In this document: positions 1 through 64,000 of the stretch, piece by piece | How positions within the stretch are numbered: position 1 is the first letter of the stretch | Layout: every line of letters begins with the position of its first letter | NCBI GenBank assembly: GCA_963668175.1 | Contig: OY764159.1 | Location: 480,001 to 544,000, forward strand | Direction: 5' to 3' | From: Syntrophales bacterium | Lineage (GTDB): Bacteria; Desulfobacterota; Syntrophia; Syntrophales; PHBD01 | Length of the DNA: 64,000 bases | Translations under genes and position numbers: made by a program | The notes under the pieces: model-generated | The model's database searches: none | The model's input: the letters and a program-made list of their open reading frames with translations, nothing else | What the model was told of the DNA's origin: nothing

Positions 1-966
1 GCCGAAATCGTTCACGACAACTTTCGCACCTCTTTTCGCCAGATTCAGGGCGTATGTCCTGCCCAGGCCGCCCCCGGCACCGGTCACAACGGCCACGCGC
101 CCGTCGAAGCGTATACGATCGTCCGGAATATCACCGTACTCGAATACGCCGTTGTCGATGACCGCTTCGCCGGTCTTCGTATTCGCAACCCGCCAGAGGG
201 CCCGCCCATCGCCCGCATTCCATATTTGTACCGCAATGGGGTCTCCGGGATAGAGGGGGCGGGTGAACCGGCAGAACATCCGTCTGGCCTTTTCGGGCCG
301 TCCGGGAATCAGGCTGGCTATCAAGGCCCGGCATGCAAACCCGTGCGTGCAGAGGCCGTGCATGATCGGCCTCTCGTAGCCGACCGTCCGGGCAAACTCC
401 GGATCGACGTGCAACGGGAAACGGTCCCCGGACAAGCGGTAAAGCAGTGGCTGATCCGGCGACGGTGATATGTCAACGGTGAAATCGGCCGGTCTGTCAG
501 GAAATTCGGTTATGGCCGTCTGTGGTCCCGGCTCACCGCCGAATCCCCCGTCGAAGCGACCGAATATCTTTACGATATTGGTGAAAAGTTCTTGGCCGTT
601 GGAGTGGCGGGTATGGCCTTCGGCGACAATCACGGCGCCTTTGGAGCCCTTGTCGAAATAATGAAGAATACGGCCTTCCGTCGTCATGGTTCCCGAGGTG
701 GGAATCGGACGATGAAAAATGAGATCCTGTTCCCCATGCAGCATGCCTGCAAAATTGACATGGGACTCCGTCGCAACCAGGCCCAAAAAATCGAAGACCG
801 ACGCGATGGCAAAACTGGGGATGACCTTGAGATTCTTTTCATAGACATAGTCAAGATCCGTAAACCCCGCCCCCACTCCCAGGGCATACAGGATTACGTC
901 CTGCTGATCGTATATCTTCGTGACGGGGCCGAGTTTTTTACCGACTGCATCGAAATTGAGTGCCAT
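1..966 (-). CDS. MaoC-type enoyl-CoA hydratase 2 fused to an SDR dehydrogenase (multifunctional beta-oxidation enzyme); 3' end runs off the window
   Basis: Manual translation from ATG 966 (GGGAGG upstream): MALNFDAVGKK...YALGVG...LYRLSGDRFPLHVDPEFA...HGLCTHG (hydratase-2 motif), then RFDGRVAVVTGAGGGLGRTYA...VVVNDFG (SDR Rossmann motif). Absent from the ORF track because it has no stop in the window. Confidence 0.9.
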   Translation of the reverse strand, partial: MALNFDAVGKKLGPVTKIYDQQDVILYALGVGAGFTDLDYVYEKNLKVIPSFAIASVFDFLGLVATESHVNFAGMLHGEQDLIFHRPIPTSGTMTTEGRILHYFDKGSKGAVIVAEGHTRHSNGQELFTNIVKIFGRFDGGFGGEPGPQTAITEFPDRPADFTVDISPSPDQPLLYRLSGDRFPLHVDPEFARTVGYERPIMHGLCTHGFACRALIASLIPGRPEKARRMFCRFTRPLYPGDPIAVQIWNAGDGRALWRVANTKTGEAVIDNGVFEYGDIPDDRIRFDGRVAVVTGAGGGLGRTYALNLAKRGAKVVVNDFG

Positions 967-1145
967 CTGAATACCTCCCTTGCGTCTTGCCGAAAAACAC
1001 TTTTCGGCTGCTTACATATGGCGACCGCACAGAAACTGCAACGGCGACAGAAAAGAAAGAGCTCTATAGGCCGACCGAAAGCACCCCCGCAAAACGGCGG
1101 ACGATCCGGCGGCTGCAACCTGACATCAGAAATATTTGCTGCTTT

Positions 1146-1808
1146 TCAGAACTTGGTATCTTTCCGTCCTGATCCTTGCTTCTCGTCACGTTTCGCAAAA
1201 GCGGGGATCAGAACGAATTTCAGAGCGTCTTTGACGAGCCGGATATATGCTTCTTTTTCGAGATCGACCATGGCCCGAAACGAATGCTCTCCGGACACAA
1301 AACTGTGAATCCCGTTCATGACGACAAGGACCTCCATCATGGCCCGGGGCGAGGTTTTCCTGGCGTCCGCCGTGAGATTCATGGAACGGGCAATGTCCCC
1401 CGTAAACTCCGGGACATTAAAATCAAGATTGGCTTCATGACGGGTTTTCCCGTAATGACGAAAGAGAATAAGGTTGGAAATTTCCGGATGATCGAAGAGA
1501 TAATCCGTCATCATATCGATGGCGATCGCCATTCTTTCGGTCAAGGGACGGCCGTGGATGATCTTTTCCACATCCCGCAAACTTTGTCCAAGGTCTCTGT
1601 TGATATCGAGGATGACGGCCTCGTAGAGGTCTTTCTTCTCTCCCCAGTGGTAATGCAGGGTCGAGATATCGATTCCGGCTTCCTGGGCGATCATCCGGGT
1701 CGTCGTGCCATGGAAACCGTATTCGCCGAAGACCCGGCGGGCGCAGGCGAGAATTTTCGCCTTCATGGAATCCGGATCGCGGCGGGCTTTTTCCAGGGGG
1801 CTATCCAT
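1146..1808 (-). CDS. TetR/AcrR family transcriptional regulator
   Basis: KILACARRVFGEYGFHGTTTRMIAQEAGIDISTLHYHW TetR HTH. Start placed at ATG 1808; the ORF is open to 1865. Confidence 0.9.
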   Translation of the reverse strand: MDSPLEKARRDPDSMKAKILACARRVFGEYGFHGTTTRMIAQEAGIDISTLHYHWGEKKDLYEAVILDINRDLGQSLRDVEKIIHGRPLTERMAIAIDMMTDYLFDHPEISNLILFRHYGKTRHEANLDFNVPEFTGDIARSMNLTADARKTSPRAMMEVLVVMNGIHSFVSGEHSFRAMVDLEKEAYIRLVKDALKFVLIPAFAKRDEKQGSGRKDTKF

Positions 1809-1957
1809 AAAGCCTGACCTCGCAGAAAGACGGTGACGTGCAGTCCCATCTATTGATTCCATCAAATGATGGGCTTAGATTACGAGATGTTGCCTTTGAA
1901 GTCAAATCGAAATTTATCTTTTTTCGACTGTGGATGGGAAGGATAATGCCCGGTAGC

Positions 1958-2575
1958 TCAAGAGATGTTCAGCAATGCTTCCGGGGTGTCCAAAAGAAAA
2001 TCCGGTGCGGACCTGGCCAACCTGTCCCGGTCGTGCCAGCCCCAGGTCACGCCCACCGATCTGACACCGGCCATTTTCGCCTCAAGGATGTCGCCGACCG
2101 TGTCCCCGATGTAGAAGGTCCGGTCCCTGGCCATGCCGTATTTCTCAATGGCATAGTCGATCTTCTCTTTCTTGCTATAGAGAAAATCCGACCCGAGGAT
2201 CTCTTCAAAATAACTGTCGAAACGATGCGGGGACAGGGCCCTGCGGATGGCCTGCGATCCGTTGGACGAGATAATGACCAGGATATGTTCCTTTCTCATG
2301 ATGTCCAATACCGGAAATACATTCAGGTACGGCTTGATATCATTGTAGTCGACCTGGGCGAGGATGCGCCCTGACGCCCTCGAAAAGGCCTTCAGGTCGA
2401 CCCCTTTCTTCTCCAGGGCCTCATAGAAATTTTCATCGAAGAGTTCGAGAAACTCCTCCCGGCTGCTGATAATCGGCTGGCCGATTTGCTTAAGACAGAG
2501 CGTTACCGTTTTTTCGTAGACGCTAAGGGACTCGACCAAAACGCCGTCGAAATCGAAAAGAAAAAGGTTTTTCAT
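1958..2575 (-). CDS. HAD-superfamily hydrolase (phosphoglycolate phosphatase-like)
   Basis: FDFDGVL motif I, ISSN motif II, YIGDTVGD motif IV. Confidence 0.9.
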   Translation of the reverse strand: MKNLFLFDFDGVLVESLSVYEKTVTLCLKQIGQPIISSREEFLELFDENFYEALEKKGVDLKAFSRASGRILAQVDYNDIKPYLNVFPVLDIMRKEHILVIISSNGSQAIRRALSPHRFDSYFEEILGSDFLYSKKEKIDYAIEKYGMARDRTFYIGDTVGDILEAKMAGVRSVGVTWGWHDRDRLARSAPDFLLDTPEALLNIS

Positions 2576-2635
2576 AGGATGAGGTTCTTCGCGTTGCTGC
2601 CTTCAGATGTATTTTATACCCGGAGGAACGACCGG

Positions 2636-3688
2636 CTAAACTGCTTTATGCTTAGCGTTTACAAGCTTTTTAATGTTCCCGCGAAAAGGCGGGAAGATGA
2701 CCCCCTCTTCGGTAACGATGGCCGTAATCAAACGATGGGGCGTGACGTCGAAAGCCGGGTTATAGACATCGACGCCCTTCGGGGCTATTTTAACACCCTG
2801 GATGGATGTCACTTCCGCAGCATTACGCTCTTCGATAGGAATGTCCGCCCCGGTCTTGACGGAGATATCGATCGTGGAAAGCGGCGCGGCGATATAGAAG
2901 GGTATTTTGTTCGCCCTGGCCAAAACGGAAAGCGAATAGGTGCCGATCTTATTGGCCGTATCGCCGTTGGCGGCAATCCGGTCCGCCCCGACGATCACCC
3001 TGTCTATCTTCCCCCGGCTCATGAGAAAGCCGGCCATATTGTCCGTAATCAGGGTGGCGGGGATCTTTTCCTTCATAAGCTCCCAGGCGGTCAGCCTTGC
3101 TCCCTGCAGCACCGGTCTCGTTTCGTCCACATAGACGTGGATCGATTTCCCCTGGTCGCGCGCCGCGCGGATAACGCCCAGCGCGGTCCCGTATCCGGCC
3201 GTCGCCAGCGCCCCTGCATTGCAGTGGGTCAGAAGCCGGTCCCCGTCGGCAATCAGCAATTGCCCGTGCATGCCCATTCTCCGGTTGATGGCGATATCTT
3301 CATCGCAGATCCGGACGGCTTCGCGGATAAGGGCATCCTTGATTTCCTGTGGTTTCGCCGGGAGCAAGGATTCAAAGCAGCGTTTCATGCTTTCGATGGC
3401 CCAGAAGAGATTCCTGGCGGTCGGCCGGGTGCGCGCAAAGGCATCGCATATCCGGTAAAAACACGTGGACAGGACGCTAGGCTTCATCACATTAAGCTGC
3501 GATACCCCGAGGGCGATCCCCAAGGCGGCGGCCACGCCGATGGCCGGGGCGCCCCGGACGGTCAAGTCGTTGATAGCGGCGATGACCTGCTCGTATCGCT
3601 TGCATACCGCGTAGCGCTCCACGCCGGGCAGGGCTTTCTGGTCAATCATGACGACCGTGCCGTCTTGCCAGTAGAGGGTGCGAATCAT
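2636..3688 (-). CDS. mtnA: S-methyl-5-thioribose-1-phosphate isomerase
   Basis: [54 protein letters not shown]. Confidence 0.95.
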
Positions 3689-5118
3689 GACTCGGCCAGC
3701 ATCCTGGTTAGAAGTTCGTTGATCAACTGCGGATTGGCCTTCCCCTGCGTGGCCTTCATGACCTGGCCGACGAAATATCCGAAAAGCTTATCTTTTCCCG
3801 CCTTGAACTGGCTGAGCTGGTTGGGGTTGGCCGCGATCACGGACGCGATGATCTTCGCCAGTTCTCCTTCGTCGGTAATCTGCACGAGGCTTTTCTCCTT
3901 GATAATCGCCTCCGGTGACTTGCCCGTCTTGTACATGGCTTCAATGACCTCTTTGGCGATTTTGCCGCTGATCGTGCCGTTCTCGATAAGCTGGATCATG
4001 TCCGCCAGGGCGGCCGGCGAAATGGGGCATTCCTTGATGCTTCGCTTGTCTTCGTTGAGAAAGCGGAGCACATCGCCCATGACCCAGTTGCTCGCTATTT
4101 TTGGCTTTCCGGACAGGCGGACCACCTCTTCATAATACTCGGCCAGGGCCTTGCTGGTCGTCAACACGCCGGCATCGTAGGGCGGTATCTGGTATTCCCG
4201 GACGAACCGCTCTCTCTTTTCCAGCGGCAATTCGGGAAGCATTGCTTTCAGGTCGGCGATCCAGGCGTCGCTGATCTGGATCTGCACAAGGTCCGGATCG
4301 GGAAAGTAGCGGTAATCGTGGGCCTCTTCCTTGCCCCGCATGGAATTGGTGACCCCCTGGCTGTCGTCCCAGAGCCTCGTCTCCTGGACCACTTCTCCGC
4401 CGCCCTCCAGGATATACTGCTGGCGCTTGATCTCGTATTCCAGCGCCCGCTGGACGTTCCGGAAAGAGTTCATGTTCTTGAGCTCGGTTCTCGTCCCGAA
4501 GGCATCCCGCCCTTTAGGCCGGATCGAAATGTTGGCGTCGCACCGGAAACTGCCCTCTTCCATGTTGCCGTCGCAGATCTCGAGATAGACGAGTATCTCA
4601 TGCAGTCGATGGAGATAGGCGGCGGCTTCGGCGGCGCTCCTGATGTCCGGTTCGCTGACGATCTCGATGAGAGGTACGCCCGTGCGGTTCAAATCGACGT
4701 AACTGGAAGGATAGCGCTCGTCATGAATCAGCTTGCCTGCATCTTCCTCCATGTGGATGCGCGTTATCCCGATCCGTTTCTTGCCGCCGTTCTCCTCGAC
4801 GTCGATCCAGCCGTGTTCCGCAAGGGGAAAGGCGTATTGTGATATCTGGTAGCCCTTGGGCAGGTCCGGATAAAAATAGTTCTTCCGGGCATAACTGCTG
4901 GAGGGGTTGATGCGGCAATTCGTCGCCAGCGACATTTTCATCGCAAACTCAACGACCTTTTTATTAAGCACGGGTAAGACGCCGGGCATCCCAAGGCAGA
5001 CGGGACAGGTGAGACTGTTTGGCGAAGCCCCGAATTTTGTTGAACAACCACAGAATATCTTCGAGTCCGTCAGTAGCTGGGCATGCACCTCCAGCCCGAT
5101 TACCGGTTCGTATTCCAT
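3685..5118 (-). CDS. gatB: Asp-tRNA(Asn)/Glu-tRNA(Gln) amidotransferase subunit B
   Basis: [37 protein letters not shown]. Confidence 0.98.
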
Positions 5119-6575
5119 TACAGATTCGGTCTCCTTTTCTCGATTTTCGCATTCTTTTCATAGACGGCGGCAAACTGCAGCAGCTTTCCTTCCTCGAAGT
5201 GTCCCGCCTGAAACTGAACGCCGATCGGCAAACCCGACGCCGTATACCCGCAGGGAACAGACATGCCAGGAATACCGGCCAGATTGGTCGATATGGTGAA
5301 GATGTCGGACAGGTACATCTGCAGGGGATCGTCCATCTTCTCGCCGATTTTGAAGGCGGCCGTCGGCGACGTCGGCGTCAGGATGACATCGCATTTCTTA
5401 AAAGCGTCGTCAAAATCTTTGCGGATCAGGGCCCGCACCTGCGAGGCCTTTTTGTAATAAGCGTCGTAATAACCTGAGGAAAGAACATACGTGCCGAGCA
5501 TGATGCGCCTTTTTACCTCCGCTCCGAAGCCCTCGGAACGGGTCTTTTTGTACATCCCCATGAGATCGCTCTCCGCTTCCGTCCGGTAGCCGTACTTGAC
5601 GCCGTCGTACCGGGCCAGGTTGGAGCTTGCCTCCGCCGGCGCCACGATGTAGTAGACGGCAAGGCAGTATTCCGTATGGGGCAGGGACACGTCTATGCAC
5701 TTCGCCCCGCTGGCTTCGACGACACTGATAACCTTGCGGACCGCCTGCTCGACATCGGGATCGATGCCTTCGATAAAATACTCCTTCGGGATACCTACGG
5801 TCCAGCCGTCAATCCCCCGACCCAGGAACTGCCGGTAGTCGGGAACCTCTATCGGCACAGACGTCGATTCTTTCGGATCGTAGCCGGCCAGGACGTTCAT
5901 CATGATCGCGCAATCCTCCACGTCCTTCGTGAAGGGGCCTATCTGATCCAGTGAAGAAGCAAAGGCGACAAGACCGAAACGGGACACACGGCCATACGTA
6001 GGCTTCAGGCCCACGATACCGCAGAGGGCCGCCGGCTGACGGATCGACCCTCCTGTATCCGACCCGAGCGAGGCGATACATTCATCGGCCGCCAGGGCCG
6101 CCGCCGAACCGCCGCTGGAACCTCCGGGAATCCTCTCGATATCCCAGGGGTTGCGGGTCACGCCGAAATAGGATGTCTCCGTCGATGAGCCCATGGCGAA
6201 TTCGTCCATGTTCGTCTTGCCCGTAAACACGGCACCTGCGGCGCGCAGCTTTTCGACGATAGTGGCATTGTAGGGAGGGACGAAATTATGGAGAATCCTC
6301 GACCCGCAGGTCGTGCGCAGGCCTTTTGTACAATAGATGTCCTTCAGGGCGATGGGGATACCTGTAAGCGCAACGATGTCGCCTTTCTTGATGGCGAGAT
6401 CCGCTTCCGCCGCCTGTTCGAACGCGGCTTCCCTCAACAGCGTAATGTAGGCATGAACGCGCTCCTCCACGGCGTCGATCCGCTTGAAAACGGACGAAAC
6501 GATATCCGTGGATGAAACCGCCCCTGCCTTGATTTTGTCCATCAACTCATGGATGGTTGACTCGTAAAGTTCCAT
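5118..6575 (-). CDS. gatA: Asp-tRNA(Asn)/Glu-tRNA(Gln) amidotransferase subunit A
   Basis: [34 protein letters not shown] amidase signature. Confidence 0.98.
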
Positions 6576-6671
6576 GTTGTCTCCTGTTTGACTGTAACCC
6601 GGGAAATAACGACTGTTTCAGATATATCGGATTCGGGCCGGCCTTGCAATCGGCAAAGTCTGCATAGCGGC

Positions 6672-6959
6672 CTATTCGATGACTTTCGGTACACGGAAAT
6701 ACTCGCCCCGGGGGTCGGGCGCATTGGCCAGCGACTCATCGGTCGCGAGCGAGACCTTGACGGCATCGTCCCTGAAGGCGTTGTTCAGGGCTATGGCATG
6801 GCTCATGGGTTCGACGCCGCCGGTATCGGCCTGGTTCAGTTTGTCCATGTACATGAGAATATTGTCCAACTGGGAGGTGAATTTCACTTTTTCCTCTTCC
6901 GTAAATTCCAGCCGCGCCAAATGGGCGACGTGCTCCACTTCCTTCTTGTCGATCTTCAA
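6672..6959 (-). CDS. gatC: amidotransferase subunit C
   Basis: EVEHVAHLARL...YFRVPKVIE. TTG start with GGAGG RBS; upstream of gatAB. Confidence 0.95.
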   Translation of the reverse strand: MKIDKKEVEHVAHLARLEFTEEEKVKFTSQLDNILMYMDKLNQADTGGVEPMSHAIALNNAFRDDAVKVSLATDESLANAPDPRGEYFRVPKVIE

Positions 6960-6971
6960 AACAATCCTCCG

Positions 6972-8024
6972 TCAAAATACCATCCACATAGGTTCAAGTT
7001 GCTGGATAACGCGGCTGATGAGGGCGTCCCTCGAATGATCGGCCTCGCTTAACGTTTGCTGGATTTGCGCCTCCGTAACCCTGGTCTCCCCGCGCATCTC
7101 CAGAAGTACCGCTTTCACCGACTTGGCAAGCCCCGTCACATGGTAGCCCCCTTCGAGTACGGCGACCAGCCTATCGCTGCAGCATTGCTCGGCGATGTCC
7201 ATGAGAACACGGGTCAGGTTGGCAAACCCTTGGGGAGTCACTTTCATCCCTCCCAGCGGGTCCTGAAAGTAAATATCGAATCCTGCCGAAAGCAAGACCA
7301 TATCCGGTTTAAATGCCATCGCCAGGGGCTCAAGGATACTCTTGTATATTTTTAAATAGACGGCATCGTCGGCGCCGGCACTGAGCGGCACGTTGACCGT
7401 ATAGCCGTTCCCCTGCCCCCGGCCGGTCTCGCTCACCGCCCCGGAACCGGGATAGTAAGGATACTGGTGCGTTGAAAAATAAAGGACCTGGGGATCATCG
7501 TAAAAAATGGACTGGGTGCCGTCGCCATGGTGCAGGTCCCAATCGACAATCAATATTCTGTGCATGTTGTGCTTACGGATGGCGTATCGGGCACCGACGG
7601 CGACATTGTTGAAAATACAGAAGCCTGCCGCTTCATCCTTGTGAGCATGGTGACCGGGCGGCCGGATTAAGGCGAAGGCATTGCGGACCTCTCCGGCAAC
7701 AACGGCATCGATGGCATTACAGACGCCGCCGACCGCCAGTTTCGCAGTATCATAAGAATCCGCCGTCGTTTCCGTATCGGGATCGAGAGAGTAATAGGCC
7801 TGCCCCGCTGTTCCGGCTATCAGTTGTATATAAGACGGCGTATGGACGGCGGCCAGTTCTTCGTGAGAGGCGTATCGCGATGGGATATCCACGAATTTTC
7901 CGACCATGTCGTGGACATCCAGCATGTTGTAGATCGCCTCCAGCCTTTTCGGCGATTCGGGATGATAATCCGTACCGTGACGGTAGTACCTTCGGTCCCG
8001 TACAATGCCCGTTTCTGAAAACAA
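6972..8024 (-). CDS. histone deacetylase family protein (acetylpolyamine/lysine deacetylase)
   Basis: HPESPKRL, RPPGHHA, GFCIFNN, DWDLHHGDGTQ, LEGGY. Confidence 0.93.
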   Translation of the reverse strand: MFSETGIVRDRRYYRHGTDYHPESPKRLEAIYNMLDVHDMVGKFVDIPSRYASHEELAAVHTPSYIQLIAGTAGQAYYSLDPDTETTADSYDTAKLAVGGVCNAIDAVVAGEVRNAFALIRPPGHHAHKDEAAGFCIFNNVAVGARYAIRKHNMHRILIVDWDLHHGDGTQSIFYDDPQVLYFSTHQYPYYPGSGAVSETGRGQGNGYTVNVPLSAGADDAVYLKIYKSILEPLAMAFKPDMVLLSAGFDIYFQDPLGGMKVTPQGFANLTRVLMDIAEQCCSDRLVAVLEGGYHVTGLAKSVKAVLLEMRGETRVTEAQIQQTLSEADHSRDALISRVIQQLEPMWMVF

Positions 8025-8135
8025 ACCTCTACCTTCCCTTTCCTGCTGCCAGCCTCAATAAACGACCCATTTACCTATCACAGGAAACGCCAAAACGCAA
8101 AATATTTCGGCCATCACCGCCTTTCTTAAAATCCA

Positions 8136-8165
8136 TTGACAAACCAATTGGCCTATATATATAGT
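8136..8165 (+). promoter_or_regulatory. putative sigma-70 promoter for the tat operon
   Basis: TTGACA (8136-8141), 18-nt spacer, TATAGT (8160-8165). Confidence 0.55.
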
Positions 8166-8189
8166 TTGCGGCAAATATGAAGGCTTGAC

Positions 8190-8510
8190 ATGTTTGGTAT
8201 CGGCATCACAGAATTAATCATCATCGCAATTGTCGCCCTGCTGGTCGTGGGTCCAAAGAGGCTTCCCGATTTGGCCAAGTCTATGGGCAAAGGCTTGTCG
8301 GAGTTCAAAAGGGCGGCGGACGATGTAACCGACGGCATCAAGGAAAGCCTGCAGACGGATGACGTTAAAGCGCATACGACCGATATGAAGGAAACACCGA
8401 CGCACAGTCAACAGACAACCGAACCCCCACCGCCTCCTTCCGATCCGGCCGCTGACACTTCGAAGAAAGCGGACCCTTATGCGGAACATAAATCAAGCTC
8501 CCCTAAATAA
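8190..8510 (+). CDS. tatB: twin-arginine translocase TatA/TatB family subunit
   Basis: MFGIGITELIIIAIVALLVVGPKRLPDLAKSMGKGLSEFKRA; directly upstream of tatC. Confidence 0.85.
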   Translation: MFGIGITELIIIAIVALLVVGPKRLPDLAKSMGKGLSEFKRAADDVTDGIKESLQTDDVKAHTTDMKETPTHSQQTTEPPPPPSDPAADTSKKADPYAEHKSSSPK

Positions 8511-8531
8511 ACTGATCGCTTATTCGACCTT

Positions 8532-9299
8532 ATGACCGATTCAAACGACGAAAAAATGCCTTTAACTGCCCATCTGGAGGAATTCAGAAAACGGCTTATC
8601 CGGGTTCTTATAGGACTTGCCATCGGATTTGGCGTTTGCTGGTACTGGCGGGATATACTCTTTAATATCATTACGAGACCGCTCGCCCAGGTTCTTCCGA
8701 AAACGAGCTACATGATCTACACGGGATTGCCGGAGGCTTTCTTCATTTATATGAAAATTGCGCTTTTCGGGTCCCTGCTTCTTACAAGCCCGTATACACT
8801 CTACCAGATATGGAAATTCATTTCCCCGGGACTGTACAAGTCGGAAAAGAGGTATGTCTTTCCTTTCGTTCTTTCGTCGAGCCTCCTTTTCATAGGCGGC
8901 GTCCTTTTTGGATACTATATCGCCCTGCCGCCGGCGTTCGCTTTCTTCGTCGAATTTTCATCCGATTTTTTAAAGCCGATGATCTCGTTCAGGGAATATC
9001 TGTCGCTCATCCTGAAATTCCTGCTTTCCTTCGGACTCTGTTTTGAAATGCCTGTGTTCATCTTCTTCCTGGCCAAGGTCGGCATCGTCAACGCCAAGAT
9101 GCTCTCCAAGCAGAGACGGTATGCCATCCTGATCATCTTTATCGCCGCCGCTATTCTGACCCCGTCGCCTGATGCCATGAGCCAGATTATCATGGCCATC
9201 CCATTGATGGTCCTTTACGAAATCAGCATCTTCGTCGCCCGGTTCGCCGGCAGGAAAAAGGCCGCGGCTGATAAAGAGACGGAACAGGAAACGATATGA
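8532..9299 (+). CDS. tatC: twin-arginine translocase subunit TatC
   Basis: MPLTAHLEEFRKRL, WKFISPGLY, FEMPV, AILTPSPD. Confidence 0.97.
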   Translation: MTDSNDEKMPLTAHLEEFRKRLIRVLIGLAIGFGVCWYWRDILFNIITRPLAQVLPKTSYMIYTGLPEAFFIYMKIALFGSLLLTSPYTLYQIWKFISPGLYKSEKRYVFPFVLSSSLLFIGGVLFGYYIALPPAFAFFVEFSSDFLKPMISFREYLSLILKFLLSFGLCFEMPVFIFFLAKVGIVNAKMLSKQRRYAILIIFIAAAILTPSPDAMSQIIMAIPLMVLYEISIFVARFAGRKKAAADKETEQETI

Positions 9300-11335
9300 C
9301 GAGAAGAAGAGGAGCCAGACTGTCCCAATTTTTGGATTCCCGTTTTTTCCGGTTTCTGGTGATTTTGGGTCTTTTCGGTGCGATCATCGCGGTGATCGGG
9401 GCGGGGCTCCTGTATTATTTCATCCTGAGGGAAATGCCCAGCGTCGATGTGCTGAAAGACTATCGGCCCAGTATCTCCACGCGGATATATGGCGACAATA
9501 ACGAGCTCATCGACGAATTCTTCACCGAAGACCGTAAAGTGATTAAAATAACAGATGTCCCGCCTGTCGTCATCCATGCCTTCGTCGCCTCGGAGGATTC
9601 GAGATTTTACCATCACAAAGGCTTCGATTTCATCAGCATGGTCAGGGCTTTGTTTAAGAACCTCGAAGCGGGAAGAACCGTCCAGGGAGGAAGCACGATC
9701 ACCCAGCAGGTGGCCAAAGCCATGTATCTCTCGCCGGAAAGGAGCTACGGCAGGAAAATGCGGGAGGTGATCCTGGCGTACAAGATCGATACCTACCTGA
9801 CGAAGGACGAAATCCTCTATCTGTATCTTAATCATATCTATCTCGGTCACGGTACGTACGGGGTAGAAGCGGCATCGGAGGCCTACTTCGGAAAGAGCGC
9901 CCGCCAGCTCACGCTGCCGGAAGCGGCCATCCTGGCGGGTTTGCCGCCGGCGCCCAATAAATATTCCCCCTATCTCCATTTCGACCGGGCGCGGCAGAGA
10001 CAGACGTATGTCTTGGAAAGAATGGTGGAAAGCGGCTTTATCTCGGAAGAAGAGAGAAAGCGCGCCCTGGCGACACCGATCGTGCTCCGCTCCGCCAAAC
10101 CCAAGGACAAGGTCGCCGCTTACTTTGTGGAAAACGTCCGGCGCTATATTCAGGAAAAATACGGCAGCGATGTCCTGTATAAAGAAGGGCTGGAAGTATA
10201 CACAACACTGAATATGAACATGCAGAAAGCCGCCAGGGACGCCGTCGAAAAAGGCCTCCAGGAACTGGAGAAGCGGGAAAAATTCACGCCGGGAGAGGTC
10301 CAGGGGGCGCTGTTGTGCATGGATGTGAAAACCGGTGCCATTCAGGCCATGGTCGGGGGCAGGGATTACGGCAAAAGCGAGTTCAACAGGGCAACGCAAA
10401 TGAAGAGACAGCCGGGATCATCCTTTAAACCGTTCATCTATACGGCGGCATTGGATAAAGAGATGACGCCGTCGACCCGGATCGATGATTCGCCGATCAT
10501 GTATCCCGATCCGTCCAAGCCGGACGGTTACTGGAAACCGAAAAACTTTGACGGCAAATTCCATGGCCCGACGACGTTAAGGGATGCGTTGATCCATTCC
10601 CGCAATATCGTGACCATCAAGATCCTCGAACGGATCGGGATCGATTACGTGGCCGCTTACGCATCCAACATGGGAATAGCCTCCAATATCGACAGAAATT
10701 TGAGCATGGCCTTGGGTTCATCCGTCGTGACGCTCCAGGAAATGGTCAGGGGGTACGGCGTTCTCGCCAACGGGGGCAAGAAAGTCGCGCCATATTTTAT
10801 CAAAAAAATCGTTGATCGCACCGGTCAGGTCTTCGAAGAGAATCAGCCCAAAGTCGAACAGGTCATTGACCCCAAGATCGCTTTCATCGCAAGCTACATC
10901 ATGGAAGGGGTCATTCAGAGCGGCACCGGCACCCGCGTCAAGAGCATCGGCAGACCGGCCGCGGGGAAAACGGGCACGACCAACGACATGAGGGATGCCT
11001 GGTTCTTCGGGTTCACTCCCTCCGTGGTTGCGGGCGTCTGGGTGGGTTTCGACCAGGAAAGATACCTGGGCAAGCAGGAGGTGGGGGGAAGGGCCGCAGC
11101 GCCGATCTGGCTCTATTTCATGGAAAAAGCCGTTCAGGGCATGCCGATCGAGAGCTTCCCGATTCCGGAAGGCATCGTTTTCGTCAAAGTCAATCCCAAA
11201 ACGGGCGCGCCGTCTGCTGACGGCTCGCTCTATGAGGCATTCCTGGAAGGAACGACCCCCAGCGGCGCCGTCATTACGGACATCCGGCAAATGAAAACCC
11301 CGCCGCCCGACGATGACGACGATTCGGGCTATTGA
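9296..11335 (+). CDS. mrcA: penicillin-binding protein 1A (bifunctional transglycosylase/transpeptidase)
   Basis: EDSRFYHHKG, QGGSTITQQ, RQPGSSFKP (SxxK), SRN, KTGT. Confidence 0.93.
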   Translation: MTRRRGARLSQFLDSRFFRFLVILGLFGAIIAVIGAGLLYYFILREMPSVDVLKDYRPSISTRIYGDNNELIDEFFTEDRKVIKITDVPPVVIHAFVASEDSRFYHHKGFDFISMVRALFKNLEAGRTVQGGSTITQQVAKAMYLSPERSYGRKMREVILAYKIDTYLTKDEILYLYLNHIYLGHGTYGVEAASEAYFGKSARQLTLPEAAILAGLPPAPNKYSPYLHFDRARQRQTYVLERMVESGFISEEERKRALATPIVLRSAKPKDKVAAYFVENVRRYIQEKYGSDVLYKEGLEVYTTLNMNMQKAARDAVEKGLQELEKREKFTPGEVQGALLCMDVKTGAIQAMVGGRDYGKSEFNRATQMKRQPGSSFKPFIYTAALDKEMTPSTRIDDSPIMYPDPSKPDGYWKPKNFDGKFHGPTTLRDALIHSRNIVTIKILERIGIDYVAAYASNMGIASNIDRNLSMALGSSVVTLQEMVRGYGVLANGGKKVAPYFIKKIVDRTGQVFEENQPKVEQVIDPKIAFIASYIMEGVIQSGTGTRVKSIGRPAAGKTGTTNDMRDAWFFGFTPSVVAGVWVGFDQERYLGKQEVGGRAAAPIWLYFMEKAVQGMPIESFPIPEGIVFVKVNPKTGAPSADGSLYEAFLEGTTPSGAVITDIRQMKTPPPDDDDDSGY

Positions 11336-11355
11336 CGGATTCGTGAAAAAGACCC

Positions 11356-11383
11356 TTGACAAAAGATGCCTCTTACATATAAA
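11356..11383 (+). promoter_or_regulatory. putative sigma-70 promoter for the ilv leader
   Basis: TTGACA (11356-11361), 16-nt spacer, TATAAA (11378-11383). Confidence 0.55.
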
Positions 11384-11411
11384 GGGTGAAAATTACATGT
11401 TAGGAATATTG

Positions 11412-11507
11412 ATGGCAATGAACAGGATAAAACGCAATAGGACAAACGTACCGGGCAGCGTAGCTGTAGTCGTCGTACATACGGGGACCGCCGCCTGGCT
11501 ATGCTGA
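11412..11507 (+). CDS. putative ilv operon leader peptide (Val-rich)
   Basis: MAMNRIKRNRTNVPGSVAVVVVHTGTAAWLC*. AGGA precedes ATG 11412; Val codon cluster GTA GCT GTA GTC GTC GTA; lies directly before a terminator and ilvB. Confidence 0.7.
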   Translation: MAMNRIKRNRTNVPGSVAVVVVHTGTAAWLC

Positions 11508-11528
11508 TATCATGACATAGCTCACAAG

Positions 11529-11606
11529 AGCCGCGGGTCCCCTGAAAGCCCGCGGCTTTTTTTATGACCGAAGCCGCATCGAAAATTCATGCGGCTTTTT
11601 TATTTT
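11529..11606 (+). terminator. tandem intrinsic terminators / attenuator upstream of ilvB
   Basis: AGCCGCGGG (11529-37)/CCCGCGGCT (11549-57) plus T-run; AAGCCGCAT (11571-79)/ATGCGGCTT (11589-97) plus T-run. Confidence 0.8.
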
Positions 11607-11634
11607 ATGCGACACGAAAGGAGTATGACGTAAC

Positions 11635-13299
11635 ATGGAAAAAATCGGCGCGGACATCATTGTTCAGGTCCTGAACGAGCAGGGAGTGGATACCATCTTC
11701 GGCTATCCCGGTGCCAATTCCCTGCCCCTTCACGACCGGTTGCTGGATTCGTCCATCAGACTGTACCTGACCCGCCACGAACAGGCAGCCGCCCATGCGG
11801 CAGACGGTTATGCCCGAGCGACGGGCAAGGTAGGCGTCTGCCTGTCCACCTCGGGACCGGGCGCCACCAACCTGGTAACCGGGATAGCAACGGCTTTCAT
11901 GGATTCGACGCCGATGGTAGCGCTCACCGCACAAGTCAATACAAACCTTTTGGGAAGAGATGCCTTTCAGGAAACGGATATTATCGGCGTCACGATTCCC
12001 ATCACCAAGCACAGCTACCAGATACGGGACGTCGACGACCTCGGCGCAACCTTAAGGGAGGCTTTCCATCTGGCCCACTCCGACCGGCCCGGGCCGGTCC
12101 TCGTCGATCTTCCCAGGGATATCCTGGTCGCAAAATGCGGACCGCAGGACGAAGCAGCCAACGGCAGACCGCAACCGACGTCACCGAACGGCCGCGAGGA
12201 CCTGGAAAAGATCGCCCGGGCCCTGAATATGTCGGAGAGACCGGTCATCATCTTCGGCGGCGGCGTGAAGCTCGGCAACGCCAGCGATGAAATGGGCGAA
12301 TTGGTGGAGAAGACCCAGATTCCTTTCGCCACAACCATGATGGGAGTGGGGTCCATCAACATCACCAACGGATTGAGTCTCGGATTCATCGGCACCCATG
12401 GCTACGAGCTCGCCAACCGCACCGTCCATCAGTCCGATTTCATCCTAGCAGTCGGTGTCCGCTTCACGGACCGCAGCACATCCGTTATTGAAGAGTTCGC
12501 CCCCCTGGCCAGCGTCGCCCAGATTGACATCGATCCGACATCTATCGGCAAGAACGTCAAGGTCGATATCCCCTTTATCGGCGATATCCGGGAAACCTTA
12601 CGGGGGCTCCTGCCGCTGGTCGAACGGAAGGAGCGGCCCGAATGGATGAAACGCATTAAAGATGCCCGGGAAGCCATCGACAAGGAATTGCCCGATAAGG
12701 GCTGCGGTGCGGCGGGTTATTTCATCCAAAAAGTGCAGGAGGCCATGCCGAAAGGCACCATCGCCGTTACCGATGTCGGCTTGAACCAGATATGGACCAT
12801 GCGCAACTGGCATCCCCAGACGCCTCGTTGCCTGTTGACCAGCGGGGGAATGGGCACTATGGGATTCAGTCTCCCTGCGGCAATCGGCGCTAAGGTGGGG
12901 GCGCCGGCGCGAAACGTCGTCGCCTTCACCGGAGACGGCGGCTTTTACATGAATATGCAGGAGCTATCAACGATCCGTTACTACCGGCTCCCGGTCAAGG
13001 TCGTCGTCTTCAACAACGGCCACCTCGGTATGATCCGTCAGCTCCAGTCGTTATTCTTCCAGGAACGCTTCACGCATATAGAACTCGGCGGGGATGTGGA
13101 TTTCGTCGCTATAGCCAAGGGATTCGGCATCCCGGCGGGACGCGTGCACGTCGACGGGCGGTTCGAGGAAGGCGTCGAAAAGATGTGCCGGACGGACGGG
13201 CCTTACTTCCTGGAGGCTGTCGTCGATCCGGATAATTATGTCTTCCCGATCATTCCCCCCGGCCGTTCCAACGTGGAGATGATTTTTGGACAGGATTGA
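11635..13299 (+). CDS. ilvB: acetolactate synthase large subunit
   Basis: IFGYPG, RHEQAAAHAADGYAR, TSGPGATN, GDGG...NNG TPP-binding motif. Confidence 0.96.
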   Translation: MEKIGADIIVQVLNEQGVDTIFGYPGANSLPLHDRLLDSSIRLYLTRHEQAAAHAADGYARATGKVGVCLSTSGPGATNLVTGIATAFMDSTPMVALTAQVNTNLLGRDAFQETDIIGVTIPITKHSYQIRDVDDLGATLREAFHLAHSDRPGPVLVDLPRDILVAKCGPQDEAANGRPQPTSPNGREDLEKIARALNMSERPVIIFGGGVKLGNASDEMGELVEKTQIPFATTMMGVGSINITNGLSLGFIGTHGYELANRTVHQSDFILAVGVRFTDRSTSVIEEFAPLASVAQIDIDPTSIGKNVKVDIPFIGDIRETLRGLLPLVERKERPEWMKRIKDAREAIDKELPDKGCGAAGYFIQKVQEAMPKGTIAVTDVGLNQIWTMRNWHPQTPRCLLTSGGMGTMGFSLPAAIGAKVGAPARNVVAFTGDGGFYMNMQELSTIRYYRLPVKVVVFNNGHLGMIRQLQSLFFQERFTHIELGGDVDFVAIAKGFGIPAGRVHVDGRFEEGVEKMCRTDGPYFLEAVVDPDNYVFPIIPPGRSNVEMIFGQD

Positions 13300-13392
13300 G
13301 TCGCGACCCGGTCAAGAAAAGAACAAACCATGCCGTCCGATAACGGACCTGCATCTGTGATTCATTTATAAAGGGAAAGGTGGATAATCCTT

Positions 13393-13878
13393 ATGGTTGA
13401 AGAACATACCCTCTGCATGCTGGTGAACAACAAGCCCGGCGTTCTGTCCCGTCTTGCCGCCGTTTTCAGCCGGCAGGGTTACAACATCAAAACACTCTGC
13501 GTGGCTGAAACCACGAACACGGAAGTCTCCCGGGTCACCTTGACTGCCTGTGCGGAAAGCGATTTTACGGAGAAGATCAAGAAACAACTAAACAAACTAG
13601 TCGATATTATTGAAGTCCTTGACTATACGGGCGCAGGATTCGTTCACCGGGAAATGATGCTGATCGGCATTCCCGTCAAGCCCCAGGAGCGGGCGGAAAT
13701 CTTGAAAGCGATCGAGATATTCGGGTGTAAGATAACCACCATGAGCCCCGATTACTACGTCCTGGAAATCACCGGCTCCAAGGAAGAAACGGCAGCCGTC
13801 TATCAGTACCTTCAGGAACGCGGAGCAAACGAGGTCAACCGGACGGGTATCATATCCATTCCTAAGGTGCGGTCTTAA
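13393..13878 (+). CDS. ilvN: acetolactate synthase small (regulatory) subunit
   Basis: NKPGVLSRLAAVFSRQGYNI ACT domain; KQLNKLVDIIEV. Confidence 0.95.
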   Translation: MVEEHTLCMLVNNKPGVLSRLAAVFSRQGYNIKTLCVAETTNTEVSRVTLTACAESDFTEKIKKQLNKLVDIIEVLDYTGAGFVHREMMLIGIPVKPQERAEILKAIEIFGCKITTMSPDYYVLEITGSKEETAAVYQYLQERGANEVNRTGIISIPKVRS

Positions 13879-13884
13879 ATCCGA

Positions 13885-16032
13885 TTAGTTTTTCAGGACA
13901 AACAGGGCATCGGCGATGACCGGTTTGGAACCGCTGATGATGATCGGGTTCAGGTCGATTTCCGCGATGTTTTCGTGCAGCAGGGCAATATGACTGATAC
14001 CCTGCAGGATATTGACCAGGGAGACCCTATCCACCGGGGGCATGCCCCTCAGGTTTCCAAGGAGTTCCTTGGCGCGGATATCGAAGAGCATTTCCTCGGC
14101 CTCGGTCGCGCTGAGCGGAGCGGAGCGGAAGACCGTATCCCGGATGACTTCCATGAAGATGCCTCCCAGGCCGAACAAGACGCAGGGACCGAAACCGGGG
14201 AAGCGGGACATTCCGGCCGTAAACTCACGGCTCCCCTTGACCATCTCTTGGACCAGGACCGGCATGTCGTCCCGCGAGGCCCGCCTTATGGCATGGAAGG
14301 CTTGGCGCACGCCGTCTTCCGTCTGAACATTCAAAGCGATGAGCCCCTTGCCGGTTTTATGCATGACCTCCCAGGAGCATGCCTTGACGGCTACGGGAAA
14401 CCCCATGTTCGCAGCGGCATAAACCGCTTCGCCTTCCGTATTCGCCAGGCTACCCCGGGCAACCGGCAGGCCGTAGGCCGAGAGAATCCTTTTCGATTCA
14501 TACTCGTCGAGGGCTTTCTTGCGTTTCTGCAGGGCAGCCTTGATGATCATATCCGTGGCGCTTATCGGGCGCGGCAAGACGGGCGCTACGATGTCTTTGC
14601 GCTCCCTGATCTCTTTGTAACGCAGAAGGGCCGCCATGGCTTCCGCCGCTTTTTCCGGCGCAAAGAAAACGGGAACATCGCCATTCATATAGGAATCCGT
14701 ATAGTGATCGTCCCGGTCGAAGAATGTAGAGATAATGAGGGGCTTGCCGTATTTCCGCGGAAGGGAAACCGTTTCGGCAAGGTCCTTCTTATACATCGCG
14801 ATAAACTGCTCCTCGGACAGGTCGGTCCACATAGGCGCAACCTGTGGATAAATCTCCTTCATGAATCCGGTGCTTATCGCCCCATGGACGATCACGCCGT
14901 CCACCTCGTCGCTCTTCATGAGCATCTCCGGGATCGTTGTCGAGAGCAAATCGGTGTCCAGGTTGAACGTGAGGTCGACCGGGTTGGCGCAGGAAGCATG
15001 GGCAGCGATCAGCGGCCGGATCTCTTCCTGCAGTTCGGCGGAAAGAGGCGGCACTTCGAGGCCTCCCTGATCGGCCGTATGAGACATCGCCGTACCGGGC
15101 CCCCCGGAATTGGTCACAATCCCCAATCGTTTACCCCGTAACGGCGGCGCTGTCGCGAGCGCCCAACCGCGGGCGTAAAGATCTTCGATGGAATGCACCC
15201 TGATAATCCCGGCCTGCCGGAACATGCCGTCATAAAGAATGTCGGGTCCCGCCATGGCCCCCGTATGGCTCAGCCCGGCCCTGGCCCCGGATTTGGAGCC
15301 ACCCACGTATTGGGCGACGATGGGTTTATAACGACTGATCCTTTGGGCGGATTCGATAAAGCGCCGGCCGTTGCGGATACCCTCGATATACAGGATGATG
15401 GCCCGGGTATGCTCATCCTCGCCGAGATATTCCATCACGTCGACGAGGTCGATATTGGCCTCGTTGCCGACGCTGACCGCTTTGCTGAACCGGATGCCCC
15501 GCTTTCTCAGGTAGGACAAGACCTGGGTGACATAGGTCCCGCTCTGGGAGGCGAGCCCCAGGAAGCCTTCGCGGGGGTCAAGCTGGGCAGTGGTCACGTT
15601 GAGAGAAATCTGGGTATTGACGATGCCCATGCAGTTCGGGCCGAGAAATCTTATCCCGTATTGTTCGGCGATGCGCTTAAGTTGCTCCTCTGCCGACCTG
15701 CCCTCTGCACCGGTTTCCCTGAACCCGGCCGTGATCACGATGGCCCTTTTGGTCCCGATTTTCCCGAAATCCTCCAGCAGGCCCACAACCTGGTCCGTCG
15801 GTACAATCAGGACGGCAAGGTCGGGCGGCTCGGGGAGATCGTGGACGGATGGATAAGCCTTGAGGCCCAAAACCGTAGAGTCGTGCGGATGTACGGGATA
15901 CAATTTTCCCCGGTACCCGTTTTTAATAATACTTAAGGCCTGGAGGGTGCCCATTTTCATGGGGTTGTTTCCCGCCCCCACCGTGGCGATTGAAGCCGGA
16001 TTGATTAAGAGTTGAAGTGGGTTTTCCTGCAT
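13885..16032 (-). CDS. acetate/acyl-CoA synthetase (ADP-forming), CoA-binding/ligase domains then ATP-grasp
   Basis: LGPNCMG, SQSG, SHTGAMAG (phospho-His), NPVDL, C-terminal HKT...EIDLNP. Confidence 0.92.
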   Translation of the reverse strand: MQENPLQLLINPASIATVGAGNNPMKMGTLQALSIIKNGYRGKLYPVHPHDSTVLGLKAYPSVHDLPEPPDLAVLIVPTDQVVGLLEDFGKIGTKRAIVITAGFRETGAEGRSAEEQLKRIAEQYGIRFLGPNCMGIVNTQISLNVTTAQLDPREGFLGLASQSGTYVTQVLSYLRKRGIRFSKAVSVGNEANIDLVDVMEYLGEDEHTRAIILYIEGIRNGRRFIESAQRISRYKPIVAQYVGGSKSGARAGLSHTGAMAGPDILYDGMFRQAGIIRVHSIEDLYARGWALATAPPLRGKRLGIVTNSGGPGTAMSHTADQGGLEVPPLSAELQEEIRPLIAAHASCANPVDLTFNLDTDLLSTTIPEMLMKSDEVDGVIVHGAISTGFMKEIYPQVAPMWTDLSEEQFIAMYKKDLAETVSLPRKYGKPLIISTFFDRDDHYTDSYMNGDVPVFFAPEKAAEAMAALLRYKEIRERKDIVAPVLPRPISATDMIIKAALQKRKKALDEYESKRILSAYGLPVARGSLANTEGEAVYAAANMGFPVAVKACSWEVMHKTGKGLIALNVQTEDGVRQAFHAIRRASRDDMPVLVQEMVKGSREFTAGMSRFPGFGPCVLFGLGGIFMEVIRDTVFRSAPLSATEAEEMLFDIRAKELLGNLRGMPPVDRVSLVNILQGISHIALLHENIAEIDLNPIIISGSKPVIADALFVLKN

Positions 16033-16162
16033 ATTGCTCCCTTATGATTCATTGAATTTATAGGGAATCCGTCGATGCCTGTCAAGGAATAAACATTAGG
16101 CTTTACAAAAGAACCCATTCACGATTAAATAAAAGAATATCGTCCAGAGGGGCTTGAGAATC

Positions 16163-17125
16163 ATGAAACCATTGATGCGGGAAGACTTGTGGGATATTGT
16201 CGTTATCGGCGGCGGACCCGCAGGCTATACGGCCGGCCTGTATGCCTCCCGGGCGGGCCTTAAGACCCTGCTCGTGGAAGGCGCTTCCTCCATAAGCCAG
16301 ATAACGGTCACGGATGAGATCGAGAATTACCCCGGCATGGCGGATGGCATCAACGGCTACGACCTTATCGAACGTTTCAAGCAACAGGTGGATAAATTCG
16401 GCGCAACGGTCGTAACGGGCGACATTGCCAAGATCGCCCCGGCGTCCTGGGGCGATGTCAGCGGCTGGACCATCGCCTCGGGTGGCACGGTATACGACAC
16501 CCTGGCGGTGATCGTCGCGACAGGAGCTTCATGGAGAAGGCTGGGGGCACCGGGCGAGGAAGCGCTGATCGGCAGGGGCGTTTCGTTCTGCGCTACCTGC
16601 GACGGACCTTTTTACAGAAACCGCGCCGTTGCCGTTGTCGGCGGCGGCAACGCAGCCATCCAGGAGGCCATATTCCTCACCAACTTTGCCAGCAAAGTCA
16701 CGGTGATCCATCGCCGGGACCGCTTGCGCGCCTCCGCGGTCCTGCAGAAGCGGGCCTTCGCCAATCCCAAAATCGAATTTGCCTGGGATTCGGTCGTCGA
16801 TGCGATTTCCGGTGAACAGGGCGTCGACGGGGTCGTCATCCGCAACACGAAAACGGGCGTGAAAACGCAACTGCCCCTGGACGGAGTCTTTATCTTCATC
16901 GGCCTTAATCCCAATGTCGATATCGTCCGGGGTCTGGTTGCCCTGGCCCCCAACGGCGCCATCGAGGTCGACCGGGACATGAGGACATCCGCAGCCGGGA
17001 TATTCGCCTGCGGGGATTGCATCGACAAGTCCCTCCGCCAGGTCGTTACGGCCTGCGGGGACGGCGCCACGGCGGCATACGCAGCCCAGCTCTATGTAGA
17101 GGACTTGAAAGGGGAATCCTACTGA
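16163..17125 (+). CDS. trxB: thioredoxin reductase
   Basis: GGGPAG, GVSFCATCDG, VGGGNAA, HRRD, ACGDG. Confidence 0.96.
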   Translation: MKPLMREDLWDIVVIGGGPAGYTAGLYASRAGLKTLLVEGASSISQITVTDEIENYPGMADGINGYDLIERFKQQVDKFGATVVTGDIAKIAPASWGDVSGWTIASGGTVYDTLAVIVATGASWRRLGAPGEEALIGRGVSFCATCDGPFYRNRAVAVVGGGNAAIQEAIFLTNFASKVTVIHRRDRLRASAVLQKRAFANPKIEFAWDSVVDAISGEQGVDGVVIRNTKTGVKTQLPLDGVFIFIGLNPNVDIVRGLVALAPNGAIEVDRDMRTSAAGIFACGDCIDKSLRQVVTACGDGATAAYAAQLYVEDLKGESY

Positions 17126-17127
17126 GC

Positions 17128-17991
17128 ATGGCATCGTTGACCGACACCTGGCAACACCTGCCCGAACATATCGACCCTAATCTCTTCGCCATAGGCTCCT
17201 TCCAGGTTCGTTACTACAGCCTCATGTACCTGGTCGCCTTATTCCTCACCTATCTTCTGACCATGTTGAGGATCAAGAGGGAAGGCTTCGCATATACTTC
17301 CGAAACGATTCAGGATGCCCTTGTCTGGGGTATGGTCGGCTTGATTCTCGGCGGGCGTCTCGGGTACGTCGTCTTTTACAACCTCGGCTATTATCTCCAC
17401 CATCCGCTGGAGATATTCCTGCCCTTCGAATTCTCCAATGGAATTCATTTCGTGGGTATCAGCGGCATGTCCTACCATGGCGGAGCCCTGGGGCTTCTGC
17501 TTGCCGTCTTCCTTTACTGCCGCAAACACGGAATCGACATCTGGCGGTTTATCGACCTTATCTGCCCGGCGTTCCCCCTGGGGTACACCTTCGGCAGAAT
17601 CGGAAACTTCATCAACGGGGAGCTTTACGGCCGCATAACGAATTCATCCTGGGGCATGTTCTTTCCCCTCGACCCAACCCACGCCCTTCGTCACCCCTCC
17701 CAGCTGTACGAAGCTTTTTTCGAAGGCGTCATTCTTTTTGCCGTCCTCTGGGGTATCCGACGAAAGAGCCCTTTCGACGGCTTCCTGTTGGCCGTGTATC
17801 TGATCGGCTACGGCCTGGTCCGCTTCTTCATCGAATTTTTCCGCGAGCCGGACGCCCAGCTCGGATTTGTGATCAGATCGCTCAGCATGGGGCAACTTCT
17901 GTGCATGGCCATGATCATCGCCGGCTTCAGCCTTTATATGATTCGCCGAGCGGCCAGCCGTCCCGCCGCCGGTCCAAGAAAAGCCGTCTGA
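17128..17991 (+). CDS. lgt: prolipoprotein diacylglyceryl transferase
   Basis: GGRLGYV, GMSYHGG, RIGNFINGELYGR, HPSQLYE, EFFREPD; start at ATG 17128. Confidence 0.96.
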   Translation: MASLTDTWQHLPEHIDPNLFAIGSFQVRYYSLMYLVALFLTYLLTMLRIKREGFAYTSETIQDALVWGMVGLILGGRLGYVVFYNLGYYLHHPLEIFLPFEFSNGIHFVGISGMSYHGGALGLLLAVFLYCRKHGIDIWRFIDLICPAFPLGYTFGRIGNFINGELYGRITNSSWGMFFPLDPTHALRHPSQLYEAFFEGVILFAVLWGIRRKSPFDGFLLAVYLIGYGLVRFFIEFFREPDAQLGFVIRSLSMGQLLCMAMIIAGFSLYMIRRAASRPAAGPRKAV

Positions 17992-18020
17992 CGCGGCCGG
18001 GATACGGCATCATCCCACGA

Positions 18021-18722
18021 TCACTCGATGCGCATCAGGGACTGCCAGCGCTCCCATTCCGTCTGAACGGGAAGCCCCCTCTTTCTCAGCACGGCGACAA
18101 TACTTTCTTCGTTGAAGCGGAAGTAAGGATTGACGAGCTTTTCGTCGGCTATTGTGGAATAGACATGGGCCGGGGCGTAGCGGCTGAGGAAGCGATCGAT
18201 TTCGACATTCTCCGGTTCCAGGTATTTGGCGAAGGCCATGGAATCCTTTACATAATCGTGGCCTGCATAAACGATTGTCTCCTCCGGCAGGGCCATGAGC
18301 CTCTTGATGGATTGATAGAAGCGCCGTATATCCCCAGTGAAGCAGTTGCCTATGGTCCCGTTAAAGAGCGTATCTCCGCCGATCAGGGTATTTTCGGCGT
18401 AAAAGCACCTGGAATCGTACGTGTGGCCGGGCGTATGGAGGACATGGACCGCCGACCCGCCCAGATCGATCCGGTATCCGTCGGGCAGATCTGCATCGGC
18501 CAAAAAGGTTGCCCCGCTGCTGCGCAGGAGGGTACCGTTTCCCGGCGTATGATCGGCATGATCATGCGTATTCGTGACGTAAACGAGCGTTAGCCCTCTC
18601 TCCCGCGAGAAAGAGAGCATTTCGCCGGCGGCACCGCCGTCTATCGCCAACGCCTGTTTTCCACCGTAAATGAGATAACTAAGATTGTCATGGGCATAAC
18701 GGAATTGCCGGATTTCAAGCAT
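18021..18722 (-). CDS. hydroxyacylglutathione hydrolase (glyoxalase II)-like MBL-fold protein
   Basis: THDHADH, TPGHT, GDTLF, GHDY, NPYFR. Confidence 0.88.
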   Translation of the reverse strand: MLEIRQFRYAHDNLSYLIYGGKQALAIDGGAAGEMLSFSRERGLTLVYVTNTHDHADHTPGNGTLLRSSGATFLADADLPDGYRIDLGGSAVHVLHTPGHTYDSRCFYAENTLIGGDTLFNGTIGNCFTGDIRRFYQSIKRLMALPEETIVYAGHDYVKDSMAFAKYLEPENVEIDRFLSRYAPAHVYSTIADEKLVNPYFRFNEESIVAVLRKRGLPVQTEWERWQSLMRIE

Positions 18723-19019
18723 GTCATATACCTCGCCAGTCAAGATGGAGACGTTCTATAGCAGGGTTTATATCTTTTAGCAAAAGCAGCACGGAGTCAC
18801 GGGTAGGATTTTGGCACCCCGCTGCCGCTCTAAAAACACCCAAACCATTAAAAAGAGATTGCTATTCGTCTGTGAATGCATTACACATCCTGTATCGGAA
18901 TCATCGACCGGGCATCCAAATACCGCCTGCAGAGTGCATGGATAACCCGGATATGGCGGTTTCCAAATAACTCTGCTTCAAACAGGTGGTACGCCGGCGT
19001 TTGAAATAATGCGGGAGCT

Positions 19020-19844
19020 ATGGAGAGATACGCCATAATCATCAGCTATATGCTGATTATCCTGCTGTTTTTGTTCGTGTCGAAGAAGATAGCCGATTGG
19101 ATCACCCGGTTTGACGACGATGCCGCCGTGGCCAGAGACCAAAACAAGGCCGTGGCCTTGCGGCGGTTCGGTCTTTATATCGGCATCGGCGTGACGATGG
19201 CGGGCATCCTGGGAGGCGGGTTCCGGCGGGTCGATTATTACTACCTGGTACTGGACGGGATCATTACGACCCTCCTTTTCTTTGCCTCCCATTATGTCAA
19301 CGATTACCTGATTATACCCAATGTGCGCAACAACGACCTCATCCAGGAGGGCAACCTTCCCACGGGCGTCGTGGAAGCCGCCGGTTTTATCGCCACCGGC
19401 ATCCTGCTCAACGGCGCCTTTGCCGGCGAAAGCGGCGGTGTCATTACGGCGATCGTCTTCTTCCTCCTCGGTCAGATGAGTCTGGTTGCGGCCATCAAAA
19501 TACATCAAAAGGTTTACCGTTTCGATATCACCGAGTCGGTCCGGGCCGACAACCTGAGCGCCGGCATCACCGTCGCCGGCCTGCTCATCGCATACAGCCT
19601 CATTCTCCAGGCAAGCATCACCGGCGAGTTTCTCGGCTGGACCGCAAGCCTGACCTATTTCGTCTTGAGTGCGGCAACGGGCATCGTCCTGCTTCTCATC
19701 TTTGAAAAAGCCGCCGACATGGTCTTTCTGCCCCATACGACCATCACCGAGGAGATCCGGGAGAACAATATCGCGGCCGTCATGCTTATCCAGGGCATCG
19801 TCATCGCCCTGTCGCTCGTTATCAGCCGAACGATTTCTATGTAG
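19020..19844 (+). CDS. DUF350-type membrane protein (two repeats)
   Basis: Hydrophobic protein with repeated ..NKAVAL / GNLPTGV / DNLSAGI / NNIAAV motifs; first gene of an operon with a GSP synthase-like gene. Confidence 0.75.
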   Translation: MERYAIIISYMLIILLFLFVSKKIADWITRFDDDAAVARDQNKAVALRRFGLYIGIGVTMAGILGGGFRRVDYYYLVLDGIITTLLFFASHYVNDYLIIPNVRNNDLIQEGNLPTGVVEAAGFIATGILLNGAFAGESGGVITAIVFFLLGQMSLVAAIKIHQKVYRFDITESVRADNLSAGITVAGLLIAYSLILQASITGEFLGWTASLTYFVLSAATGIVLLLIFEKAADMVFLPHTTITEEIRENNIAAVMLIQGIVIALSLVISRTISM

Positions 19845-19853
19845 AGAAACGTC

Positions 19854-20492
19854 ATGGACCTCAGAAACCATAAGAGCCGGATCATCGTCGGGGGCATATT
19901 CTTCCTCGCCAATACCTTGCTGACCGGTTGCGACAACGGCGACGACAAGACGCCTCAGCGGGGCGCATCGCGCCAGTTTGACGAGCCGGAAGTGGAAAAC
20001 GTCATGAATTTAAAGAAAGTCGGGGTCATGACGGAACTGCAGGAGACAGGCCCTAACGAATACAAGATACAGAGAGAGTATCCGAGCAACGTAACCGGGG
20101 TTGTAATCAGGCGCCGGGACGGATCGCAGGAGATCGTCCCGGAAGAAACGGTCCAGAGCCTGGTCGACAACCCTCAGACGGACAGAATGCGCGGCGTCAG
20201 TACGGCCCTTTCCGCCGGCCTCCTGGGCTACATGATGGGCAAAACCACAAGCCTCAACTCCCGCTATTACGCCAACGACGCCCTCTTTAATCAAAGCATG
20301 ACCAATAAGAACCTGATCGACGAACGCAAACGGGAAGACGAACGCGGGCCGTCCTTCCGGTCCTACTGGTTCGGCAGCGGCCGCTACTATTCCGGGCCTT
20401 CCCAACGACCGGTGGGGGTGGGAAAGGCCACGGCCGGAAGAACGGGGTTTTTCTCCAGGCTGTCGAACAGCTTCAGGGGCTTCATGGGATAG
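19854..20492 (+). CDS. lipoprotein (YgiB/UPF0323-like partner of the GSP-synthase-like ligase)
   Basis: Lipobox LLTGC, GLLGYMMG segment, Gly/Arg/Ser-rich tail. Confidence 0.6.
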   Translation: MDLRNHKSRIIVGGIFFLANTLLTGCDNGDDKTPQRGASRQFDEPEVENVMNLKKVGVMTELQETGPNEYKIQREYPSNVTGVVIRRRDGSQEIVPEETVQSLVDNPQTDRMRGVSTALSAGLLGYMMGKTTSLNSRYYANDALFNQSMTNKNLIDERKREDERGPSFRSYWFGSGRYYSGPSQRPVGVGKATAGRTGFFSRLSNSFRGFMG

Positions 20493-20497
20493 ACGCC

Positions 20498-21697
20498 ATG
20501 CGCACGATTCCCGTCAATCCCATCCCGTCCGATATCTTCGAAAAAGTCGGATTTTATTGGTATCAGTCCCCCGGCGAAGAGAGATATGTTGCAGACGAGC
20601 TTGTCGTCATGACAGAAGCGGAAGGAAACCATTTCTACGAGGCAGCAAGCGAACTTTATGAAATGTATATCGAAGCGGGACAGTACGTCATCGACCGCGG
20701 ACTTTTCTCCGAACTCGACATTCCCGTCAATCTTGTCCCCATGATACGCCATTCGTGGGAAGACGATCGCCATTTCCACCTGATCGGCCGTTTCGATTTC
20801 GCCGGTGGTTTGGACGGGCTCCCGATCAAACTTATCGAATTCAATGCCGACACACCCTCGATGATCTTCGAAGTGGCCCTGATCCAATGGATGATCCTCA
20901 GGCACAACGGTATCGACGAGGTGCTGCAGTTCAACCGCCTCTACGAAACGCTCGGGGAATCCTTTGAACGGATCAAACGCCTCAACCCGGTCTACGCCTC
21001 CGATGACAAAGCTATCGCGCACGCGCTGTTTTCCTGTCTGAACATGGGTCTGGAAGACGAAAACACGACCCGGCTTCTGGAAGATATCGCCTACGAAGCG
21101 GGTTACATCACGGGTTTCGAGTACGCCGAGGAAGCCGTCTTCGACAGGGGTCATTTTCGCAACAAAGGCGGGATCTTTGACAGCCGGGGCAATCACTACG
21201 ACTATTGGTTCAAGCTGGTCCCGTACGAATACATAGGCAACGACGAGCCGGAACTTGCGGATATCCTTACAACACTCCTCATCAAGGATCGGGCGGTCCT
21301 TCTCAACCCGCCGTATACGCTGCTCTTTCAGTCCAAGGGGATTCTCAAAATCCTCTGGGACCTCTTTCCCGGTCACCCATTGCTCCTTGAAACGCGCTGG
21401 GAACCCCTGGCAGGACGGCGCTGCGTGGATAAAAAGACTCTGAGCCGGGAAGGCGACAACGTTGCTATCCTCGATGAAAAAGGTACGACGCTGGAAAGCA
21501 GAGGAGGCGTCTACGGAACCTGCCGGTCCGTATATCAGGATTATGCGGCATTGCCGTCCGACGGCGAGGGCCGCCTCTACCAGGCGGGGATCTTTTTTTC
21601 TTACGAGCCTTGCGGTATCGGCTTTCGCCGGGAACGGGGCATCATTCACAACCACTCCCAGTTCGTCGGTCATACCGTCGAAGAAGCGACGGCCTGA
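20498..21697 (+). CDS. glutathionylspermidine synthase family ATP-grasp protein (YgiC/YjfC-like)
   Basis: IGRFDF, KLIEFNADTPS, FKLVPYE, QSKGIL, HPLLL, SREGDNV. Confidence 0.9.
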   Translation: MRTIPVNPIPSDIFEKVGFYWYQSPGEERYVADELVVMTEAEGNHFYEAASELYEMYIEAGQYVIDRGLFSELDIPVNLVPMIRHSWEDDRHFHLIGRFDFAGGLDGLPIKLIEFNADTPSMIFEVALIQWMILRHNGIDEVLQFNRLYETLGESFERIKRLNPVYASDDKAIAHALFSCLNMGLEDENTTRLLEDIAYEAGYITGFEYAEEAVFDRGHFRNKGGIFDSRGNHYDYWFKLVPYEYIGNDEPELADILTTLLIKDRAVLLNPPYTLLFQSKGILKILWDLFPGHPLLLETRWEPLAGRRCVDKKTLSREGDNVAILDEKGTTLESRGGVYGTCRSVYQDYAALPSDGEGRLYQAGIFFSYEPCGIGFRRERGIIHNHSQFVGHTVEEATA

Positions 21698-21738
21698 AAC
21701 AGAATGCATCAGAACCTCAAGGGAACTATGGAAAACCA

Positions 21739-22572
21739 ATGGAACTCTTAACGCCGACCAAGGCCCAGATCAAATCTTGGGAAAAACTGCGGCTTGCAAA
21801 ACTTCGGCGCCGGGACAACCTGTTTCTCGCAGAGGGCCGGAAAGTCGTTTCCGAACTCTTCAAGGGCGGATGGGAAGCGGCGGCGCTCCTCGTCCGGGAG
21901 GATCACGAGGATCACTGGCGGACGCTCTTGGCGGACCCCGCCGCATCGCAGACAGCCGCCTATCGGCTTTCCGCCAAACAGTGGCAGGCCTTAACGCAGG
22001 ACAAATCGCCGGAAGGCATCATGGCCCTGGCCAGATTACGGTCGTGCGAAGACTTGCCGGCGATTCTGGAAGCAACGACCGGACATGCCCTGCTCCTCGA
22101 CCGGATCAACAATCCCAACAACCTGGGCGCCCTGATGCGGACGGCGCTGTGGTTCGGCATCCGCCTGGTCCTCATCGGCCAAGGCTCCGTGGACTTTACC
22201 AATCCCAAGGTCGTGCGATCGTCGATGGGCAGCATCTTCCATATGACGATCGTCGACGATCTCCCGTTCCCGGAGACCATGGCGGTTTTAAAGAAGCATT
22301 TTTCTGTCATCGGAAGCCATGTCCACCGGGGCTTCACGCCCCATCCTTGCAGGCAGCGTTCGGCCATGATGTTCGGTAACGAAAGTCACGGCTTAACCGA
22401 AGAAATGCTGCAATACGCGGACGAAACCTGGCATATACAGGGCACAGGGGATGTGGATTCCCTGAGCCTGCCGCAGGCGGCGGCCGTCATGCTTTATGAA
22501 TGCACTCACAACGAGTGGAACGGAGGCGCATGTGGATCAGTTCATTCAAATCATCACCACGACGGACGATGA
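21739..22572 (+). CDS. TrmH/SpoU family RNA methyltransferase
   Basis: FLAEG, NPNNLGALMRTA, KVVRSSMG, FGNESHG, DSLSL. Confidence 0.9.
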   Translation: MELLTPTKAQIKSWEKLRLAKLRRRDNLFLAEGRKVVSELFKGGWEAAALLVREDHEDHWRTLLADPAASQTAAYRLSAKQWQALTQDKSPEGIMALARLRSCEDLPAILEATTGHALLLDRINNPNNLGALMRTALWFGIRLVLIGQGSVDFTNPKVVRSSMGSIFHMTIVDDLPFPETMAVLKKHFSVIGSHVHRGFTPHPCRQRSAMMFGNESHGLTEEMLQYADETWHIQGTGDVDSLSLPQAAAVMLYECTHNEWNGGACGSVHSNHHHDGR

Positions 22573-22855
22573 GGGCCTAGCCGGGAAGATCGCCGACACC
22601 CTTGTGGAAAAGCGGCTCGCGGCTTGCGTTCAGATTCTGGGACCGATCACCAGCGTCTATCGATGGAAAGGCAAAACAGAAAAGGCCCGGGAATGGCAAT
22701 GCCTCGTGAAAACGAGCCTTGATCGTTACGACGAGGTTGAGGCCGCCATCAAGGCGATTCATTCCTACGAAACGCCGGAGATCATTGCCCTGCCGATTAC
22801 GGCCGGCAGCCGTGAATACCTGGGGTGGCTCCGAGATGAGCTTGCCGTTGCATGA
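22532..22855 (+). CDS. cutA: divalent-cation tolerance protein
   Basis: LVEKRLAAC, SVYRWKG, HSYETPEII; GTG start after GGAGG. Confidence 0.93.
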   Translation: MDQFIQIITTTDDEGLAGKIADTLVEKRLAACVQILGPITSVYRWKGKTEKAREWQCLVKTSLDRYDEVEAAIKAIHSYETPEIIALPITAGSREYLGWLRDELAVA

Positions 22856-22858
22856 CCG

Positions 22859-23068
22859 TCATCCCTTGCGGAAGACGGCATTGGGATTGACCAGCTCGTC
22901 AACAGCGCAGGCCGGGCAAAAATAGGCGGGCACAACCGTCCCGCAACCCTCTGCCAGCAGTTCGAAACGGGCGCATTGCTCACATAAGGGCGTTCGGCAG
23001 TCGACGCAGGCCACGAAAAAGACTCCTTCCTTGCAGACGGCGCAGGTTTCCTGAGGTCGATCCATCAT
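22859..23068 (-). CDS. small Cys-rich putative Zn-binding protein
   Basis: AAGGAGG RBS; CAVC, CVDC, CEQC and CPAC in about 69 aa. Confidence 0.75.
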   Translation of the reverse strand: MMDRPQETCAVCKEGVFFVACVDCRTPLCEQCARFELLAEGCGTVVPAYFCPACAVDELVNPNAVFRKG

Positions 23069-23168
23069 CGGCACCTCCTTATCTCCCGAACGGACGGTTA
23101 AACGACTTCCCGGCAACCGGCATCGCCGTGGTCCGGATGCGAGTCTTTGCCTGCAATCGCGTCGGCGA

Positions 23169-24671
23169 TCAGGATCCGGACGGAAACAGGAGCCCCCGTT
23201 GGGCGGCGAAACCGTCTTTGCCTGCGGCCAGCATCAACGCAACCGGCATCGCCTGCCTGCCGAGCTCCGTCATGGATACGGCAATCCGGCGAATGTCCCA
23301 TTGGGCATGGCGGTCCGCCCGAAGACGGGCGATATGGTAAAGTTCCCTGGCGTTCACTTTCATGGCGACACGCTTCCGGTGCGCGTTCGTAAGGATATAG
23401 GGCGCCGCCGCCGGACTGATGTCGCGGATTTTACGGTAGACCGCCTCCGTGCGGCCGATGATGTCCCGAAACGCATCTTCCATGCCGACCTCCGCGATCG
23501 CCGGCGGCACCGTCACGCCAAGGTCCGGGTCGTAATCCTGGCAAGTCAGGGTCGCCATCCGATGCCGCTTCATCTGGGCGAAGCAGCTGGCGCTGATAAC
23601 AAGCTCGAACTGCAAGTCGACGAATTCAAACTCCCGCAGAACCGCATCATGGGATTTCAGGTAACATAATGCCGTTTTCACCAGGTCTTCCTTGTCGCGA
23701 ATGGTCATCTTCGCAGCGGTCTCAAGGCAGCGGTCCATCGGCAGAGATGAGACGGTATACAACAGCGACGCCGCGACGACATCGTCGGCCTGCGGAGTGA
23801 CGCGGACAAGCCGGACAGCCTCCGGTTCAGCCTCACGCGGATTTTTACATCGTGCGTCCGCGGCAAAATCCTCCTTGAGCAAACCGCTGTCATGGGAAAT
23901 CAACCAGTCTCGTATGGCCCGTTTGGTCAGGCGGTCGTAGTCGGTAGGCTCGGTATAGCGGATCAACGACGGGGCCACAGGACGGGTTATGTTGAAGAGT
24001 TCGCGGCTGATCCGGTTAACTTCCTGCAGCGGATGGGCGGCAAACCTCCGGAGCATCAATTCCAGATTCCTGGCGTTGATCGTCATTCCCAGTTGGGTTT
24101 CCGTCGCCAGGGAAATGATATAGCGGGCATCCTCCTTGGCCCAGCCTTCCAGGGTCGAGCGGTTGGCCGGATCGGCCGCCAGATCCTCATGCTGCGAAAA
24201 GACATAGGGCCGAAGCTTCGCGTAAAGCTCGTGATAGAAACGGTTCTGGCCGCGGATCGCGGCGACATATTCATCCCTGAGGCCCGGAGCGGCTATCTCT
24301 TCCGGAATGACGAAATCGTCCTGAAAAAGAACATAACGCTGCGATTTTTCTGTATAAGAAGCCAAACGAAATTTTTCGATTTCCTCGATGGCAAGCCTGG
24401 AGACACCGATCATGTCGATATTGAAAACGGCATGTTCGGCGATGGAGCTGTGCCCCATGTCGAAGACGATATTCGTGTTCGATTTCCTCGCCTTCTCGAC
24501 ATCCAATCGCGCGATCTGCCGCAACTCGTCGACCGCCTTCGGGCTCCTGCTGATACGCGCATAAGCCGCCGCCACCGTCTCAGGTGTCATATCCTGCGCT
24601 TCCGGACGGGCGGCCTGCCACTGATCGATAGTCTCCCGGTCGAGATTGTAGCCCCCTAGGATGACCTTCAT
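23169..24671 (-). CDS. thyX: FAD-dependent thymidylate synthase, long two-domain form
   Basis: GHSSIAEHA, SYTEKSQRY, EDARY, NAR in both halves, KRHR, HAQWDIR. Confidence 0.88.
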   Translation of the reverse strand: MKVILGGYNLDRETIDQWQAARPEAQDMTPETVAAAYARISRSPKAVDELRQIARLDVEKARKSNTNIVFDMGHSSIAEHAVFNIDMIGVSRLAIEEIEKFRLASYTEKSQRYVLFQDDFVIPEEIAAPGLRDEYVAAIRGQNRFYHELYAKLRPYVFSQHEDLAADPANRSTLEGWAKEDARYIISLATETQLGMTINARNLELMLRRFAAHPLQEVNRISRELFNITRPVAPSLIRYTEPTDYDRLTKRAIRDWLISHDSGLLKEDFAADARCKNPREAEPEAVRLVRVTPQADDVVAASLLYTVSSLPMDRCLETAAKMTIRDKEDLVKTALCYLKSHDAVLREFEFVDLQFELVISASCFAQMKRHRMATLTCQDYDPDLGVTVPPAIAEVGMEDAFRDIIGRTEAVYRKIRDISPAAAPYILTNAHRKRVAMKVNARELYHIARLRADRHAQWDIRRIAVSMTELGRQAMPVALMLAAGKDGFAAQRGLLFPSGS

Positions 24672-24692
24672 CGGCTCTGCTCCTTCATAGCG

Positions 24693-25499
24693 TCATAGTT
24701 TGACCACTTCCACATGGGACAGGGTTCTGCCCAGAAAATGCTCACCGATCGTCTGGAAACGGTAGGGAACATCGGTTACATAAAACCGATATTCCGGCGG
24801 CACGCGGGACGGGTTCTCCATGCGGGATTCGGTCAGAAGCGCGGCGGCAATGTCGGCCATCGATTCCGCCGAGTCGATCAACATGACATCCTGTCCCATG
24901 ATATCCTGAATGAGCGGCTTGATGAGGGGATAATGGGTACACCCCAGAACCAGGGTATCGATGTGTTCCGCCTGGACCGATTTCAGGTACTCCTGCGCGG
25001 TCAGGCGAGTGACGGGATGATCCAGCCAACCCTCTTCGACTAGAGGGACAAACAGCGGGCACGCCTGGGAAAAGACGTAACTGCCGGCATCGTGGCTGTA
25101 TATAGCCCGGGCATAGGCATTGCTGTTGATGGTCGTGGGCGTCCCGATGACGCCGACGCGCCTGCTGCGGGTCCTGGCCGCCGCCATTCGGGCGCTGGCA
25201 TCGATAACGTCCAGAACGGGAACGGGAGATAAGGCCTTGATCGAGTCGATGGCAACCGCCGCCATGGTATTGCAGGCGACGATGAGCATTTTCACGTCCT
25301 TGGCCAGGAGAAAGTTCGTGATCTCCCGGGCATACTGGTTAATGGTTGCTACGGATTTCACGCCGTAGGGCACACGGGCCGTATCTCCGAAATAGATGAT
25401 ATTTTCAAACGGTACTCGCTCCATGAGGGCCCGGAAAACCGTCAGGCCGCCGACACCGGAATCGAATACGCCGATGGCATTTTCGCTTTTATCCTTCAT
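24693..25499 (-). CDS. murI: glutamate racemase
   Basis: FDSGVGGL, ACNT, LGCTHYP. Confidence 0.97.
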   Translation of the reverse strand: MKDKSENAIGVFDSGVGGLTVFRALMERVPFENIIYFGDTARVPYGVKSVATINQYAREITNFLLAKDVKMLIVACNTMAAVAIDSIKALSPVPVLDVIDASARMAAARTRSRRVGVIGTPTTINSNAYARAIYSHDAGSYVFSQACPLFVPLVEEGWLDHPVTRLTAQEYLKSVQAEHIDTLVLGCTHYPLIKPLIQDIMGQDVMLIDSAESMADIAAALLTESRMENPSRVPPEYRFYVTDVPYRFQTIGEHFLGRTLSHVEVVKL

Positions 25500-25588
25500 A
25501 TCAATCGAATCTGTTCCTCTCTAAGGTCTGCCCGGCCGCTGCACCGCTTCGGTCACCCGGGCGGCGGCTTTTCCTCCGCCGCAGGTCG

Positions 25589-26773
25589 TCAGCCGGCCGC
25601 TTGGTCTGTGTATTTGGATTTCCTGCTGCCCCCGTATAAATCGTATTCGAGGAGGCGGCAGGGCAGTTCACCGTTATAAAAAGGGAGCCGGCGCTTGGTC
25701 CGCAGCCCGACTTTCTTGGCCAGGTCCAGGTTCCCGGTGAAAATGTACCCTGCATATCCCTGGCACTTTTGCTTAAAAAAATCGCCGATGCCCCTGTAAA
25801 CGCCTTCCAGTTCCTTCAGATCTCCCAAACGGTAGCCGTACTCGGGATTGACAACCACGATGCCGTTTTCTTCCGGCATTTTCGTAGCGGCATAATCGCA
25901 GACATCAAAGGCGATCATATGGGCAACACCGGCCGCCCGGGCGTTTCTCGACGCCGACATAACCGCCTTCTTACTGATATCCGTTGCCACGATTCTGCCT
26001 GGCATCGTCGGCTGCTCTTTTTTGCGGGCTTCGATAAGCAAAGCATCCCACCTTGCCGGCTCGAATCCCTTCACATGCATAAAACCGAAGTTGGGCCGGG
26101 TGAGTCCGGGGGCCTTGCCCGATTTGATAAGGGCCGCTTCAATAGCCAAGGTACCGCTGCCGCACATGGGGTTGACGAACGTCCCCGCTCCGTCCCATCC
26201 TGTCGCAAGGATTACTGCTGCAGCCAGCGTTTCCTGCATGGGAGCATGCATGGGGAGTTTCCGGTAACCCCGTTTGGCCAGAGGTTCGCCCGACGTGTCG
26301 AGATACACCGAAACGTCGTCGGCCTTCCAGTATACGTGGACGACCACCTTCTCCCGTCCGGGACCCGAATCAGGACGGCGGCCGCATTTCTTCCGGATCC
26401 TGTCGACAACGGCGTCCTTGGCCCGGACGTTTACAAAGCGGTTGTCGGTGATGGTCTCATTATCCACCGTCGAACTGACGGTGACATAATCATCCTCGCG
26501 TATGAGCCGTTCCCAGGGAAAGCCGACCATACGGCCGTAAAGTTCGCCGGCGTTTCTCGCCTTGAAGCCTTCGAGAAAAAAGAAGACGCGGTGCCCTGTC
26601 CTCACATGAAGGTTCAGCGTCATGGTTTCCGCGAGGGTCCCTTCGGTCTCGACGGCCAGATCCGATTCGGCCGTCACCGGAAACCCGAGCGTCCTCACTT
26701 CCGCAGCCGTCAAGGGAGGCACATGCCGGGAGCAGGTAATGAGAATCCTTCGTTTTTGCTCCCAGATCGACAT
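25589..26773 (-). CDS. THUMP-domain class I RNA methyltransferase (RlmL/RlmK-like)
   Basis: LDTSGEPLAKRGYR, APMQETLAA, PMCGSGT, NPEYG. Confidence 0.9.
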   Translation of the reverse strand: MSIWEQKRRILITCSRHVPPLTAAEVRTLGFPVTAESDLAVETEGTLAETMTLNLHVRTGHRVFFFLEGFKARNAGELYGRMVGFPWERLIREDDYVTVSSTVDNETITDNRFVNVRAKDAVVDRIRKKCGRRPDSGPGREKVVVHVYWKADDVSVYLDTSGEPLAKRGYRKLPMHAPMQETLAAAVILATGWDGAGTFVNPMCGSGTLAIEAALIKSGKAPGLTRPNFGFMHVKGFEPARWDALLIEARKKEQPTMPGRIVATDISKKAVMSASRNARAAGVAHMIAFDVCDYAATKMPEENGIVVVNPEYGYRLGDLKELEGVYRGIGDFFKQKCQGYAGYIFTGNLDLAKKVGLRTKRRLPFYNGELPCRLLEYDLYGGSRKSKYTDQAAG

Positions 26774-26799
26774 ACCAGTCACGAAATCCCGTACCCCGG

Positions 26800-27231
26800 T
26801 TACAGGGCGTAGAGTTTGGCACCGTTTACCACGGTCATGGAATTCTTTAAGAGCACGTCGATGGCTGCATCGGGATTGTCGAAACGGAAGATGATGACGG
26901 CATTCTCTCCGCTCTTTTCAACAAAAGCGTAGAGATATTCGACATTGATGCTGTTTTTGGACAGTACCGCCAGGATGCTGTACAGGCCGCCCGGCCGGTC
27001 CGGCACTTCGACGGCGACAACCGTGGTCCGGCTCACCGTCAGGCCGTTTTCCTTCAGTACCCTGGTCGTCTTTTCCACATCGTTGACGATCAGACGGAGA
27101 ATGCCGAAGTCGGAAGTATCGGCCAGGTTGAGAGTCCGGATATTGATATCGGCGTCCTTGAGGATTCTCATGACATCTTCGAGGCCGCCCGGTTTGTTTT
27201 CCAAAAAAATCGATACTTGTTCCACTTTCAC
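26800..27231 (-). CDS. ACT-domain amino-acid-binding protein (PaaK-associated)
   Basis: [42 protein letters not shown] start after AGGAGG. Confidence 0.88.
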
Positions 27232-27304
27232 GACAGTCCTCCTTCTCATCACAAAGATGGTCCGACCCTTGTTGCTACGTTCCCGCTCGCATCGGCTTCA
27301 GGAA

Positions 27305-28612
27305 TCAAATTTTCCTTTTGTCGTTCACGCGGCTCGCCTTTCCCTCAAAACGCTGCAGGGATTTCGGTTCCACGAGCTTGATCTTGGCGGTTATTCCCAG
27401 GTAGTCCTTCAGGTCTTTTACGATGCGCCGCTCGATTTTCTGGAGCACCTTGACTTCCCCGGCATCGGAAAATATTCTTTCATTGACCTCGACCTGCACT
27501 TCCAACGTGTCCAGAGTGCCTTCACGGTCGACAATCAATTGATAATGGGGTTCCAGGCCATCGATACCGACCAGAACCGCCTCAATTTGGGATGGAAAGA
27601 CATTGACGCCGCGAATGATCAGCATGTCGTCGCTCCGGCCGGAAACGCGTTCCATACGGATGTGGGTCCTTCCGCACCGGCACGGCTCGGGAATCAAGGC
27701 CGAAATATCCCTCGTACGGTAACGGATCAGCGGGAAGGCCTCCTTGGTAATGGTCGTAAAGACAAGTTCCCCGGTCTCGCCCGGCGGCAGCACTTCGCCC
27801 GTTTCGGGATTGATCGTTTCAATGATGAAGTGGTCCTCAAAGATGTGCATGCCGTGGCGCCCTTCCAGACATTCCATCGCGACGCCGGGCCCCATGACTT
27901 CTGACAGGCCGTAGATGTTTAATGCTTTGATATTTAAAACGTTTTCTATTTCCTGGCGCATCGTGTCGCTCCAGGGCTCTGCACCGAAGATGCCGACACG
28001 CAATTTCAGGGCGGCCATGTCGACCCCCATGGCCTTCCCCTGTTCGGCAAGATTCAGGGCGTAGGAGGGGGTGCAGCATATCGCCGTCGGCCCGAAATCC
28101 TGCAGGATCATGATCTGCCTCTTCGTGTTGCCGCCGGACATGGGGATAACGCTCGCGCCCAGCTTTTCGGCCCCGTAATGGGCGCCGAGGCCTCCCGTAA
28201 AAAGGCCATAGCCATAGGCGTTATGGATGATATCGTTCTTGGTCAAGCCGGCAGCGACGAAACAACGGGCGATCAATTCCGACCAGGTTTCAATGTCGCG
28301 CTTCGTATAGCCCACGACGGTGGACCGTCCGGTCGTCCCCGACGAAGCATGAAGCCTGACGACGGAACTCATGGGCACCGCGAACATGCCGAACGGGTAA
28401 TTGTCCCGTAAATCCTGCTTCGTGGTAAAAGGCAGCCGCTTCAGATCGTCGAGGCTGCGGATGTCATCCGGCGCAATACCCGCTTCGTCGAACGACTTAC
28501 GGTAAAAACCAACCATGTGGTAGACGCGTTGCACGACCTGTTGCAGTCTTTTCAGTTGCAGCGCTTCCAGGGCCTCCCTGGGCAAGGTTTCAAACTCTTC
28601 GTTATAAATCAT
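27305..28612 (-). CDS. paaK: phenylacetate-CoA ligase family protein
   Basis: [50 protein letters not shown]. Confidence 0.93.
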
Positions 28613-28669
28613 CTATTTTGTCCCCCTCTTTCATTGTCGGCTAACCGCTCGGAGCATCGTCGCCACGCC

Positions 28670-29227
28670 TCAGCGAAGGCTTCCGGTCAGATACTCCATA
28701 TAATATCGATAAAAGGCGGCGATAACCAGGGCATGGGTAATCTCGCCCTCCCTGATCATTCGCGGTATATCGGCCAGTGGTTTTAAGATGACGTCGATGT
28801 CTTCCTTTTCATCCTGTTTCTGCTCGCCGATCGCGTACACGTTTTTTGCGAGATAGGTGTAACACCGGTTATTCTGGATGGCCGGGTTGGGCTCGACGTA
28901 GCCGAGGCCAACCAGGGATTCCTCCGCGTAGCCGGTTTCTTCTCTCAATTCCCTGCGAGCCGCCTCTTCCGGAGAATCTTCGCCTTCGACCAGACCGCCG
29001 GGGATTTCAATCGTTATTTCCCGCGTCCCATGGCGGTATTGCCTGACCAAAACAACCTCATTCTTATCCGTCAAGGGAATGACGTTCACCCAGGCGGACG
29101 ACTCGAGTACGAAAAAATCATGGGATCGGCCCGTTCTCGGAGAGCGCGCGTGATCGGTACGGAGTGAAAAGACGCGGTAAGATTTATCGGGTTTGCTGGA
29201 AATAATACTCCATTTATCAGGGGCCAT
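28670..29227 (-). CDS. NUDIX hydrolase (ADP-ribose pyrophosphatase-like)
   Basis: Nudix box GLVEGEDSPEEAARRELREETG. Confidence 0.93.
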   Translation of the reverse strand: MAPDKWSIISSKPDKSYRVFSLRTDHARSPRTGRSHDFFVLESSAWVNVIPLTDKNEVVLVRQYRHGTREITIEIPGGLVEGEDSPEEAARRELREETGYAEESLVGLGYVEPNPAIQNNRCYTYLAKNVYAIGEQKQDEKEDIDVILKPLADIPRMIREGEITHALVIAAFYRYYMEYLTGSLR

Positions 29228-29318
29228 CGTTCCGTTCTCATGATGTTTTTATAGCGTACCTATAACATCATTCGGCGTAAAAATGAAGGGAAAGCGTCCA
29301 TAATATTCTTTGAAGTTC

Positions 29319-29346
29319 TTTACAAATCCATATCTGTGGTTATAAT
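29319..29346 (+). promoter_or_regulatory. putative sigma-70 promoter for hsp20-lon
   Basis: TTTACA (29319-24), 16-nt spacer, TATAAT (29341-46). Confidence 0.55.
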
Positions 29347-29457
29347 CTATAAAGAGCGTGATGAGTATAGAGGTAGAGGCCTCACACCCGGCAGGATGTT
29401 CGGTCGACCGGTTGCGGGGACATGCAGGCAGGGCCGTTTAGCGTTTAGGAGTAAGAC

Positions 29458-29904
29458 ATGAATTTCATCAGAATTCGTTTCGGCGACGATTTTTTCACCG
29501 GTGACCCCGAAATTCACAAGAGCATCACCGAGATGTTCCGTACCGCAAGGCCGGCGTATGCGCCGTCCCAGCATATCTGGCGACCCCATACGGATATTTT
29601 CGAAACGCCCCGCGACATTATCGTCATGGCGGAAATTGCCGGTGTGAACAAAGAGGACATCCAGCTCGAAGTGACTTCCAAGGCTTTGAAAATATCCGGC
29701 AGAAGACAGGAAAAGATCCTGAAGAAAGGCGCAAAATATCGGCTGGCGGAAATTTCGTACGGCTATTTCGAGCGCAGCTTCAATCTGCCTTCACCCATCG
29801 AAATCGACACGGTGGTTGCGACCTATACCGACGGCGTCCTGGAGATCAGGCTGACCAAACTGACTGATGACCGGCGTCAGAAGATCCAGATCAAGACGAC
29901 GTAG
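29458..29904 (+). CDS. Hsp20/alpha-crystallin small heat shock protein
   Basis: WRPHTDIFE, EIAGV, YGYFERSFNLP, ATYTDGVLEI. Confidence 0.93.
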   Translation: MNFIRIRFGDDFFTGDPEIHKSITEMFRTARPAYAPSQHIWRPHTDIFETPRDIIVMAEIAGVNKEDIQLEVTSKALKISGRRQEKILKKGAKYRLAEISYGYFERSFNLPSPIEIDTVVATYTDGVLEIRLTKLTDDRRQKIQIKTT

Positions 29905-29978
29905 ACGCATCATCGGCAGGAACGGCAAAGCCGCAGATGTTTCACATATAACACGTACGCATATGCGCGGAGGCTCTC

Positions 29979-32327
29979 ATGGCGGACGAATCACAACAGG
30001 ACAACTTGAAAGTCATTCAGATACCGGAAATTCTTCCGATTATGCCGCTCTACAATATCGCCATCTTTCCCAGGATGATGTTTCCCATGGAGGTCTTTGG
30101 AGAACAATCCATCACCCTGGTCGATGAGGCCATGTCCAAGGACCGTATTATCGGTCTGCTCCTTTCCAAAAAATCGCCCCAGGAAATCACGCATAAACCT
30201 GAGGATTTCTATAACATCGGCACAAGCGTCATCATTCTGAAAATGGCAAAATCGGGAGACAACAAGGCCCAACTCCTCGTCCAGGGCATTATGCGTTTCC
30301 GGGTCAAGGAGTTTATCGAAAGCGAGCCGTACGTCCAGGCGCGCATCGAAACCGTTGAAGATTCTCCCGACAAAGACATTGAAATCGAGGCGCTGATGGC
30401 CAATATCATCAGCCTGTTCGACCGTATCGTACATTTGACGCCGCTGATTCCCCAGGAATTGGTTGCCATGTCGAAATCCATCACGGAACCCGGTGTCCTG
30501 GCGGATATGGTCGCGTCCATCATCAACATCTCGACGGAAGAGAAGCAGGCCATCCTGGAAACGTTCGACATCAAAGACCGCCTGAAAGAAGTGACCCGTC
30601 AGGTGAATCACCAGGTGGAAATCCTCGAACTGGGCAGCAAGATCCAGACCCAGGTGAAGGACGACATGGACAAAACCCAACGGGAGTACTATCTGAGGCA
30701 GCAGCTCAACGCCATCAGAAAAGAACTGGGCGAAAGCGACGAGTCGAAGGTCGAACTCGATGAATACCGTGATAAAATCGAAAAGAAAGCCCTTCCCGAA
30801 GAAGCCAAGAAGGAGGCCCTGCGGGAGCTTGACCGTCTATCTCGGATGCATCCCTCTTCCTCGGAATATACGGTTTCGTCCACGTATCTGGATTGGATCA
30901 CCACGCTGCCCTGGAACGAAAGCACGCCGGACAATCTGGATACGAAGAAAGCCCGCAAGGTACTCGATGAGGACCATTACGGCCTGGAAAAGGCCAAAAA
31001 GCGCATCATCGAATATCTCGCCGTGCGCAAGCTGAAACCCGATTCCAAGGGACCCATCCTCTGCTTCGCAGGCCCCCCGGGAACGGGCAAGACGTCGCTT
31101 GGGCACTCCATTGCGCGGGCCCTGGGCCGTAAATTCATACGCATATCGCTGGGCGGCGTCCACGATGAGGCTGAAATCAGGGGACATCGCCGTACATACG
31201 TCGGGGCGCTGCCCGGACGTATCATCCAGGGTATCAGGCGGGCCGAATCGAACAATCCCGTCTTTATGCTCGACGAGATCGACAAGGTCGGAAGCGACTT
31301 CCGCGGCGATCCCTCCTCCGCTCTCCTGGAGGTCCTGGACCCGGAGCAGAATTTTTCCTTCAGGGACAATTACCTGGATCTCTCCTTCGATTTGTCGCAC
31401 GTCATGTTCATTACGACGGCCAACATCCTTGATACGATACCGCCGGCTCTGCGCGATAGGCTCGAAATCATAGATCTTTTGGGATATACCCTGGACGAAA
31501 AGGTCCATATAGCACAGAACTATCTCATTCCGAGGCAAATCGAGGAGAATGGACTCAAGAAAGGGCAGCTTACGTTTACCCGGGGAGCGATCAAGGAAGT
31601 CATTGAAGGATATACCAGGGAGGCGGGCGTGAGGAACCTGGAAAGGGAGATCGCCACGATCTGCCGCGGTATTGCCAGCGCCCTGGCCGAGGACGCTAAA
31701 AAAATACCGGCGATTTCGGTAAAAGACGTCCATAAATACCTGGGGGCCATCCGTATGCCCTCGGAGATCGACATCAGGGTTTCCAAACCGGGCGTGGCCA
31801 TCGGCCTGGCCTGGACGCCGACGGGAGGCGACTTACTCTTCATCGAAGCCACCGCCATGAAAGGGAACAAAGGTCTCACGCTGACGGGTCAACTTGGCGA
31901 TGTCATGAAGGAATCGGCCACGGCCGCCCTGAGCTTCGTCCGGGCCAACGCGAAGCATCTCGGCATTGCGGAAGATTTTTACGACACCCATGACATTCAT
32001 ATCCATGTACCGTCAGGCGCCATACCCAAAGACGGGCCGTCCGCCGGCGTAACGATGCTCACGGCGCTGGCATCGCTTCTAACCAACCGCAAATTGAAGA
32101 AAGACCTTGCCATGACAGGCGAAATCACCCTGCGGGGTGTCGTCCTGCCGGTAGGAGGCATCAAGGAAAAGGTCCTCGCGGCGCACCGCGCAGGAATCAA
32201 GACCATCATTCTACCCAAATGGAACAAGAAGGACCTCGAGGATATTCCCGGCAATGTCAGAACGGATATCAACTTCTTGTTTGTCGACGAGATGCTCGAT
32301 GTCCTGAAGATCGCCCTGGGCATCTGA
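29979..32327 (+). CDS. lon: ATP-dependent Lon protease
   Basis: GPPGTGKT, RRTYVGALPG, PKDGPSAG (catalytic Ser), GGIKEK. Confidence 0.98.
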   Translation: MADESQQDNLKVIQIPEILPIMPLYNIAIFPRMMFPMEVFGEQSITLVDEAMSKDRIIGLLLSKKSPQEITHKPEDFYNIGTSVIILKMAKSGDNKAQLLVQGIMRFRVKEFIESEPYVQARIETVEDSPDKDIEIEALMANIISLFDRIVHLTPLIPQELVAMSKSITEPGVLADMVASIINISTEEKQAILETFDIKDRLKEVTRQVNHQVEILELGSKIQTQVKDDMDKTQREYYLRQQLNAIRKELGESDESKVELDEYRDKIEKKALPEEAKKEALRELDRLSRMHPSSSEYTVSSTYLDWITTLPWNESTPDNLDTKKARKVLDEDHYGLEKAKKRIIEYLAVRKLKPDSKGPILCFAGPPGTGKTSLGHSIARALGRKFIRISLGGVHDEAEIRGHRRTYVGALPGRIIQGIRRAESNNPVFMLDEIDKVGSDFRGDPSSALLEVLDPEQNFSFRDNYLDLSFDLSHVMFITTANILDTIPPALRDRLEIIDLLGYTLDEKVHIAQNYLIPRQIEENGLKKGQLTFTRGAIKEVIEGYTREAGVRNLEREIATICRGIASALAEDAKKIPAISVKDVHKYLGAIRMPSEIDIRVSKPGVAIGLAWTPTGGDLLFIEATAMKGNKGLTLTGQLGDVMKESATAALSFVRANAKHLGIAEDFYDTHDIHIHVPSGAIPKDGPSAGVTMLTALASLLTNRKLKKDLAMTGEITLRGVVLPVGGIKEKVLAAHRAGIKTIILPKWNKKDLEDIPGNVRTDINFLFVDEMLDVLKIALGI

Positions 32328-32621
32328 TCCGAACCTCAACAGCGATGTCCCTGCGGACGGCACGCGTCAGCGGGGACATCGAACATGCCAAGGGATCTGT
32401 GGGTGAATCCGCAGACTGAAATTTTGACGGCAAGCCTTTTCAGGCTGCGGCTTCCCTGTACCGACGGCGGATCACCACGATCATCATTAGTCTGCTTGTT
32501 CTAGGGCGCCTCCTTTCTTAATATCATTCCGGATCATCGATTGCACTTCCCGCAAACATATGGTAGAGGCTTCGAGAATTAGCGCATAGCTCGTCTATCT
32601 ATCGAAATCGAGGTAATTCCA

Positions 32622-34823
32622 GTGGAAATCAGCGAAATCTTAGAACATGCCGCCAGGCATGGGCGTCATAATCTTACGGAAGTGGAATCGAAACTGCTCC
32701 TCAAGGCATACGATATTCCCGTGGTTGAGGATATCGTCGTCGGAAACGGCGAAGAGGCCGCATCCGAGGCCGAACGGCTGGGATTTCCGGTCGCGCTCAA
32801 GGGCCACGGTGCCAGATTGATGCATAAGACCGAAAAGGGACTGGTCAGGCTCAACCTGAAAAGCGCGGGCGAAGTCCGCGACGCCGCCGCGGCCATGAAC
32901 AACGCGGCTGCTGACGACCTGGAAGGGTTTATCGTTCAGCCGATGCTGACGGGACGGCGGGAATTGGTGGCCGGCCTGTTCCGCGACGACCAGTTCGGGC
33001 CGGTGGTCATGTTCGGCCTGGGAGGCGTTCTTACGGAGGCTTTGGAGGATATCGTTTTCCGGCTTGCTCCGCTGACGGAGGATGAAGCGGCGTCGATGGT
33101 GGAGGAAATCCGCGCCGCCAAACTTCTGGGGTCTTTCCGCGGTGAAGGGGCGATAAACCGCCATCAGCTCGCCAAGGCGCTTGCGGGACTTTCCCGCTTG
33201 GCTCTGGACCAGCCGCAAATCAAAGAAATCGACATCAACCCTCTCCTGGTACAGCCGAACGGGAATATTGTCGCGGTCGATGCTTTGATCGTGTTTGCCG
33301 AAAACGGCATTCAAAAGTCGGCCGAGAAGCCGATGGTTGACCCGGGCATCATCGGTTCCATGTTTTACCCCGAATCTATCGCTTTCGTCGGTGCATCGGC
33401 GACCTTCGGCAAGTGGGGCTATCTCCTTTTTACGAATGTGCTGGCAGGCCATTACAGGGGTAATATTTACCTCGTCAACGTCAAGGAAAAGGAGATCGCC
33501 GGGCGGCCCGTCTATCCGTCTGTCCTGGATATTCCCGACCCTGTCGATCTGGCCGTCGTGACCGTACCGGCGTCAATGGTTCCGGATCTTATCCCTCAAC
33601 TTCAGGCCAAGGGAATACGAAAAATGATCTTGATTTCTTCCGGATTCAGCGAAACGGGAGAAGATGGGCGCCTCCTTGAAGAGGAACTGGTAAAGAAGGC
33701 TGAAGAAGCAGGCATTCTCGTTTTGGGACCGAATACGATGGGCGTCTGCAACCCCGATATCAACTTCTTTTGCATGGCACCTCACATGAGGCCGAAATTC
33801 GGCACCACGTCGCTGATCGCGCAATCGGGAAACCTGGGAACGCAGCTTCTCGCATTTGCCGCCGAGGAAGACATCGGCATCCGGGTATTCAGCGGCTCCG
33901 GCAACGAAGCGATGATCACGATTGAAGATTACATGAACTGTCTGGAAGAGGACGACTTGACGCGAACGGTTGTCCTGTACCTCGAAAGCATCAAGGATGG
34001 GCGGAGATTTTTCGAACTGGCCAGGCGTGTGGGCCACAAGAAGCCGGTCATCGTCCTCAAGGGGGGACGCACGGAAGCAGGCAGCCGCGCGGCGGCCAGC
34101 CACACAGGCGCCATGGCCTCCAACACAAAAATATTCAATGCTGCGTGCCGTCAGGCTGGCGTTATTCTCGCCGATCAGCCCATGGACCTGCTCGATCTCT
34201 CGGCCGCCTTCTCATCCATGCCCCTGCCTGCCGGTAACCGCGTGGCGATCATGACGCTCGGCGGCGGCTGGGGGGTCGTGGCCACGGACCTCTGTGCGGA
34301 AAGCGGCCTGGTTGTGCCTCATCTGTCCCAGGATATTATCGCAAGGATCGACAAGGTTCTGCCTCCGTACTGGAGCCGTTCCAATCCCATCGACCTCGTT
34401 GGCGAACTGGACCCGCAAATTCCCATGCTCGTCATGGAGGAAATGGCGAAGTGGGATGGATGCGACGCGATCATGCATCTGGGGTGTGTCGGGCGCATGA
34501 TCTTTGTGCAGAAGACCGTTGAATCGGCGCTGGCGACCGACCCCAACCAAAAACCGCAGATCAAGGATTTTGTAACCGCACAATTGACGGCGTACGAGAA
34601 GAAGTTCACCGAATTCACCGTACAGCTCATGGAAACCTACAAGAAGCCCATCGTGGGTGTCTATCTCATCGCCGACGATACGAACCGGATGATCAAGGAC
34701 ATCGAGGGCCGGAACTATAAGGGTGTCACGTTCCTGTCTCCGGAGCGCGCGGTCAAGGCCCTAGCGAAGATGTTTGGCTACCGATCGTGGCTGAAACGCG
34801 AAGAAACCATGGGGTCACACTGA
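32622..34823 (+). CDS. acetate/acyl-CoA synthetase (ADP-forming), ATP-grasp first, then CoA-binding/ligase domains
   Basis: N-terminal HKTEKGLV...EIDINP, then LGPNTMG, QSGN, SHTGAMA, NPIDL. Confidence 0.92.
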   Translation: MEISEILEHAARHGRHNLTEVESKLLLKAYDIPVVEDIVVGNGEEAASEAERLGFPVALKGHGARLMHKTEKGLVRLNLKSAGEVRDAAAAMNNAAADDLEGFIVQPMLTGRRELVAGLFRDDQFGPVVMFGLGGVLTEALEDIVFRLAPLTEDEAASMVEEIRAAKLLGSFRGEGAINRHQLAKALAGLSRLALDQPQIKEIDINPLLVQPNGNIVAVDALIVFAENGIQKSAEKPMVDPGIIGSMFYPESIAFVGASATFGKWGYLLFTNVLAGHYRGNIYLVNVKEKEIAGRPVYPSVLDIPDPVDLAVVTVPASMVPDLIPQLQAKGIRKMILISSGFSETGEDGRLLEEELVKKAEEAGILVLGPNTMGVCNPDINFFCMAPHMRPKFGTTSLIAQSGNLGTQLLAFAAEEDIGIRVFSGSGNEAMITIEDYMNCLEEDDLTRTVVLYLESIKDGRRFFELARRVGHKKPVIVLKGGRTEAGSRAAASHTGAMASNTKIFNAACRQAGVILADQPMDLLDLSAAFSSMPLPAGNRVAIMTLGGGWGVVATDLCAESGLVVPHLSQDIIARIDKVLPPYWSRSNPIDLVGELDPQIPMLVMEEMAKWDGCDAIMHLGCVGRMIFVQKTVESALATDPNQKPQIKDFVTAQLTAYEKKFTEFTVQLMETYKKPIVGVYLIADDTNRMIKDIEGRNYKGVTFLSPERAVKALAKMFGYRSWLKREETMGSH

Positions 34824-34889
34824 GAATAAAGGAGGGATCTCACCTTCCCTCCGGGCCGATAACCCACGGCCGGAGGCAGAGGCGGGTTA

Positions 34890-35579
34890 TCAGCCGCACA
34901 AAAGGTTGGACCAACCCCATCGCCTGTCTTCCGCTTCCTGGGTTTCCCTGATGATCGCCTCCACGTGTTGCCGCACGGATTCGAAATGCTCATCGCCGAG
35001 GTCGGCGGGAATACATATGGGATCAGCGAAGCGCACCCGGACCGTGCTGAAGGGTTTGGGAATGAGGAACCCGTCCCAGCTGCGCAGCTGCCAGAAACGG
35101 CTGCATGATATGTAAACCGGTACGATGGAGGCCCCGGAAAGCTGGGCCATCCGGATGAGGCCCGCCTTCACCACGCCCCTGGGCCCCGTGGGTCCATCAA
35201 GCGCATGGACGGCAAAGGGATGCTCCTTCAGATCATTCACCATAACGGCCAGGGCTTCCCGCCCGTGAGACGAGCTTGAGCCCCTGACCGGACGGAAGTT
35301 GAGTCTCTCCATCAGTTGGGCGATCAGTTCCCCGTCGCGGCTGCGGCTGATCATAACCGACGGCTTGTAGCTGCCGAAGCGGCCCGCATAATTGAGAACG
35401 CCCAGAATCCGCTGATGCCAGATACCGGCAATAATTCTGTTGCCGTCCTGCAGGAATTTCCGCAATCCATCCTCGTTGACGGGCTCGATCTTGACCAGGG
35501 ACAGGTAGACCTTGAGCACGACGTGTCCCCAGGGAATGAGTCCGTATGTGATGATAAGCGCGCCCAGCTTCTTGAACAT
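34890..35579 (-). CDS. lysophospholipid acyltransferase-like protein (DUF374)
   Basis: WHQR, SRSRDGE, RGSSS, DGPTGP, SWDGFLIPKPF. Confidence 0.88.
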   Translation of the reverse strand: MFKKLGALIITYGLIPWGHVVLKVYLSLVKIEPVNEDGLRKFLQDGNRIIAGIWHQRILGVLNYAGRFGSYKPSVMISRSRDGELIAQLMERLNFRPVRGSSSSHGREALAVMVNDLKEHPFAVHALDGPTGPRGVVKAGLIRMAQLSGASIVPVYISCSRFWQLRSWDGFLIPKPFSTVRVRFADPICIPADLGDEHFESVRQHVEAIIRETQEAEDRRWGWSNLLCG

Positions 35580-35602
35580 CGCAGCTGACTCCGGTCGCGG
35601 GT

Positions 35603-36667
35603 TTAATGGCCGCGAATATAGATAGGATTGGAAAAAATCCAGGGGCGGAACCGGCCCCAGGACTTCAAATAGGCCTCGATCCGATAAACCCCGGGATCCG
35701 TAACTTCCAGGGTACACGTTTGCGCATACTTCTCGCAGATGGACCGTCCGTCGGCGATCACCCGGATTTTCGCCGGGGCCGGCAACTCGGCGGATATTTT
35801 CATGGCCGCCTGCGAATTGACTAAATCGCCCATATGGTAGACCTGCCGGCCGTCGGACAGCGAGAAGGAGAAACCTGTCGCGGGCTTGAGATAATCGTGC
35901 GCCACATAGACGCGTCCTTTTCTCAGAGCATCGTACAGCGCCCCGATATCACTCTCCTGCTCCTTCCGCAGGGGGGCGTTTAACAGGACATGGGTACGCA
36001 GATACCTGAAAGCCTTCCGAAAAGGAAAGACTTCCAGGTTAAAACCAAAGACTCTTTTCTTGGTATTGTGGTTGTCGCACTCGCCGATGCCTACGATCTG
36101 TCTCGACTGATTCAGTTGATCCCAGCGCCGGAGCGTTTCCGCCTTGGGACCGCGAAGAAAAAGAAACGGCAAAAAATAGCTGGTCAGGGCCTGCGGGTAC
36201 CCGGACAACGATTCCTGCCAGTCCGTCATGAAATCCCATATCCCTATACCGTCGTATTTTTCCACGTTCCAGTCCAGCCAGGGGTAATGTTTCACGTGAA
36301 ACTTGGCCGCTCCCTGATGGTCCGGATGGGCGATGAACCCGATTCCTCCCTGTTCCGATACCCGATTGATATAGGCTTGCGGGGGCGCGTCCGCGGTATC
36401 TTTCGGCATTTCGACAGCCCGCTCGATCCGAAACGCCAGATAATGATTGAAACGCGGCGCTATTTCCTGTCCGACGACCAGAAGCGTTTCTCCGTGCCAG
36501 CCTTCCCATCCCCTGTCCCGCGCCATCAGGTTATCGTGATCCGTCAGCATCAGAAAATCGATGCGATTTTCTTCCGCCGCAGCGATGATGTCCGCAATCG
36601 GCGTTGAACCGTCAAAGGAATATTCAGAATGGAGATGGATGACACCGGCATAGTCGAACAGCTTCAC
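35603..36667 (-). CDS. PHP-domain metallohydrolase (CehA/McbA-like)
   Basis: HLHSEYSFDG, TDHD, GQE, AHP, DNH; GTG start overlaps the upstream stop. Confidence 0.85.
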   Translation of the reverse strand: MKLFDYAGVIHLHSEYSFDGSTPIADIIAAAEENRIDFLMLTDHDNLMARDRGWEGWHGETLLVVGQEIAPRFNHYLAFRIERAVEMPKDTADAPPQAYINRVSEQGGIGFIAHPDHQGAAKFHVKHYPWLDWNVEKYDGIGIWDFMTDWQESLSGYPQALTSYFLPFLFLRGPKAETLRRWDQLNQSRQIVGIGECDNHNTKKRVFGFNLEVFPFRKAFRYLRTHVLLNAPLRKEQESDIGALYDALRKGRVYVAHDYLKPATGFSFSLSDGRQVYHMGDLVNSQAAMKISAELPAPAKIRVIADGRSICEKYAQTCTLEVTDPGVYRIEAYLKSWGRFRPWIFSNPIYIRGH

Positions 36668-37356
36668 GCTCGCCTCTTCCCGAACTTCATTCCCTTCAGC
36701 GGACACATTTGACAGCGCGGCGCTTTCTTCCGGCAATATTCTTTCCCTGTGTTTACGATGAGCGCATGGTACTGATTGTACAAACCGCTATCCTTGGGCA
36801 AGTTTTTCATGAACAACGCTTGAATCTCGTCATAATCTGCATCTTCCGCGATAATGCCGTGTCGCGATAATATCCTCTTCGTGTAGGCATCGACAACAAA
36901 CACCGGCTTCCCGCCGGCATACAGGAGGATGCTGTCCGCTGTTTCCCGTCCTATACCGTGTATATTCAGAAGCGATTTGCGGAGTCCTCGCCATTCTTCG
37001 GCAAACATCCTTTTCAAATCTCCGCCGTAATTTTCTTTCAGGTAGCCTGCAAACGCTTTCAACCGCCGCGTTTTTATCCGATAGTATCCCGAGGGCCTGA
37101 TCAAATCCGCCAAGGTCTCGTCGTCCGTTTCCAGGATTCCCGCCAACGACATCAGTCCTTCCTGTTTCATATTGCCGATGGCCGCCGTCACATTTCGCCA
37201 TGCCGTATTTTGCGTAAGAATCGCCCCGACGATGACTTCGAACGGCGTTTCCGCCGGCCACCAGCCGAGATCACCGAAGTGGCCGTTCATGGCGTCATAC
37301 GCAGCCCGGAGGTATCTCTTTTCTCCGGCGGTATTCTTTCCGTTTCCCCTTTCCAT
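36664..37356 (-). CDS. HhH-GPD endonuclease III-related glycosylase
   Basis: WWPAETPFEVIVGAILTQNT, GIGRETADSILLY, CRKKAPRCQMCPL FeS motif. Confidence 0.93.
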   Translation of the reverse strand: MERGNGKNTAGEKRYLRAAYDAMNGHFGDLGWWPAETPFEVIVGAILTQNTAWRNVTAAIGNMKQEGLMSLAGILETDDETLADLIRPSGYYRIKTRRLKAFAGYLKENYGGDLKRMFAEEWRGLRKSLLNIHGIGRETADSILLYAGGKPVFVVDAYTKRILSRHGIIAEDADYDEIQALFMKNLPKDSGLYNQYHALIVNTGKEYCRKKAPRCQMCPLKGMKFGKRRA

Positions 37357-38832
37357 TTATCGGATCGCCACGTAAAACGTCGTCCTGCCCCGCTTCACCA
37401 AAAACAGGATGCTTTCCTTCGGCTTCCGCTTGGACATTTCCCTGACATATTCCTTCATCGAAGAAATCTTGACCTTGTTCACTTCCAGGATGATATCCTT
37501 TGGCTGAATGCCTACATCGTCCGCGATTCCTCCGTCTTTGACATCGACGACGATGACTCCTCCCCTTTTCTGCAGCCCCAGATACTTCGCAACGTCCGGC
37601 GTTATATCCTGCAGCACCATACCCAGATCGTCCGCACCATCGGATCGTTTCTCAGCTGCCATTTCCGCCTGTTCCGTTCGCTCGGCGACCGTGATCTCAA
37701 ATATTTTCTCCGCCCCGTCCCGTATCGCCTTTACCGTGATCTTCTCTCCAACCCGAAGCGCCGCGATTTTCAGCAACAGTTCATGCGTATCCTTGATGGC
37801 CTGACCGTTGACCTCGACGACGACATCGCCCGCCCTGATTCCCGCTTTATCGGCAGGGTCTCCCTTGAAGACATCCGATATGACGGCGCCGCTGCGATTT
37901 TTTAACTTCATCGTCTTGACCATCTCCTCCGATACGTCCTGAACCGAAATGCCCAACCATCCCCTTGTCACCTTGCCTTTCGATTTCAGGTCCGCCAGGA
38001 CCGCTTTGGCCATATCTATCGGAATCGCGAATCCGATCCCCTGCCCCTGCGCAACGATGGCCGTATTGATACCCACGACCTTCCCCTCCATGTTGAAAAG
38101 CGGCCCGCCGCTGTTTCCCGGATTGATGGAGGCATCCGTCTGTATAAAATTATCGTACGGTCCCGCGCCGATAACGCGTCCCTTCGCACTTACGATACCC
38201 GCCGTCACCGTCTGCTCGAGACCGAAGGGATTTCCTATCGCAATAACCCAGTCGCCGACCCTCAGTTTCTCCGAATCGCCTATTTCCACCACGGGCAGAC
38301 TTTCCGTGGGTTTGATCTTGATCAGCGCCAGGTCCGTCTTCGCGTCTTTACCTATCACTTTCGCTTCATATTCACGGCCGTCGGAAATTCTGACGATGAT
38401 TTTCTCTGCCTGCTCAACGACATGGTTATTCGTAAAGATATACCCGTCATGACTGATGATGAACCCCGAGCCGAGGCTCTTCTGCTTGAATTCGCGACGC
38501 GGTGTTCTACCGAAAAACCGATCGAAGAATTCATCGCCGCCGAAGGGTGCATCTTCGCCGAACGGGGCTCGCAACATGCCCCTTCCCGGCCGTATGAGCT
38601 TCGTTGTGCTGATATTGACCACCGCCGGCTTGACTTTATCTGTCAGGTCGGCGAACGAAGCCGGCGCACGGACCGATTCGCCCAGCGATACGGCCCCTGC
38701 TGGCCTCATGCCCCCGGACGACGGTGCATAGGACGATCGTAATACTTCGACAAAAGAAACGACGAAAAAGCCGATCAGAAAAGCCAACAGAAACATGATG
38801 AACGTTCTTTTGTCGTTACCCGCAATGCCCAT
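37357..38832 (-). CDS. DegP/DegQ (HtrA) serine protease with two PDZ domains
   Basis: TNNHVV, DLALIK, TDASINPGNSGGPL. Confidence 0.95.
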   Translation of the reverse strand: MGIAGNDKRTFIMFLLAFLIGFFVVSFVEVLRSSYAPSSGGMRPAGAVSLGESVRAPASFADLTDKVKPAVVNISTTKLIRPGRGMLRAPFGEDAPFGGDEFFDRFFGRTPRREFKQKSLGSGFIISHDGYIFTNNHVVEQAEKIIVRISDGREYEAKVIGKDAKTDLALIKIKPTESLPVVEIGDSEKLRVGDWVIAIGNPFGLEQTVTAGIVSAKGRVIGAGPYDNFIQTDASINPGNSGGPLFNMEGKVVGINTAIVAQGQGIGFAIPIDMAKAVLADLKSKGKVTRGWLGISVQDVSEEMVKTMKLKNRSGAVISDVFKGDPADKAGIRAGDVVVEVNGQAIKDTHELLLKIAALRVGEKITVKAIRDGAEKIFEITVAERTEQAEMAAEKRSDGADDLGMVLQDITPDVAKYLGLQKRGGVIVVDVKDGGIADDVGIQPKDIILEVNKVKISSMKEYVREMSKRKPKESILFLVKRGRTTFYVAIR

Positions 38833-38859
38833 ACATCGCCCCCTTCTAATCCAATTCTT

Positions 38860-39669
38860 TTAGAGTCTTTCCACGACCACCGGATTGCTCAATTTGCCGA
38901 TCATTTCGACCTCGATCGTAACGCTGTCACCGTCCTTGAGGAATATCGGCGGGGTCCTTGTAAACCCCACGCCTTCCGGCGTCCCCGTCAGGATCACCGT
39001 CCCCGGAAGCAGCGTTAGCGATTGACTTAAGTTACTGACGATTTCACGAACAGGGAAGATCATGTCGGATGTTACGGCCTCCTGAAGAACCTGACCGTTC
39101 AGGATTGTCCGGATTGCGAGATTGTCCGGATCTTCAATCTCGTCTTTTGTTACAATCCATGGTCCCAACGGACAGAACGTATCAAAGCTCTTTCCTCGCG
39201 CCCACTGCTTCTTCTGTTTCCTGATCTGCCAGTCCCTGGCGCTGACATCGTTGGCGCATGTGTAACCCATGACGTATTCCATGGCCTTTTCCGCGGGGAT
39301 GTTCTTCGCGGTTTTGCCGATAATGACAACCATTTCAGCCTCGTAGTCCACTTCCGAACCTCCTGCGGCGGGCAACATGATAGGTTCTCCCGGCCCGATG
39401 ACGCTCGTTGTCGCCTTCAGAAAGAGGACCGGCTGGTCCGGAGCGGAAAGCGACGTTTCCTCGCCGTGCTTCTTATAATTGATTCCCAAGGCCAGGATAT
39501 TGACCGGCGCCAACGGCGCCATTATCCGCCGCACTGCAACCTTCTTTCCACTCACCCTATAGTCGCCGAATAGGTTCCCTTCTATGATATATGCCCCGCC
39601 GGGCTCGCCCGGATCGAACGCACCGTAGGCCACGCTATGATCCTCTGTCTCAAATCGGATGATCTTCAT
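38860..39669 (-). CDS. fumarylacetoacetate hydrolase family protein
   Basis: DYEAE, NDVSARD, GKSFDTF, TGTPEGVG. Confidence 0.93.
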   Translation of the reverse strand: MKIIRFETEDHSVAYGAFDPGEPGGAYIIEGNLFGDYRVSGKKVAVRRIMAPLAPVNILALGINYKKHGEETSLSAPDQPVLFLKATTSVIGPGEPIMLPAAGGSEVDYEAEMVVIIGKTAKNIPAEKAMEYVMGYTCANDVSARDWQIRKQKKQWARGKSFDTFCPLGPWIVTKDEIEDPDNLAIRTILNGQVLQEAVTSDMIFPVREIVSNLSQSLTLLPGTVILTGTPEGVGFTRTPPIFLKDGDSVTIEVEMIGKLSNPVVVERL

Positions 39670-39805
39670 ATGCTCCTCCTCGTTCAATACGCTTTATCAA
39701 TAATGATACGCATCCTTGATTGAAAATCCCGCAATCGCCGTTTGCTCTGTATCTCATTATATGTTAAATCTCTCAACGCTTCTAGATTTCTTCGGAAACG
39801 ATACC

Positions 39806-40609
39806 ATGCTGTCGACGGCAATTGAACAATTAGGGCGTGTCAGCACAGACGCGGCGAGAAGCCTCCGCGAAGTGCTCTCCTTTTCTTTCAGCATCTTCGT
39901 CAAGATGTTTCAGCGTCGGTCTTACAACAGCGCCACGCGCATGGTTCTCATCAACCAGATATACTTTACCTCCGTCCAACTGCTGCCCCTGTTTCTCACG
40001 GTATCCCTCATATTCGGCTCAACACTGGTCGCGATTACCGTCAAGTTTTCCCTTGATTTCAACCTGATGGAACACCTCGGGCGATTCCTCATGGGCTTTG
40101 TCGTCTCGGAGTTGTCTCCTTTCATTACGGTTTTGTTGATCGCCCTGCGCTCCTCTTCGGCCATCAATACGGAAATTGCCGTCATGAAAGTCAACAATGA
40201 GTTGAAAACCCTGGATGTCTTTAATATCGATACCATAAACTATCTTTTTCTGCCACGCATTATCAGCGGGATTATCTCGATTATTCTACTGAGCGGCCTC
40301 TTTTCCATCATGGTTCTTTTCAGCGGGGCATTCTTTTCCAAACTTATCGTCGGTATGAGTATGGAAGCATACGCAGATGTCCTGTTACAATCCGCCACGT
40401 TTTCTGGTATAATTATACTTATCATCAAGTGTGCCGCTTTCGGTTTTTTTATTACGCTGATCCCTATCAGGTTCGGCCTCCGGGCTTCTCATGAATTTAC
40501 GAGCATTCCCATTGCCGTGTTGAACGGCATGGTGAATGTCTTTATTGCCATTGTCATGATTGAGGTATTGTCATTATTCGCGATATCGATCTTCACAAAG
40601 TTCACTTGA
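39806..40609 (+). CDS. MlaE-family ABC transporter permease
   Basis: ELSPFITVLLIALRSSSAINTEIAVMKVNNEL...LPRI MlaE signature. Confidence 0.88.
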   Translation: MLSTAIEQLGRVSTDAARSLREVLSFSFSIFVKMFQRRSYNSATRMVLINQIYFTSVQLLPLFLTVSLIFGSTLVAITVKFSLDFNLMEHLGRFLMGFVVSELSPFITVLLIALRSSSAINTEIAVMKVNNELKTLDVFNIDTINYLFLPRIISGIISIILLSGLFSIMVLFSGAFFSKLIVGMSMEAYADVLLQSATFSGIIILIIKCAAFGFFITLIPIRFGLRASHEFTSIPIAVLNGMVNVFIAIVMIEVLSLFAISIFTKFT

Positions 40610-41073
40610 TGCTTTTCGACAGCGAAGATGCGCTGGAGAGAGACCTCGAGATACGAATAAACCGCGACAGGAATCACGTCGGACTTGTCTCGGTCGATGT
40701 CCCTTTGATATCGAATCTCGACGTCAGCGCCAATATCTCTTTAATTATCCAGTACCATCGTAATCTGCCCGAAGGAGAGGCTGAAGAACTTGTCATGGCT
40801 CACCTGAAGCGTTTCAATCTCGAGCGTATTGCGAAGAAAAGAAATCCCGGTCTCTCGGATCGTGAACGTTTTTGCGTCATGCTGCTTCGGTCAGCCATGG
40901 TCGCCGATGCCGTCATCATCATCGACAGGCCGTTGAAGCTTCTTCCCGATATGGAAGACCCTGCTTTCTTTTATAACACATTGACGACGATATACGATTT
41001 ATTCAATGATTGCCAAATCCTTGATTACAGATGGAACCGTCATCATTACGAGATGATCTATGAAACTGAATAA
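40609..41073 (+). CDS. degenerate MlaF-like ABC ATPase fragment lacking Walker A
   Basis: PLISNLDVSANISL, LSDRER (LSGGQ position), IIIDRP (Walker B position); no GxxGxGK; lies between mlaE and mlaD. Confidence 0.6.
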   Translation: MLFDSEDALERDLEIRINRDRNHVGLVSVDVPLISNLDVSANISLIIQYHRNLPEGEAEELVMAHLKRFNLERIAKKRNPGLSDRERFCVMLLRSAMVADAVIIIDRPLKLLPDMEDPAFFYNTLTTIYDLFNDCQILDYRWNRHHYEMIYETE

Positions 41074-41983
41074 CAATCTCAAAGTCGGCCTCTTCGTCTC
41101 CGTTACCTCGCTTTTGATCATCGTCGCCATACTATTCGGGGCTTATAAAAAAGGCTTCTTTGAGCGTGAACAGTCCTATACTCTCGCTTCCAAGACCGGC
41201 GAGGGCATCAAGGAGGGTATGCCCGTCATCTTTTCCGGTTTCAATATCGGTAAAGTGGCCTCATCGGACCTCGACGACAAGGGTGTCGTTCTCGTCAAGA
41301 TCACCGTTCTCAGGCGTCATACGCAATGGATCCATGCCGACAGCAAATTTACCCTGGAAAAGCCCCTTTTCTCCGCCCCGCGTATCGTCATCACCACGGC
41401 TAATTTGCAGAGCCCCCCTTTATCGGCCAAGGAAACGCCCGTTTTGACCGAAGTGAGCGACATCAATGAACTCATCAAACGCGGACAGCCCATCCTCGAT
41501 CAAGTGAAGCGCATCGTCGAGCACGTCGAGACGATCGCCCAGAATCTCGCCGACCCCCAGGGCGATTTGAACAGAATTCTCAACAATACACAGAGGCTAA
41601 CATCAAGAAATTCTCTGCTGGAAATGGCCGTCAGCGACCCCAAGAGTGTTCAGTCCGTCAACGAATCCCTCGTCAAGCTCAAGGATATCATGACGAAACT
41701 CGATTCCCTGGCGGGCAAAACCGACGAACAGCTATACGGCAATGAAGGAGCCCTTCCCCTCGTCAGAAACATTCTCAAGGATATCCTCATCAAGCTGAGA
41801 AAACTCAACGTCACGGTCGATAATATCAATAAAATCAGCACAAACGCTTCGGATTCCACCAAGGACCTGAAATATCTGCGGGGCGAGTTGGACAACACGG
41901 TCAATACGGTCGGCGAACTGGTTAATAAACTGGATAAAATACTGTCATCCTTTAAGAAAGAGCCTGAGTTCGATCTGCCATGA
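41060..41983 (+). CDS. MlaD/MCE family protein
   Basis: KVGLFV TM segment, GIKEGMPVIFSGFNIGKV MCE motif, helical C-terminus. Confidence 0.88.
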   Translation: MKLNNNLKVGLFVSVTSLLIIVAILFGAYKKGFFEREQSYTLASKTGEGIKEGMPVIFSGFNIGKVASSDLDDKGVVLVKITVLRRHTQWIHADSKFTLEKPLFSAPRIVITTANLQSPPLSAKETPVLTEVSDINELIKRGQPILDQVKRIVEHVETIAQNLADPQGDLNRILNNTQRLTSRNSLLEMAVSDPKSVQSVNESLVKLKDIMTKLDSLAGKTDEQLYGNEGALPLVRNILKDILIKLRKLNVTVDNINKISTNASDSTKDLKYLRGELDNTVNTVGELVNKLDKILSSFKKEPEFDLP

Positions 41984-42639
41984 AAAGAACGCTGTCGATT
42001 TTTGCCTTTATAATGGTCATAACCGGCTGCTCGTCTCACTCGGTGCCGGACTGGAAGAATATCGGTTACAACCAGTTGGAGAATTACAAGAAGAACTACC
42101 TGACCGGCAGGGACTTCATAGCAGAGACCAACTTCCGGAAGGCCACCGACGAGATCAAGAACAGCGGCGATCTGGATACTTTGGCCAAGGCTTATCTGAC
42201 CAAATTCGGCGTCCAGACCGCTGTACTGGAAACATTTCGTGACGATGAATATCTTGACATTGAAGAGATTTTACCCAATCCCGACTATCTGAATTTCTTC
42301 AACTTCCTTCGCGGCATCATCGCGTATGTAGACGGCGGCCGCCTGCCCTCCCGTTATCGCGGCGTCTATCGCGCCATCCAGGCGAAAGACACCGCAGAGC
42401 TTGAAAGACAGATCAACGGCATCGATGATCCGTTGTCGCGATTAATCGCCACAGGCGTCGCCGTCAAACAGCAATGTTATAACGAATCGATCCTCAAGGT
42501 CGCTGTGGATACGGCTTCAGCCAACGGATGGCGAAAGCCCCTTCTGGTCTACCTGGCCCAGCTCCAATTGCTTTATGAAAAAGATAAATCCGCGGAAAAG
42601 GCGGACAAGACCCGCAAGACGATCCTGCTCCTTAAATAA
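41980..42639 (+). CDS. putative lipoprotein
   Basis: Lipobox ITGC after a hydrophobic signal; last gene of the MCE operon. Confidence 0.7.
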   Translation: MKRTLSIFAFIMVITGCSSHSVPDWKNIGYNQLENYKKNYLTGRDFIAETNFRKATDEIKNSGDLDTLAKAYLTKFGVQTAVLETFRDDEYLDIEEILPNPDYLNFFNFLRGIIAYVDGGRLPSRYRGVYRAIQAKDTAELERQINGIDDPLSRLIATGVAVKQQCYNESILKVAVDTASANGWRKPLLVYLAQLQLLYEKDKSAEKADKTRKTILLLK

Positions 42640-42721
42640 CGCGGGTCCGGTAACGTCAGCGAATGACCATTGACATAAGCGCTTAAACCGTGTTAGGCCT
42701 CGCCGGTAAGTTTCAGGATAT

Positions 42722-42798
42722 GCCCCCGTAGCTCAGTAGGATAGAGCAACGGATTCCTAATCCGTGTGCCGGGCGTTCGAATCGCCCCGGGGGCACCA
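42722..42798 (+). tRNA. tRNA-Arg(CCT)
   Basis: Acceptor GCCCCCG/CGGGGGC, D arm GCTC/GAGC, anticodon arm ACGGA-TTCCTAA-TCCGT, T arm GGGCG-TTCGAAT-CGCCC, 3' ACCA. Confidence 0.97.
42753..42798 (+). repeat. att core, left copy (3' 46 nt of tRNA-Arg)
   Basis: Identical to 55603-55648. Confidence 0.95.
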
Positions 42799-42846
42799 AT
42801 TATATCAATAAGTTATACGAACACTCCTTACTTCTTCGGCTGCTTC

Positions 42847-42866
42847 TTCTACCCTATTTCTACCCC
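42847..42866 (+). repeat. 20-bp repeat TTCTACCCTATTTCTACCCC, putative integrase arm site (left)
   Basis: Identical copy at 55455-55474; internally tandem TTCTACCC units. Confidence 0.75.
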
Positions 42867-43057
42867 ATATTCATTTCCCGCAGTATCGGGCATTCTATTG
42901 ATTTTTGTAGATAAATATTTTATTTATTTGCTATCCATTTCTTCATGCTATACAACTAGCCGATTGGATAATGCTTCATGTGTATGTGCTTTAATTGTCC
43001 TTGGTTTCCAGAAGACCTAGTCATTGATTCGATTTTGCCTTTAATGGAGGGAACAAG

Positions 43058-44674
43058 ATGGCAGATGCAGCAATTAAACCATCGGAATCGCTCACGCTAA
43101 TAGAATCAGATAAACCGAAAAAAGCGAAAGTTTTTGAGGAAATAAAGGCTCGTCAAACAGATGAATTGGTAATCGCTTTCTGCGGACCTCTCGGTAGTGG
43201 CGTCAGCACTGTGGCTAAAGAATTTGAAAAGAAAATTCGATCATATACCTATGGAACTCATTATTTAAAAGTTAGCAATTTGATTCGTCAGCATATCGAC
43301 TTGGTTCCTGGACATCCACCTATTCCTACAAGTGATAATCCTGCTGAGGTAATTGAGGCTCTACAAGATGCCGGCAATGCCCTAAGAAGAAAATATGGCA
43401 ATGATATTTTATCGCAGTTCGCGATTAATGAGATTGCTATAAAACGAGAAGACCTTGAAAAATCAGAAAATGCTAAAAAAGTAGAGGGGATAGAAAAAGC
43501 GGCAGAAGTTAAAGAAGAAGACTCAACTGTGAAATCAAAACCGCGACGGCATGTGACAGTCATTGACAGCATAAAACATCCCGAGGAAGTTGGACTGCTC
43601 AAAGCTGTTTATGGTAACATGTTTTATCTATTCGCGATATTATGCCCCGAACAGATTCGAAAACACCGCCTAAACGAACATAAGGACATTCCTGATGGTC
43701 AAGAAGTTGCTTTGATGAAAAGAGATAAGTCCGAATCGGAAGGCTTTGGACAGCAGTTACTAGACACCCTCCACTATGCTGATTTCTATATTCGTAACGC
43801 CGATGTGAATGTCACTTTACTGCAAGACAGCGTTAAGCGTTATATCGATCTAATACTTGGAGACCAATTTATCACGCCTTCCACTGATGAATACGCCATG
43901 TATTGCGCACAGTCGGCAGCGCTGAAATCATCTTGCCTTTCACGGCAGGTTGGTGCTGCGATTATGAGTGAAGACGGGGAATTAATATCAACGGGATGTA
44001 ATGACGTTCCGAAATGTGGTGGCGGATATTATTCCGAAAGAGACAAGGAAAATGATGGCAGATGCATGAAGTTATATGGTCAGCAATGCAAAAACCAAGA
44101 ATTCAAGGATAAAATTATTCAAGCTATCGAAAATGCTCTTTTGCCTTATCTCAGCGATGTCACAAAAAGAACGGAAGCTATGGATAAAATTAAAGAGATC
44201 GAAAGACTGAAAAATATTTTAGAATTCTCAAGGTCTGTCCACGCGGAAATGGACGCTATAGTCAACATCGCCCGTCTTGGCAACGCATCCTTAAGAAACG
44301 CGGCTCTCTATTGTACGACTTTTCCATGTCATCATTGTTCGCGCCATATAGTTGCATCTGGAATAACAAAAGTCTACTACATAGAACCTTACGAAAAAAG
44401 CTTGGCTCGACAATTACATAACGATGCTATTGATTTTGATCCTAAAGTTAATGGCTCCCCTGGAAATAAAGTCATTTTTATCCCCTTTGAGGGGGTCGCC
44501 CCGAGACAGTATATGAATCTTTTCAAAGCAGGTGAAAGAAAGGTAGGTGGTAAAAAAGTCGAACAAGATTTGACTCAATCCAAACCACGGGTTGTACAAC
44601 TTCTCGACACACACGTTGATTATGAGACAAAAGTTGTCAAACATGTTAAATTAATTATACAAAATAAGACTTGA
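43058..44674 (+). CDS. anti-phage dCTP/dCMP deaminase with N-terminal P-loop kinase (AvcD-like)
   Basis: GPLGSGVST P-loop, IDSIKHPEE, SSCLSRQVGA, HAEMDA and TTFPCHHC (HAE...PCxxC Zn site), FEGVAPR. Confidence 0.9.
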   Translation: MADAAIKPSESLTLIESDKPKKAKVFEEIKARQTDELVIAFCGPLGSGVSTVAKEFEKKIRSYTYGTHYLKVSNLIRQHIDLVPGHPPIPTSDNPAEVIEALQDAGNALRRKYGNDILSQFAINEIAIKREDLEKSENAKKVEGIEKAAEVKEEDSTVKSKPRRHVTVIDSIKHPEEVGLLKAVYGNMFYLFAILCPEQIRKHRLNEHKDIPDGQEVALMKRDKSESEGFGQQLLDTLHYADFYIRNADVNVTLLQDSVKRYIDLILGDQFITPSTDEYAMYCAQSAALKSSCLSRQVGAAIMSEDGELISTGCNDVPKCGGGYYSERDKENDGRCMKLYGQQCKNQEFKDKIIQAIENALLPYLSDVTKRTEAMDKIKEIERLKNILEFSRSVHAEMDAIVNIARLGNASLRNAALYCTTFPCHHCSRHIVASGITKVYYIEPYEKSLARQLHNDAIDFDPKVNGSPGNKVIFIPFEGVAPRQYMNLFKAGERKVGGKKVEQDLTQSKPRVVQLLDTHVDYETKVVKHVKLIIQNKT

Positions 44675-44772
44675 ATTTTTTTATCATCTGCTTTATCCAT
44701 TAGTGGATAGTAAATCTTATTATTTAAGGGGGAAGCTCATTTAATTTATTGCCTTGCTGAGAGGAGATAATT

Positions 44773-44988
44773 ATGAGCACTAAAATGAAAAAGAACACTA
44801 TGGCAGAACAGTTATCATTACCTCTCTTAGACATGACTTCAGATCATGTCCAGCTTACCATTACTCAGAATAATGTCGTAATGTTTGGTCACCATCATTC
44901 AAAATGTGAATTTTCGAAGCGCGATCTTCAAAAGCGAGAATTGATAATCAATAAGCTCATTGCGCACGCAGATAAATTAGGATGGTAG
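44773..44988 (+). CDS. small hypothetical protein with a QLSLPL motif
   Basis: GAGGAG RBS; co-oriented downstream of the deaminase. Confidence 0.6.
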   Translation: MSTKMKKNTMAEQLSLPLLDMTSDHVQLTITQNNVVMFGHHHSKCEFSKRDLQKRELIINKLIAHADKLGW

Positions 44989-45265
44989 ATACTCCCTAAG
45001 TTATTTTAGACCGATTCATCTTGCTACTGAACAACTTGTGGCAACTGTTGGATAGACAGCCTTGATTTCTTAAATTCAGACGTTATGGTCGTTGTTCTGT
45101 TTGACCGATGACTGAATATCTGTGATTGTTTTCTTGTTCTTTAGTCGATAAATTCATTCGCGGTCCAGCCAGCCCTGCCTCTAGATTTTCCCGTCTTGAC
45201 CCGGACCTTCAAGATCGTCCAACTCTTCTCAATAACAAGCACTCGTGTGCCTTTTGGAGTTGCCC

Positions 45266-46114
45266 CTATTTCACCGGACACTGTTCTAACTTATTTTGAT
45301 GTCTCCTATACTCCCTGGGCGACATCATTTTCAATCCCTTGTGCGGATGGTTTTCATTGTAGTCTAAGAACCATCCGGGCAGTTGCTTCATGACCGTTTC
45401 GGCATCAGTCAGGATATTCAGATGAATATAATCCCTCTTGAAGGTCTTGACAAAGGATTCGGCCATTCCGTTCGATTCCGGGCTATAGAACGGGGTCGTG
45501 CAAACCTCAAGCCCCATCATCTGCCCAAAGCTTTTCGTTTCCCTGGCGGTGTACGCAGGACCATTATCGCTCAGCCACTGGATTCTGTGAGGCAGCCGAT
45601 TGATCATACCGAAACGGGCCTCAATGGCTTCCGCCATCAAGTCCCTGACCATGTCGCCGGATACGCCCCCTGTCGTGGCTACATAACTCATGATTTCCCT
45701 GTCGCAACAATCCATGCTGAACGCTACCCGGAGACGGTCCCCATTCCAGCAGGCAATCTCAAACGCATCGGAACACCAACGAAGATCGCTCCGTCTCGTC
45801 GTGACCTTGCCCTCGTGAAGCCTTGCCGGCCTACCCGTATGCCGCTGAAGAAGCAGATTGTGCATCTTCATGAGACGATAAATCCGTTTGGGGTTAACTC
45901 CCGGATGCCCCTGACGTTCCAGAAACCTGTTGATTCTTGCCGTTACTCTCCGATAGCCGTAACTGGGACGATTATCAATAACCTGCCTGATCAGAAGAAG
46001 ATATCTGCCATCGTCGCCTCTCCTGTAATGGCGGCTTCTCGAATCGGCTTCCTTCCCTTGCCTTTCGTACTGCCGGGAACGGGAAACGTCCAGCGTATCG
46101 ACAACCGTCTTCAT
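45266..46114 (-). CDS. IS3-family transposase OrfB (DDE)
   Basis: YGYRRV, WCSD, LSDNGPAY, SNGMAESFVKTFKRDY. Confidence 0.95.
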   Translation of the reverse strand: MKTVVDTLDVSRSRQYERQGKEADSRSRHYRRGDDGRYLLLIRQVIDNRPSYGYRRVTARINRFLERQGHPGVNPKRIYRLMKMHNLLLQRHTGRPARLHEGKVTTRRSDLRWCSDAFEIACWNGDRLRVAFSMDCCDREIMSYVATTGGVSGDMVRDLMAEAIEARFGMINRLPHRIQWLSDNGPAYTARETKSFGQMMGLEVCTTPFYSPESNGMAESFVKTFKRDYIHLNILTDAETVMKQLPGWFLDYNENHPHKGLKMMSPREYRRHQNKLEQCPVK

Positions 46115-46488
46115 CGGGAATCGTCCTCCGGCAACAACGGCAACCGCGAGATCAGTTTTTTTTCACGGGCAATCCGGACAGCCTCTCTTAATATCTCCAC
46201 CTCCATTGTCTTTTTGCCCAGAAGACGCTCCAACTCCCGGATCTGCTTCTTCAGTTCTCTGGCTTCCGATGCAGGAACGACGCCTTCATCTGCACCAACC
46301 GCCGACAGAGCCCCTTCTTCGGCAAGCCTGCGCCAGTGGAACAACTGGTTCGGATGGATGTCATACTTCCGGGCTACAGCCGAGATGCTCATTCCCGGCT
46401 GCTCCGCCTCCCGCACCATCGACTTCTTCTCGGCAGCCGACCAGCGACGTCGCCTCTGTACACCGACGATCACTTCTACAGGAACCAT
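46111..46488 (-). CDS. IS3-family transposase OrfA (HTH)
   Basis: RRRWSAAEK, VARKYDIHPNQLFHWRR, ELERLLGKKTME; A8 run (46156-46163) is the candidate -1 frameshift site. Confidence 0.93.
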   Translation of the reverse strand: MVPVEVIVGVQRRRRWSAAEKKSMVREAEQPGMSISAVARKYDIHPNQLFHWRRLAEEGALSAVGADEGVVPASEARELKKQIRELERLLGKKTMEVEILREAVRIAREKKLISRLPLLPEDDSR

Positions 46489-47036
46489 AAACACCTTCTT
46501 TCTGGTTGTAGTAATATCTCTATATCTATTCCTACAACTTATTTCCAGATTCAAAGTGTCCGGTTCAATTGGGGGCTACTTCACTTTTTCGGCGAAGAAA
46601 CACTGTTGGATCAGGACCAGCTCTATCATTCCATCCCTGTCGTTCGCGACGGAAGCCTTAATCCAGTTGTCATAGGCATCTTGAGATACGCATAAGGCGA
46701 TCAGCTTGGGTTTGACAGTGCCTTCGGTTCCGACCATCGGCGCTGCTTGGGCAGTCGAGCAACAAATGAGAAGACATAATGCTGTGATGATTTTGTACAT
46801 GATAAGCTCCTTTCTGTATGGGGTGTTGTTATCCGCCTTCTCTGTTTCAAGGAAGATTCGTCGGCTTTCAGGATTTTGGGGATTGATGTTTGTGCGGGTG
46901 TTGAATTTAGGAACGGGTGTTTTTCGCCCATAATATCCGCGCGAAGGGCTCTGTCGTGCGGCAAGGTCATTTCTGAGGAAGCCACCCGGGGGTGGGTACC
47001 AGTCACTGGGGCAATCGTTCATCCGTTCCGCTTACG

Positions 47037-47723
47037 TTAGTTCCAGAGCCCTTTTATCTGTGATTGAATCGCTTCGTCCGTAACATCAGCGTAAACAAGA
47101 GTTGATTGTATCGACATATGCCGGAGCTGCTTCTGTACTGCCCGGAGGTCCTTCTCTTTGGAATACAGTTCGACGGCGTAGCTATGGCGCAGGGCATGAA
47201 CAGATTTTCCTTTCTCGTATAGATCAAGCTCCCGCAGATATTTTTTGACGATCTGCTGAATAGCTTGGGGCGTCCATGCCCCTCGCTGCCCGACAAAGAG
47301 ATGATCGTCATCGCCTACGGGCTCGCCCTGACTGATTTTCCACGCTTTAAACGCTTTAAAATGACGTTTAAGCGCTTCCGTAATAACGACATGCCCCGAT
47401 ATAGCCCCCTTACCTTTACGGACATGTATTTTGCTGTCGGCGTAGCCGATCTTTAAATCCCCGCAGCGGAGATCGGCTGCTTCGGATACCCGGAGACCCG
47501 CCGATGTCAATAAGTCGATCACCATCCATTCACGGATCGCCGTGACCTTGTTCTTCTGCACGTCAAGCTCTGCCTCTTCCCTTGCTCGTCGTCGGAGCAT
47601 CTTGATCTGCTGTGCGCTAAAGTACTTGATGCCGTCGACGCTTCGCCCTTGTTTGACTCGCGCCCTGCTTCTCGTTGTGACAGCAGGGAATCGAACGATA
47701 CTTGCCGTCTGATCCATGTTCAT
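47037..47723 (-). CDS. small tyrosine recombinase (essentially catalytic domain only; resolvase/invertase-like)
   Basis: GLRVSE, KGKG, HALRH, QLRH, TLVYA; 228 aa. Confidence 0.9.
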   Translation of the reverse strand: MNMDQTASIVRFPAVTTRSRARVKQGRSVDGIKYFSAQQIKMLRRRAREEAELDVQKNKVTAIREWMVIDLLTSAGLRVSEAADLRCGDLKIGYADSKIHVRKGKGAISGHVVITEALKRHFKAFKAWKISQGEPVGDDDHLFVGQRGAWTPQAIQQIVKKYLRELDLYEKGKSVHALRHSYAVELYSKEKDLRAVQKQLRHMSIQSTLVYADVTDEAIQSQIKGLWN

Positions 47724-47946
47724 GTGCTGGCTCCTTTCTGTGCTGATAAGTTTTCTGTTGAGTTTTTGCCCCCGATTGAGACGATAAAATCACGCTTTTC
47801 TGCTCCTAAGTGTTGGATACTCAATAGAAAAGAGTAATTTTATGTTGTCTTTCTCACAGATAGGAACGGGCTGTCAACCGGATTATTCCACAATATTGAA
47901 TAGATGGAGGTTATTCTGGGAGTGACTGGTTGATTAGTTGAAAATT

Positions 47947-47978
47947 AGCGGGAGGGTCAATATATCAACCCTCCCGCT
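47947..47978 (-). terminator. hairpin downstream of the DUF2188 gene
   Basis: AGCGGGAGGGT-N10-ACCCTCCCGCT. Confidence 0.65.
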
Positions 47979-47987
47979 TGTTGAAGT

Positions 47988-48218
47988 TTACCCTTTAGGG
48001 GGATATGGATCGTGACCGTGACTATCTCGCCAAGCTATTTTGCCGTCTTTGTTATGAACGATCATTTCGGTTTCCTGATGTTGGCTAATTTCTCGTGCAC
48101 GATCAACGGCATCCTGTTTATGATCAAAATGCCCAGAAGAGCGTTCCGATCCGCCTTTTCTTATATCCCAACCACCCTTGTCAGAGTTTGGCACAACGTG
48201 ATGAGAACCTTTTCCCAT
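47988..48218 (-). CDS. DUF2188-domain protein
   Basis: HHVVPN..GGWDIRKGGSERSS.HFD.KQDAVDRAREIS....E.IVHNKDGKI..RDSHG.DP.PPKG; GGAGG RBS before ATG 48218. Confidence 0.88.
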   Translation of the reverse strand: MGKGSHHVVPNSDKGGWDIRKGGSERSSGHFDHKQDAVDRAREISQHQETEMIVHNKDGKIAWRDSHGHDPYPPKG

Positions 48219-48310
48219 GGTGAATCCTCCGTTAGTTATTTGTGTCCCCTCTTTTGGAACCAGGCAGGGGACAAACCTGGGCCATGAGATCATGGCATAT
48301 TTTCAGCTAA

Positions 48311-48460
48311 TCACTTCTCGTAAACCGGAATTTTCCATGCCTTCAAACCATGATCCCTTGCGTAATCTCGGCGTCCATCTCTGCGGGTAACCCATATTCG
48401 ATAAATGAAGTATAGGATCCGGCGTCGCCTACTGTAATGATCGCTATGATCTCGATCCAT
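48311..48460 (-). CDS. 49-aa Arg/aromatic-rich small protein (below the ORF-track cutoff)
   Basis: MDRDHSDHYSRRRRILYFIYRIWVTRRDGRRDYARDHGLKAWKIPVYEK*; AAGG upstream; co-oriented between the ImmA and DUF2188 genes. Confidence 0.6.
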   Translation of the reverse strand: MDRDHSDHYSRRRRILYFIYRIWVTRRDGRRDYARDHGLKAWKIPVYEK

Positions 48461-48497
48461 GGAGACCTTGCCTTTCTCTGGAAAAGTAAAATATTGC

Positions 48498-48670
48498 TTG
48501 ACAAATTCGGCCCCGGTGATCTACTGAGAGACGGCTAAAAATAAATAAGGGTCGGCGGTCCGTGTCTCTGACACGATCAGAGAATTTCCCACACCGAAGA
48601 GGCTTCCAGAACCTTTGAATGTGGTCCGCTGATGACGAAAAATAAGGGGTCGGCAAACCCCTTATTTTTT
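48498..48670 (+). ncRNA. candidate structured small RNA with its own promoter and a bidirectional terminator
   Basis: TTGACA (48498-503)-16-TCTACT with TG; internal hairpins; terminator AAAAATAAGGGGT/ACCCCTTATTTTT (48638-48670). Confidence 0.4.
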
Positions 48671-49253
48671 ATCGTAATTTTAACGTCTTAAGTCGTGTTC
48701 TCACAAAAGCAGGATTTACATCGAACATCTCCGCGAAATCCTTATCAGAAAACCCCCTTTCATATCCTTTAACGACTAAATGCCTTGGCATAAGACATGA
48801 TCGTGCGAATTCCCAAGCCTGCCACTCAGGATCTTGGTACGTTTTAATCTGACTTTTCTCCACTCGATAAAGAATGTTCGTTTCCTCTTTCGATACAGCT
48901 CGGAAATAACTGAGAATTGGCACATGATGAATGCAATGAAATGATTCATGAGCAACCGTTGTTCTAAACCGCCGTAAGCCAGGTTTATGAGTTGCGTCGC
49001 TCAACGTTTTATCAACTATACTGATACGATTCACTGAGTCAGTATAACCGATAATCCCTGCCCCCAGATTCGAGAGATCAGTGTAGCCAGTCCTGACCTC
49101 ATGTTGTTCCGGGATGATGCACTCATAGAAGTATTCAATATCAACCGGTTCTTTTCCCTCCAATGCTCGCGGCTGAATCTCTTTGAGGACATCGATCACC
49201 ATTTTTTCTATATCGCGTCTGCGTAATCCCGGAACAACGGTAACCTTTTTCAT
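48669..49253 (-). CDS. ImmA/IrrE family Zn metallopeptidase
   Basis: RFRTTVAHESFH (HExxH), EWQAWEFARSCLMP, C-terminal FDVNPAFVRTRL. Confidence 0.9.
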   Translation of the reverse strand: MKKVTVVPGLRRRDIEKMVIDVLKEIQPRALEGKEPVDIEYFYECIIPEQHEVRTGYTDLSNLGAGIIGYTDSVNRISIVDKTLSDATHKPGLRRFRTTVAHESFHCIHHVPILSYFRAVSKEETNILYRVEKSQIKTYQDPEWQAWEFARSCLMPRHLVVKGYERGFSDKDFAEMFDVNPAFVRTRLKTLKLR

Positions 49254-49624
49254 TCTCGTTTCCTCGTGAGCGTTTCAAGAGCAGTCGTAAATGCTTTCTT
49301 CAATATCGCGTCATCAGAGGTATCTTCAACGGCGCGGCAAAATCCCCATGCTAAATCAGGATCAGAATTGTAAATCTTATCGATGATTGGCGAATTTTTT
49401 CTCATACGTTCCATCTGAGCCGATTCCTTTATCTTTTCGGAATCCAATCCTAAAACACTTGCCAGATTTTTTAGAATCTCCTCATTTTTCGGTGGTAATC
49501 GTCTTCCTGATTCGATCTCTGACCAAAAGCTTGGCTGCCCTCCTATCTCTTTACTGAGTTGCCGTAATGTCATTCCTTTTTGACGTCTCGCTTTTGCCAT
49601 GAGTTCACCGAAATTAATCTTCAT
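49250..49624 (-). CDS. XRE-family HTH repressor
   Basis: FGELMAKARRQKGMTLRQLSKEIG...SEIESGRRLPP; stop overlaps the peptidase start (ATGA). Confidence 0.9.
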   Translation of the reverse strand: MKINFGELMAKARRQKGMTLRQLSKEIGGQPSFWSEIESGRRLPPKNEEILKNLASVLGLDSEKIKESAQMERMRKNSPIIDKIYNSDPDLAWGFCRAVEDTSDDAILKKAFTTALETLTRKRE

Positions 49625-49659
49625 GAACTGACCTCCCTTCGATTTCGGTTTAGTTATTC

Positions 49660-49735
49660 ATTCACCTCCTTTGTGAATATCCTTATATTCCTTTTGAAAT
49701 TTCTTGTCAAGAAAAAATTCACATCGAATGTGAAC
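49660..49735. promoter_or_regulatory. two TTCAC-N7-GTGAA operators flanking the xre promoter
   Basis: ATTCAC-ctccttt-GTGAAT (49660-78) and ATTCAC-atcgaat-GTGAAC (49717-35); minus-strand TTGACA at 49710-49705. Confidence 0.6.
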
Positions 49736-50099
49736 GGCCTGTCAAGGTGAGCTTTCTTGGACGATCAGTTTTCCTCGGAGTCTTAATAACAGCCGTGATT
49801 TTCAGGGCTTTAGAAAGAAGGCGATGGGGTATGCTTTAGAATCCAGAAAATACTATTTGAAAAGAAAACCCTGGCGGCAAAAGAGGTCGATCTGGCAGGC
49901 TTCCATGTATCGGGGACAATCATAATCCGTCGCACTTTCAGTGATGGAATCATCCAGACACTGAATCCCTGCGAGGCAGTCTCCGACAGCATTCCTGCGA
50001 GAACACTCCTTCCCATTAGCTTATACTGATCGAGCATACTATTCGAAGCTACCCGGATTTTGGTCAGAATCCACTGGGGTGCCTCGTCTGAAACATACA

Positions 50100-50215
50100 G
50101 TGAATTACCCCGCCCCTTGGGGCGGGGTTTCTTAAACAATTTAACCTTAAGGGATTGCAACTCAAGCTTCGAATGCATCCCGGTCCATACGTTAATGTGT
50201 TCAATGAGTGGGCTT
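50100..50215 (-). mobile_element. orphan IS200/IS605 right end / TnpB reRNA-like remnant
   Basis: Minus strand reads GAAA-CCCCGCCCC-AA-GGGGCGGGG-TAA-TTCAC; upstream GGGAT-GCA/TGC-A-ATCCC hairpin; no tnpA or tnpB present. Confidence 0.5.
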
Positions 50216-50227
50216 TAATAAGCATCA

Positions 50228-50626
50228 TTATAAATTTTTCTTTCGATTTTTTATTTCCCATTCAATGCTATCGCTAAAAGCCTGTTCTAGTTTTTTGTAT
50301 TTCCTTACCGGCGGATTTCCTTGCATGAGGAATATTTGACCTTCCGGACCAAGCACCACCCATCCTACTGCTTGAAAAAATAGCCCACTTTTAAATTCAA
50401 ATGTATCGTATGCTAGGCGCTCGTTTGTGCGCATATCATCGACCATAACCGGCAATGTCATCGACGTAGGAAAGAACACACCGACTGAAATAAAGATATT
50501 TTTAATAGTTCCATCATGCTCTGGAGGATAATCATGGCTCCAATCGTGCGCCGCATTATCTTGCACGGTAACTCTGATGTTATAGCAGGAGAGATTTTTA
50601 ACCCATAAGCTTCCTAAAACTGACAT
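50228..50626 (-). CDS. hypothetical protein (132 aa)
   Basis: Strong AAAGGAGG RBS; no recognised motif. Confidence 0.65.
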   Translation of the reverse strand: MSVLGSLWVKNLSCYNIRVTVQDNAAHDWSHDYPPEHDGTIKNIFISVGVFFPTSMTLPVMVDDMRTNERLAYDTFEFKSGLFFQAVGWVVLGPEGQIFLMQGNPPVRKYKKLEQAFSDSIEWEIKNRKKNL

Positions 50627-50978
50627 TTCTTATTCCTCCTTTCTCATTTTTATTCATATTAATTCGACTCACGAGAATTAGTATTCTCAGAACCTACCTT
50701 TGAAAGCTATACGCAAATCTTTTTAAAAGAATATGCCGGGGGCAAGAGGGCCTTCTTGCCCATTTTTTCCATGTCGTTGATAATCATCGTCCAGCGCGTT
50801 AATATCCATGTAATCGATAACACATATAACCCCTATCAGTTCCCATCCATCAGCGTTCCAGTTAACGGCATACTTCCGGATAGTATGCCATGATCTCGGA
50901 ACATCAATGCCTCTGCCTTACTTCTACCTCCTTTCTACCATGGCGGTTGTCTAACGCATTATGAATGCCTTCAATAAA

Positions 50979-51464
50979 TCAAAGTAGCCAGAGGATCGTC
51001 ATCCTAAGCCTGACTTCAAATTTTTTCCTCTCTTCTCCTTTCAGAGTGAACCTCAATGAAGTCTCCGATCCTTTATGCGAATGTCCGGGAAGGGCATCGA
51101 TATTGTCGTCGTTGTCAGTATTATCATGCTGCACTTCAGTAAGGAGCTTATGCGCAGCATCTAGCACCCCCCTATGCCCTTCGCGACCTTCTGCTTTGTA
51201 GTCCAAGATGAAACGTTCCATTTTCCTGATGCGGTCGATAGGCACTTTGACGATGTCATCGCCAATAGTGCCGGATTTTAGAAAGCCAAGATACAGCGCA
51301 GCGAGCAAGAAGGGGCGGATATTGCCTTCCAAGGTTTTGCCTTTTAGCGTAAAGCGGACTTCCGGCATATGGAGCTGCGGGTTTTTACGACGACTGATCT
51401 TGATGTCGGGCAGATGCCGTATTATTTCCTTTTCGCTCGTGAATTGTCGGATCGGCTTATTCAT
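50979..51464 (-). CDS. hypothetical protein (161 aa)
   Basis: AAGGAGG RBS; RFTLKG occurs twice; same orientation as the element backbone. Confidence 0.55.
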   Translation of the reverse strand: MNKPIRQFTSEKEIIRHLPDIKISRRKNPQLHMPEVRFTLKGKTLEGNIRPFLLAALYLGFLKSGTIGDDIVKVPIDRIRKMERFILDYKAEGREGHRGVLDAAHKLLTEVQHDNTDNDDNIDALPGHSHKGSETSLRFTLKGEERKKFEVRLRMTILWLL

Positions 51465-51909
51465 CCTGCTGGGTGCCTCCTTATCCCTGAATCATCCTGC
51501 CTATTCCGTTGTTGTCCTAGATTATCCGTATCGATCCTTTTTATACCCCGACTCAAATAAATCGTTTTTAAAGCAATACCAGAAGTCAGGTGGCTATCAT
51601 CACCAACCTTGAGTTTGGGAAATCGCGTATAAGCGATATTTGAGCGTCAAAAGTCGGGTTTTACAGAGAGGCAGGGCACTGCGAAAGTGACATGCTCTCA
51701 AATGCGCCACAATCCTAATTTACAGAGGAATCGATTGAATTATTTCCATCTCTGTCTGACACACTGAGAAAGCAGCGTTCCATCCAGCGTAGAACGATAT
51801 ATCAGCAGCATGTGCCAGATATGCATACGTCCTGATTGCTCATTGAGAGGAGATATCCTGTGAGAAGTCTTGTCCAAAGGCTGCCTGCTGTATTCTGTCA
51901 AGGGAGTTC

Positions 51910-52956
51910 TCATATACTTTTGCGGCAGATTCTAGCCCACTCAGAATCAGCCTGCATCATCACTTCCATCAGCGCCGCTTTGAAGCCCTCGAATCTTGCC
52001 ATGTCCTTAACATACTGATTCAAACCCTTGATGAACCCTCTGTGATTGATATGCTCTAGTTGAAAACAATCACCGTTTCCGTAGTTATCAGTCGCTCGAT
52101 AATCCTTATGGAAAACTGGAAGTTCCGTTGACCCCTCAAAGCATTTGAAGTGATAAATATCCTTATTCATTTCGTAAAAGCTTATACCCGTGATAAGATC
52201 GCCGATCCGACTGATTCCGTGTTTTCGGAGCCTATGTCTGGGAGCAGAATACTCTAGTCTGACTCTATCGATATCCTTGATGTCCCAATAATCGCCTGTC
52301 CTGTTGCCGTCTGAGCCTCTTTCATAAATTTTCGTATCCCCGACTCGATATACAGTATTCATCCTATTGCAATTCCCTGTCATTGTCAGTTGACCGCCGT
52401 ATATTTGTGCCCCCCGTCGATAAGGAATGTAGAGACATTTTTTCAACGCCCAGAACAGATTTTCGGCACATCGGGAGTTCCATGCGGGAAGATCAATCGT
52501 GTAGTCGATTGATGACACGCCGGCTTTCGGAAGGTCTTTCCTGATTTTAATCAACAACTCCTTCAGATTCGCCAAGGAACAGCTCTCTTTCGTATGTATT
52601 TCAATCCAGAATGGAGCTTGACGACCAATCGGGAACGTAAAGATGTAGATGTCGCAGGCGGGGAGGTGTTTAATCCATCTTTCTTGATAGTAATCCATTC
52701 TCCTTTGTTGCGGTGGCACCTTGTCGATGAAATAAGGATCAAACAACCTATGAATCGTCCCACGATCTCTGGCAATGTTCTGGCTTCCTACAGTCAATAC
52801 GATCTTGTGGATGAACGCATGTATCATTAACGGTGAATATGGGTCTTCCCCGTCGAGAGATTCGTTCTTTATCCCTTCCAAGCAGTGGCTGACGTATTGC
52901 AATGCCGTTGTTTCCTTTAACCCCCGACTCATTCCTACCCGATCAACCGTCATCAT
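51910..52956 (-). CDS. putative Rep_trans-like (rolling-circle) replication initiator/relaxase
   Basis: VSSIDYTIDLP, TVY..GDTKIYERG and RVRLEY resemble Rep_trans motifs (RxDxAxD, xIYxK, RxE); follows the Xis-like gene. Confidence 0.5.
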   Translation of the reverse strand: MMTVDRVGMSRGLKETTALQYVSHCLEGIKNESLDGEDPYSPLMIHAFIHKIVLTVGSQNIARDRGTIHRLFDPYFIDKVPPQQRRMDYYQERWIKHLPACDIYIFTFPIGRQAPFWIEIHTKESCSLANLKELLIKIRKDLPKAGVSSIDYTIDLPAWNSRCAENLFWALKKCLYIPYRRGAQIYGGQLTMTGNCNRMNTVYRVGDTKIYERGSDGNRTGDYWDIKDIDRVRLEYSAPRHRLRKHGISRIGDLITGISFYEMNKDIYHFKCFEGSTELPVFHKDYRATDNYGNGDCFQLEHINHRGFIKGLNQYVKDMARFEGFKAALMEVMMQADSEWARICRKSI

Positions 52957-53036
52957 CCATTTCCTTCCTGCTAAATGATCTCAACATAAGAGGCAAGGCA
53001 TCCGTTTCTTGCCAATGCGACACAAATGAGATTGGG

Positions 53037-53258
53037 CTATTCCTTCGGGAAAGAATCCACAGTCAATACAGGATTCTGTTTCAGCCATGCCTCGAAGTCT
53101 TCTACCATGTATCTTATGCCCCCACGACTGTTGGTACGGTAAAATCTGGGTCCTTGTTTGCGATATCGCATCGTGCAAAGTTGCCCGACGGTGAATCCAT
53201 AAAGAGCTGCTGCCTGACGAGGTGTTATCGCTTTTGGTGTTATTTTTTCGTTATTCAT
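53037..53258 (-). CDS. excisionase/AlpA-like HTH protein
   Basis: ITPRQAAALYGFTVGQLCTMRYRKQGPRFY...IRYMVEDFEAWL. Confidence 0.85.
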   Translation of the reverse strand: MNNEKITPKAITPRQAAALYGFTVGQLCTMRYRKQGPRFYRTNSRGGIRYMVEDFEAWLKQNPVLTVDSFPKE

Positions 53259-53265
53259 TGATGAC

Positions 53266-53318
53266 CTCCATGCTGGTTTGCATGGAGACGATTATAGATG
53301 AGGATTAGCGGACGTCAA
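53266..53318 (-). promoter_or_regulatory. sigma-70 promoter plus palindromic operator for the xis-rep genes
   Basis: Minus strand TTGACG-16-TATAAT (53318-53291); CTCCATGC-N6-GCATGGAG (53266-87) covers the predicted +1 and the RBS. Confidence 0.7.
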
Positions 53319-53337
53319 ATGAAGGTAAGGGGTGCTG

Positions 53338-54204
53338 CTAAACTTCGAAATCGCCAGGTTGATATGGGCCAGGGAATGTGAATCGTTCGACATTTTTTAT
53401 GATCTTTTCCGCTCGCTTCACATCAGGACTAGGTTTTTTGCGATTGCCGCTCGCATTCGGCTCTCGTATGAACTGATCATATGCCTCTAGATATCTTGCA
53501 AGTTCATCTTCGTGTATTCTATTGATCGAGGCGGAGCTTCGACTCCTGTACGCCCCCTTCGTCTCCAAGAACTGCCTTCTTTCTTTTCTGATACTGTTGA
53601 GTTCCTTGCCGACTTGTTTGCCCGTCAGCTTGCGAAGGGGTACAGCCACGAAGACATATTCATTGTCTGACGTGATCAGTTCCAAGATTTCTTTCGAAGT
53701 GGGACATCGATTGTCTTTAAGCTTTCTAAATCTGCGCAACGAAGCCTCCAATAAGGGTAAGGCCTGAACGGCTTCTGGATCGCTTAAATCGATCATAAAA
53801 TCATCTCGCAGCCTGCTGCCATTTTCGCTCCACCATTTTTCGAATCCATCTTCATCTTCGTGGACATCGCCAAAGAATTCCCAACTATCCAAAAGTTCCC
53901 ATGGGTCAGAATAATCTCGCCCTTCTACCGATTCGTGTTTTTCTTTCCATTTGTCACGATAAAGCTCTTCAACCCTATCAAATATACGGGCGTCTCTACT
54001 AAGCTCTGTGATTTTTTTCAAACGGTATAAGTCTCTACCGGAAAGCGCTTTGCCCTTATCAGTTGTGGTAGATTCGGTGACGGCAATTTCTTCCTCTGCT
54101 TGCTGTATGGTTTCGCAGAATTCCCTATATCGTGTGCTCCGCTTAAGATATTTCCACCACAACTCGTATATTGTTTTCGGCTCTATGGGTTTGCTTCTGG
54201 GCAT
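53338..54204 (-). CDS. hypothetical protein, possible transcriptional regulator of the element
   Basis: N-terminal WWKYLKRSTRY; lies between integrase and xis. Confidence 0.6.
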   Translation of the reverse strand: MPRSKPIEPKTIYELWWKYLKRSTRYREFCETIQQAEEEIAVTESTTTDKGKALSGRDLYRLKKITELSRDARIFDRVEELYRDKWKEKHESVEGRDYSDPWELLDSWEFFGDVHEDEDGFEKWWSENGSRLRDDFMIDLSDPEAVQALPLLEASLRRFRKLKDNRCPTSKEILELITSDNEYVFVAVPLRKLTGKQVGKELNSIRKERRQFLETKGAYRSRSSASINRIHEDELARYLEAYDQFIREPNASGNRKKPSPDVKRAEKIIKNVERFTFPGPYQPGDFEV

Positions 54205-54248
54205 GGATAGTTCCTTTCCGTGGAGGCCCTTCGGATCAGTCCCATTTC

Positions 54249-55403
54249 TTATGATTGCTCGGCTTGAGCGTTGGCATTTGTATCTCGTTTTTCTTTGAAG
54301 ATATTCTCAAGCTTCGCAGTCGCCTGCCTTTTTTGATCGGGCATCAGGTGTGCATAGCGAGCAGTCATGGCAAGTGTTTTGTGCCCCAGAAGTTCCTTAA
54401 TCGTTAAAATCGTTTCGCCTTGTGATGCGAGCCAGGAGGCGAATGTGTGCCTTAAACTGTGGAATGTAATGATGTGGCGAGGGTCTTCTATCCCGTCGTT
54501 GAATTTCAGCTTGTTAACTGTTCTGGCATATGCGTTCGATACCCGCTGGATTTTACCCCCATGGCTCCTAGCTTTGAAAACATATTCGTCAGGCAAATCA
54601 GGTTTTCTGGCAAGAAGCGTCTCTTTAACAGCTTCTGTCATATAGGCTTTGCGGCTTTCCTTGTTTTTCGGGTCGGCAATGTTGATTATACTGTTTTCGA
54701 AGTTCAAATCCTGCCCCTTGAGATTGAAAATCTCTCCCGCCCTCAATCCACAATGCAGGCTGATCAATGCCATATCATGCACCGTTTTTGAGGTCTTTTC
54801 TAATTCCGTCAACAAAGTATCTGCCTCATCATATGATAGGAATCGATCCCTCTGATTTTTGATAACGGGCATCTTCACCCCTTTGATCGGGTTATCGCCT
54901 TTATACAAACCCCAGGTGATTGCTTTGTTTACTATCTGGCGGAACACGACAAGGCAATGCTTTATACTGGCGGGAGACATTTCTCTCTTGGTCAGATCAG
55001 TTTTCAATCTCTCAAGATCGAACGACGAAATATCGCTGATTCTCTTTTCGCCAAACAGAGGGGCAAGGTGTTTTCGGTATCTACTTTCATCATCCCGTCC
55101 ATACCTCGCCCTGTTGTCTTTCGCCCATTCAATATACGCCTGCGCGGCATCTTTGAAGTACGGGGCTTTGGGTTTTTGCTTAGGTAATTGTTCGCCATGT
55201 CTCAGGCTCCTTATGCGTTCAGCCCGGAGCTGAGATGCAACCCTGACTGAATACCCCTCACTCAACCAGCCGATCTTTTCCCATATTTTCTTCCTGTCCT
55301 TCTTGTAAGTGACGTAGAAACACACGTCGGGCTTGCCAAGAAAATTCCTATGCTCGGATTTTCTTTCGTAGACACCTGGTTGTTTTCGGGTTATATTTCT
55401 CAT
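54249..55403 (-). CDS. int: tyrosine integrase of the element
   Basis: GLRAGE, PKNK, HSLRH, LLGH, TARYAH; N-terminal arm-binding-like region; adjacent to att. Confidence 0.96.
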   Translation of the reverse strand: MRNITRKQPGVYERKSEHRNFLGKPDVCFYVTYKKDRKKIWEKIGWLSEGYSVRVASQLRAERIRSLRHGEQLPKQKPKAPYFKDAAQAYIEWAKDNRARYGRDDESRYRKHLAPLFGEKRISDISSFDLERLKTDLTKREMSPASIKHCLVVFRQIVNKAITWGLYKGDNPIKGVKMPVIKNQRDRFLSYDEADTLLTELEKTSKTVHDMALISLHCGLRAGEIFNLKGQDLNFENSIINIADPKNKESRKAYMTEAVKETLLARKPDLPDEYVFKARSHGGKIQRVSNAYARTVNKLKFNDGIEDPRHIITFHSLRHTFASWLASQGETILTIKELLGHKTLAMTARYAHLMPDQKRQATAKLENIFKEKRDTNANAQAEQS

Positions 55404-55454
55404 TAAGTTCTACGTGAGGGGCACGGGTTATATCGCGTAGGGGTATGATTCTTT

Positions 55455-55474
55455 TTCTACCCTATTTCTACCCC
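55455..55474 (+). repeat. 20-bp repeat, putative integrase arm site (right)
   Basis: Identical to 42847-42866. Confidence 0.75.
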
Positions 55475-55602
55475 TATACGTCATTTATTGTGATTCCTTG
55501 AGAATAGGATCGTCTATCGTTAACATGTTAAGTTGTTTATATTATAAGATATGTGATGTCAAGCGATTTTCTGTGACGAGGATGATTTGCCGTATTAATC
55601 GT

Positions 55603-55648
55603 ATTCCTAATCCGTGTGCCGGGCGTTCGAATCGCCCCGGGGGCACCA
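55603..55648 (+). repeat. att core, right copy (duplicated tRNA-Arg 3' end)
   Basis: ATTCCTAATCCGTGTGCCGGGCGTTCGAATCGCCCCGGGGGCACCA, identical to 42753-42798. Confidence 0.95.
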
Positions 55649-55978
55649 TTTCAATCATCACATCATGCTCAACCATGATTTTTCTTTTCCCCTTATCCTT
55701 ATTTTTTACAAAAATGCGCAGACGCTGACTTTCAAAAGTCTCTTTGAAAGTCGCTCATAATGTAACTCCTCGCGAAATTGTCGTTGCTCCGGAAACCTTT
55801 CAGACAAGGTGCGTTGCACCCCCATTAACCCCTATGTATCTGAATAGAAAGGCAAACATCTTTTCAATGCGGGACAAGGTTAAGTGAATCGATTTTCCTC
55901 TATTCTTTTTCCCCAAAAAAAAGTATATATATACTATTCATCGTTACATACAGTACTGATCTCGTTTGAGCTCCATAC

Positions 55979-58051
55979 ATGAAAGTCTCAGGCATCATTA
56001 GATACGTTGAGTCTTTGTCGCCTGTCGATACCATCGGCCAGGCCTTGTATCTTATGTATTCAAACAACGTGGATATCGTTCCCGTTGCCGGTTTGCGTAA
56101 TCGTCCCGTCGCAGCCGTTACCCATAAGGATCTCATGCAGGCCCTGCAAAGCGGCAACTCTTTGGCCGAACCGGTCGGGAATCATTTATCCATCTCTGCC
56201 GGCCGCGTATCCCTCGACATCGAAGTTGACAGAATCCCCGGCGGTACGGCTATTCCCTCCCTTGTTGTAGATAAAGATGGTACGGTCCTCGGCGTTGTCA
56301 CCCTGGCGGATTACGCTGCAGCGCTCAAGAGCGCCATCAAGGAATTTCGAAGACAGATTTATTCGATCATGGATTCCGCAGAAAGCGGTATCGTAGCAAT
56401 TAACGAAAGCGGCACTATTGTAACGGCCAATCGCAAGGCTGAAGAGTTATTTGGTCATGAACCCGGCAGCTTCATCGGACGCAAGGTTCTCGAGGCGATA
56501 CCCAACAGCCGTCTCATGGATATCATGAAATCCGGAAAACCGCTCACGGGGCAGAAATTTGAGGGGACAAACATGTCTTTCGTGGCCAATTATGCTCCCG
56601 TCATCAGAGACGGCAAAGTCGTGGGCGCCGTCAGCGTCTTTCAGGATATTTCCCACTTGGAGGAAATCTCCAACGAACTGGGCGTCGTCAAGGGCCTGAA
56701 CCGCGAACTTGGCGCCATTATCCATTCCTCGTACGACGGTATCTGGGTCACCGACGGCGAGGGGCGTGTTCTCGACATCAACGAAGCGTATGAAAGGATT
56801 ACCGGCATCAAAGCCAGCGAAGTCATCGGCCGAACGATGTATGAGCTCGTAGATGAGGGGTACTTCAACCAGTCCGTAACGCTCGTCGTCATGAAAGAGC
56901 TCAGGAGCGTCACCATCAGCCAAACCGTGAAGGGAAAGAAGCAGATTCTCGTCACCGGCAATCCCATTTTCGACGAAAACGGCAAACTCTTCCGTGTTGT
57001 TACCAACGTCCGGGATGTCTCGGAACTGGCAAACCTTCAGGAACAGCTCTGCCATGAAAAAGCGCGCGCCCTTAAATACAAGACCGAGTTGACCCATCTG
57101 CGGTCCCTGCAGATTCGCAGCGCCGAGTTGATCTTTCGGAGTAGTGTGATGATGCAGGTTGTCGACCTCGCCATCAAGATGGCCGATGTGGATTCCACCC
57201 TGCTCATTACGGGCGAATCGGGAACCGGCAAAGAAGTCATTGCTAAACTCGTTCACAGACAGGGCAAAGGCGATGCGAGTCCCTTCATCGGCATCAATTG
57301 CGCCGCTATTCCGGAGCAACTCCTAGAGTCGGAGCTATTCGGCTACGAAGGCGGTTCCTTTACGGGCGCCAAGAAAGAAGGAAAGCCGGGCCTCTTCGAA
57401 CTCGCCCACAAAGGCACGCTTTTTCTCGATGAAGTGGCGGAACTGCCTCTTCCCTTACAGGTTAAGATTCTTCGCGTTATTCAGGAAAGGCATATTACCC
57501 GCGTCGGGGGAACAGTTGCCAAGCCTGTCACCGTTCGGATCATCACCGCCACGAACCGGAATCTCTCCAAGCTGATCACGGAAGGTTCTTTCCGCGAAGA
57601 CCTCTATTACCGCCTGATGGTTGTTCCGATCAACGTGCCTCCGCTACGCAACCGCAAAGAAGACATTCCTCTCTTGGTACGCCATTTTCTGGACGAATTG
57701 AACCGTCATTTCGGATACAACAAGGCCATCTCCCCTCAAGTTCTTGATAAGCTTATTAATTATGCCTGGCCGGGTAATGTCCGGGAACTGAGGAACGTGA
57801 TCGAACGGATGATCGTCATGTCACAGGGAGATGAAATCACCGTCAACGACCTGCCCGGATTCATCCATGTCAGGCATCCGCTTCACCGTCACGGCGCCCG
57901 CCTGCGGGACGCGGTTATCGAAACGGAAACCCATCTTTTGTCCGATACGTTTAAGGAATGCGGATCATGGCAAAAGACGGCAAAGATCCTCGGAGTGGAC
58001 AGGGCCACTGTCTTTCGCAAGGCATCGAGGTACGGCCTCCTGAACAAATAG
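55979..58051 (+). CDS. sigma-54-dependent activator (CBS pair, two PAS, AAA+, Fis HTH)
   Basis: GESGTGKE, ESELFGYEGGSFTGA, FLDEV, WPGNVREL, AKILGVDRATVFRK. Confidence 0.94.
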   Translation: MKVSGIIRYVESLSPVDTIGQALYLMYSNNVDIVPVAGLRNRPVAAVTHKDLMQALQSGNSLAEPVGNHLSISAGRVSLDIEVDRIPGGTAIPSLVVDKDGTVLGVVTLADYAAALKSAIKEFRRQIYSIMDSAESGIVAINESGTIVTANRKAEELFGHEPGSFIGRKVLEAIPNSRLMDIMKSGKPLTGQKFEGTNMSFVANYAPVIRDGKVVGAVSVFQDISHLEEISNELGVVKGLNRELGAIIHSSYDGIWVTDGEGRVLDINEAYERITGIKASEVIGRTMYELVDEGYFNQSVTLVVMKELRSVTISQTVKGKKQILVTGNPIFDENGKLFRVVTNVRDVSELANLQEQLCHEKARALKYKTELTHLRSLQIRSAELIFRSSVMMQVVDLAIKMADVDSTLLITGESGTGKEVIAKLVHRQGKGDASPFIGINCAAIPEQLLESELFGYEGGSFTGAKKEGKPGLFELAHKGTLFLDEVAELPLPLQVKILRVIQERHITRVGGTVAKPVTVRIITATNRNLSKLITEGSFREDLYYRLMVVPINVPPLRNRKEDIPLLVRHFLDELNRHFGYNKAISPQVLDKLINYAWPGNVRELRNVIERMIVMSQGDEITVNDLPGFIHVRHPLHRHGARLRDAVIETETHLLSDTFKECGSWQKTAKILGVDRATVFRKASRYGLLNK

Positions 58052-58084
58052 TCGCATGTCTGCGACTCGCAGCATTTCTGCGAC
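58051..58084. promoter_or_regulatory. putative upstream activator sites for the sigma-54 promoter
   Basis: GTCGCA-N4-TGCGAC (58051-66) and GCAGCA-N4-TGCGAC (58069-84), about 160-190 bp upstream of the -24/-12 site. Confidence 0.65.
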
Positions 58085-58240
58085 TTCTTGTATTTTCAAT
58101 TCGATATACACGATACATGCCATTATCTATGCATTTCTGCATCGTCACCGGATTATCCTATCCCACGCCGCTTGCGCCACCACCCTGTAACATCCTAATT
58201 AGATAGTCGAATTCCCCTCCCCCCCCTAAGTCATTCGTAA

Positions 58241-58255
58241 CGGCATACAAATTGC
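58241..58255 (+). promoter_or_regulatory. sigma-54 -24/-12 promoter
   Basis: CGGCAT-ACAAA-TTGC (GG-N10-GC). Confidence 0.75.
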
Positions 58256-58323
58256 CTATCTGATGATTATCAACGCAATAATTTTTTAATAAACAGTCCA
58301 ACCAAACCACATGAGGAGGGATT

Positions 58324-59529
58324 ATGTTTGCCAAGATATTGTCCAGCGTTCTGTTCTTCGTATTTCTATTCTCCCAGGTTGCATATGGTGCGGGCACATT
58401 CGTGATAGGCTGCCCCGCACCCATGACTGGACCAGGAGCCAATTTCGGCGAGAAATTCAAAAAAGCCTACACCATGGCCGTGGACGAAATCAACGCCAGA
58501 GGCGGTGTGAATGGAAACAAGCTTCAGCTTGTCTTCGAAGACACCCAGGCGAAACCGGCCCTGGCAGTTTCCTCCGCCAAGAAGCTCATCTCTTCTGATA
58601 ATGTCATCGCGTTGCTTGGCGGCTGGAGCAGCGGCGTTGCGTTTGCGGTTGCACCTGTGGCCCTCGACAACAAGACGCCTTACCTGCTCGAACATCCGGC
58701 CCTTGATGATATCACCCGCAAGAACAACGACTATGTGTTCCGCTTTCAGCCGACGACAGGCATGTACAGCGCCGCCCTTGAGGATTTCGTTTTGAAAGTC
58801 GTCTATCCCAAAGAAAACAAGAAACAGTTGAAGGTTGCCTATCTCTATGTGGACAATGCCTTCGGCCAGGGCGTTGCAAAGTACGGCATTCTGCCTTTCT
58901 TAAAGAAAAATCCTGACAAGTTTAATCTCGTCGTTTCGGAAGCATATAATGAAAACTCCATGGATTACAAGCCGCTGCTGCTTAAAGTCGTGCACGCCGC
59001 ACCCGATATGGTTGTGCTCACTTCCTATCTGACAGACGGGATTCTTCTTGCAAAGCAGATCAAAGAAGTCGGGCTTAAAGCGAAGATGTTCTCCGGGACC
59101 GGTGCCGGTCACAGCATGCAGGACATCTATGAAAAGAGCGGCAAGGCGACGGAGAAATATTTCAGCTCCGGACCGTGGCACGGTGAAATAAAGGACCCGA
59201 ACTGGAAGAAATGGCATGCCGCTTGGGAAAAGAAGTACAAATATGCTCCCGGTGAACATGAGGTCGAAGGCTATGTGGCCGTTCAAGTCCTTGCCGAAGC
59301 GCTCAAGGGCGTGAAATCTACCAACATTGCGAAGCAACGAGAAGAGCTGAAAGCAAGTCTTAAAGCCCTTAATATGAAAACCATTTTCGGCACCGTCAAA
59401 TTTGAGAATTTCGATGGATATACCAACCAGAACAAAGCCTACAAGATGACTGCCGTAGCGCAATGGATCGACGGCAAGCTTATCCAGGTCTGGCCGAAAG
59501 AGGCCGCGGAACGTCAACCCGTATATTAA
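58324..59529 (+). CDS. LivJ/LivK-type ABC substrate-binding protein
   Basis: Signal peptide; APMTG, AVDEINARGGVNG, EDTQAKP. Confidence 0.92.
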   Translation: MFAKILSSVLFFVFLFSQVAYGAGTFVIGCPAPMTGPGANFGEKFKKAYTMAVDEINARGGVNGNKLQLVFEDTQAKPALAVSSAKKLISSDNVIALLGGWSSGVAFAVAPVALDNKTPYLLEHPALDDITRKNNDYVFRFQPTTGMYSAALEDFVLKVVYPKENKKQLKVAYLYVDNAFGQGVAKYGILPFLKKNPDKFNLVVSEAYNENSMDYKPLLLKVVHAAPDMVVLTSYLTDGILLAKQIKEVGLKAKMFSGTGAGHSMQDIYEKSGKATEKYFSSGPWHGEIKDPNWKKWHAAWEKKYKYAPGEHEVEGYVAVQVLAEALKGVKSTNIAKQREELKASLKALNMKTIFGTVKFENFDGYTNQNKAYKMTAVAQWIDGKLIQVWPKEAAERQPVY

Positions 59530-59594
59530 CTAATGAACGGAAGCGGGTTGCCGTCCGTCGGCACCCTCACCCACGAAACTGCGGTATATAGACT

Positions 59595-60461
59595 ATGATA
59601 ACTTCGATCATTATAAACGGCATCCTGATCGGGCTCATCTATGCTCTTCTCGCCATAGGACTAACCATGATCTTCGGTGTCATGCGGATCATCAATATGT
59701 TCCATGGCGATGCAGTGATGCTCGGCATGTATGCCGCCTATGTTCTGTTTGACAGGTTCGGGATCAGTCCTTATGTCAGTGTGTTTTTGACAGCCCCGGT
59801 CTTCTTTATCCTCGGCGCGGTCATTTACAAATTCCTGATCGACCCCATACCCGTCAGGGAAAGGGAGATAACATCCCTTATCATTACCCTCGGTATCTCG
59901 TTTATTTTCGCTACGTCGGCAATGTACATCTGGTCGGCCGATTACCGTACCGTTACGCTCCCCTTTTCCCAGGACGTCATGGTTTTTCTTGAGACAAGAA
60001 TCGGTTACCCGGCACTGATCTCGTCATGCATGTCCGCCGTCCTGATCGTGGCATTCTATCTCTTCATGTCCAAGACCTATATAGGGAGGGCCATAAGGGC
60101 CACTGAACTGGACAAGGATACGGCATCGGTCATGGGAGTCAATGTGAAATGGATTTCGATCGCGACCTTCGGTATCGGCGTCGTACTGGCGGCCATGGCC
60201 GGAGGCGTCCTTTCACCCATTTTCTACATCTATCCCTTTGTCGGCGGCAACTTCGTGATCAAGGCATTCACCATCGTCGTGCTGGGCGGAATGGGTTCCG
60301 TGACCGGCGCTCTGGTGGGGGGTGTCGTCCTTGGCGTGGCGGAAGCCTTAGCGAGTACTTTTTTAGAATACAGTATGAAAGATATCATGGCTTTCATCCT
60401 CTTCCTGGGGATACTGCTCTTCAAGCCATCCGGTTTACTTGGAGGAAAGACGAGGCTATAG
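59595..60461 (+). CDS. LivH-type ABC permease
   Basis: YALLAIGLTMIFGVMRIINMFHG, GRAIRA, VLGGMGS. Confidence 0.93.
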   Translation: MITSIIINGILIGLIYALLAIGLTMIFGVMRIINMFHGDAVMLGMYAAYVLFDRFGISPYVSVFLTAPVFFILGAVIYKFLIDPIPVREREITSLIITLGISFIFATSAMYIWSADYRTVTLPFSQDVMVFLETRIGYPALISSCMSAVLIVAFYLFMSKTYIGRAIRATELDKDTASVMGVNVKWISIATFGIGVVLAAMAGGVLSPIFYIYPFVGGNFVIKAFTIVVLGGMGSVTGALVGGVVLGVAEALASTFLEYSMKDIMAFILFLGILLFKPSGLLGGKTRL

Positions 60462-60464
60462 ATT

Positions 60465-61406
60465 ATGCAAAACAGGTCTGTCAAGCCAATCCTAATGCTC
60501 TTTATCTGCCTGGTTGTACTCTCGTTCATTCCGTGTGTCATTGATCCGGAATCGTACAAGTATCTTTACAACATTTTCTTCATCGTGAATATCACGATAC
60601 TCCTGGCTACTTCGTGGAACATACTGGGTGGATTCGCGGGTCAGATATCCTTCGGTCATGCTGGCTTTGTCGGAATCGGCGCCTACACGGTATCGCTTCT
60701 GCATTTCCACCTGGAGTGGTCTCCATGGCTGGCGTTGCCTTTCTCGGGCGCCGTCACACTCGTTGCCGGGGTTATTATAGGTTCCATAGCCCTCAGACTG
60801 AGGGGTCCCTATTTTGCGCTTTCGACACTCGCCTTGGCTGAGGTGACCAAGCTCATCATTGAGGGATGGAGGTCTTTCACCCAGGGCACCCAGGGTATCG
60901 TCGTGAACCCAAGTCCGCTTTGGGTGTTCCCCAGCGGCGGAGGGCTCTATTTCGTCATCTCCCTTTGGCTTGCGGGCTTCGGCGTATTATGCGCTCTCCT
61001 TATAAAACTCTCCAAGACACATTATTTCTTTCTTGCCGTGGGAGAAAATGAGGACGCCGCTCTTGCCTTGGGAATCAATTCCAAGAAATACAAAATGATT
61101 GCCCTGTATATAAGCTCCTTTCTGGCCGGAATCACGGGCGGCATCCTGTCCATCCATACCGGTTTTGTCGATCCTTCGAGCGTATTTGACATGGTCCATA
61201 CCGTGGAGCCCATCTTTCTGACTATGGTCGGCGGTATCGGCACGGTATTCGGACCCGTCATCGGTACGGTCCTGCTTGTTCCGTTAGGCGAGGTTTTCAG
61301 GGCACATTTCCCAACAGCGCACCTTTTGCTTTACGGCATCGTTCTCGTCGTTTTTGCGAGATTTATCCCTAAAGGCATTATGGGCTTATTCAGGAAAAAG
61401 CTATGA
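60465..61406 (+). CDS. LivM-type ABC permease
   Basis: WNILGGFAGQISFGHAGF, LRLRGPYFALSTLA, GGIGT. Confidence 0.93.
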   Translation: MQNRSVKPILMLFICLVVLSFIPCVIDPESYKYLYNIFFIVNITILLATSWNILGGFAGQISFGHAGFVGIGAYTVSLLHFHLEWSPWLALPFSGAVTLVAGVIIGSIALRLRGPYFALSTLALAEVTKLIIEGWRSFTQGTQGIVVNPSPLWVFPSGGGLYFVISLWLAGFGVLCALLIKLSKTHYFFLAVGENEDAALALGINSKKYKMIALYISSFLAGITGGILSIHTGFVDPSSVFDMVHTVEPIFLTMVGGIGTVFGPVIGTVLLVPLGEVFRAHFPTAHLLLYGIVLVVFARFIPKGIMGLFRKKL

Positions 61407-62119
61407 ATATACTGGAGATCAAAGATCTGACAAAGGCTTTCGGCGGCGTAGTCGCGGTTTCCGACCTCAATCTTTCGATTCGCGAAGGCATCATTTTCGG
61501 CGTTGTCGGTCCCAACGGCGCCGGCAAGACGACGCTTATCAATGTCATCACCGGTGTCGAGAAGATGACCAAGGGAACTATTCTGTTTAAGAACAAGGAT
61601 ATCGGGAACTATCCCACCTTCAAGCGTTCACTGGAGGGCATCACGCGCACGTTCCAGATTCCCCAATGCTTTACGGGTTTCACCGTTTTTGAGAATATTA
61701 TGATCCCTCTTCTTCTGAGAATGCCGCAACAAGAAGCGCAGAAGGAAACGGAAAGAATAGCGGAACGCATGTTCCTCAAAGAAGATCTTCATAAGCAGGC
61801 ACAGATGCTGTCAGTGGGGCGCCTGAAACTTCTCGAGTTGGCCAAGGCATACGCCACCGCGCCCAAGTTGCTGCTGGTTGACGAACCCATGGGCGGTGTG
61901 AGCCTCGACATGATGGATTCCCTGATCGATCTTATCAAGAGCCTCAGGGATGAAGGGATTACGATCCTGCTCGTGGAACATGTCATGAAGGTCGTCGTTG
62001 CGCTTGCCGATGAACTTGTCGTTTTGAACTTCGGGAAGGAGATCGCTCTTGGGGCCCCTAAAGATGTTATGACCCGGAAAGAGGTCATCGAAGCTTATTT
62101 GGGAGACGAATATGCTTGA
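61403..62119 (+). CDS. LivG-type ABC ATPase
   Basis: FGGVVAV, GPNGAGKTT, DEP, VEH, EAYLG. Confidence 0.93.
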   Translation: MNILEIKDLTKAFGGVVAVSDLNLSIREGIIFGVVGPNGAGKTTLINVITGVEKMTKGTILFKNKDIGNYPTFKRSLEGITRTFQIPQCFTGFTVFENIMIPLLLRMPQQEAQKETERIAERMFLKEDLHKQAQMLSVGRLKLLELAKAYATAPKLLLVDEPMGGVSLDMMDSLIDLIKSLRDEGITILLVEHVMKVVVALADELVVLNFGKEIALGAPKDVMTRKEVIEAYLGDEYA

Positions 62120-62816
62120 AATAAAGGAAATCGACTCGGGACATGGGAAGATCAAGGTCTTGAAAAGCATTTCGCTGAGCATAGAAAAAGGCGAAATGGT
62201 CGCACTTGTCGGTCCCAACGGCGCCGGTAAAACAACGCTTTTGAAAACGATAGCGGGAATGATTACTCCGTCGAAGGGAGATATTCTGCTGGAAAACAGT
62301 TCCATTTCCGGTGTTCCGCCGCACAAGACTTCAGCAAAAGGCATTGCCTACGTGCCGGAAGGACGGAAGGTTTTTTCCGCCATGAGCGTGGAGGAAAACC
62401 TTCTTATGGGCGCTTATTTGAAAGCCAACCGCCCTCACAAAGCGGATAATCTTCAAATGGTCTATGACCTCTTCCCTCGTTTAAAAGAACGCAGAAAACA
62501 GATCGCCGGGACCTTGTCGGGCGGCGAACAACAGATGCTGGCCATTGGACGCGGTTTGATGATGAGACCTAAACTCATTCTCCTCGACGAACCTTCCCTC
62601 GGGCTCGCGCCGCTTCTGATCAGTTCCATTTACAAGGTTCTCGAAAGGCTGAATCATGAGGGCATGACCACCTTGCTTGTCGAGCAAAATGTCAAGAAAG
62701 CCCTGACCCTCTGCAAACGGGCGTATGTAATAGAGAATGGCGAAATCGTGATGAAGGGCCTCAGCGAAACCATCTTATGCGACGACAATATCAAATGTAC
62801 GTACCTCGGCATTTGA
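62112..62816 (+). CDS. LivF-type ABC ATPase
   Basis: GPNGAGKTT, PEGRKVF, LSGGEQQM, DEPSLGLAP, VEQN. Confidence 0.94.
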   Translation: MLEIKEIDSGHGKIKVLKSISLSIEKGEMVALVGPNGAGKTTLLKTIAGMITPSKGDILLENSSISGVPPHKTSAKGIAYVPEGRKVFSAMSVEENLLMGAYLKANRPHKADNLQMVYDLFPRLKERRKQIAGTLSGGEQQMLAIGRGLMMRPKLILLDEPSLGLAPLLISSIYKVLERLNHEGMTTLLVEQNVKKALTLCKRAYVIENGEIVMKGLSETILCDDNIKCTYLGI

Positions 62817-62861
62817 CGGTCCATGAGGTCTCTCCACCAAGAGCATTAGAAGGAGGTCGGA

Positions 62862-64000
62862 ATGAATATCTATGATCCTGAGAAGAGTTGTACCTTTCTT
62901 GCTCCGAATAAACATCTCTTGGGCAAGGGTGTGGCCCGCCAGCTTGGGAACGAGATTAAGACCCTGGGCGGCAGCAAAGTGTTTGTTGTCACTGACCCCG
63001 GCGTCGTGAAAGCGGGCCTCGTCCCCGCCATTACCGAGCCTTTGAAATCGGAGGGCATCAAGGTCGGTGTTTACGACAAGGTGCAGCCGGAACCCTCCTC
63101 GGGAATCGTGGGCGAGGCAGCAAGAATGGCACAACAAGGCCGTTACGACTTTGTCATCGGCATCGGCGGGGGCAGTTCCCTCGATGTTGCGAAAGGCGTT
63201 GCCATGATGGTGACGAATAAAGGGACCATTCTGGACTATGTGGGCCTTAATATGTTCCCCAAGAGGGGGATTCCCAAAATTCTCATACCGACAACAGCAG
63301 GAACCGGAAGCGAGGCCTCCTGGGTTTGCGTGGTAACCGACGAGAAGAAGAACGAAAAGAAATCACTTTACGGATTCATGCTGCTTCCGGACGTGGCCAT
63401 CCTCGATCCCGAACTGACCGTAACCATGCCGCCATCCGTCACGGCCGATACCGGTTTCGATGCCCTGGTCCACGCCGTTGAGTCATACGTCTCCGTCAAC
63501 AGGACGCCTTATACGGAAATCATGGCGGCTGAAGCGATACAGCTTATATCTAAATATCTGCCTGTTGCCTATGCAAAAGGTAAAGATATCAAGGCCCGGT
63601 ACAATATGCTGCTTGCCGCCAATCTTGCGGGAATGGCGTTTACCAGCGGCGGCCTTGGCGCAACCCATGGACTGGCCTACCCTCTCGGAACGCAGTTCCA
63701 TATGTCCCATGGTCGGTCGAATGCCATCATGCTTCCTCATGTCATGCGTTTCAACCTGACCGGCAGTCTCGAGCGTTACGGTATCGTCGCCCGGATGATG
63801 GGGGAACACGTCGACGGTCTCTCCCCTTACGATGCCGCCGTGAAGGCCGTGGATGCCGTCTTGAAATTGCTCAGCGCCGTCAGGATTTCGTGCCGGCTCT
63901 CCGACTATGGCGTGCAGAAGAAGAAAATACCCCTTCTCACGAAAGAGGCTCTCCAGCAGTCGCGCTTTTTTGTGCCGAACCCGAAAGACATTACGGAGAA
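62862..64000 (+). CDS. iron-containing alcohol dehydrogenase; 3' end runs off the window
   Basis: AGGAGG RBS; manual translation MNIYDPEKSCTFLAPNKHLLGKG...VTDPG...GGGSSLDVAK...IPTTAGTGSE...DALVHAVE...HGLAY...HGRSNA. Confidence 0.93.
   Translation, partial: MNIYDPEKSCTFLAPNKHLLGKGVARQLGNEIKTLGGSKVFVVTDPGVVKAGLVPAITEPLKSEGIKVGVYDKVQPEPSSGIVGEAARMAQQGRYDFVIGIGGGSSLDVAKGVAMMVTNKGTILDYVGLNMFPKRGIPKILIPTTAGTGSEASWVCVVTDEKKNEKKSLYGFMLLPDVAILDPELTVTMPPSVTADTGFDALVHAVESYVSVNRTPYTEIMAAEAIQLISKYLPVAYAKGKDIKARYNMLLAANLAGMAFTSGGLGATHGLAYPLGTQFHMSHGRSNAIMLPHVMRFNLTGSLERYGIVARMMGEHVDGLSPYDAAVKAVDAVLKLLSAVRISCRLSDYGVQKKKIPLLTKEALQQSRFFVPNPKDITE

Follow-up and report, generated by a model that had tools for sequence, protein, structure and literature searches.

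An XRE repressor and an ImmA-like peptidase precede a basic microprotein gene that may be silenced by two locks, transcriptional repression and a predicted antisense RNA

Few regulators are commoner on prophages and defence islands than pairs of an XRE-family repressor and an ImmA/IrrE peptidase, and many such pairs seemingly control nothing. COG2856-Xre pairs of this kind were linked to toxins by Makarova et al. (2009; PMC2701414, available portion), and CapP is described in the accessible part of a preprint as binding and sensing ssDNA through its GAF domain (bioRxiv 10.64898/2026.05.16.725639). In the available text of Lau et al. (bioRxiv 10.1101/2022.04.27.489752), DUF2188 and hypothetical proteins accompany CapH/CapP-like pairs, each of which is divergent from its operon, and Burroughs and Aravind (2020) are cited there for operons of CapH/CapP with DUF2188. 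Antisense control of a leader has been described for ColIb-P9 Inc/repZ, in which a hairpin masks the SD until a loop further upstream pairs beside it and opens it, and an antisense RNA encoded about 100 bp upstream competes for that loop (PMC4705826, available excerpt). According to the accessible part of another source (PMC4147584), tisB, symE and dinQ combine an SOS repressor with an antisense RNA, and in Ldr/Rdl the antisense RNA lies over the 5′ leader and not over the SD. The immI region of P22 (arc-sar-ant) is a phage moron that combines repressor genes with an antisense RNA by which a gene further downstream is regulated (PMC2629481, available excerpt). A Bub preprint (10.1101/2024.11.21.623953) and a TIR preprint, each available in part, served as context only.

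The locus described here lies in a 64,000-nt stretch of contig OY764159.1 of a Syntrophales bacterium, hereafter the window. An earlier note, made from the sequence alone, had proposed a module of four co-oriented genes, and all four ORFs were found on the minus strand at the positions it gave. An XRE-family repressor gene (124 aa; 49250..49624) overlaps the gene of an ImmA-like Zn peptidase (194 aa; 48669..49253) by 4 nt (ATGA), as expected of the translational coupling that had been claimed. These are followed by a gap of 208 nt (48461-48668) in which the minus strand folds better than shuffles (z -2.1), in line with the structured gap of about 200 nt described before, by the gene of a 49-aa basic microprotein (48311..48460), by a DUF2188 gene (76 aa; 47988..48218) and by a terminal operon hairpin on the same strand (47947-47978). 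The genes, the structured gap and the terminal hairpin are real, and the compact module is conserved: the order xre, peptidase, gap, peptide and DUF2188 recurs in 7 of 80 peptidase-fetched metagenome loci and also in L002. Single-sequence searches with the locus returned no matches. That the module was undescribed is true only in part, since CapH/CapP-like pairs adjoining DUF2188 and hypothetical proteins were reported by Lau et al. (2022), on the opposite strand there. The microprotein family and the RNA device appear undescribed so far; no paper describing an RNA or a microprotein in this place was found in a search that covered few subscription journals and, of preprints, the main text.

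The module is carried by a 12.85-kb integrated element at tRNA-Arg(CCT) (42722..42798, plus strand), with a GC content of 0.45 against 0.56 for the genome. The 3′ part of the tRNA gene forms the left att copy, and the right copy (55600..55657, plus strand), 93% identical over 58 nt to 42750-42807, marks the element boundary. A tyrosine integrase gene (54249..55403, minus strand) belongs to the element, and so does the gene of an anti-phage dCTP deaminase (43058..44674, plus strand), which passes NF041025 (NCBIfam; 469.8 bits, cut-off 400) and is called as dCTPase by PADLOC. The deaminase, being inside the same att repeats, is indeed further cargo of the element, as had been claimed. Part of the element DNA was common to one of 60 related genomes. 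The element also carries an IS3-like insertion and a second recombinase.

The repressor scored over the cut-off with HTH_19/HTH_31. The peptidase reached 19.9 bits with Pfam M78, under the cut-off of 22; its assignment to ImmA/IrrE therefore stands by fold and motifs and not by the Pfam cut-off. Residues H102, E103, H106 and E143 were invariant in all 38 aligned sequences, and the structure model (pLDDT 94), which ends in an HTH-like helical part, was closest in fold to CapP and IrrE (Foldseek E 4e-5 for CapP). The protein has no GAF domain, and the loop that joins HExxH to E143 has no conserved Cys beyond C107. It would work like ImmA; it is not CapP.

A promoter of TTGACA-17-TATAAG is predicted for xre (49682..49710, minus strand). 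One operator-like palindrome, TTCAC-N7-GTGAA, lies upstream of its -35 box (49718..49734) and a second lies directly downstream of its -10 box (49661..49677). The relatives have a similar layout of promoter and palindromes, and in 5 of the 9 examined the same palindrome flanks the promoter. Only six perfect sites occur genome-wide, and the copies at the xre promoter are the sole pair within 100 nt, so that the operon would be the whole visible regulon; no operator match was found near the integrase or the HTH_17 gene when one mismatch was allowed. These candidate operators suggest that XRE represses its own operon.

The 49-aa ORF, which the ORF track had missed and the earlier note had picked out, is a real gene with homologues under purifying selection. 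Over 32 codons of 10 close loci, pN/pS was 0.27 and third positions were the most variable. A search with a four-sequence profile returned 159 clusters at 50% identity with E<=0.001, and among the 150 listed at least three are spurious long proteins; we put the family at no fewer than about 150 clusters. Judged by name, the hosts include Syntrophales, Brocadia, Acidobacteriaceae, Bacillota and one cyanobacterium, and the family is also found on Agrobacterium and Alteromonas plasmids. The window peptide has a net charge of +7, and 91 aligned members have a median length of 45 and a median charge of +6; none of these 91 has a 19-aa hydropathy window above 1.6, the sign looked for of a membrane segment. 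The structure model gave a confident small beta-rich fold, predicted as beta-beta-beta-alpha-beta. The family is without a name: the window peptide had no match in Pfam, NCBIfam, PHROGs or PADLOC, the best E against PDB profiles was 0.09, the model gave nothing in Foldseek at E<=0.001 or in VIA-align at Z>=2, and an atlas search returned hypothetical-protein clusters only. Homology between the peptide and DUF2188 was considered and rejected (probability 2%). Some relatives of the microprotein match PHROGs of unknown function, weakly.

The 110 distinct peptide matches were reduced to 89 loci by dropping those with less than 260 nt upstream, with N present or with a leader more than 70% identical to another. 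An ORF with HExxH lay upstream of the peptide in 75 of the 89, a figure inflated by peptidase-fetched loci, and in 36 of the 50 peptide-fetched loci, by a loose criterion for which either a match to the profile or an HExxH ORF of any kind whose end lay within 900 nt was enough. The co-occurrence with XRE/ImmA genes for which a check had been suggested was thus found, as an ImmA-like gene upstream in those 36 of 50.

The same cannot be said of DUF2188. The gene itself is present (70.5 bits, cut-off 22) and matches the model of the PADLOC candidate system PDC-S16 (E 7e-32), for which a literature search found no paper text. The model spans residues 26-101 of the 101-aa ORF, and the start is most likely at 48218, which has its own SD, and not at the start of that ORF. 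DUF2188 is no fixed part of the module: it stands behind the peptide in only 6 of the 89 loci. None of the 50 peptide-fetched loci has it, but two carriers fetched with the peptide (L084 and L085) had been merged, as duplicates, into L002 and L012. In the host's order DUF2188 was found in 15 of 301 genomes; at the 15 DUF2188 loci besides the window and G016, of which one was not recovered and two were incomplete, the peptide was present in none and an xre-peptidase pair lay directly upstream in two. Its position is also filled by a 39-aa basic family and by YjzC-like proteins. DUF2188 is, on this distribution of sequences, interchangeable and facultative cargo; in the available text of one paper it is likened to a minimal HicB antitoxin domain (PMC13621843).

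The switch-like RNA proposed for the gap was supported by compensatory changes and covariation on the sense strand. A three-way junction is predicted in the mRNA leader (48553..48631, minus strand), with helices P1 (48626-31/48553-58), P2 (48620-25/48588-93) and P3 (48577-83/48565-71). In a close family of 11 members, 18 of its 24 pairs showed compensatory change, compared with 0 of 500 shuffles and far lower values for slid controls; the structure had been derived from the same alignment. Near the start codon, an anti-SD (48476-48486) and the SD (48471-48476) form a hairpin (48471..48486), the predicted OFF state, and SD accessibility was 0.32 over the 89 loci against 0.49 in 164 control ORFs. 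The predicted ON state pairs the apical loop of P2 (48603..48611) with the anti-SD. Cognate loop:anti-SD helices had 7.4 Watson-Crick pairs against 5.1 for non-cognate ones and were better in 11 of 12 cases, L219 being in the set, and the sequences involved vary from subgroup to subgroup. Another short pairing, between junction and spacer, holds in 10 of 12 and is just 3 bp long in the window; both pairings were first spotted by eye in the alignment on which they were later scored. The P2 loop could thus free the ribosome site by pairing with the anti-SD.

In the window itself, the loop:anti-SD duplex has 9 bp, 7 of them Watson-Crick, with -10.8 kcal/mol against -4.5 for the SD hairpin, and taken alone it was not significant (shuffle p 0.11, rank 5 of 12). 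The loop is at the same time the predicted target of the antisense RNA described below. Among 52 loci with a near consensus antisense promoter, the anti-SD maps mainly to the spacer of that promoter, which the antisense RNA does not cover; the pairing of this segment with the RNA-covered part of the leader beat shuffles in 46 and swapped leaders in 45. When the RNA-covered part was blocked in equilibrium folding, SD access was not lowered (0.34 vs 0.32, p 0.39, n=52; in the window 0.30 vs 0.32), which would leave a kinetic switch or one with a pseudoknot. Near the antisense promoter, the strands were divided as to which one folds (20 vs 23 of 52 loci).

A search of 150 genomes with an RNA model gave 12 matches, three of them strong (the host's own, G016 and G536); at the nine weak ones neither xre nor the peptidase, the peptide or DUF2188 is present, and three adjoin tRNA-like genes. 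L219, the one member that came independently from the RNA model, shows junction and SD hairpin without XRE, peptidase or peptide, and at this out-of-sample locus the cognate loop:anti-SD pair was not favoured. Rfam covariance models gave a best E of about 1 for the window and nothing in the gap, and tRNAs only in 20 loci. Hammerhead, HDV-like and c-di-GMP readings were dropped, as the order of the junction did not fit and Rfam gave nothing.

On the opposite strand, a promoter of TTGACA-18-TACTGA (48498..48527, plus strand) and a terminator are predicted to delimit a small antisense RNA of about 139 nt (48534..48672, plus strand) with a putative start. The terminator hairpin (48638..48670), flanked by U-tracts in both directions, shares bases with the stop codon of the peptidase gene, and it would form the antisense 3′ end. 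The plus strand of 48534-48672 folds more strongly than the minus strand of the gap (z -3.9, 0 of 200 shuffles). The earlier description of the gap had neither the opposite-strand promoter nor the terminator. Its suggestion that the intervening RNA is an output can be refined to a sense translation switch together with this predicted small RNA.

It was noteworthy that these signals recur across the family. When the 100 nt preceding the peptide ORF were scanned with the E. coli consensus, a sigma-70-type promoter was found on the opposite strand in 57 of the 89 loci, compared with 11 on the sense strand, 8.1 in shuffled sequences and 18 of 168 control ORFs; its -35 box lies mostly 26-33 nt before the peptide start codon, and the spacer is mostly 17 nt. 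Opposite-strand terminators were called in 76 of the 89 loci, against 25 on the sense strand and 7.5 in shuffles. Both signals were present in 51 loci, 29 of which give an RNA of 77-84 nt. Many of the 89 loci are related prophages and not independent, so that p-values overstate the case. The 48 peptidase loci outside the peptide set, a bin into which at least two loci with the peptide (L016 and L076) were sorted in error, gave a weaker signal that was still present (12 vs 4.1). The opposite strand is thus predicted from these sequences to encode an antisense RNA of about 80-150 nt across the family.

The strict scan was failed by the window and by 32 of the 89 loci. In the window, TTGACA lies at 48498-48503 with TACTGA 18 nt on, and the -7 T is missing. 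A -35 box plus a TA site was seen at 22 of 50 tRNA genes of the host, with the -7 T in five and an 18-nt spacer in four; the window promoter nevertheless fits its host because 17 of these 22 promoter-like sites are also without the -7 T.

Gating of larger defence operons by such an RNA was considered and dropped, the four loci concerned (L074, L078, L079 and L080) being without an antisense promoter. Their next genes presumably resemble ubiquitin-like or TIR proteins.

The leader could instead act in cis only, as a protein- or ligand-sensing mRNA switch, for example one bound by the microprotein, with the opposite-strand signals as by-products or of minor weight. The covarying pairings use bases within the antisense promoter, which means that the sense strand must fold, and the junction bases are invariant on that strand; the peptide is basic and aromatic, and the -10 box of the window is off consensus. 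Sense folding alone, however, does not explain -35 and -10 boxes at fixed spacing together with a strand-specific U-tract far above chance, and the leader sequence is wholly different between clades in which the peptide is conserved. We consider this explanation unlikely.

On balance, it is somewhat probable that the repressor-protease pair is followed by a microprotein gene silenced by two locks, repression by XRE and the antisense RNA. In this double lock, XRE would bind the twin palindromes and shut its own operon until DNA damage or phage infection activated the peptidase, which would cleave XRE. A ribosome halting at the peptidase stop codon would then mask the two-way terminator, and the transcript would read through. 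In 32 of 65 loci no more than 12 nt lie between the peptidase stop and the start of the hairpin, and a sense terminator was called in 10 of these 32, against 4 of the 33 with distant hairpins (p 0.08), a weak link. In free mRNA, the P2 loop would pair with the anti-SD and the SD would open. The antisense RNA has a mirror loop that matches P2 and would block this opening, so that leaky mRNA would stay silent until derepression out-titrated it. Two locks in series would thereby set a threshold, with microproteins made only upon strong induction.

The weakest step concerns what is released. The basic microprotein, with DUF2188 as an optional passenger, would most likely bind nucleic acid and may be a growth-arrest or anti-phage effector, a role that we propose tentatively. 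Double control of this sort is typical of harmful products, and it is for this reason, together with the defence gene on the element, that such a role is weakly favoured.

The main alternative to the effector role is that the microprotein is a feedback regulator which binds the peptidase, XRE or the recombination machinery and amplifies or resets the switch, the RNA lock being unchanged. Tight linkage to ImmA-like genes across phyla, short peptidases without the CapP sensing domain and an operator pair at the xre promoter only are all consistent with it. The peptide persists, however, in L002, where a distant subfamily replaces the peptidase; an upstream HExxH ORF is missing from 14 of the 50 loci fetched with the peptide, and the same position is taken elsewhere by unrelated small proteins and an RNase H. 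Feedback of this kind therefore seems improbable.

Less probable still, the small RNA would be the product itself, acting in trans or neutralising the microprotein by binding it, in a type III-like manner. It has its own predicted promoter and terminator and folds strongly, and its loop is C-rich and anti-SD-like in several relatives. A search for trans targets gave no other genome match above 18 nt, no sequence motif is common to the clades, and full complementarity to the leader offers a simpler use, all of which make this reading very unlikely. Least likely of all is that the regulator pair, the RNA with the peptide, and DUF2188 are separate cassettes brought together as a mosaic without working jointly, for although each of the DUF2188 gene, the RNA device and the regulator pair was found without the others, the order peptidase-RNA-peptide recurs in distant lineages and the hairpin lies close to the peptidase stop in about half of the loci scored.

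Returning to the double lock, these data suggest that a sizeable group of ImmA/IrrE-XRE pairs have as their output a microprotein that was overlooked, together with an antisense RNA concealed on the opposite strand. The regulator pair and its link with DUF2188 are of known kinds, and the RNA device and the peptide family appear to be new, the former outside Rfam and the latter outside Pfam, NCBIfam and the PDB. If true, a plasmid copy-number mechanism would be extended to stress and defence control, and a widespread double lock would likely release tiny proteins only during stress. It is conceivable, but doubtful, that the locus stands for a new type I toxin-antitoxin-like class, widespread on prophages and integrative elements, where basic non-membrane microproteins, as abortive anti-phage or growth-arrest effectors, are gated jointly by an ImmR/ImmA switch and an antisense RNA of the plasmid type, and the RNA lock is portable to other genes such as DUF2188 or RNase H.

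Compared with the described systems, the type I loci (Ldr/Rdl, TisB/IstR-1, SymE/SymR and DinQ/AgrB) would have in common with our locus an antisense RNA at the leader and a damage-responsive repressor, both predicted here, whereas the peptide here is basic and beta-rich with no membrane helix in any of the 91 members and the repressor system is a local XRE/ImmA and not LexA. The target in P22 immI is an antirepressor, no peptidase is involved there, and no sequence similarity was seen (no Rfam hit). ImmR/ImmA of ICEBs1, CapH/CapP and DdrO/IrrE likewise join an XRE repressor to an HExxH..E peptidase; here the two are co-translated on an integrated element, with predicted operator repeats of the ImmR/ImmA type, the two palindromes, at the xre promoter. 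The modelled peptidase is nearest in fold to CapP (7T5T) and IrrE, and compared with CapP it has about 90 residues fewer (194 vs 288 aa), the GAF domain and the cysteine-switch loop being missing. The CapH/CapP operons with DUF2188 contain the same three protein families and have a proposed defence role; here DUF2188 is optional, and the pair is co-oriented with its output, in contrast to the divergent pairs on the opposite strand in the available text of Lau et al., which describes no RNA device or microprotein family. The predicted RNA layer that follows the pair here is a further difference from these repressor-protease systems. That layer resembles ColIb-P9 in a predicted loop:anti-SD pairing that competes with an SD hairpin, favoured for cognate partners across the set and weak in the window alone. 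There is no replication initiator or origin and no Rfam plasmid antisense match; the controlled gene is instead a microprotein under a protease switch. We accordingly liken the locus, as predicted from its sequence, to ColIb-P9 Inc/repZ control stacked beneath an ImmR/ImmA-type switch.

The RNA device, that is, the leader between the peptidase and peptide genes, was matched at a comparison locus (L219:1500-2190; E 2e-17) in which the terminator, the three-way junction, the antisense -35 and the SD hairpin were all present. At this locus the device has gyrA on one side and a gene for RNase H on the other, and no xre, peptidase or peptide gene was found beside it; the L219 device is predicted to be a portable lock ahead of a different gene. 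In four other loci (L074, L078, L079 and L080), a sense promoter-like site was observed downstream of the peptidase gene, and a palindrome was common to three of the four (L078-L080). The ORFs beyond this site resemble those of ubiquitin-like or TIR proteins. These four loci carry the same regulator, differently wired and without the RNA.

A hairpin was located on the minus strand in the interval between the peptide and DUF2188 genes (window 48222-48270). It recurs, its loop much alike, in L002, L008, L009 and L012, and may represent a second RNA element.

In L004, L010, L014, L023, L041, L062, L082, L105 and L120, the position of the peptide downstream of the peptidase was occupied by other ORFs, small (26-60 aa) and basic; some of them look like diverged peptide forms, and others were unrelated to the peptide or Cys-rich. 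After the peptide in L146 (2688-2807), a second, unnamed basic microprotein of 39 aa was encoded, which recurred in about ten other prophage loci and had no Pfam match. An unannotated peptide homologue was also present on a Zymomonas plasmid (L214:2230-2680), with a hairpin upstream; its neighbours are a cluster of type I restriction genes on one side and a gene with a TIR domain on the other, and the annotation of this locus shows no ImmA.

The integrated element also holds a second tyrosine recombinase, a short one of 228 aa (window 47037-47723), and an IS3-like insertion (45266-46554), and one imperfect match to the operator-like TTCAC-N7-GTGAA palindrome was found at 46580-46596. Unassigned ORFs of 348 aa (51910-52956) and 288 aa (53338-54204) lie on either side of a weak HTH_17 (excisionase-like) gene (53037-53258), and they may constitute the replication or excision module of the element.

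In the regions upstream of tRNA genes in the host genome, 17 of the 22 promoter-like sites lacked the -7 T, which is typically missing from CarD-dependent promoters as well.
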